Virus record (IMG/VR): IMGVR_UViG_3300035660_000003
Location: 1-22,260 of that record
Length of the DNA: 22,260 bases
From: a virus
Lineage: Duplodnaviria > Heunggongvirae > Uroviricota > Caudoviricetes
Strand: one strand, 5' to 3'
This document shows, in pieces, positions 1-22,260 of the stretch. The notes below the pieces were generated by a model, which was not told the DNA's origin, did no database searches, and was given only the letters and a program-made list of their open reading frames with translations. Within the stretch, counting starts at the first letter, position 1, and every line of letters starts with the position of its first letter. Made by a program: the position numbers and the translations under genes.

Positions 1-327
1 CAGAATAGTCCAATAAGCTCCAACAAGATTCCATATGGATGAAATAAGATGGTTTTCTCCGTCATCTCTACCATCCACAACGCAAGCAAGATGTCTCATT
101 GCAGAATCTAAAAATCGTGATACTGGAATTCCCTTCTTCCAATTATTATCTCCATATTTAATAGCTCCCTTTTCATAATGAATTGCTAATGCACGAATTA
201 CTTCCCAAGGAATTAAATCAAATCGTCCTTTCCCAGATATTAAATCTCTAACTGCACCTGTTTTAAATTCAGTTCTTTGTCCAGAATCCTTAATTATATA
301 ATTTTCAACTTTTTTCTTTGTGACCAT
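1..327 (-). CDS. dATP/dGTP diphosphohydrolase-like protein (DUF5664-type), 3' end truncated by window edge; not in ORF track
   Basis: Hand translation from ATG at 327: MVTKKKVENYIIKDSGQRTEFKTGAVRDLISGKGRFDLIPWEVIRALAIHYEKGAIKYGDNNWKKGIPVSRFLDSAMRHL...GENHLISSIWNL. The GAVRD / GRFDLIP / GA.KYG..NW.KG / SAMRHL / HL...WN motifs are typical of this phage family. GTGAT SD upstream. Confidence 0.8.
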   Translation of the reverse strand, partial: MVTKKKVENYIIKDSGQRTEFKTGAVRDLISGKGRFDLIPWEVIRALAIHYEKGAIKYGDNNWKKGIPVSRFLDSAMRHLACVVDGRDDGENHLISSIWNLVGAYWTIL

Positions 328-511
328 TTTTATCACTATCCTGTAATTTCTGTATCTCGTCGCTAATAAACTTTGCGGTTTCTTCCAATGCGTCAAGTCG
401 TTTTTCTATAGCATCAAATCTGAAATATACTTGTTCTAACCACATCCATTGAGCCTTCTTCTGCTTCTTTGGATTAGTCTTTCTTGTTTTTGTCTTGCCC
501 GCCACGTTCAT
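305..511 (-). CDS. Small hypothetical protein, basic N-terminus and coiled-coil C-terminus
   Basis: Overlaps the next gene's start. Heptad-like FDAIEKRLDALEETAKFISDEIQKL. True start may be GTG at 505 (GAGGT SD 6 nt upstream). Confidence 0.55.
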   Translation of the reverse strand: MNVAGKTKTRKTNPKKQKKAQWMWLEQVYFRFDAIEKRLDALEETAKFISDEIQKLQDSDKNGHKEKS

Positions 512-611
512 ACCTCTTTTTCAAATTTTCAAACTCTTCTTCCCATTTTTCCAAAGACTTCTCTTTCTTTTTAGGTCTATTCTTCCGTTCTTTTGATACT
601 ATATTATTCAC
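474..611 (-). CDS. Possible 45-aa Lys/Glu-rich protein (not in ORF track)
   Basis: GTG at 611 overlaps the HNH stop. Reads VNNIVSKERKNRPKKKEKSLEKWEEEFENLKKRYERGGQDKNKKD and fills an otherwise empty gap in a tightly packed operon. Confidence 0.35.
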   Translation of the reverse strand: MNNIVSKERKNRPKKKEKSLEKWEEEFENLKKRYERGGQDKNKKD

Positions 612-1098
612 TCTCCTTTATATGCGGGCATATGCCGTCATTTCGTTGTTTTCCGCAGTTACAATTATAACAAAGCACACGATAACCTTCTGGAAAATTG
701 TTCTTTTTAAGCCAGAAATAAAATCTCCATCCACCCGAATATTTAATTTGTTTTCGATGTTCAGCACCATCATTTTTAACATGGTCTATAGTAAGAAAAA
801 GAATATTAGACTCATTACAACCTTTACATTGACACTTGGGTGGATTACCACCATAATGAGTCAGAACTTCTTCACGTAATTGTCGAATGTATTTTTTGGA
901 ATATTTTCTCGCTTCATTGCGATGAAATTCACGATACTTCTTACTTCTGATTAATTCATTGGAACGATTGTTCCAATAACGTTTACGATTAATTTCATTT
1001 TCACAACTTTTACAATACGCCCTGATTTTTCCTTTTAAAGATTTTTTATGAAATTCTGAATCATTTTTTGTTTTTTTGCACTTTGGACATCTTTTCAT
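604..1098 (-). CDS. HNH-type (homing) endonuclease with N-terminal C2C2 zinc finger
   Basis: N-terminal CPKC...CKSC, then CQCKGC...LTIDHVKNDG...YRVLCYNCNCGK. GGTGA SD upstream and its own TATA at the end of the primase gene. Confidence 0.85.
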   Translation of the reverse strand: MKRCPKCKKTKNDSEFHKKSLKGKIRAYCKSCENEINRKRYWNNRSNELIRSKKYREFHRNEARKYSKKYIRQLREEVLTHYGGNPPKCQCKGCNESNILFLTIDHVKNDGAEHRKQIKYSGGWRFYFWLKKNNFPEGYRVLCYNCNCGKQRNDGICPHIKESE

Positions 1099-1128
1099 GT
1101 TTTTTCACCACTTATAGTCCGTGTTCCC

Positions 1129-2229
1129 CTATTTAAATCTTTCTTTATTATTTAACAAATTATGTTTCTGCTTTCTCCATATTGGACATTCATCACTTTC
1201 TAAACACCAGCCTTTTTCTTTGAGAACAATGCATCGATAAGGATAAATTCGAGATTCTTCTTTGGTCTTATCCATTTTATCCTTGAAGAATCGTTCAACG
1301 TGATACCTTGTAGTTTTATCAGTAAAATCCTTAAACTTGCGGAATAAATCAACCATCTTTTCCACATCATCATAACCAGAGTAAAACGCCTCATTTAAAA
1401 GAGCCAATCGTTGAGCGTGGCACATTGTTCCAGCGTCTATTCTTTTTTGGAAACACATTCTAATAGAACCTATATAACCATGTGTTTCTTCCCAATGTTC
1501 CTTCGATTCTTCTCGATGTTTTTCTGCATCCTCTTTACGTTTTTGTCTTCGTTTACTGACAACATCGCAAGCCAGTTGTAGGTGTTTTCGTTTCAAACCA
1601 TAAAGTCGATAGAAATCAAGTTCTCTCAACTTTGTCGGTTCAAAATTAATATCAAGAACTTTACATTCTTCCCCAGATATTTCATGGATAGACGTTGGAA
1701 TTCGTGCCATGTTTTTAATACTTGAAGAAACAGAATCAAAATATCTGTATTCGTGAGAATTGCCCTTAATGAATATCATTTGAAGTTCCTTATAGACATC
1801 ATTCCAATAATCAATATCAGAAGAGATTTCATAAATGCTGTCAAAAAATAAATATACGTGATAACCCTTTCGAGTTTTGACTATTAATGGTTGAATTCCA
1901 TGAGATATTTCGAGCATTTTATTTACAAATATTCTTATCTCGACTTCTAATTCTTTCCTGCGTTTTTTAATTTGATTCTCTGTAAGTTCTTCACTCTTTG
2001 TTCCATAATCGAAATCCCAAAAAACTTTCTCGACACCATAGACCATATCATGGTCAGTTCTTGGTTGAATACTCATATATGCTGGTTTTTTATCTTTGGC
2101 ACACTCCTCAACAAAAGTCAAAATATCATTTGGATTATCGTAAAAAACCTGAGTGGGATTTCCGAAATCCCGCCCAAAATTACCAAACCATTCCAATAAA
2201 AATTGTTCTCTAGTTATATGGTCAATCAC
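1129..2229 (-). CDS. AEP-superfamily primase: PriS-like catalytic domain fused to a PriL-like Fe-S C-terminal domain
   Basis: Motif I FWDFD, motif II KTRKGYHVY, motif III YFD...MARIPTSIHEISG. C-terminal IRMC...HAQRLAL...F..FKDF...TTRYHV...YRC..L...GWC....CP resembles PriL-CTD. Confidence 0.85.
   Translation of the reverse strand: MIDHITREQFLLEWFGNFGRDFGNPTQVFYDNPNDILTFVEECAKDKKPAYMSIQPRTDHDMVYGVEKVFWDFDYGTKSEELTENQIKKRRKELEVEIRIFVNKMLEISHGIQPLIVKTRKGYHVYLFFDSIYEISSDIDYWNDVYKELQMIFIKGNSHEYRYFDSVSSSIKNMARIPTSIHEISGEECKVLDINFEPTKLRELDFYRLYGLKRKHLQLACDVVSKRRQKRKEDAEKHREESKEHWEETHGYIGSIRMCFQKRIDAGTMCHAQRLALLNEAFYSGYDDVEKMVDLFRKFKDFTDKTTRYHVERFFKDKMDKTKEESRIYPYRCIVLKEKGWCLESDECPIWRKQKHNLLNNKERFK
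1130..1142 (-). promoter_or_regulatory. TATA box (AAAGATTTAAATA) for the HNH gene, overlapping the primase stop codon
   Basis: Matches the TTTAAATA core used elsewhere in the window; about 30 nt upstream of the ATG at 1098. Confidence 0.5.
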
Positions 2230-2785
2230 TTTTTCTTCTCTCTTCTACAAGTTGTCTTATTCTTGGCATTTCACTTTTAAGATAACTAATTAGACCCCGT
2301 TCATTCCTAAAAACTTTCACACAAGCATATTGAATCCAAGGATGAGTGAATAATCTGGTAGTGGTCGTGACCAGAAACACTTGTTTTCCTAAAAATTCCT
2401 TCATAATATAACCACGTTTGGCGAGCCATTTGAATATTCCGCCACAAGTCCAGATTTCACAAGTAGTTCCAGTTGAACCTTCTGGCATGAATGCGATTAT
2501 TCCATCAGCACCTCGAATCAGGTCTAAGTCGGTTTCAACTATATCTTCATGCCTATGAACAAGTTTGCTTGTGAATATCTCCATTGCCTCAGCATCTCTC
2601 CCTAAATCATCCGCCATTTTAACTTCTGGACGAGTTTCCTTCCAAGAACCGTCTTTCTCGTAAAATGGATTAATGGTATCAATTCCCATTTTCTGTAATT
2701 CAGGAATTATTTTATCTCTTACATGATGTCTCTCACTAAACGTATGAGCTATATAGAAAATCGGTTTTATTTTTTTAGTCTTCAT
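2222..2785 (-). CDS. Nucleoside 2-deoxyribosyltransferase / nucleotide N-glycosidase family protein
   Basis: FYIAH...INPF...IVETDLDLIRGADGIIAF...STGTTCEI matches the flavodoxin-like NDT signature (DL..I..AD, S.GT..E with catalytic Glu). Confidence 0.75.
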   Translation of the reverse strand: MKTKKIKPIFYIAHTFSERHHVRDKIIPELQKMGIDTINPFYEKDGSWKETRPEVKMADDLGRDAEAMEIFTSKLVHRHEDIVETDLDLIRGADGIIAFMPEGSTGTTCEIWTCGGIFKWLAKRGYIMKEFLGKQVFLVTTTTRLFTHPWIQYACVKVFRNERGLISYLKSEMPRIRQLVEERRKSD

Positions 2786-3206
2786 TTTTTGCCATCTCTA
2801 ATAATTTCTGTGCAAGTGGGTTTATATTCTTTTCGGTTTTTAACATTTGAATTAAAGCGGTCATAACTCCTATGAATTTATCAAGTTGTTTTCCTTCGAG
2901 CAACCTAGCAGTATTTGCAACTCTTTCTGGATTAGCATAAAATAATGTTCTAATTGCATCGGCTAATTGATGACAATAGTAACAAAATTCGCTAGTATTA
3001 TCAAGAGCAAGAAGTGGATTTTTCTTAACGGTTTGAGGGGCATATGCGTAATACCAATGATGTAATGCGGTATTTTTAATTTCTCCACTTTCAACTGATT
3101 TACCACAGGCTTCACAAATGTGATTTCTGGGGTCAAACGGCAAAGTAACTACGCAACCACCGCCATGTGCTCCAGCATATCTCATTTTATATGGTTTATC
3201 AGTCAT
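2775..3206 (-). CDS. Zn-binding HNH-like protein
   Basis: CEACG...ALHHW...FCYYCHQ. Start moved to ATG 3206, which forms an ATGA overlap with the upstream stop. Confidence 0.5.
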   Translation of the reverse strand: MTDKPYKMRYAGAHGGGCVVTLPFDPRNHICEACGKSVESGEIKNTALHHWYYAYAPQTVKKNPLLALDNTSEFCYYCHQLADAIRTLFYANPERVANTARLLEGKQLDKFIGVMTALIQMLKTEKNINPLAQKLLEMAKNED

Positions 3207-3664
3207 GCTCTTTGTGCCCATTTTATTAACCTGCATAATTCACAATCACTTTGACCAGAATATAATATTGTCTCTTCCTCGTCGTCTTCAACATCTATGA
3301 AAAATTTTTCCCAACATTCAGCATGATAATAATAATGCTTATTTCTTCGATGTCTCGAAACAACTTCTTGAGTCCAAGTTATACATTTCTTTGGAATAAC
3401 TCTTCCACAACCAGAGCATTTAAGAAGAACTGTTCGAGCCTTATCATCCCATTCAATGCCAGCAGAATAATCAGTTTTAATTCCGCATCGTGGACAAGTT
3501 CCAAATCCTTTAATTTCTATATCTTTTCCAAAATCATTATCAGAACTTCCAGATGGATGGAAAAGACAAGTATCAGATGCACATAATAATCTATCATCTT
3601 TGCACATTCCCCGTCCTTTCAAAATTGCTTTAACGTGTGGAGTTAATCTAAATCTCATCGTCAT
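3203..3664 (-). CDS. Cys-rich multi-zinc-finger hypothetical protein
   Basis: CASDTC, CPRC, CSGC, HAEC, CELC motifs; translationally coupled to both neighbours. Confidence 0.65.
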   Translation of the reverse strand: MTMRFRLTPHVKAILKGRGMCKDDRLLCASDTCLFHPSGSSDNDFGKDIEIKGFGTCPRCGIKTDYSAGIEWDDKARTVLLKCSGCGRVIPKKCITWTQEVVSRHRRNKHYYYHAECWEKFFIDVEDDEEETILYSGQSDCELCRLIKWAQRA

Positions 3665-4645
3665 TTATGATTCCTCTTCAGATGGTTGTTCTTCTCCTTC
3701 TGGAATTGGTTCACCCTTCTTTTTGCCTTCTATGTTTTCTTGTGCCTGCTTTTCAGCGAATTTTTCTTCCCTTTCTTTTAATGCCTTTGCAACTTTAGCG
3801 GAATCTGGCACGTTATCGATACCCTTCTCATTAATTAGAAATGCTCTTTCAGCCAATGCTGTATAACTTGAATCCATCATTTCCACAACTCTAACATTTC
3901 CAGTTGCCTTTCGGAAGAATAAGATAAAATCTGGCTGATGCTCTACTGAACGTCCACCGATTGGCATTTGAATATCCGACAATGATGCATATGGTGTAGC
4001 CACGGGTTTATCATAAATTTGAGTCGTATAAACAAGTGCCGCCTGATGCAAATCGGCTATTCTTTCAAGAGCCAAAACGAATTCTCTAATCAATCCGTTT
4101 TTGACTTGAACTGTTTCTCTTCCAAGAAATTCAACTCCTCGGAAGAGTTTCGATATGGAGTCACAAATTATCAAATCCACTTTCTCAGTATCCGATGGGG
4201 CTGGAAGACTTTGAATAATCATCATTTGTTCTATCCAAGATTTTGGTCTATAGTAAATGATTTTATCTCTAACGGATTCCCAATTTAATTGTCTGGCTTC
4301 GCATATCTGTTTCAACCGTTCAATTCTAAGACTTTTTTCAGGGTCGATATAAATTACTCTATTTGGACAAAGAACTGCCATAGTTAAACACGTTTGAGTT
4401 TTCCCAGAACGGAATGCACCATACATTAGAAGAGATTTGCCTTCTGGAATTCCGCCACTAATTATTTCATCAATTACCGTTCCAGTCTTAATTTTGATTT
4501 CTTTTGATTCTGATTCTTCCAATTCTTTTAAGGAGATTGGATTTAATGCATCTTTCTTCTTGTATCTATCGAGATATTCCTTGAAGAGTGCTCCTTTTTG
4601 TTTGACGAGAAGTTCCTTAACGTCCATAATTTCGTCGCCAGTCAT
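3665..4645 (-). CDS. radA: RadA/Rad51-family recombinase lacking the N-terminal HhH domain
   Basis: IKTGTVIDEIISGGIPEGK, Walker A YGAFRSGKTQ, YIDPEKS.R.ERL.QI, Walker B LIICDSI..LFR.EF.GR, TTQI...PIGG...H, and the C-terminal F.I.E.GI. Confidence 0.92.
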   Translation of the reverse strand: MTGDEIMDVKELLVKQKGALFKEYLDRYKKKDALNPISLKELEESESKEIKIKTGTVIDEIISGGIPEGKSLLMYGAFRSGKTQTCLTMAVLCPNRVIYIDPEKSLRIERLKQICEARQLNWESVRDKIIYYRPKSWIEQMMIIQSLPAPSDTEKVDLIICDSISKLFRGVEFLGRETVQVKNGLIREFVLALERIADLHQAALVYTTQIYDKPVATPYASLSDIQMPIGGRSVEHQPDFILFFRKATGNVRVVEMMDSSYTALAERAFLINEKGIDNVPDSAKVAKALKEREEKFAEKQAQENIEGKKKGEPIPEGEEQPSEEES

Positions 4646-4899
4646 TGTATGTTCCCCTTCTTAATATAATCTTCTATTACTGGTTTCATTTTTTCCCAGT
4701 CTTTAACGAAATTGATTCCGAACTTATGTTTTCGTTTCCATTTATCATCCTTCTTCTGCCAGAGAAATATCATAACTTTATTGTGACCGAACATATTCGC
4801 CAAAACAACAGCGTGCCACCATTTTGCAGTTTTATAGATTGTGGTGTATTCAATCACGGAAATTGTGGGGTCAACTGGAAGTGGTTCGTCAACTGACAT
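4642..4899 (-). CDS. Small protein, possibly PC4-like ssDNA-binding protein
   Basis: Beta-rich pattern VMIFLWQKKDDKWKRKHKFGINFVKDWEKMKPVI resembles the PC4 ..W.P..KGI.L...W..L ending; adjacent to radA. CDS likely, function tentative. Start moved to ATG 4899. Confidence 0.55.
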   Translation of the reverse strand: MSVDEPLPVDPTISVIEYTTIYKTAKWWHAVVLANMFGHNKVMIFLWQKKDDKWKRKHKFGINFVKDWEKMKPVIEDYIKKGNIQ

Positions 4900-5323
4900 A
4901 TTTCTCACTCTTTTGTTTAGCTAATTCCTCTCCCTTACTGAATAATTGTTTAAGCAGACCAACTGTTTTTTGTTTTCCACTTATACTCATATAGACATCT
5001 CCTAAAGTTTCAAACAATATGCCATATGCCAAATAACCGTTAATATTCACGTTTTGGAAAATTTCTTCAATGACCAGTTTAATGGCAACCATTCTTTTCA
5101 TTATGTTGTCCTTGACTTCGGGACCTTCATTTACACAAACTGCCAAATATTTAGAAATATATTTGAGATTCTCCATCAAATCTTTGAATTCGGGGCTAAG
5201 GTCTTCATCTTTCTGCCAGATTTCACAACCTTGTTGCACCCGTCTTTCAACGGGTTTATCCAGTTCATCTAAATCCAATTCGAGAACGAGTTTTCTTTTT
5301 TCTTTCTTTGGTTCTTCTGTCAT
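4889..5323 (-). CDS. Hypothetical alpha-helical protein
   Basis: ATGA overlap with upstream gene at 5320-5323; contiguous operon packing. Confidence 0.7.
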   Translation of the reverse strand: MTEEPKKEKRKLVLELDLDELDKPVERRVQQGCEIWQKDEDLSPEFKDLMENLKYISKYLAVCVNEGPEVKDNIMKRMVAIKLVIEEIFQNVNINGYLAYGILFETLGDVYMSISGKQKTVGLLKQLFSKGEELAKQKSEKYVS

Positions 5324-5595
5324 TCGCAACCCTCACATGGTTTCTTAGCAAACTCAATTGAATCTTCTGCGAGCAACATTCTACATCCATCTTTAATTGC
5401 CAAAATTGTCACCTTTTCGTCAATGGCTTTAATTATTTGTGCACAAATGAATTTTGGCATATTTTTAGGAAGTGAAATATCAATACATCTTGTGATTGCC
5501 TTTCCATCAGTATTTGTATCTACCCATAGAATTAATGTAATCAACTTACCAGCAAAGAATTTCGTCTCTAGGATTTTTTCTAACGAATTTGGCAT
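5320..5595 (-). CDS. Hypothetical protein, first gene of the replication operon
   Basis: GTGAT SD and a BRE/TATA promoter 36-55 nt upstream. Confidence 0.7.
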   Translation of the reverse strand: MPNSLEKILETKFFAGKLITLILWVDTNTDGKAITRCIDISLPKNMPKFICAQIIKAIDEKVTILAIKDGCRMLLAEDSIEFAKKPCEGCE

Positions 5596-5630
5596 ATATT
5601 AATCACTTATAAGAAAAAGTATAGAAACTA

Positions 5631-5650
5631 CTTAATAAAGGTTGCGGTTA
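5631..5650 (-). promoter_or_regulatory. Archaeal BRE+TATA promoter TAACCGCAACCTTTATTAAG
   Basis: The 16-mer TAACCGCAACCTTTAT is identical to 14063-14078; both sit about 35-40 nt before a GTGATTAA..ATG start. Confidence 0.8.
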
Positions 5651-6280
5651 TCGGACGGTTACACTTTTCGCTAGATTTTCAAATTTTTCTTTATTTCGCA
5701 AATAAATATGAAACCCATCATGACAATAAGAACACATTAAAACAAAATCTTCGATATGATTTTTGGTATATGATGGACTACAACTATGACGTTTTCCATG
5801 AACTTCATGACAAACCATTTTCCTTCGTATTTTACCACAAATAAAACAGACGCTTCCTAACTTTCGATGATTTTCTTCCACAGATTTTCTTGTATAATCT
5901 CTATCTTCTTGTCTTGATTTCTCTAAGTTTTCTTTATATTTTAAACGTTGATTTTGATTTAGTCTTTCACGATTTTTTTCACGCCATCTTTTCATTCTTT
6001 CTAAATATTTTTTTCTATGTCTTTGATAACATTCTTTAGTTTGTTGTATCTTTTTTTCTCGGTTCTTAGCATAATTTTCTTTATAAAAATTTGGGCGTTT
6101 CTCATGCCACTCTTTCATATAATTGTTATATTTTTCAAGTCCTTCCAATGTTCCTCGCCTTTTTCGATTAGCTTTTCTACATTGTTCTTTTGCTCGTTCT
6201 GGATTTCTCTCACGCCATCTTTTTGATTTTTCTCTATTTAGTCGCTTTCTTCTCATTTCTTTCGTTTCAGATATTTCCAT
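5648..6280 (-). CDS. HNH-type homing endonuclease with a long Arg/Lys-rich helical N-terminus
   Basis: Repeated WRE(R/K)N(P/R)E segments, then CFICG...VCHEVH...FVLMCSYCHDGFH. Confidence 0.8.
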   Translation of the reverse strand: MEISETKEMRRKRLNREKSKRWRERNPERAKEQCRKANRKRRGTLEGLEKYNNYMKEWHEKRPNFYKENYAKNREKKIQQTKECYQRHRKKYLERMKRWREKNRERLNQNQRLKYKENLEKSRQEDRDYTRKSVEENHRKLGSVCFICGKIRRKMVCHEVHGKRHSCSPSYTKNHIEDFVLMCSYCHDGFHIYLRNKEKFENLAKSVTVR

Positions 6281-6298
6281 TATTTGTCACTGATTTAG

Positions 6299-6334
6299 TA
6301 AAAGCGTTACTTGTATTTAAGTTTTACGCTTTTA
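6299..6334 (-). promoter_or_regulatory. Promoter of the HNH gene (GCGTAAAACTTAAATA, 6314-6329) enclosed by a 9-bp inverted repeat
   Basis: TAAAAGCGT (6299-6307) and ACGCTTTTA (6326-6334) flank the TATA box. Confidence 0.55.
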
Positions 6335-6613
6335 TTTAACAGTAACCGTTTTAGCTAATCCCTTGGGAAAATCAGGGTCGAAAATATGGTGTTTATCGCT
6401 GAGTTTTGCGGTTTTCCATTTTATTAGATTTAAAATATCTTTTTCCCAAATCCAGTCTATGTGTGTCGCATTTAAAATTCGATATTGGACACGAACATCT
6501 ACGCCACGCAATAATAGATAACGAACTTCAAATTCAACATCGTCAAGATTAACATGCCATGTAAAAGATGATGGAGAATAAAAGGCTTTAAGATTTTTAA
6601 TTGTGCCCTGCAT
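6332..6613 (-). CDS. Hypothetical protein at the end of the neck/tail-completion operon
   Basis: GTGA SD; directly follows the tail terminator gene. Confidence 0.65.
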   Translation of the reverse strand: MQGTIKNLKAFYSPSSFTWHVNLDDVEFEVRYLLLRGVDVRVQYRILNATHIDWIWEKDILNLIKWKTAKLSDKHHIFDPDFPKGLAKTVTVK

Positions 6614-6624
6614 TTATTTCACGA

Positions 6625-7119
6625 CTATGATAGTGGTCTTTTACAGGATATAAATCCTTCGATGATAATGCGGGAAAATCTAGTTGGACCGCCTTCGACT
6701 TCTGATTCTCTGGTAGTCATTTCATAGAAATAAAGTATTCCAGAAGTTGAATCACCACCGTAATTTTCAAGATATTCAATTACTGCGTCTGCTAAATCCA
6801 TAGCGTTTTTAGCCTTTAAATCTGGGTCATCGGCATTTATTGCAAAAACATGAGCAGAAAAGGGATAAACAACATATAATCCATGAGTCGTGCTAGTTAT
6901 TTTTCGTCCATAAGCAACATCTGTAAATCTGCCAGTTCCAAGTCTGACAGTAACTAATGGAAGTCTTGATTCTTGCAATTCCCAATTTTTAAGTCGCCAA
7001 TTGCCAACAACATGATGCCATTCACTAGGAGAAGTAATGGGAATCAGACTTGAATCTGCATCTTCTATTATCGAAATTATTTTTGACTTAACAACTTCCA
7101 TGTGTCCAACTGTTGACAT
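6625..7119 (-). CDS. Tail terminator / tail completion protein
   Basis: RLPLVTVR...FSAHVFA...KNAMDLADAVIEYL pattern, size (164 aa) and position after the adaptor. GGTGATTAA SD. Confidence 0.65.
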   Translation of the reverse strand: MSTVGHMEVVKSKIISIIEDADSSLIPITSPSEWHHVVGNWRLKNWELQESRLPLVTVRLGTGRFTDVAYGRKITSTTHGLYVVYPFSAHVFAINADDPDLKAKNAMDLADAVIEYLENYGGDSTSGILYFYEMTTRESEVEGGPTRFSRIIIEGFISCKRPLS

Positions 7120-7132
7120 TTAATCACCAAAT

Positions 7133-8212
7133 TTATCTGTAGGTCCCAAACCCAAACCCAGCTAATGCTTCATATGCTTCTCTGCGAAGTCTTGTCCTAA
7201 CAACTTCTAATGTTTCTCTATCTGGTCTCGTATCCATATCTTCTGCCATTTGTTCAAACCCAGTTATTTGTTGTCTATGTCCAATCAAATAATCAATAAG
7301 TAAAGCCCCTGCCAATTTGGATGATGCGAGTTTTATATCAACTGGAACAGCCACTTTGAATGGGTCATATGAGTATGTAACTTCAATTTCTCCATACGGG
7401 TCTGAATCAGGATTGCACCAACAAATCAAACCTTCTGGATATGTCCAGAAATATCCATCATTGAAACAGAAATTATCGAAATAAATCGTGCAAGCCTTAT
7501 CTGACAATATTTCAATCTTTTGACATAATGCTTCACTCCAATCTATTGAACCAGTATTGTCAGACATTTGAAGTGCGATTAATTGCCAAGTATCATTTTG
7601 TGTTAAAGTAAATGTTTGATATTCAACATTTCCATCTATGTCATAGAACTTTATTGTAAAAGTTGCGGTCTTATCACTTGTTCTAAACCAGAATCCAACA
7701 TAATCCCAAGGATAAATATTCTTTTCGAGATTGGCATTCTTTGGAAAATAGAAACTGAAACTTCCAGCGGCTGTGTTTTTAGCCATAACACTTGCCATTC
7801 CACATTTCTTTATATCGGTTTTTTTAGTGAGAGTTACATTTGTGCCAGTCATATCAGTTACGTCTTCCGTGAGACTATCACAGTTTTTAGGATATGGCAA
7901 TTTTACCCTTCCAGAGCCATCATATAATGCAAAAATTTCTTCAACGCCATTTTCAGGGTCATAAGCACTAAAAAACTCTTCTTTGTCTTCATAAGGACCT
8001 AATTCAACCGTTTTATTTTCTTCAAACTCATGATATTCTTTCCTAATTGTTATTGGGATTTTCAATAGACGCTTAATTTTTAAGTCAACTTCTGAAATAT
8101 AACTGGTAATTAACGTTGTTACTTCTGCCTCACTTTTGCCAGAAAGTTTCTGAACTATGCTAGAATTCATTCCACAGGCTTCGTAACAATCATCTTCATC
8201 TGAATATACCAT
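7133..8212 (-). CDS. Head-tail adaptor (gp6/gp15-like) with an inserted carbohydrate-binding-like beta-sandwich
   Basis: N-terminal ITSYISEVDLKIKRLL and C-terminal IEVTYSY...VPVDIKLASSKLAG are adaptor-like. The middle WDYVGFWFR...DTWQLI.L...IDWS...IYFDNF is CBM-like. Lies downstream of the MCP. Confidence 0.7.
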   Translation of the reverse strand: MVYSDEDDCYEACGMNSSIVQKLSGKSEAEVTTLITSYISEVDLKIKRLLKIPITIRKEYHEFEENKTVELGPYEDKEEFFSAYDPENGVEEIFALYDGSGRVKLPYPKNCDSLTEDVTDMTGTNVTLTKKTDIKKCGMASVMAKNTAAGSFSFYFPKNANLEKNIYPWDYVGFWFRTSDKTATFTIKFYDIDGNVEYQTFTLTQNDTWQLIALQMSDNTGSIDWSEALCQKIEILSDKACTIYFDNFCFNDGYFWTYPEGLICWCNPDSDPYGEIEVTYSYDPFKVAVPVDIKLASSKLAGALLIDYLIGHRQQITGFEQMAEDMDTRPDRETLEVVRTRLRREAYEALAGFGFGTYR

Positions 8213-8447
8213 TTTTTAACGACACCTCTCCATTAAATGGAATCGTGTCCTGACAAATCCATATACATTCGACTATTTAAAACTTTCCCTAAACCTTTAC
8301 AATTTATGTTAGTTCTGAAAATTGAAATAGAATGGACTGAATTCACAAATATGAAATGGAAATAAATTAGGATTGCTTTTTGGATTTGGGATAGAATTTT
8401 ATAACATCTTCCCATGACATGATTGGCTTTTCCTCACCCTTAACAAT

Positions 8448-8463
8448 TATATAAACTTTATGG
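8448..8463 (-). promoter_or_regulatory. BRE+TATA promoter CCATAAAGTTTATATA for the neck/tail-completion genes
   Basis: Differs by 1 nt from the promoter at 21377-21392. Confidence 0.7.
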
Positions 8464-8478
8464 TTTAATGAATGAATT

Positions 8479-8500
8479 AAAAATAAAAAAAGGAAAGGAG
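8479..8500 (-). terminator. Archaeal-type oligo-T terminator after the MCP gene
   Basis: CTCCTTTCCTTTTTTTATTTTT on the minus strand about 40 nt after the MCP stop, preceded by a short hairpin at 8521-8539. Confidence 0.55.
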
Positions 8501-8541
8501 ATTTCAACTGACACTATTAACCAAGAATTAAATCCTTGGAC

Positions 8542-9441
8542 CTAAGGTGTCGCTGAAATTGTAATGCGGCTTACCCCGTCGGCTTGGACTACTGCGGCAT
8601 TTGCTCTTATGCTGGTTATGTAATACGTGTATGCCTTTGACTCGTAACGTTCGTTCTTGACTGTTAAGCGTCGCTTCCATGCCAGAATCACTACTGGTCC
8701 ATTTGAACCGTCAGATGGGAATACAATGAAAACGTAGCTTGAGTCTTTTAGATACGGTGTCTTCAAAACACGACATCCAGCAAACATGCCTGCTTCGCCT
8801 TCAACTATTCTACTTAGTTGAGCAGTTGTGTAGCGTCGTGCATCAACGAATGCAGTATCTTGCATCAAATAACTTGCTTCGATGGGACTCAAAATCAAGA
8901 ATGGTGCATTAACATCGTCTGCAATCCAGTTAAGATTTTCCATTTCAGCCAATGTATCCATGACTACACCGTAAGTTAAACTTGCCGCCGTAGTTTTAGT
9001 TGTGCTTCCAGCCGCTATAATGCTGTAAACTAGAGCATCAAGAAATTCCATGACAGCCGCACCCATGTTTCTTAGTTTCAATCTCACCCAATCTATTGAC
9101 GGATAATCTTCCATCAATATATCAGTAAATTCAACTGAACTATGAATAACCTTGGGGACGGTTAATGGGACCATTCCGATTGTTTTGGCGTGTGCAGCCG
9201 TGTAAGTTGCGTTAGACATTTCTGCTTCAGTTGAAGATTCGGCTACTAATGGAGTAGCTGTCATGAATTTGATGGTATAACCATCTTTTCCAATCAAACT
9301 AAAATCTTCTTTGACTATTTGCAGAAATGCAAGTGGTCGTCTCGCACCTTCAAGAACTTCGCTGTAAAGCAAATATGGAGCAAAATTGCCAGTTAAATCT
9401 GAGCCTGACAAGAGAGTTTCTTGTATTGTTATTTTTGTCAT
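8542..9441 (-). CDS. Major capsid protein, HK97 fold
   Basis: G.TIKF, E..TE, VEFTDILMED, MGAAV..FLDALV, LILSP..ASYLMQD, GEAGMFAG.RV..TP; 299 aa; downstream of protease and scaffold. Confidence 0.9.
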   Translation of the reverse strand: MTKITIQETLLSGSDLTGNFAPYLLYSEVLEGARRPLAFLQIVKEDFSLIGKDGYTIKFMTATPLVAESSTEAEMSNATYTAAHAKTIGMVPLTVPKVIHSSVEFTDILMEDYPSIDWVRLKLRNMGAAVMEFLDALVYSIIAAGSTTKTTAASLTYGVVMDTLAEMENLNWIADDVNAPFLILSPIEASYLMQDTAFVDARRYTTAQLSRIVEGEAGMFAGCRVLKTPYLKDSSYVFIVFPSDGSNGPVVILAWKRRLTVKNERYESKAYTYYITSIRANAAVVQADGVSRITISATP

Positions 9442-9551
9442 AATCTTTCACTTTTTACTTTTTATTAATGATATAATATGCATGGAACTATTTATATCTA
9501 TTGTAACAATAAATGTTAAAAAAAGAGATGGAAATTTTGAAATGAAAGAGT

Positions 9552-10001
9552 TTACTTTGTTTCTTCTGGTTCTGGTGGAATTGGTGGTTCGATTTTTCTA
9601 CCACGCCTTCTCTCTGGTATGTAAGGTGGCAGGAATGGTGGTATTGTTGAATGATTTCGTTCCATGACTTCCCAAGTTTCATCTGTATTGATTGGTCTTT
9701 CTTCAGCTTTATAGGCTATTTCGTCTCCTGTGTCTGGATGTGTTGGACCTATCATTTCCGTGAAACCATCCCATGAGCAAGTTCTAAATACGCCTAATGG
9801 CAATCTCATGAAGAGAACGTCGGCTGGTTTTCCGCACATTGGACATGGAAAAGCAGATTGTTCATATATCCATTTCTGATATACTAATTTTCCGCCTATT
9901 TGAACTACACGTTCATCCACGCAGTATTTAACATGCGTATTCAATGGCGTAACTGGGGGGCAAATCCATTCTGTCTTTTTAGATTTCTTTGGTTCTGACA
10001 T
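9552..10001 (-). CDS. Cys-containing (CPMC) hypothetical protein with Pro-rich tail, between scaffold and MCP
   Basis: TAATG coupling to the scaffold gene; CPMCG plus three other Cys. Confidence 0.7.
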   Translation of the reverse strand: MSEPKKSKKTEWICPPVTPLNTHVKYCVDERVVQIGGKLVYQKWIYEQSAFPCPMCGKPADVLFMRLPLGVFRTCSWDGFTEMIGPTHPDTGDEIAYKAEERPINTDETWEVMERNHSTIPPFLPPYIPERRRGRKIEPPIPPEPEETK

Positions 10002-10780
10002 TATGCAGCACCGCCTTTCTTAGTTATTTCACGAACTGATTTCTGCTTCTCTTCTTCATAACTGATTCCTCTTACGCTTTCATATTTCTTTTTGACCGCA
10101 CCAACCCATTTCTTGAAAAGTTCATTTAGAACTGCATCGGCTTCAGCGGCTTCCTCTGGTGTTCCGCTTCTGACTTTGCGTCTTAGGTCTTGAATCATTG
10201 CTACATAAGTATCATAACCCTCTTCATTTGGGGGTGTTCCACCAAGTTGTGCTTGTGAAAGTGGCACGGACCCTGCGGGAGCTTTCTTTTTAGCCTCTTC
10301 GTCAGCCAGTTTCTTGTCTGCTTCAGCTTTTATTTTTGCTTCTTCTGCTATCTTAGCTTCTTCTGCACCTTTCTTCAAGGTTTCATCCAAAGTTTGAAGC
10401 ATAAATTCGGTTGCCTTTAATTTCTCTGGGTCAGTTAATTCATCCTCTATCATTTTAAGACGTTTCTCGTCTTTGATAACTTCTTTTGCCTTGACCATAA
10501 CTTCATTGCGTTTCTTCTCAAATTCTTTTGTGGCAACTATTTCAAGTTTACTTTTGTAATCTTCAGATTCTAATTTTGTCTTTTCGAGTGCCTCTTCAGC
10601 AGTTTTCTTCTCTTCTGTGACTTTCTTGGCTTCCTCTTCTGCTTTCTTTGCTCGGTCTTTCTCTTCCTGCAATTCTCTCAGAAGGACTTTCATTTGTTCA
10701 GAGTCAACAGTAACATCGACTTTGAGCGGTTCTTGTTTCTCTTTCTTTTCCTTTTCTTTAATTTCTTCGGGTGTTGACAT
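10001..10780 (-). CDS. Capsid scaffolding protein
   Basis: Long Lys/Glu coiled coil located between prohead protease and MCP. Start moved to ATG 10780. Confidence 0.7.
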   Translation of the reverse strand: MSTPEEIKEKEKKEKQEPLKVDVTVDSEQMKVLLRELQEEKDRAKKAEEEAKKVTEEKKTAEEALEKTKLESEDYKSKLEIVATKEFEKKRNEVMVKAKEVIKDEKRLKMIEDELTDPEKLKATEFMLQTLDETLKKGAEEAKIAEEAKIKAEADKKLADEEAKKKAPAGSVPLSQAQLGGTPPNEEGYDTYVAMIQDLRRKVRSGTPEEAAEADAVLNELFKKWVGAVKKKYESVRGISYEEEKQKSVREITKKGGAA

Positions 10781-10789
10781 ATTAATCAA

Positions 10790-10805
10790 CCGTAAGGTTT
10801 ATATA
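10790..10805 (+). promoter_or_regulatory. BRE+TATA promoter CCGTAAGGTTTATATA in a divergent intergenic region
   Basis: Matches the window-wide consensus and points toward the plus-strand RHH-HNH gene. Confidence 0.6.
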
Positions 10806-10863
10806 ATAGAATGGAGTATAAAAAGCTATCTCCAAAAAGCGAACCTATATAGGTGCGGATTTG

Positions 10864-11310
10864 ATGGTAAAACCCGAACCAAGATTCCATACTTCGGTAT
10901 GGATTAAACCAGACCTACTAAAACAAATTGACATATTAGCGAGTTTCATGGATTTATCCAGAGGTAAAACTATAGAATATCTAATTGAACAAGCATTCAT
11001 TCTAGTGGCTTATAAAAAACTTCTAATAAACTTAAAGATTGGTTTAAAATCCAAATGGATTGCAGTTAATAAGGATTTACCAGCATTTAAAATATTCAAT
11101 GTTGACCAAATAATTAAACGTGATGGAACGTGTCAAAAATGTGGAACTAGAGAAAATCTGGAAGTTTATCATATAAATCGTAATCCAACAGATTTTGCTG
11201 TGGACAATCTAATAACATTATGTAAACCATGCATAGAAAAAGTAAAAATATTCGTTGCAAATGAATATTACGAAGAATGTTTCGTTGCGTGGCTTCTATT
11301 AACTGCTTAA
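10864..11310 (+). CDS. Ribbon-helix-helix domain fused to a degenerate HNH/Zn domain
   Basis: N-terminal FHTSVWIKPDLLKQIDILA...SRGKTIEYLI is RHH-like. C-terminal RDGTCQKCG..ENLEVYHINRNP.....NLITLCKPC is HNH-like. Confidence 0.75.
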   Translation: MVKPEPRFHTSVWIKPDLLKQIDILASFMDLSRGKTIEYLIEQAFILVAYKKLLINLKIGLKSKWIAVNKDLPAFKIFNVDQIIKRDGTCQKCGTRENLEVYHINRNPTDFAVDNLITLCKPCIEKVKIFVANEYYEECFVAWLLLTA

Positions 11311-11314
11311 ATGC

Positions 11315-11548
11315 TTAAACTCGAATGCTCGTCTTAAACTTCTTTTCAACATTTCTCATATAAGCCCTGTGAGCCCACTTGATTCTACGTCTGCATTCGT
11401 CCTTAATTTTCTCCTTTTCGGCTTCCAGTTTAGCGATTCGTTCCAACATTTGTTCTTTAAGAAATTCTCTCCGCCTTTCAAATTCAATCCATTGATTACG
11501 TTCTAATTCAAGATTCTTACGATATTGCTCCCAGTCAACGTTCCACAT
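11315..11548 (-). CDS. Small charged coiled-coil hypothetical protein
   Basis: Overlaps the protease stop; GTGG SD before ATG 11548. Confidence 0.6.
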   Translation of the reverse strand: MWNVDWEQYRKNLELERNQWIEFERRREFLKEQMLERIAKLEAEKEKIKDECRRRIKWAHRAYMRNVEKKFKTSIRV

Positions 11549-12191
11549 CTGCAACCACTCTATAACCAGTCTTAATCCTTAATTTGACTATCTGAACTGT
11601 TGGTTCTTTAAATTCATAGAATAACATTGATTCTTGAATTTGAACGTCTTCTACTTGTGCAGAATCCATTCCACGAATTACATTTGGAGCAAGCAATTGA
11701 ACGTGATTTAATTGAAGTCCCATAATTTTCGTTACTATTCTATTGGCAATTTTATCGAGTGCATATTTGGCATTAGTTGCAATTCCACCTATTGAAATTC
11801 CCCAACCTTCCTTAATTTTTTGGATTATATCTGAGTGGGTTGCCGTATTCACGATTTCCGCCCAAAATTTGATTTTTCGAGCAATTGGGTCAAAAATAGC
11901 ACGAATTATTCTTCCAACACGATTTTCTTCGAGATTGGCATGTATTCCCTTAACTTTGAGACCTGTATTCGGGTCAATTCCTTCGATTGTCCCAACGTAA
12001 ACTGGCATTCCCTCGGCTTGTGGAGCTATATTCGCCATCTCTTCAACTGTGTAAAGATTACCATTACGACTGATTCCTTCAGCAAGCAATGTTCCAGTTA
12101 TTATTGCGACTCCGTGATAAGACTCTTCTATAGATACATGAGTGGGAGAAATATACTCAAACGGAAACATTATCATTTGTTCTTCTATCAT
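11535..12191 (-). CDS. Prohead (capsid maturation) protease
   Basis: G....EG.SRNG..Y..E, GIHA (His), VGRI, FWAEI, GISIGG (Ser), LNHVQLL; upstream of scaffold and MCP. Confidence 0.85.
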   Translation of the reverse strand: MIEEQMIMFPFEYISPTHVSIEESYHGVAIITGTLLAEGISRNGNLYTVEEMANIAPQAEGMPVYVGTIEGIDPNTGLKVKGIHANLEENRVGRIIRAIFDPIARKIKFWAEIVNTATHSDIIQKIKEGWGISIGGIATNAKYALDKIANRIVTKIMGLQLNHVQLLAPNVIRGMDSAQVEDVQIQESMLFYEFKEPTVQIVKLRIKTGYRVVADVER

Positions 12192-12230
12192 CTAAATCTA
12201 CAACCATGTTTCTTTTTCTTGACCTTTTTC

Positions 12231-12611
12231 TTAGTCAAATAACCACGCCCATGTTTCTTTCTTAATGTTTTTGACATCTATGGCATGGCTTTCCAATTCT
12301 ACCAAATCTATTTCCATCTCTGGAGTGACCAATACTTCTTCAAAATCAATATAGTCAACACCCACACTAATGTCGGTCACTAAATAAGTTTCATGAACCG
12401 CCATTCCGTGTTTCTTTATCCACGCTCTCGCAGATGCAAGACTATAACGGCTTTTAGGAAACAGAACGCTTTGAATTTGAGACCCGCCACCCCGTCTAAA
12501 ACCAATAACTGCTTTTATACCAGCACCGAGAGTCTTCACCCTAAAACGTATAAAATCTTTAGGGCTGGCTACCCTTATACGAATGAAATTCGCAGTTATA
12601 TCTATGGGCAT
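12231..12611 (-). CDS. Hypothetical head-module protein
   Basis: IRIR..SP.DF.RFR...GI..VIG...IQS..F.K..Y....AR.W..KH, a pattern recalled from proteins beside phage prohead proteases. Confidence 0.7.
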   Translation of the reverse strand: MPIDITANFIRIRVASPKDFIRFRVKTLGAGIKAVIGFRRGGGSQIQSVLFPKSRYSLASARAWIKKHGMAVHETYLVTDISVGVDYIDFEEVLVTPEMEIDLVELESHAIDVKNIKKETWAWLFD

Positions 12612-12625
12612 TTTTGTGTCCTCGC

Positions 12626-13003
12626 CTAAATTCCGAGTTGTTTAAGATACCAGTCCACTATTTTTTTGGCATCTGTTTCAATTTTGGCTTCAGTTACGTA
12701 TTTGCCCCATTTATAGGTCTTAGGGTCATGTTCAACGCCAAATTTCTTTGCACGTCTAACCAAACACATATAGATTTTCTTTCTTATTGCATCTGGAATC
12801 TTGCCACCGAATGTTGACAAACGTCCGAATCCATTTCGAACGTGTGCAGCATCTTGGGCAGGATAACTCCTGTCAGGACCACAGAATGCAGAACTGGGCA
12901 AATCTTGACGAGCCGCATACGTGAGTTTTGCTTCTTGGACTTCAATGCCTTCATATTCAGAGATTGTCTTTACAAACATTTCAATATTATCCATTATATT
13001 CAT
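12626..13003 (-). CDS. DUF6582-like phage protein
   Basis: LTYAARQDLPSSAFCGPDRSYPAQDAAHVRN...RRAKKFGV matches the LP.SAF..P..R.YP..D..HVRNA...A.KFG signature. Own TATA near 13035-13045. Confidence 0.7.
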   Translation of the reverse strand: MNIMDNIEMFVKTISEYEGIEVQEAKLTYAARQDLPSSAFCGPDRSYPAQDAAHVRNGFGRLSTFGGKIPDAIRKKIYMCLVRRAKKFGVEHDPKTYKWGKYVTEAKIETDAKKIVDWYLKQLGI

Positions 13004-13078
13004 CTCTATGACGATAGAATAAAATGATATTCCAGTATTTAAAACTTATCCTAAATATAAACAAAAACTGTTAGAAGG

Positions 13079-13423
13079 TTACGAAGCAAGTGAAAGATTT
13101 AATTCTATCTGGACAACACCAAAAATGTCGATTAAGTTCTTTTTGGCAATAAAATCTATAGTTGTTTTGAAAGATTTCCAATCATGGAAAGGAATTTCGT
13201 TTAGTTGAATTTTTCCCTCGTCGGCAAATTTAAGCAAATCGTCATATGGATAACTATCACGCCTCATTTTAATTTCATTATCGAAATATTTGGTCACTAC
13301 CAAGACCATGCCAGATGGACCGCTAGTTTTCTCATATTGCGTATCCTCAAACAAGATGGAACATACTTCAAGAAAAGCCTTATGATTAGAAAACGTCCAA
13401 AGATGGAAGTTGCGACGGCACAT
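13079..13423 (-). CDS. Hypothetical protein
   Basis: 114-aa ORF 3 nt downstream of the preceding stop; no recognised motif. Confidence 0.6.
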   Translation of the reverse strand: MCRRNFHLWTFSNHKAFLEVCSILFEDTQYEKTSGPSGMVLVVTKYFDNEIKMRRDSYPYDDLLKFADEGKIQLNEIPFHDWKSFKTTIDFIAKKNLIDIFGVVQIELNLSLAS

Positions 13424-13426
13424 AGA

Positions 13427-14026
13427 TTAAGCCTTCTGCTTTGGAACTAAAAAGTGACTACTTTTGCCCTGAGAGACATATTGTCCACCAAGTTCATTTC
13501 TGATTAATGAAGCAATTTTGGCGAAATTCTCTGCACCTAGAAACTGTTTCGGTGAAATCTTTATGTATTGAGCAGATGATTGTTCATCGAAATTCAACAT
13601 GTTAGACGATTCGCCCAATTTTAATTTGACCTCTGCAAGACGAGCCGATACTTCTGGAACTTTTGCTTCAACTGGTTTTTCAGGTGTTGGGACTCCAGTA
13701 TGCACTACATTTGCAACTGGTGGAACTTGAGGTTTAAGTTGAGTCGTAGCATTTTCAAATATTGCAAGTTGTCTGCCTATCTTTTCATTAATTTCCTTGA
13801 GTTCCTTAGAAATATACATCAAAGTTATTTCTGCTGGCGGAATTTTAAGAACTTCTTTCTTTTCATCTGATTCGGGTTTCTTTAAATCTTCTTCAGAAAC
13901 AAATGACCTTTTTACCTTTTCCTTTTCAGGTTCTTCTTTCTTCTTTTCGAGAATGGGAACTTCTTCCTTTTTCTCTTCAGAAACAGGTATTGAAGCCTCT
14001 TCGGGTTTCTTCTCTGGTTCAGACAT
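13427..14026 (-). CDS. Protein with disordered Glu/Lys/Pro N-terminus and a compact conserved-looking C-terminal domain
   Basis: C-terminus YIKISPKQFLGAENFAKIASLIRNELGGQYVSQGKSSHFLVPK; strong promoter and GTGAT SD. Confidence 0.8.
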   Translation of the reverse strand: MSEPEKKPEEASIPVSEEKKEEVPILEKKKEEPEKEKVKRSFVSEEDLKKPESDEKKEVLKIPPAEITLMYISKELKEINEKIGRQLAIFENATTQLKPQVPPVANVVHTGVPTPEKPVEAKVPEVSARLAEVKLKLGESSNMLNFDEQSSAQYIKISPKQFLGAENFAKIASLIRNELGGQYVSQGKSSHFLVPKQKA

Positions 14027-14060
14027 ATTTAATCACATAACAGAAAGTGTAGAGACAGAC

Positions 14061-14078
14061 TTATAAAGGTTGCGGTTA
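14061..14078 (-). promoter_or_regulatory. BRE+TATA promoter TAACCGCAACCTTTATAA
   Basis: 16-nt identity with 5635-5650. Confidence 0.8.
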
Positions 14079-14231
14079 AAACTCGTAGAATTCACAGACT
14101 TCCCACCACGTAATCACACGTTTCGCTTTAGGACAATATTTTGGGAATGACCCGTGGATTTGCTTATCTTGCGAATTATAGTCTGGACAGTTTTTGCAAG
14201 TTCGACATTGATGACTAGGAATCAAAATCAC

Positions 14232-14534
14232 CTACGATTTGCAGTAAGTGATTATAAGCATCTTGTGTTTTTTAGACCATTTCGGATAAAATTCACCAGT
14301 AACAATTCTGGATATAAAAACACAACGAATTCTAGCACAATGATTTGATATTCCAAAAATTAAATAACCATCATCCATTGGTTGAAATCCGATTCTTTTA
14401 TTATCTGTATCGTGAAAAATTTTTACTTTTTTACCTTTAAAATATTTCTCATAAAGAGGGATAGAAATAGTTAGAGTTCCATTTTTTTTAATCCGAATAA
14501 AGTTTGTCGGTGGTTTGATTTCTATGAAAGGCAT
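14232..14534 (-). CDS. Small basic beta-rich hypothetical protein (possibly AbrB-like)
   Basis: IRIKKNGTLTISI...KYF...VKIFHD....IGFQP; overlaps the phosphoesterase stop. Confidence 0.6.
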   Translation of the reverse strand: MPFIEIKPPTNFIRIKKNGTLTISIPLYEKYFKGKKVKIFHDTDNKRIGFQPMDDGYLIFGISNHCARIRCVFISRIVTGEFYPKWSKKHKMLIITYCKS

Positions 14535-15526
14535 TTCTCTTCAACGCTTACGAGTTTCTCTGGAACTTTTGGATTGAATCCTATATTTGTGACACACAGT
14601 CTATGAACTTTCATGTATTCGTCTTTGGTGAATCCGAAAGGATAACTTCCGCCCCAGAATTGTAGTCGTCCATATTCATCCATCAACATCATTGCTCCGC
14701 CGAGACTTGGTTGAAACTTAAAGAAGTATTTAATCGTTGCTTTATATGGTGTGTGAGCGAGCCAACATGGAAGTTGATAAGCGTGTTTTCCACTATGGTC
14801 AACATGAAGTGTATGATGTAAATGAGCACGAATAATAGCATCTATTGGTAATGTGGTGTGACTGGCTTCGGATTCTAATGACCAATTTATGTCACGACTC
14901 AATAATGTGGCTGGATAAACCAAAGCAGTAGCGGCTTCATGTGCTATGAATAACCTTCGAGTTCTATCCATACCAGTTAATGCATCTTTTCCACCAAAAA
15001 GTTCAACATATGCTACATCTCTCATATACTTTGCCGTGATTCCAAGAGCCTTTAAACGTTCGACCAATTCTTCATGATGGTCGGCTTCTCCCTTACGACT
15101 TTCATGGTAAGGCGTTCCAGACCAGACTAAGAATATTGGTTTCTTATCGCAACCTTCCCAGACCTCTTGAAGTAATACTGTTGCCATCTTTACTTGGTCA
15201 CTTTTATCAATAACACTTATGAATGCTCCTGCTTCTGCTGGATTCGAACCAGCAATTGCATCACCGACAATGAGTATATATTGAACGGCATATTTCTTGA
15301 AAAGTTCAATGTTTCGTTTCCATAAAATTCTAAGATATTTCTGAATCTTATTGGGTTTGATTATTGTTTCTTCTTTGGTTTCAAACTCTTCTGGACAAAT
15401 ACCTCTTGAAGCTCCACAATGCATATCTGGCAGAAATCCGACTCTGATTGGAAAGATACTCGTAATAACCAAATCGTCTCCTTCAATAGTCATTATTTCT
15501 TTATCTAATTTGGGTTTCTTAACCAT
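14522..15526 (-). CDS. Calcineurin-like metallophosphoesterase
   Basis: Five metal-binding motifs: LPDMHCG, VGDAIAG, SGTPYHE, IAHE, RAHLHH. Start moved from GTG 15535 (part of the GTGAT SD) to ATG 15526. Confidence 0.85.
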   Translation of the reverse strand: MVKKPKLDKEIMTIEGDDLVITSIFPIRVGFLPDMHCGASRGICPEEFETKEETIIKPNKIQKYLRILWKRNIELFKKYAVQYILIVGDAIAGSNPAEAGAFISVIDKSDQVKMATVLLQEVWEGCDKKPIFLVWSGTPYHESRKGEADHHEELVERLKALGITAKYMRDVAYVELFGGKDALTGMDRTRRLFIAHEAATALVYPATLLSRDINWSLESEASHTTLPIDAIIRAHLHHTLHVDHSGKHAYQLPCWLAHTPYKATIKYFFKFQPSLGGAMMLMDEYGRLQFWGGSYPFGFTKDEYMKVHRLCVTNIGFNPKVPEKLVSVEEKCLS

Positions 15527-15560
15527 TCTAATCACTTTGAATATTCTGTGGCATTCGTCC

Positions 15561-15576
15561 TATTTAAAGGTTTCGC
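15561..15576 (-). promoter_or_regulatory. BRE+TATA promoter GCGAAACCTTTAAATA
   Basis: Consensus match, 35 nt upstream of the ATG at 15526. Confidence 0.7.
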
Positions 15577-15592
15577 CTGACTTTTCCATTGT

Positions 15593-15881
15593 TTAATCAA
15601 TTGATTAATCTTTGGGCAAACGCTCAGTTTCGTGCTTAATCAGTTGATTAATCTTTTCGACGGTTTTTCGTCACGAGTCTTCGTATGGATTTTATTGGAT
15701 TTGACATATGTTAAAAAATGGTCGAACAACTACTTCGAACTTAATCAGTTGATTAAGTTTTTCGGTAGATTTCGTATTAGGCAAAATAATTAAACATCCA
15801 ATATTGGTAATAAAATGCCAAAAGATTCAACCGAAAGACTTATACGGACAAATTCGCTAGAATGTTTAATCAATTGATTAA
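15593..15881. repeat. Four copies of the 16-bp palindrome TTAATCA(A/G)TTGATTAA in non-coding DNA
   Basis: Copies at 15593-15608 (perfect), 15636-15651 (A>G), 15741-15756 (A>G) and 15866-15881 (perfect). Confidence 0.95.
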
Positions 15882-16037
15882 TCCGACATAACATTTAAAT
15901 ATGAGTCTGCCCACTTTAATCATGGTGTTCTCAAACATGAATTATAACAAAACAATCAAAAATTCTGACTATATTACATCTGAAATGGTGTGGGTTTGGC
16001 TATTGATGGAAGGTCAACGAAGAAGACCGCTTTAATT

Positions 16038-16343
16038 TTAAAATAATTTTCTTTGAGTCACTTCGTCTTCAACGAGCATTTGACCGAGGCTTTTTGGTCT
16101 CAATTGTTTAATGTTTTCGATGATGCTCCATTCTGATGTTCCTTCGACAGGTTTAATCCATCCATTGATATTCATGATTCCCCAATACTTGTCCTTTGTT
16201 CTTGAGTCATTTCCAATTGCCTGATAATACGGAGTCATTTCAAATTCGAATTTGGTGGCAGATTTACGGTTATTTTGTTCTAGCCAATTTTTTAGTCCAC
16301 AAGCCAACTGCCAAGCCTTATAGTTACTGTTCAATTTTCTCAC
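16038..16343 (-). CDS. Putative winged-helix DNA-binding protein
   Basis: Helix, helix, then DSRTKDKYWGIMNINGWI and a beta-hairpin KPVEGTSEWSI, resembling D.RT..KY...L...G.I wHTH endings. The start may be TTG 16334 (GGTGA SD). Confidence 0.55.
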   Translation of the reverse strand: MRKLNSNYKAWQLACGLKNWLEQNNRKSATKFEFEMTPYYQAIGNDSRTKDKYWGIMNINGWIKPVEGTSEWSIIENIKQLRPKSLGQMLVEDEVTQRKLF

Positions 16344-16473
16344 CTGTCATAGTGAAACCACAATGATTGCATCGGTAACGTCTTTTTCTCCCTTGGAGTG
16401 TGCCTATGTATCCTAATTTCTGCATTCGTTCACTGCATTTGGAACATAATGGATTATCTAAATTTGGTTTCAT
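16324..16473 (-). CDS. 49-aa C2C2 zinc-ribbon protein (not in ORF track)
   Basis: MKPNLDNPLCSKCSERMQKLGYIGTLQGEKRRYRCNHCGFTMTGEKIEQ; GTGATTAAA SD; TATA 30 nt upstream. Confidence 0.8.
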   Translation of the reverse strand: MKPNLDNPLCSKCSERMQKLGYIGTLQGRKRRYRCNHCGFTMTGEKIEQ

Positions 16474-16503
16474 TTTAATCACTAGAGAAGATACACACAC
16501 TCA

Positions 16504-16519
16504 TATTTAAAGATTATGG
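16504..16519 (-). promoter_or_regulatory. BRE+TATA promoter CCATAATCTTTAAATA for the Zn-ribbon/wHTH pair
   Basis: Consensus match with appropriate spacing to the ATG at 16473. Confidence 0.7.
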
Positions 16520-16530
16520 TTTTGCCATCC

Positions 16531-16812
16531 TTTTTTAAAAAATTTTTGTGCGTGTGCAACATTTCAAATGAGCACGTTCGAACGAACGACAAGTAGAGTA
16601 GTCTCATTCGTTGCACTCACAGTAGAGACTCATTCGCACACAGAGACTCATGCACAGACTCATACACTCATACTCATTCATATATACAGCATAGCATAAC
16701 ACAGTCGCACAGCACAGCACAGACGAATTAAAAAGAACACATACACAATCACTAAAGTTCTACACGCACACGCAAACATCGCATAGCACACAACATAGCA
16801 CAGCACAGCCGA
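16531..16812. repeat. Non-coding C/A-skewed tract with nested CTCAT repeats and GCACA/GCATA pentamer runs
   Basis: T6A6 palindrome 16531-16542; CTCAT at 16603, 16629, 16647, 16659, 16667, 16673; (GCACA)3 at 16707-16721; (GCACA)2 at 16798-16807. Confidence 0.85.
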
Positions 16813-16823
16813 CTACAATCACA

Positions 16824-16839
16824 CCGCAAAGTTTAAATA
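16824..16839 (+). promoter_or_regulatory. BRE+TATA promoter CCGCAAAGTTTAAATA
   Basis: Near-perfect window consensus, 26 nt before the ATG at 16866 (probably a leaderless transcript). Confidence 0.75.
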
Positions 16840-16865
16840 TCACAATCTCATAACAATAATAACAG

Positions 16866-17141
16866 ATGAAACCAATGCGACATCTCAAATTTAAATTTAT
16901 GTTACCTACAATATATGGCGGGATATTCTACCATCAAGAGAAGACCATATACATTTATGCCATAAATCTTCCCAAAGAGACTGAAGCAACCTTCGTTGAT
17001 GAGATTGAACAGTTAATCACTCATGAAGTGCTTCATGCCATTGTTTTAAAAGTTACAGGTTCAAGAACTGCTAATAAAATGGACAAAATATTCAAGAAAG
17101 TTTGGCATTGGGATGTAGAAGTATATAATCAACTCTATTAA
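16866..17141 (+). CDS. Minimal HExxH zincin-like metallopeptidase
   Basis: G.FYHQEKTIYI strands followed by the helix LITHEVLHAI. Confidence 0.65.
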   Translation: MKPMRHLKFKFMLPTIYGGIFYHQEKTIYIYAINLPKETEATFVDEIEQLITHEVLHAIVLKVTGSRTANKMDKIFKKVWHWDVEVYNQLY

Positions 17142-17180
17142 AAGATGGAAAGAATTTTTGTTGAATTTGATTAGTTCCGA

Positions 17181-17618
17181 TTACGGACTTACTATTTCTA
17201 CGTCTATTGACCAGCCAGTTCCTTGACCGCTTGCTTCTTCACCTATGATGTCATCTGGTCCACCTGTTCGAGGTCTCCAACGATATAAACGACAACCAGT
17301 TATCGTTACACTTGTATTTGCGATTGGAACACCAGCATTAGTAATCAAACTACCTTTTAGAGTAAATTCCTCTTCACTCTGGAATAAGTCTAAGAGTAAA
17401 TCTTCCAGATAAGAGTCAGCATAGAACCATCTTGTCAAAGTGAATGTTACAGTCTTGCTTCCAGCACTATGTTTTCTAGTTCGAGACCCATAAACTGGTT
17501 CTGCTCCGCCTTCGTAGCCAAGGTCAATGTCTAATCCTTCACAAACGCCAATAGTATGGTCTCCGTTTGTATCGGTAATCACTATTACCAAATTCGTTGC
17601 TCGATATGGTCCACCCAT
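17181..17618 (-). CDS. Tail tube protein
   Basis: 145 aa, beta-rich: IG..EG.DI...E..VYG.....AG.K.V.FTL.R.F...ITITGC......G..DDII.EE..G. Own promoter near 17660-17680. Confidence 0.7.
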   Translation of the reverse strand: MGGPYRATNLVIVITDTNGDHTIGVCEGLDIDLGYEGGAEPVYGSRTRKHSAGSKTVTFTLTRWFYADSYLEDLLLDLFQSEEEFTLKGSLITNAGVPIANTSVTITGCRLYRWRPRTGGPDDIIGEEASGQGTGWSIDVEIVSP

Positions 17619-17707
17619 ATTTTATCATCTCTTCTTTTAGTGATTGGAAGAATAGCGTTTTTTAGTATTTAAGGTTATTCCTAAAGATTATCAATTTCTG
17701 TTAATCG

Positions 17708-17723
17708 CCATAAGATTTAAATA
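17708..17723 (+). promoter_or_regulatory. BRE+TATA promoter CCATAAGATTTAAATA for the terminase operon
   Basis: Consensus match; GGTGA SD before the ATG at 17766. Confidence 0.7.
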
Positions 17724-17765
17724 CTCTGGCTGTTGTTATTACATTATAACTATGGTGAGTCTTGA

Positions 17766-18224
17766 ATGGTAGTAGCTAGAATAATAAACTGGAAAGTTGG
17801 GGACAATGAAAAAATTATTTTAATGGTTCAAATCGAAATGGAAGGTCAACCCCCAGTAGATATTGAAGCAGAATTGCCATTGGAAGTAGCCAAAGAAATT
17901 GTTACGGAAATGCCCCCATCAGAAGCCACTAGAATCCACGAATTAATTGATTTAATTCACGCTAAAATCACGGAACGAATTTTAACAGTTGAAGCAATTG
18001 CTAAGGAACTTGAAGACCTCAAAACAGAAAATGAAGGTGCAGTTACGGCTCTAAAGGGTGCGACTAAATCATTGGAAATTAAAAAATGGGTTGGAATCAT
18101 CGGAGCTCTTACAACTCGTAAGCAGTTGGTCACGGAAAGAAGACATACTATTAGATTATTAATCAACGAAGAAGCCAATTTGCGAGTTCAACTAAGAGAA
18201 ATACAATTAGGAAAGCGGTCATAA
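17766..18224 (+). CDS. Helical protein directly upstream of TerL; candidate terminase small subunit
   Basis: Position, size and oligomerisation-like helices only; no HTH recognised. Confidence 0.45.
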   Translation: MVVARIINWKVGDNEKIILMVQIEMEGQPPVDIEAELPLEVAKEIVTEMPPSEATRIHELIDLIHAKITERILTVEAIAKELEDLKTENEGAVTALKGATKSLEIKKWVGIIGALTTRKQLVTERRHTIRLLINEEANLRVQLREIQLGKRS

Positions 18225-18225
18225 A

Positions 18226-19923
18226 ATGCCTAAAACACGTTCAGTTTACGACGAAGAATTAAAAATGATGGAAAAATTTAGAGGCAATCCGCAATTAACA
18301 AGAGAATATTCAGAATGGCGAAGAAAATGGCGGTTGGCAGGTCCAGTAAGATTTGCTCTCGAAGTCCTTCAAATAGACCCAAATACTGGAAATCATCTCG
18401 AACTTTCAGGAGACCAAATAGAATTTCTGGAAGATTTGGCTTCTGGAAGAGTTAGATTAGCAGTTATAGTGGCTGGTCGTGGTGCAGGTAAAACGTTTGT
18501 TTTGGCTGTTTATGTAATGTGGCGAGTTTTTACACATGAAAATTGGCATATTGCCTGTATGGGTGGTTCGAGTGAACAGTCTGATAAGATTCATGCATTT
18601 ATTACGGGATGGATTAATAATAGTGATGATTTGAAGAAATATAAGTTGAAACTCATTGAGAAGGAAGTCAAAAGTTTAGCCAATGGTTCTGCAACATTTC
18701 ATGCTTGCTCAGGCACATCAATTCGAGGTCCACATACTCACGATGTTATTATAGATGAAGAAGCCTCTGGTGAAGAGGCGGGCGGAACAAGATTCATCAG
18801 AGCGGCTATTTGGGAAGTTTCAACCAGTCCTGATATTCACATCATAAAGGCTTCAACTGCTCACTTTATTCATGGCGATTTCATTCAAACTTGGAATAAC
18901 GCTGAAAAACTTGGTTACAAACGTTATAGATGGGCGATAGTGAGACACACATCTGGAGAAAAAGACCCATATAAAATTTACACAGATATGAATCCCAAAA
19001 ACTGGTTGTCAAACCTTCCTTGGATGCCAGACAGAAATGTTCCAATTCTTAGAAGCGATAAATCAAATGATGAGTGGTTAGTCGAGGCTCTCGGCGGAAT
19101 AAGCATTTCATCAGGTCTAGTATTTAATCCAAACGATGTTGATTCATGTGTGTGCACATATTGTCCTGACCACGATTTACAATGCATACCATATAAAGAA
19201 GGATATTGTCCAATGGTTCAATCATTTCTTCAATTATGTGGTGTGCCTGAAGAAATGATTCCCGTATCCAATAGATTGGCATTGATGCAATTTGTTAAAG
19301 AAAGAATTATGGGAATAGATTGGGGCGAAGCATCTCCATGTGCTTATTCAGCCGTCGGCAGATTCCGAGATTTTATCTTTGTTTTAATTAGTCAGGAATT
19401 TGTTGGACAAACTGATTCGGAGAAAATCCATTTTGCTTCTGAATTAGCAAAAAATCTTCAAATTGAGATTATCCGTCCAGACCCAAGAGAATGGGCTTAC
19501 AATAATGCCTTGTCAAATTTGGGTTTTGCCGTTCATAAGCTATTCAATGTTGAAGGTGGAAAAGATAAAACTCAATATGTTTATACGGTTAAACGATATA
19601 TTGAACGTCATATGATTGTCATTCCATGTGCTTTTGAGGATTTAATTAGAAGTCTTAAACAATTGTCTTATGATGAACATGGAGTTATTCGCAAACAAGA
19701 CGACCATAGTTTTGATTCTCTTTTATACGCTATGAGTTATTATGGAGAAGTTGTTGGACATTCACCATTTTGGCGGGCAATGCAAAAACTGACTGATACA
19801 TATACTTATGAACTTACAGAAGATGATACTCAAACCAAAAAAGAAATAAAAACAAGTGAACAAGACCAAAGTGACCCATGGTCCAAAGTATGGGGCGGGT
19901 TCGATTTGTGGGGGAAAAAGTAA
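18226..19923 (+). CDS. terL: Terminase large subunit
   Basis: Q motif (LSGDQ), Walker A AGRGAGKT, Walker B VIIDEE, nuclease GIDWG and DDHSFDSLLY. Confidence 0.95.
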   Translation: MPKTRSVYDEELKMMEKFRGNPQLTREYSEWRRKWRLAGPVRFALEVLQIDPNTGNHLELSGDQIEFLEDLASGRVRLAVIVAGRGAGKTFVLAVYVMWRVFTHENWHIACMGGSSEQSDKIHAFITGWINNSDDLKKYKLKLIEKEVKSLANGSATFHACSGTSIRGPHTHDVIIDEEASGEEAGGTRFIRAAIWEVSTSPDIHIIKASTAHFIHGDFIQTWNNAEKLGYKRYRWAIVRHTSGEKDPYKIYTDMNPKNWLSNLPWMPDRNVPILRSDKSNDEWLVEALGGISISSGLVFNPNDVDSCVCTYCPDHDLQCIPYKEGYCPMVQSFLQLCGVPEEMIPVSNRLALMQFVKERIMGIDWGEASPCAYSAVGRFRDFIFVLISQEFVGQTDSEKIHFASELAKNLQIEIIRPDPREWAYNNALSNLGFAVHKLFNVEGGKDKTQYVYTVKRYIERHMIVIPCAFEDLIRSLKQLSYDEHGVIRKQDDHSFDSLLYAMSYYGEVVGHSPFWRAMQKLTDTYTYELTEDDTQTKKEIKTSEQDQSDPWSKVWGGFDLWGKK

Positions 19924-20168
19924 TGGAAGTCGAAGTGATACTATTAACTTCACAGATTCTAATGACTCTTGGAATGTTAATTATCACGGCATATCGTGTC
20001 AAACTTGAGAAAAAATCCGTTCAAGCCATAGTAGAAAATACTGAGGCAACCGAAAGAATTCGGGCATTAAAATGGGCTCTCAAATCGGAACGTGAACTAA
20101 TATTGACAATGAATGGCAAAGAGTTTATTGATTTTCTTGAAAAGGTGGTTTCAGATGAAAAAGAATGA
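19923..20168 (+). CDS. Single-TM membrane protein with charged C-terminus
   Basis: VILLTSQILMTLGMLIITAY hydrophobic segment; TAATG coupling to terL. Confidence 0.6.
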   Translation: MEVEVILLTSQILMTLGMLIITAYRVKLEKKSVQAIVENTEATERIRALKWALKSERELILTMNGKEFIDFLEKVVSDEKE

Positions 20169-20364
20169 CGTTAGTGGACTATTAATGGAACTTGGCAGTT
20201 TAATTGCCAAAATTGGATTTCCAGTTTCTTTGGCAGAAATAATTCTTTTCATGAGAATACCGTTTATAGGGTTTGGGATGATTTGGTCTGGTTTTATCAT
20301 ATTTATAATTGGACGACGAAAAATCAAAAGGAAGAAAAATAATGCGAATCCAACACAATGCTGA
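20155..20364 (+). CDS. Small 2-TM membrane protein with basic tail (holin-like architecture)
   Basis: IGFPVSLAEIILFM and IPFIGFGMIWSGFIIFIIG followed by RRKIKRKK; AGGTGG SD before ATG 20155. Confidence 0.6.
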   Translation: MKKNDVSGLLMELGSLIAKIGFPVSLAEIILFMRIPFIGFGMIWSGFIIFIIGRRKIKRKKNNANPTQC

Positions 20365-21001
20365 AATGGTAAAGAAGTTCAGCGAAATTATGCTCAAAGA
20401 ATATTATAATCAATCTGTTACTGGAAGAACTGGGTTGCATCGTTCAGATGCGATTTCTTGTCCATTGAAAGCGTATTTTCGGATTACAAAACAAATAGAG
20501 GCAATTTATTCAAGTCAGGATGTTGGAATGTTATTGTTGGGAACACTTGCTCACATTGCCTTACATAAGAATTTTGAGGCACAGGAAAAAGTCTTTACAA
20601 TTGCTGACCAGTTATATATCACCGTTGATGCACTATATGGTAAGTTTCCCATCGAGAGCAAATCAACACGTAAAAAAATCTATCGAAAGGAAGATTTACC
20701 TCAATCATGGTTGGAACAATTGGCGATTGCAATGTCGGTGATGAAGGTGGATACTGGATATTTGATGGTCTTAAATATTATTAATTATAGTTTGACGGTT
20801 TGGGAAATAACGATGACGGAAGAAGAAAGGGAAATGTTCCTTCAAAATTGTATTTGGCAAATTCTGGCAATTTTGGATTCCATTCAAAAACTCAAGCCAG
20901 AAATATTAACGCCAAAAATCGATGAGTGTAAATATTGCCCATACAGACCGCTAAGGGTTCGTGAGGGCTGTCCGTATTATGTAAAACCGAAAGAAGATTA
21001 G
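20342..21001 (+). CDS. Stand-alone Cas4-like PD-(D/E)XK exonuclease with Fe-S cysteines
   Basis: H.S....CP.KAY, LGT.AH, VDAL...IESK, EQL, CKYCPY......CP. Start moved to ATG 20342. Confidence 0.8.
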   Translation: MRIQHNAEMVKKFSEIMLKEYYNQSVTGRTGLHRSDAISCPLKAYFRITKQIEAIYSSQDVGMLLLGTLAHIALHKNFEAQEKVFTIADQLYITVDALYGKFPIESKSTRKKIYRKEDLPQSWLEQLAIAMSVMKVDTGYLMVLNIINYSLTVWEITMTEEEREMFLQNCIWQILAILDSIQKLKPEILTPKIDECKYCPYRPLRVREGCPYYVKPKED

Positions 21002-21333
21002 TCTTTTTTGTCTCTAAGTTCTGGCGGTAAAACTTCTTCATTATAATCAAGTCGTTTTAGAACGAGTTCAACTTCCATTTTTGGATTCAGACCTTTTACA
21101 GCAAGTAAAAGTTTCTTCAATCGTCTGTGGCTCATTATTTTTCCGCTATCTTCTTTCCATTCACGTTCTTCGTCCAGAAAAACCTCTGGATAATGAATCG
21201 CCAACCAAAGTAACATATCAAGTTCTCGCTCAATGCGTTTCTGAATACGATTCATATAAACGCAATGTTTGATGGTTTTCTTTGGCTGTTCAGGCAATGT
21301 TTCAAGATATACCTTCATTTTTTTGGTAATCAT
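20998..21333 (-). CDS. Hypothetical helical protein whose promoter carries the 16-bp palindrome
   Basis: GTGAT SD; own TATA at 21377-21384. Confidence 0.7.
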   Translation of the reverse strand: MITKKMKVYLETLPEQPKKTIKHCVYMNRIQKRIERELDMLLWLAIHYPEVFLDEEREWKEDSGKIMSHRRLKKLLLAVKGLNPKMEVELVLKRLDYNEEVLPPELRDKKD

Positions 21334-21347
21334 TTTATCACTTTCTG

Positions 21348-21365
21348 TTTAATCAATTGATTAAA
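21348..21365. promoter_or_regulatory. Fifth copy of the palindrome (TTTAATCAATTGATTAAA, perfect 18 bp); putative operator
   Basis: Shares TGTTTAATCAATTGATTAA with the copies at 15593 and 15866. Confidence 0.8.
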
Positions 21366-21376
21366 CGCATAACAAG

Positions 21377-21412
21377 TATATAAACTTTACGGTTTTTTCG
21401 CAACCTTTATAT
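21377..21412. promoter_or_regulatory. Back-to-back divergent promoters CCGTAAAGTTTATATA (minus) and CGCAACCTTTATAT (plus)
   Basis: Both match the window consensus; they serve the 111-aa gene and the TAC/tape-measure operon. Confidence 0.75.
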
Positions 21413-21512
21413 CTGACGATGCAATCATAACACATAATATGGACCTATTAAACAAAAAGAGTAAAGATAAGACATTTATATATGATATGCATATTACTAT
21501 TAGAGTGATTTA

Positions 21513-21968
21513 ATGTCGAAAGATGAATTTATCCGCAAACACAAACCCCTTACTAAGAAAGAAGTAGAAGAGAAATTTAAACTACAAGAAGAAGCCAAAA
21601 AGACAATGACGACTGATGCGGTAGTTCTTGAAAAGAATTTGACCGACTTCAATAAAATTACCGACCCATTAACTGACCCCGCAAGTGGTAATGTTCTATG
21701 CTGGATTAGGAGACCAACCCAACAAGAATGGGAAGAGATGCTTCCAACTGAATTGCTTGAATACAAAGGCAAATTAGAAGAAATACCAACTGATATATGG
21801 ACTAAACATAAAGACCTTCAGTTTGAAATGATGGCAAAACTTATTGTTAATCCAGAACACACCGCTCAAGAATGGAAAGAACGTTCGAATTTGGTCTTTC
21901 AGCAATTGTTCCAGATGCATTTGACTGGAATTCTGGAACTACTGGGGATAACTGCGGAAAATTTTTAA
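21513..21968 (+). CDS. Tail assembly chaperone (gpG-like)
   Basis: WIRRPT..EW motif, 151 aa, ends on a slippery heptamer followed by an overlapping -1 frame ORF. Confidence 0.75.
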   Translation: MSKDEFIRKHKPLTKKEVEEKFKLQEEAKKTMTTDAVVLEKNLTDFNKITDPLTDPASGNVLCWIRRPTQQEWEEMLPTELLEYKGKLEEIPTDIWTKHKDLQFEMMAKLIVNPEHTAQEWKERSNLVFQQLFQMHLTGILELLGITAENF

Positions 21969-22177
21969 AATCCGATTACGGGTATCAAAAAATGTGCGTA
22001 TGTCGTTTCCTTAATTGCACACTTACAGAATTGAAGGAACGTATCAAAAATCCAGCCGATTATATGACTATTTTAGCTTATTTATATGAGGAAGGAGAAA
22101 GAATTAATGCAGGTTCGAAATTGCCGTCAAGTTCAAGTGGTGGGTCTTTTAAGAGACAACCACAAATGGGGAGATAA
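21959..22177 (+). other. Programmed -1 frameshift site A AAT TTT (21959-21965) and the gpGT-like extension to the stop at 22177
   Basis: X XXY YYZ heptamer directly before TAA; the -1 frame stays open (LKSDYGYQKMCVCRFLNC...QMGR). Confidence 0.8.
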
Positions 22178-22180
22178 AAG

Positions 22181-22260
22181 ATGTCAGTAGTATATGAAAC
22201 AGGTTATGGAAAAGAAGAAACCAAAGAAACAATTGAAAGGGTTGGTGAAGACCTAGTGGG
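22181..22260 (+). CDS. 5' start of a probable tape measure protein (truncated)
   Basis: MSVVYETGYGKEETKETIERVGEDLV...; called only from its position after the TAC frameshift. Confidence 0.45.
   Translation, partial: MSVVYETGYGKEETKETIERVGEDLV

Follow-up and report, generated by a model that had tools for sequence, protein, structure and literature searches.

Gene organization of the palindrome-bearing gap

The window that we analyzed comprises 22,260 nucleotides, bases 1 to 22260 of a 112,412-bp virus record. At about 15.6 kb it carries a gap of ~510 bp between a 334-aa gene (start at 15526) and a 101-aa gene (end at 16038), wherein we found no credible ORF. Four copies of the palindrome TTAATCA(A/G)TTGATTAA occupy this gap. 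Their start-to-start spacings are 43, 105, and 125 bp. The outer copies (sites 1 and 4) are perfect and both carry a TGT prefix, and in each of the inner copies (sites 2 and 3) the A at position 8 is replaced by G. These particulars of the first-pass annotation were all confirmed. The features of the region are as follows.

14522–15526, minus strand: 334-aa gene, which opens the leftward head-module operon that the putative promoter P_left would serve
15561–15575, minus strand: putative core promoter P_left, with TATA TTTAAATA at 15561–15568 and BRE CGAAACC at 15569–15575
15593–15608, no strand assigned: site 1, perfect palindrome; proximal site of P_left, center 32.5 nt upstream of the TATA start
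15636–15651, no strand assigned: site 2, A>G variant; distal site of P_left, center at −75.5, 43 bp from site 1
15741–15756, no strand assigned: site 3, A>G variant, between the two putative promoters
15864–15902, plus strand: putative P_right promoter-operator cassette of 39 nt, containing site 4, 5 nt, BRE CATAACA at 15887–15893, and TATA TTTAAATA at 15894–15901
15866–15881, no strand assigned: site 4, perfect palindrome; proximal site of P_right, center −20.5 from the TATA start
15920–16037, plus strand: putative short P_right transcript of ~115 nt, converging on the 101-aa gene

The virus genome encodes MCM, PolB (a family-B DNA polymerase), an archaeal LonB, and a Top6A-like protein, a combination that identifies it as that of an archaeal tailed virus. 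The MCM and PolB genes lie 83 kb away from the 15.6-kb array, and the terminase genes terS (17766–18224) and terL (18226–19923) follow it more closely, with terS ~2 kb away. The two ends of the record share a 127-bp terminal repeat. Because its length equals a common assembler word length, this repeat is probably an assembly overlap, reflecting a circular or permuted assembly rather than true ends. No tRNA genes were found in the 112,412-bp genome. The sequencing runs listed as containing this sequence are all DNA runs. A scan of genome contigs placed one homologue in a 1.3-Mb “uncultured archaeon” bin, whose palindrome-bearing contigs look like sister-virus fragments, and thus the bin gives no evidence about the host.

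Relatives were reached through homologues of TerL and of a 111-aa protein that is encoded elsewhere in the window, and the loci were then aligned; a related-locus search with the TerL protein alone found nothing. The P_left core is kept in the relatives L131 and L130 and in the near-identical strain G002:C107. On the minus strand, its BRE directly precedes the TATA, 24 nt lie between site 1 and the TATA, and ~35 nt separate the promoter from the ATG at 15526, an interval that includes a Shine-Dalgarno-like word (GTGAT). The 334-aa protein, which is 97.6% identical in L131 and 59% identical in L123 and L126, has no match in Pfam or among PDB sequences.

The P_right cassette at 15864–15902 is identical at 38 of 39 positions to a module located upstream of the MCM gene (99182–99144, minus strand). 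In L131 and L130, the BRE/TATA function of P_right is kept with different letters. The module is dispensable in sister strains. In G002:C107, a 129-bp deletion removes both site 4 and P_right, and in one contig of run X2 the site-4 segment at 15798–15886 is replaced by 40 other letters that lack a palindrome. The stretch that P_right would transcribe is probably noncoding. Conservation in L131 and L130 is ~78%, the indels there would shift a reading frame (their lengths are not multiples of 3), and a 37-aa ORF within the stretch is only 53% identical in L131. A hairpin is predicted for this stretch, with two compensated pairs that provide weak support. An Rfam search of positions 15300 to 17000 gave no match.

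P_left and P_right are arranged as mirror images, which accounts for the fact that the outer two sites are perfect and share a prefix, and likewise for a 42-nt inverted repeat in the gap. Site 3 lies within a block of ~65 nt that is nearly invariant in relatives; its central dinucleotide reads AC on the minus strand in this genome versus GT in the relatives. Sites 2 and 3 share a composite flank consisting of TCTTTTCG, 3 to 5 nt, and then TTTCG, and the density of TTTCG is 12 per kb in the gap versus 2.5 per kb genome-wide.

The 101-aa neighbor had been labeled “wHTH-like,” a description for which we find no support, as the protein has no Pfam or PHROG match. Its AlphaFold2 (AF2) model comprises a helix, four strands, and a helix at a pLDDT of 50, which is too poor to judge the fold. 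Only two homologue clusters of the gene exist, and these are near-identical. An insertion or deletion of a cassette carrying the 101-aa gene and a 58-aa gene ends at 16027, not at a palindrome. Both genes were considered as sources of the cognate binder and were rejected since they are absent from all array-keeping relatives except near-identical strains, with no homologue in the more distant ones.

Palindromes recur throughout the genome at preferred distances from BRE/TATA words

In the window, 10 strand-matches to the palindrome occur at ≤2 mismatches; 0.31 are expected, and 100 shuffles never gave as many. A further perfect copy (site 5) starts at 21349, outside of the array. A motif scan of the entire 112,412-bp genome, which the first-pass annotation had recommended, identified 37 sites at ≤2 mismatches versus 0 for a reversed control. 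These sites are distributed over 19 places, comprising five clusters of three to six sites together with pairs and singles. The clusters of at least three sites are listed here.

15.6 kb: four sites
37.7–39.0 kb: six sites
42.5 kb: three sites
44.5 kb: three sites
45.6 kb: three sites

Nearly all of the sites (35 of 37) fall fully in noncoding DNA, which makes up 17% of the genome as judged by the ORF caller. The array at 15.6 kb is thus one instance of a dispersed element, and the idea that it constitutes a unique master switch does not survive, given four comparable clusters and the fifth copy in the window alone. The extended consensus, AAAAGA-palindrome-TCTTTT, is nearly symmetric and has only a slight strand bias. 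The 16-mer was found in no paper of the literature searched, and an exact-motif scan of viral contigs gave single chance matches only, among the matches listed.

We scanned the genome for BRE/TATA-like words and measured each palindrome center against the TATA start. Seven sites have centers 16.5 to 22.5 nt upstream of a TATA start, three more are located at −32.5 to −36.5, and about ten lie at −65 to −81. Relative to random intergenic positions, sites are enriched in a proximal window from −14 to −40 (11 observed versus 3.1 expected) and in a distal window from −60 to −85 (11 observed versus 2.1 expected), and none of 1000 randomizations reached the proximal or the distal count. Downstream of TATA there is no enrichment, with one site observed versus 3.3 expected.

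The four-site phasing is not conserved among relatives

The spacings within the gap had been taken as evidence that all four sites face the same side of the DNA helix and are bound cooperatively, or wrapped, by a dimeric viral protein. The arithmetic behind this proposal is sound, as a given spacing has a probability of 0.23 of lying no more than 1 bp from a multiple of 10.5, and the cube of this value is 0.0125. The phasing does not generalize beyond the array. Among pairs of sites ≤130 bp apart outside of the array, five of nine are within 0.15 turn (P = 0.10), and for pairs ≤300 bp apart genome-wide, adjacent spacings have no phase at 10.5 bp (Rayleigh p = 0.26). The spacings appear to cluster at half-turns for a 10.0-bp repeat (R = 0.58), an observation made post hoc.

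Related loci carry the following sites, with spacings given in bp for sites 1–2, 2–3, and 3–4.

This genome (W): sites 1, 2, 3, and 4; spacings 43, 105, and 125
L131, with a 334-aa protein that is 97.6% identical: sites 1, 2, 3, and 4; spacings 43, 106, and 123
L130, a close relative: sites 2, 3, and 4, with site 1 lost; spacings none, 107, and 81
G002:C107, a near-identical strain that has the 101-aa gene: sites 1, 2, and 3; spacings 43, 104, and none

In the more distant relatives L123, L124, L126, and L127, only one site precedes the homologous promoter. Conservation of the spacings modulo 10.5 is therefore not observed; sites are lost in L130 and G002:C107, and the remaining spacings change, an outcome that the first-pass annotation had itself named as refuting. 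The only invariant spacing is the 43 bp between sites 1 and 2, which recurs elsewhere in the genome at 78706/78749. Because this pair alone keeps its spacing, a phased array of four sites is not a conserved structure, and we find no support for a four-site wrapped or helically phased unit. The invariant pair itself, judged by its spacing, is compatible with two dimers bound to the same face at one promoter. Site 1 is kept in both L131 and G002:C107.

Palindrome arms are selected for sequence, and change in concert

Comparison of this genome with L131 reveals that the arms of the palindromes are identical at 56 of 56 positions and the centers at 6 of 8, versus 84% identity for the 10-nt flanks and 71% for the remainder of the gap. 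The central dinucleotide is unconstrained (AT, GT, GC, GG, and GA). This strong purifying selection on the arms, together with their fixed positions relative to promoters, implies that the arms have a function of their own. The conserved CGAAA-rich flanks of sites 2 and 3 are a separate feature, one for which the operator model presented below does not account.

Among relatives, the arms change symmetrically between TTAATC, TTAAGC, and TTAACC. The form TTAAGC...GCTTAA is present in L124, L134, L137, and L128, TTAACC...GGTTAA is found in L153, and a TTAAAY type occurs in L129. The arm variant is identical at all sites within one genome or locus. When arm types were counted, this genome had 35 sites of the TC type and none of the GC type, and the GC type was counted only in L124 and L128. 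Similarly, the complete 93.7-kb genome of relative G001 carries its own degenerate variant 22 times versus three for the control.

The use of one sequence per genome, the symmetric changes, and the free center point to a trans-acting protein dimer whose sites co-evolve with it, rather than to a mere hairpin. Thus, one part of the initial proposal of a dimeric viral protein stands, in that a sequence-specific dimer that is probably encoded by the virus is suggested by these patterns, and the other part, the wrapping of a phased four-site unit, does not.

A candidate regulator encoded beside site 5

Site 5 lies 5.5 kb from the array, at the 5′ end of a gene for a small basic protein.

20998–21333, minus strand: gene for a basic protein of 111 aa (pI 9.1), candidate palindrome-binding regulator
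21349–21364, no strand assigned: site 5, perfect palindrome; the TATA of the 111-aa gene lies on one side of it and the Shine-Dalgarno word on the other
21377–21391, minus strand: putative core promoter of the 111-aa gene, with TATA TTTATATA at 21377–21384 and BRE CGTAAAG at 21385–21391

Site 5 overlies the expected transcription start of the 111-aa gene. Its center is at +27.5, and no other site of the genome falls downstream of a TATA with a good BRE. This layout, wherein BRE/TATA is followed by 10 to 14 nt, the palindrome, the Shine-Dalgarno word, and the start codon, is kept before the homologous gene in ~30 relatives, and in each of these the site carries whichever arm variant that virus uses. 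A site placed over the start suggests negative autoregulation, which makes the 111-aa protein the most likely binder.

The 111-aa protein is 45 to 92% identical across 31 relatives. Its AF2 model is helical (pLDDT 79), and a structure search of five libraries (PDB by Foldseek and by VIA wide, AFDB clusters, ESM Atlas, and BFVD) returned nothing above background. Neither a Pfam family, a PDB-sequence profile match, an ESM Atlas feature match, nor a ribbon-helix-helix (RHH) domain was found. Modeling of two copies gave a homodimer score of 0.66, versus 0.00 for the best control; of proteins with solved structures, 20 of 30 homodimers but only 1 of 23 single chains reach that mark. The runs agree in at least 81% of contacts, with a partner pLDDT of at least 66. 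The interface is formed by residues 37 to 54 and 71 to 83, and the basic N-terminal half of a long helix (residues 19–36, with six K/R and one D/E) is left free. These models support the formation of a homodimer by the 111-aa protein.

We also considered covariation between protein residues and operator arms. Position 35 is E or T with TTAATC and S or D with other arm types, a correlation that we rejected as evidence for binding, as the backbone of the tree is unresolved, the GC class may have had a single origin, and L134, L139, L149, and L156 are exceptions.

In view of the location of site 5 and the modeled dimer, we propose the 111-aa protein as a plausible, if still tentative, candidate for the binder of the palindromes. 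Another viral protein or a host protein may serve as the binder instead. A broader and more speculative proposal casts the 111-aa protein as the first member of a family of dimeric master regulators that bind DNA and have a fold not yet described. It might repress its own promoter from the site over the start, control ~35 further promoters from fixed upstream positions, and have an operator specificity (TTAATC, TTAAGC, TTAACC, or TTAAAY) that co-evolves across a whole family of sediment archaeal viruses. If true, its regulon would be the largest known for an archaeal virus.

An operator model for the palindromes

We consider it probable that the palindromes are operators, or upstream elements, for one sequence-specific dimeric regulator, and that those in the gap flank two divergent BRE/TATA promoters. 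The set as a whole has what is expected of operators, namely a motif that recurs in intergenic DNA above chance, preferred distances to BRE/TATA, and purifying selection with concordant arm variants. The fixed positions upstream of BRE/TATA likewise fit a role in gene regulation.

Sites 1 and 2 would occupy two standard positions upstream of P_left, with centers ~33 and ~76 nt before the TATA; being 43 bp apart, or about four helical turns, they could place two dimers on one face of the DNA. Site 4 would act from 5 nt upstream of the P_right BRE, within a copy of the MCM promoter-operator module. A regulator bound upstream of BRE/TATA, as at P_left and P_right, could modulate the recruitment of TFB and TBP either up or down. 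By the precedents of TrmBL1 and TFB-RF1, activation is the more likely reading for the upstream sites. At its own gene, the regulator bound over the start would repress, as SvtR, AvtR, and F55 do.

According to this model, the 15.6-kb gap would be an unexceptional regulatory region rather than an origin or a unique master switch. Sequence alone serves to define the cis-element, through its positions, its variation among strains, and its variants in relatives.

Alternative explanations

The palindromes might instead be nucleic acid structures or protein roadblocks, serving as bidirectional terminators or insulators in the manner of stoperators, that stop read-through rather than tune the downstream promoter. 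Consistent with such a function, the spaces that hold the sites almost always separate a gene from the co-directional gene that follows it. On both strands, the flanks are rich in A 5′ of the palindrome and rich in T 3′ of it, and the extended consensus yields a 12-bp stem with a T-run on either strand; on the minus strand, T5 to T7 follow several of the sites. However, these stems are short and AT-rich, without the G+C-rich stem of an intrinsic terminator, and the copies within a genome share one sequence, an identity that a hairpin does not need. Positions 7 and 10 are conserved even though a 2-nt loop cannot form, and unpaired substitutions are present in L128, L137, L139, and L150. Nor would terminators explain the tight TATA distances (−16.5 to −22.5 at seven promoters) or the presence of site 5 within a 5′ leader, a place where termination would silence the very gene that carries it. 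We therefore regard this explanation as unlikely.

We assign a similarly low probability to the view that gene modules are shuffled by the repeats, acting chiefly as mobile regulatory cassettes or recombination hot spots akin to PeSL elements, with protein binding being secondary. The 39-nt module that occurs at two distant loci with 38 matching positions is what such mobility would produce. Near-identical strains also differ in the site-4/P_right module, which may be kept, lacking, or replaced (breakpoints at 15887 in X2 and X3), and L130 lost site 1 along with exactly one 43-bp unit. Against it, the indel of the 101-aa/58-aa cassette ends at a location away from the palindromes, and mobility does not account for arms that are under strong purifying selection at fixed promoter positions. 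Cassette behavior is compatible with the palindromes being operators and does not replace that function.

A far less probable explanation is that the array is a replication origin, as the first-pass annotation had suggested, the repeats forming an iteron- or ORB-like cluster on which an initiator would assemble to melt the DNA. Four repeats clustered in a 500-bp AT-rich noncoding gap, the same promoter-operator module preceding the MCM helicase gene, and a local minimum of cumulative GC skew near 17 kb would agree with an origin. However, the motif is present at 19 places, including four other clusters of three to six sites, and the skew extremes fall at coding-strand switches across the whole genome; the turns at ~17 kb and ~30 kb coincide exactly with changes of the coding strand. 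The array also has no adjacent initiator gene, its neighbors being a head-module gene and orphan genes, and either site 1 or site 4 is lost in sister strains. Furthermore, the sites hold fixed positions relative to BRE/TATA.

The least probable of the earlier suggestions is that the array is a packaging-initiation (pac) site for the small terminase encoded 2 kb away, since, despite its proximity to terS and terL, a motif dispersed over the whole genome would destroy packaging specificity, and contigs end here only at repeat-induced graph breaks (the joints or loose ends at 15591, 15636, 15762, 15864, and 15902 mostly reflect other genomic copies of the repeat, not variants).

Comparison with known regulatory systems

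To our knowledge, transcription control in archaeal tailed viruses is almost unstudied, and the archaeal-virus regulators described to date are RHH proteins of crenarchaeal viruses, each with four to eight sites. The present analysis adds an account of the array at the level of its promoters, a comparison of strains that decides the question of phasing, and the candidate regulator.

The PeSL (promoter-early stem-loop) cassettes of T4-type phages, reported by Arbiol et al. in 2010, combine a sigma-70 promoter with a terminator-like stem-loop and are not known to have a dedicated binding protein. Like PeSL cassettes, the elements described here are short promoter-plus-palindrome modules between small genes, with near-identical distant copies, and they may be linked to module gain or loss between strains. 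They differ in that PeSL promoters are of the bacterial sigma-70 kind, whereas the present palindrome set has a candidate for a dedicated binding protein.

The stoperators of cluster A mycobacteriophages (the L5 gp71 type) resemble the present set in being dozens of near-identical, dispersed sites located mostly in short intergenic spaces (PMC9283540). In that system as well, site sequence and immunity specificity co-evolve (PMC9283540). However, stoperators are asymmetric 13-bp sites that are bound by a monomer, are oriented with transcription, and act on elongation (PMC9283540), whereas the sites described here are symmetric and reside at set distances upstream of promoters. We rejected membership in the stoperator class on the grounds that the core is a perfect palindrome and the flanks are nearly symmetric.

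Among cellular systems, TrmBL1/Tgr and the Thermococcales glycolytic motif TATCAC-N5-GTGATA offer a similar case of a palindromic motif at many promoters of one genome (PMC4706686). TrmBL1 activates from upstream sites but represses when its site is downstream of TATA, so that its effect depends on position (PMC4706686). In the present genome, by comparison, 22 sites are upstream of TATA and one is downstream, at the gene of the candidate regulator itself. TrmBL1 is a cellular, sugar-sensing winged-helix protein, whereas here the element is viral and the candidate protein has no recognizable fold.

Small dimeric regulators that are encoded by archaeal viruses and that bind repeats in several viral promoters include AvtR of AFV6 (~8 sites), SvtR of SIRV1 (4 sites), and F55 of SSV1 (PMC5569661). 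All three also bind their own promoters and thus autoregulate, and AvtR both activates and represses (PMC5569661). These are RHH proteins of crenarchaeal, non-tailed viruses, with four to eight sites (PMC5569661), whereas the system proposed here would entail a strict 16-bp palindrome that occurs 37 times in the 112-kb genome of a tailed virus, and an all-helical candidate protein without an RHH fold.

Spacing and flanks of the proposed palindromic operators

Where adjacent copies of the 16-bp palindrome lie no more than 300 bp apart, their start-to-start spacings gather near 5 modulo 10 genome-wide. This clustering corresponds to a 10.0-bp repeat, with a Rayleigh R of 0.58 and a p value of 0.006, which is a post hoc result from among five repeats tried. 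Some relatives carry two tandem operators ~22 bp apart, or approximately two helical turns. In the related virus loci L157 (6951–6988) and L163, these tandem operators lie downstream of a TATA box and ahead of the start of the homologue of the 111-aa protein, the candidate palindrome-binding regulator.

Sites 2 and 3 of the four-palindrome array share a composite flank with the site at genome position 40030, wherein the palindrome is followed by TCTTTTCG, 3 to 5 nt, and then TTTCG. This flank is nearly invariant among relatives. Six TTTCG words (15571–15775) are present within the non-coding gap that holds the array, a density there of 12 per kb versus 2.5 per kb genome-wide. On the minus strand the word reads CGAAA, which is BRE-like; no TATA box follows these words.

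Isolated half-sites are present at the following window positions.
5599, 7120, 10782, 14029, 16475: isolated TTAATCA half-sites
These are the reverse of the ribosome-binding consensus of the virus itself, (G)GTGATTAA followed by 0 to 3 nt and then ATG. One letter separates this consensus from the palindrome arm, TTGATTAA.

The region to the right of the array

The putative transcript from P_right, the putative rightward promoter beside site 4, includes one predicted structure.
15957–16011, + strand: predicted conserved hairpin
Its 20 pairs derive from three sequences, with compensatory changes in 2 of the 20, and the hairpin has no Rfam match.

The genes at 16038–16500, encoding 101-aa and zinc-ribbon-like 58-aa proteins, are orphans; their homologues are confined to two clusters, both near-identical, and to one near-identical strain (contig C107 of bin G002). 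Loci L130 and L131 lack both genes, and ~200 bp of different sequence replaces window positions 16028 to 16820.

Record ends and palindromes in an archaeal bin

The “direct terminal repeat” of the 112,412-bp genome (1–127 and 112286–112412) is exactly 127 bp; its probable source is an assembly that is circular or permuted, rather than physical genome ends. A length of 127 bp is also a common maximum word length of assemblers.

G002, a 1.3-Mb “uncultured archaeon” bin, contains 20 palindrome copies across nine contigs (C5, C9, C26, C32, C78, C107, C123, C132, and C195). C107 carries an orthologue of the four-palindrome array, and C123 carries a 90%-identical 111-aa gene. The palindrome-bearing contigs resemble pieces of a sister virus that were binned together with an archaeal genome.

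What the first reader, a model, noticed from the sequence alone, without database searches (positions are those of the whole stretch)
16593..16678. Telescoping repeat: each unit is a nested deletion of the previous one
Seen: GTAGAGTAGTCTCATTCGTTGCACTCACA (29 nt) / GTAGAGACTCATTCGCACACA (21) / GAGACTCATGCACA (14) / GACTCATACA (10) / CTCATA (6) / CTCATT (6). CTCAT core spacings shrink 26, 18, 12, 8, 6, a strikingly regular decay. Ordinary tandem duplication gives constant periods. Inference: a product of iterative template slippage or terminal repair at a genome end or replication start, or a graded-affinity loading ramp for a DNA-binding protein. I know no named element of this form.
Basis: partly seen in the sequence, partly recalled or inferred. 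Interest (0 to 1): 0.75.

Follow-up and report, generated by a model that had tools for sequence, protein, structure and literature searches.

The report
Conserved shrinking repeat between viral promoters
In a 112-kb archaeal virus, a 90-base stretch repeats one short motif at steadily shrinking intervals; it is real, is almost unchanged in a related virus, and is probably a protein docking site between two back-to-back promoters, but its function is untested.

Summary
CTCAT recurs at spacings of 26, 18, 12, 8 and 6 nt, then TCAT at 4 and AT at 2. Self-match offsets fall in 12 steps from 29 to 2. This amounts to a roughly 2/3 contraction onto a fixed point near 16685.

It is not an assembly artefact. 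An independently assembled relative (L140, TerL 89% identical) carries the same tract with 1 change in 86 nt. The flanking spacer differs at 34 of 279 positions (Fisher p=0.0012). More distant relatives have no such tract.

The tract lies in a 320-nt spacer between two divergent archaeal BRE/TATA promoters, where no transcription is predicted. It is not coding, because the overlapping 43-aa ORF is broken in L140. It shows no RNA structure and no Rfam match.

The units differ almost only by 2-4-nt indels at micro-repeats. That fits origin in a burst of serial slippage followed by conservation.

My best reading (about 0.4) is a lineage-specific, conserved, cis-acting protein-binding array. Rival readings are a neutral slippage fossil, an origin element and a packaging or terminus signal.

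At the scale of the whole scan, the geometry alone could arise by chance. The case for function rests on the conservation, which comes from one pairwise comparison.

The parts
16593..16621 (+). Unit 1 (29 nt), core TCTCAT; the longest unit
   Evidence: Self-match offsets 29, 26, 23 and 21 to unit 2. Holds the only substitution versus L140 (T16612C).
16622..16642 (+). Unit 2 (21 nt): GTAGAG-ACTCAT-TCGCACACA
   Evidence: offsets 18, 16 and 14 to unit 3. Identical in L140.
16643..16656 (+). Unit 3 (14 nt)
   Evidence: offset 12. Identical in L140.
16657..16666 (+). Unit 4 (10 nt)
   Evidence: exact 8-nt duplication ACTCATAC x2. Identical in L140.
16667..16678 (+). Units 5 and 6 (6 + 6 nt): CTCATA, CTCATT
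   Evidence: offset 6. Identical in L140.
16678..16686 (+). Convergence point: TCAT (spacing 4), then ATATATA (period 2)
   Evidence: Fitted fixed point of the roughly 2/3 contraction is near 16685.
16590..16691 (.). Conserved block holding the whole tract: one substitution versus L140
   Evidence: Counted from 16579, the block has 1 difference in 113 nt. The flanking spacer has 34 in 279.
16575..16589 (.). 10-bp palindrome CGTTCGAACG overlapping a (CGAA)n micro-repeat; L140 has one more CGAA
   Evidence: This indel breaks the 43-aa ORF 16568-16699 in L140.
16531..16547 (.). AT-only tract T6A6T5, left of the repeat
   Evidence: Length varies in L140.
16504..16519 (-). BRE/TATA promoter for the leftward Zn-ribbon/101-aa operon (ATG at 16473); an ACTCAT copy (16499-16504) abuts the TATA box
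   Evidence: PWM score 20.4. Conserved in L140.
16824..16839 (+). BRE/TATA promoter for the rightward 91-aa HExxH gene
   Evidence: PWM score 20.1.
16692..16823 (+). Rest of the C+A-rich spacer, with (GCACA)n and 17-nt repeats; variable in L140
   Evidence: Most CA-rich 100-nt stretches of the genome.. 12% differences and slippage indels versus L140.

Best explanation
The tract is a lineage-specific, cis-acting DNA element in the spacer between two back-to-back archaeal promoters, where no transcription is predicted. It is most likely an array of docking sites (core ACTCAT) for a small DNA-binding protein that controls one or both promoters.

It probably arose in one burst of serial replication slippage. 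Each round re-copied the previous unit and lost 2-4-nt pieces at micro-repeats. That would give units of about two thirds the previous length, converging on an ATATATA point. Since then it has been kept almost base for base.

Shown: the pattern, its position between the promoters, its non-coding nature, the slippage-type differences between units, and its low divergence from one relative. Inferred: protein binding, and which protein binds. Whether the shrinking spacing itself matters is unknown.
For: The genome uses BRE/TATA promoters with the ATG about 40 nt downstream. Only two strong ones lie in this spacer, and they point away from the tract.

Against L140 the tract has 1 difference in 86 nt. 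The flanking spacer has 34 in 279 (Fisher p=0.0012), and local 4-fold sites differ by 7-12%. It is one of five intervals of 110-nt windows with 2 or fewer differences in 15.6 kb aligned, where the mean is 16.6.

The flanking micro-repeats (CGAA)n and (GCACA)n changed copy number, but the tract did not.

Units differ by indels only, with one substitution. L140 shows TCG-TCG against TCG.

A further ACTCAT copy, in a 12-nt match to units 4 and 5, abuts the leftward TATA box and is conserved.

A Zn-ribbon gene lies next door.

Serial slippage is an established mutational model (PMC2583991).
Against: Conservation rests on a single pairwise comparison. The region from 15.5 to 16.9 kb is also less diverged as a whole.

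Relatives at 56-66% identity have no such tract, so it is not needed by the virus family.

ACTCAT is not enriched elsewhere in the genome.

The copies are direct and lack dyad symmetry. Spacings of 6-8 bp are tight for most DNA-binding domains.

No binder has been identified. The 101-aa neighbour gave a low-confidence model that is not an obvious winged helix.

The rightmost 21 nt recur in an unrelated bacterial phage, which shows that this part can arise by mutation alone.
Confidence: 0.4

Rival explanations
1. Neutral fossil. The tract is a chance-ordered patchwork of slippage duplications and deletions in unconstrained CA-rich spacer DNA. Its near-identity in L140 is luck, or reflects a recently shared short segment.
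For: The whole spacer is low-complexity and is actively slipping. A rough tail extrapolation of the chirp statistic predicts many such cases across a multi-Gb scan. Part of the pattern recurs in an unrelated bacterial phage. A control hexamer gives similar arrays. The tract is absent from distant relatives. Local neutral divergence is low, at 7-12%.
Against: The tract has 1 difference in 86 nt against 34 in 279 in the same spacer (p=0.0012). Binomial P is 0.001-0.015 at rates of 7-10%. Units lack substitutions, yet the array pre-dates the split from L140.
Confidence: 0.25
2. Replication origin element. The repeats would be initiator-loading sites beside an AT-rich unwinding tract, at the point where transcription diverges.
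For: The T6A6T5 tract, a 10-bp palindrome and the direct repeats lie in that order at a strand-switch point. The block is conserved.
Against: No Cdc6/Orc1 C-terminal domain (Pfam Cdc6_C) was found. MCM and PolB lie about 31 kb away. There are no ORB-like G-strings or regular spacing. The AT tract itself varies in L140. Skew follows gene strand and is uninformative.
Confidence: 0.15
3. Packaging or terminus signal: a pac site, or an array next to a terminal repeat as in T7.
For: The tract lies 1.1-1.6 kb upstream of the putative terS-terL pair. Relatives' contigs tend to break 0.2-1.5 kb upstream of terS. T7 has a C/A-rich array of short repeats beside its terminal repeat and divergent promoters.
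Against: Two assemblies read through the tract. The contig breaks are scattered over about 660 nt to the right of the tract, not at it. terS-terL has its own promoter at 17716, and two genes lie between. The 127-nt end repeat of the record lies inside an ORF (a frame open across the contig start), so it is more likely an assembly overlap than a physical terminal repeat. The T7 array has a constant 13-nt period.
Confidence: 0.07
4. Transcribed product: a small RNA, a leader, or a Thr/His-rich or Cys-rich mini-peptide.
For: A 43-aa ORF (16568-16699) and a 19-25-aa minus-strand ORF are open in the window.
Against: The 43-aa ORF stops after 10 codons in L140. There is no promoter-like site upstream on either strand. 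Folding z-scores are -0.6 and -0.7. There is no Rfam match.
Confidence: 0.03

Closest known systems
Iterons and direct-repeat arrays of plasmid and phage origins and control regions
   Same: Several direct copies of a short motif in a non-coding spacer, beside an AT-rich tract and next to small regulator genes. Conserved as a block.
   Different: Iterons have one unit length and a regular spacing. Here the unit shrinks from 29 to 2 nt, and no initiator gene is adjacent.
Complex tandem duplications made by serial replication slippage (Chen et al. 2005, as reviewed in PMC2583991)
   Same: Backward slips (duplication) and forward slips (deletion) at microhomologies in close succession explain the indel-only differences between units.
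   Different: Those are sporadic mutations in human genes. I did not find an ordered six- to seven-step shrinking series, nor its later conservation, in that review or in my literature searches.
T7 short-repeat array (SRL) beside the left terminal repeat
   Same: A C/A-rich array of short direct repeats in non-coding DNA between a leftward and rightward promoters.
   Different: T7's period is a constant 13 nt, and the array abuts a physical end. No end is shown here.
Operator clusters at archaeal BRE/TATA promoters, such as the 16-bp palindromes of this same virus
   Same: Repeated sites around divergent promoters. One ACTCAT copy touches a TATA box.
   Different: Those operators are palindromes spread over the genome. 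ACTCAT copies are direct, local and not enriched elsewhere.

Membership tests
Slippage-made tandem repeat (micro/minisatellite) | Head-to-tail copies of one unit | tested here: met
   Units abut with no spacer.
Slippage-made tandem repeat (micro/minisatellite) | Constant period | tested here: not met
   Offsets fall 29, 26, 23, 21, 18, 16, 14, 12, 8, 6, 4, 2. TRF reports only fragments.
Slippage-made tandem repeat (micro/minisatellite) | Copy-number change between close relatives | tested here: not met
   No indel in the tract versus L140, whereas the flanking (CGAA)n and (GCACA)n changed.
Replication-origin iterons | Regularly spaced repeats of one length | tested here: not met
Replication-origin iterons | Adjacent AT-rich unwinding tract | tested here: met
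   T6A6T5 at 16531-16547.
Replication-origin iterons | Initiator gene next to the repeats | tested here: inconclusive
   No Cdc6_C. MCM is at 97.7 kb and PolB at 99.6 kb. The neighbouring small proteins are of unknown function.
Replication-origin iterons | Origin activity | not testable with these tools
   Needs replication mapping.
Archaeal operator or upstream-activating array | Sites at or near BRE/TATA/TSS | tested here: inconclusive
   One ACTCAT copy abuts the leftward TATA box. The array itself lies 68 and 141 nt from the two TATA boxes.
Archaeal operator or upstream-activating array | Sites conserved in relatives | tested here: met
   L140 only. Absent in relatives at 56-66% identity.
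Archaeal operator or upstream-activating array | Cognate DNA-binding protein | tested here: inconclusive
   Zn-ribbon has weak Pfam hits. The 101-aa model has pLDDT 50 and is not a clear winged helix. Binding was not tested.
pac/cos or terminal-repeat-adjacent array | At a physical DNA end, or within or next to terS | tested here: inconclusive
   Both assemblies read through it. It lies 1.1 kb from the putative terS, with two genes between. No reads were available.
Small RNA or small ORF | Promoter, conserved frame or stable structure | tested here: not met

The most novel reading that the evidence does not exclude
The shrinking spacing is itself the working design. In one version, a log-periodic array of ACTCAT sites converges on a dense nucleation point, so that rising levels of a binding protein extend occupancy step by step towards the leftward promoter. 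This would be a rheostat that converts concentration into distance. In the other version, the tract is the retained landing pad left by reiterative, deletion-prone synthesis at a replication start.
Probability: 0.1. Interest if true: 0.8.

Novelty: new variant of a known kind. Interest (0 to 1): 0.45.

Why it matters
Repeat arrays that bind proteins are normally evenly spaced. A conserved array whose unit contracts by about one third at each step has, as far as I could find, no described counterpart.

If the geometry is functional, it would be a new way to encode graded occupancy in DNA. If it is only a preserved slippage scar, it is an unusually clean natural record of serial slippage in an archaeal virus.

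Either way it marks a conserved non-coding element in the control region of an uncultured 112-kb archaeal virus. The tract and its two flanking promoters are a short, well-defined piece that can be tested in vitro.

Tried and rejected
The contigs of the closest TerL and 101-aa homologues (P0001-P0003, P0117) therefore could not be fetched.
- Phage-database blastn found nothing.
- An exact 21-mer found nothing in IMG/VR.
- TerL as a single query, and as alignment A1, found no relatives in IMG/VR.
- My TerL motif pattern found only chance hits in IMG/VR.
It gave relatives whose contigs stop short of the tract (L079, L073) or are too distant (L116, L088, L080, L032, L085).
- My first genome contigs pattern had one N too many and found nothing. 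The corrected pattern found L140.
- A search of 100 relatives of the MAG G001 found no further copy.
- An attP reading is unlikely: no tyrosine integrase was found and there is no second copy in the MAG.
- My recollection that T7's end array has growing spacing was wrong. Its period is 13 nt throughout.
- A plain chain-length statistic was useless, because microsatellites and skewed composition give long chains. I replaced it with a length-weighted one.
- The structure model of the 101-aa neighbour was too poor for a fold search.

Full report
**What is there**

The window is the first 22,260 nt of a 112,412-nt virus record. Its 127-nt end repeat starts inside an ORF (a frame open across the contig start), so it looks like an assembly overlap of a circular contig.

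CTCAT starts at 16603, 16629, 16647, 16659, 16667 and 16673, giving spacings of 26, 18, 12, 8 and 6.

The spacers between cores are 21, 13, 7, 3 and 1 nt, and each is a subsequence of the one before. This is not seen in 20,000 shuffles. It occurs in 0.8% of trials that draw real substrings from the neighbouring CA-rich DNA.

Nearest self-match offsets fall in twelve steps: 29, 26, 23, 21, 18, 16, 14, 12, 8, 6, 4, 2. This is a contraction by about two thirds onto a fixed point near 16685.

**How unusual it is**

In the whole genome this is the only 5-mer run with five monotonic spacings and the only 4-mer run with six. On a length-weighted statistic the tract scores 71 of 93 nt. That is the top of 1.19 Mb of real DNA on both strands; the next best is 58, and the 99.9th percentile of chains with 6 or more steps is 57.

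A rough extrapolation of that tail gives about one such case per tens of Mb. A scan of several Gb would therefore meet many by chance, so the geometry alone does not prove design.

**Context**

The genome uses archaeal promoters. The motif CC(A/G)TAA(A/G)(A/G)-TTTA(A/T)ATA sits about 40 nt upstream of start codons at 29 sites, often with a GGTGA-like ribosome-binding site. The virus encodes MCM and a family-B polymerase.

In the 16474-16865 gap only two strong promoters score, and they point away from each other:
- A leftward promoter (TATA 16504-16511) drives a 49-aa Zn-ribbon gene and a 101-aa gene.
- A rightward promoter (TATA 16832-16839) drives a 91-aa HExxH protein.

The tract therefore lies in DNA that is not predicted to be transcribed, 68 nt from the left TATA box and 141 nt from the right one. 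To its left are a T6A6T5 tract and a 10-bp palindrome. To its right is the most C+A-rich DNA of the genome. The large terminase gene starts 1.5 kb to the right. The terS-terL pair has its own promoter at 17716.

**Relatives**

A TerL-motif scan of metagenomes found relatives whose contigs stop short of the tract or are distant. The same motif in genome contigs found L140, a 4.1-kb contig binned in an 'uncultured archaeon' MAG. Its TerL is 89% identical, and it spans the whole spacer.

In alignment A2 the tract is identical except for T16612C. Divergence from L140 by region is:

| Region | Differences | Source |
|---|---|---|
| Block 16579-16691 | 1 in 113 | |
| Rest of the same spacer | 34 in 279 (12%) | |
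| Local 4-fold sites (101-aa and Zn-ribbon genes) | 7-12% | |
| TerL 4-fold sites | 30% | |

Fisher's test gives p=0.0012 for the tract and 1e-4 for the block, each against the rest of the spacer.

Over 15.6 kb aligned to this relative, the mean is 16.6 differences per 110 nt. Only five intervals have 2 or fewer differences, and the tract is one of them.

The micro-repeats on either side, (CGAA)n and (GCACA)n, changed copy number, but the tract did not. This rules out misassembly and argues for constraint, though from a single comparison.

More distant relatives have no shrinking repeat:
- C5, in the same MAG, is about 66% identical in nucleotides (TerL about 56% in amino acids). It keeps a CA-rich run directly upstream of the rightward BRE/TATA, but no such repeat.
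- L116 (TerL 61% identical) has only a 120-nt spacer at this position.
- L088 (TerL 56% identical) has 617 nt of non-coding DNA upstream of terS, with no significant similarity to this spacer.

The element is therefore young and restricted to this lineage.

**What it is not**

- It is not coding. The 43-aa ORF over the tract stops after 10 codons in L140, because of the CGAA indel.
- It is not a structured RNA. Folding z-scores are -0.6 and -0.7, and there is no Rfam match.
- It is unlikely to be an attachment site. No tyrosine integrase was found and there is no second copy in the MAG.
- It is not shown to be a genome end. Two assemblies read through it.

**How it arose**

Adjacent units differ by 2-4-nt indels at micro-repeats such as (CA)n and (AG)n, with only one substitution. 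In L140, unit 1 has TCG-TCG where unit 2 has a single TCG. The number of indels per step falls with unit length (3, 3, 2, 1-2, 1, 1, 1).

This is what repeated re-copying of the last unit would give if the chance of a forward slip were fixed per base. That is the serial replication slippage model (PMC2583991). The lack of substitutions between units points to a burst. The near-identity with L140 points to preservation since then.

**What it does**

My best reading is a protein-binding array that acts on the flanking promoters. Supporting points are the conserved block, a further ACTCAT copy touching the leftward TATA box and a Zn-ribbon gene next door.

Several points weaken this reading:
- No binder is known, and the 101-aa neighbour gave only a pLDDT-50 model.
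- ACTCAT is not enriched elsewhere in the genome.
- The copies are direct repeats.
- The 12-8-6 part, including an identical 21-mer, occurs in an unrelated phage with bacterial-type ribosome-binding sites, between convergent genes.
- Control hexamers gave 0 and 3 hits, all of them microsatellites.

The rival readings are a neutral fossil, an origin element and a packaging signal. They are weighed in their own sections of this report.

**Comparison with known systems**

The nearest known kinds are iteron or operator arrays and slippage-made complex duplications. T7's short-repeat array beside its terminal repeat resembles the tract in composition and promoter context, but it has a constant 13-nt period. 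Literature searches and earlier notes from this scan gave no evenly contracting DNA repeat.

I file the tract as a new variant of a known kind. It is of moderate interest until more relatives or a footprint are available.

Noticed in passing
window 16866-16877; L140 (reverse strand): L140 has a 1-nt insertion after ATGAAA that puts a stop in that frame. The 91-aa HExxH gene therefore probably starts at the second ATG (16875), 43 nt from the TATA box.
   Followed up: partly
window 15500-19900 versus L140: Four-fold-site divergence from L140 rises from 7-12% (Zn-ribbon and 101-aa genes) to 15% (145-aa gene) and 30% (terS-like gene and TerL). The control region looks like a more recently shared module.
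   Followed up: partly
L079, L073, L032, L080, L085 (window equivalents about 16917-17581): Five of seven relatives' contigs that hold the TerL N-terminus end within the 91-aa/145-aa gene region, while extending 2-13 kb the other way. Something there breaks assemblies; I could not tell whether it is strain variation or an end.
   Followed up: partly
L172:330-361, L174:5922-5953: An unrelated phage with bacterial-type ribosome-binding sites carries ACTCAT at spacings of 12, 8 and 6, including the same 21-mer, between convergent genes just after a terminator-like hairpin.
   Followed up: partly
L171:3529-3970 (G001 contig C5): The 66%-identity relative has a long (CA)-rich run directly upstream of the equivalent BRE/TATA, plus a TAACT-rich repeat patch. 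A CA-rich upstream tract may be a shared feature of this promoter.
   Followed up: no
L080:1237-4821; P0044, P0063, P0077, P0100 and others: Several TerL homologues are 890-950 aa, or are split into three blocks at the DNA level. Some carry LAGLIDADG or intein Pfam hits, so inteins are common in this terminase family.
   Followed up: no
G001 and its relatives: The MAG that holds L140 also holds a second, more distant virus of the same family (contigs C5 and C176). The MAG and its 100 nearest relatives are 0.5-1.3 Mb, which suggests a small-genome archaeal host lineage. The link rests on binning only.
   Followed up: partly
L140:2744-2852: A run of N masks most of the 91-aa gene in this relative, so that gene could not be compared.
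   Followed up: no
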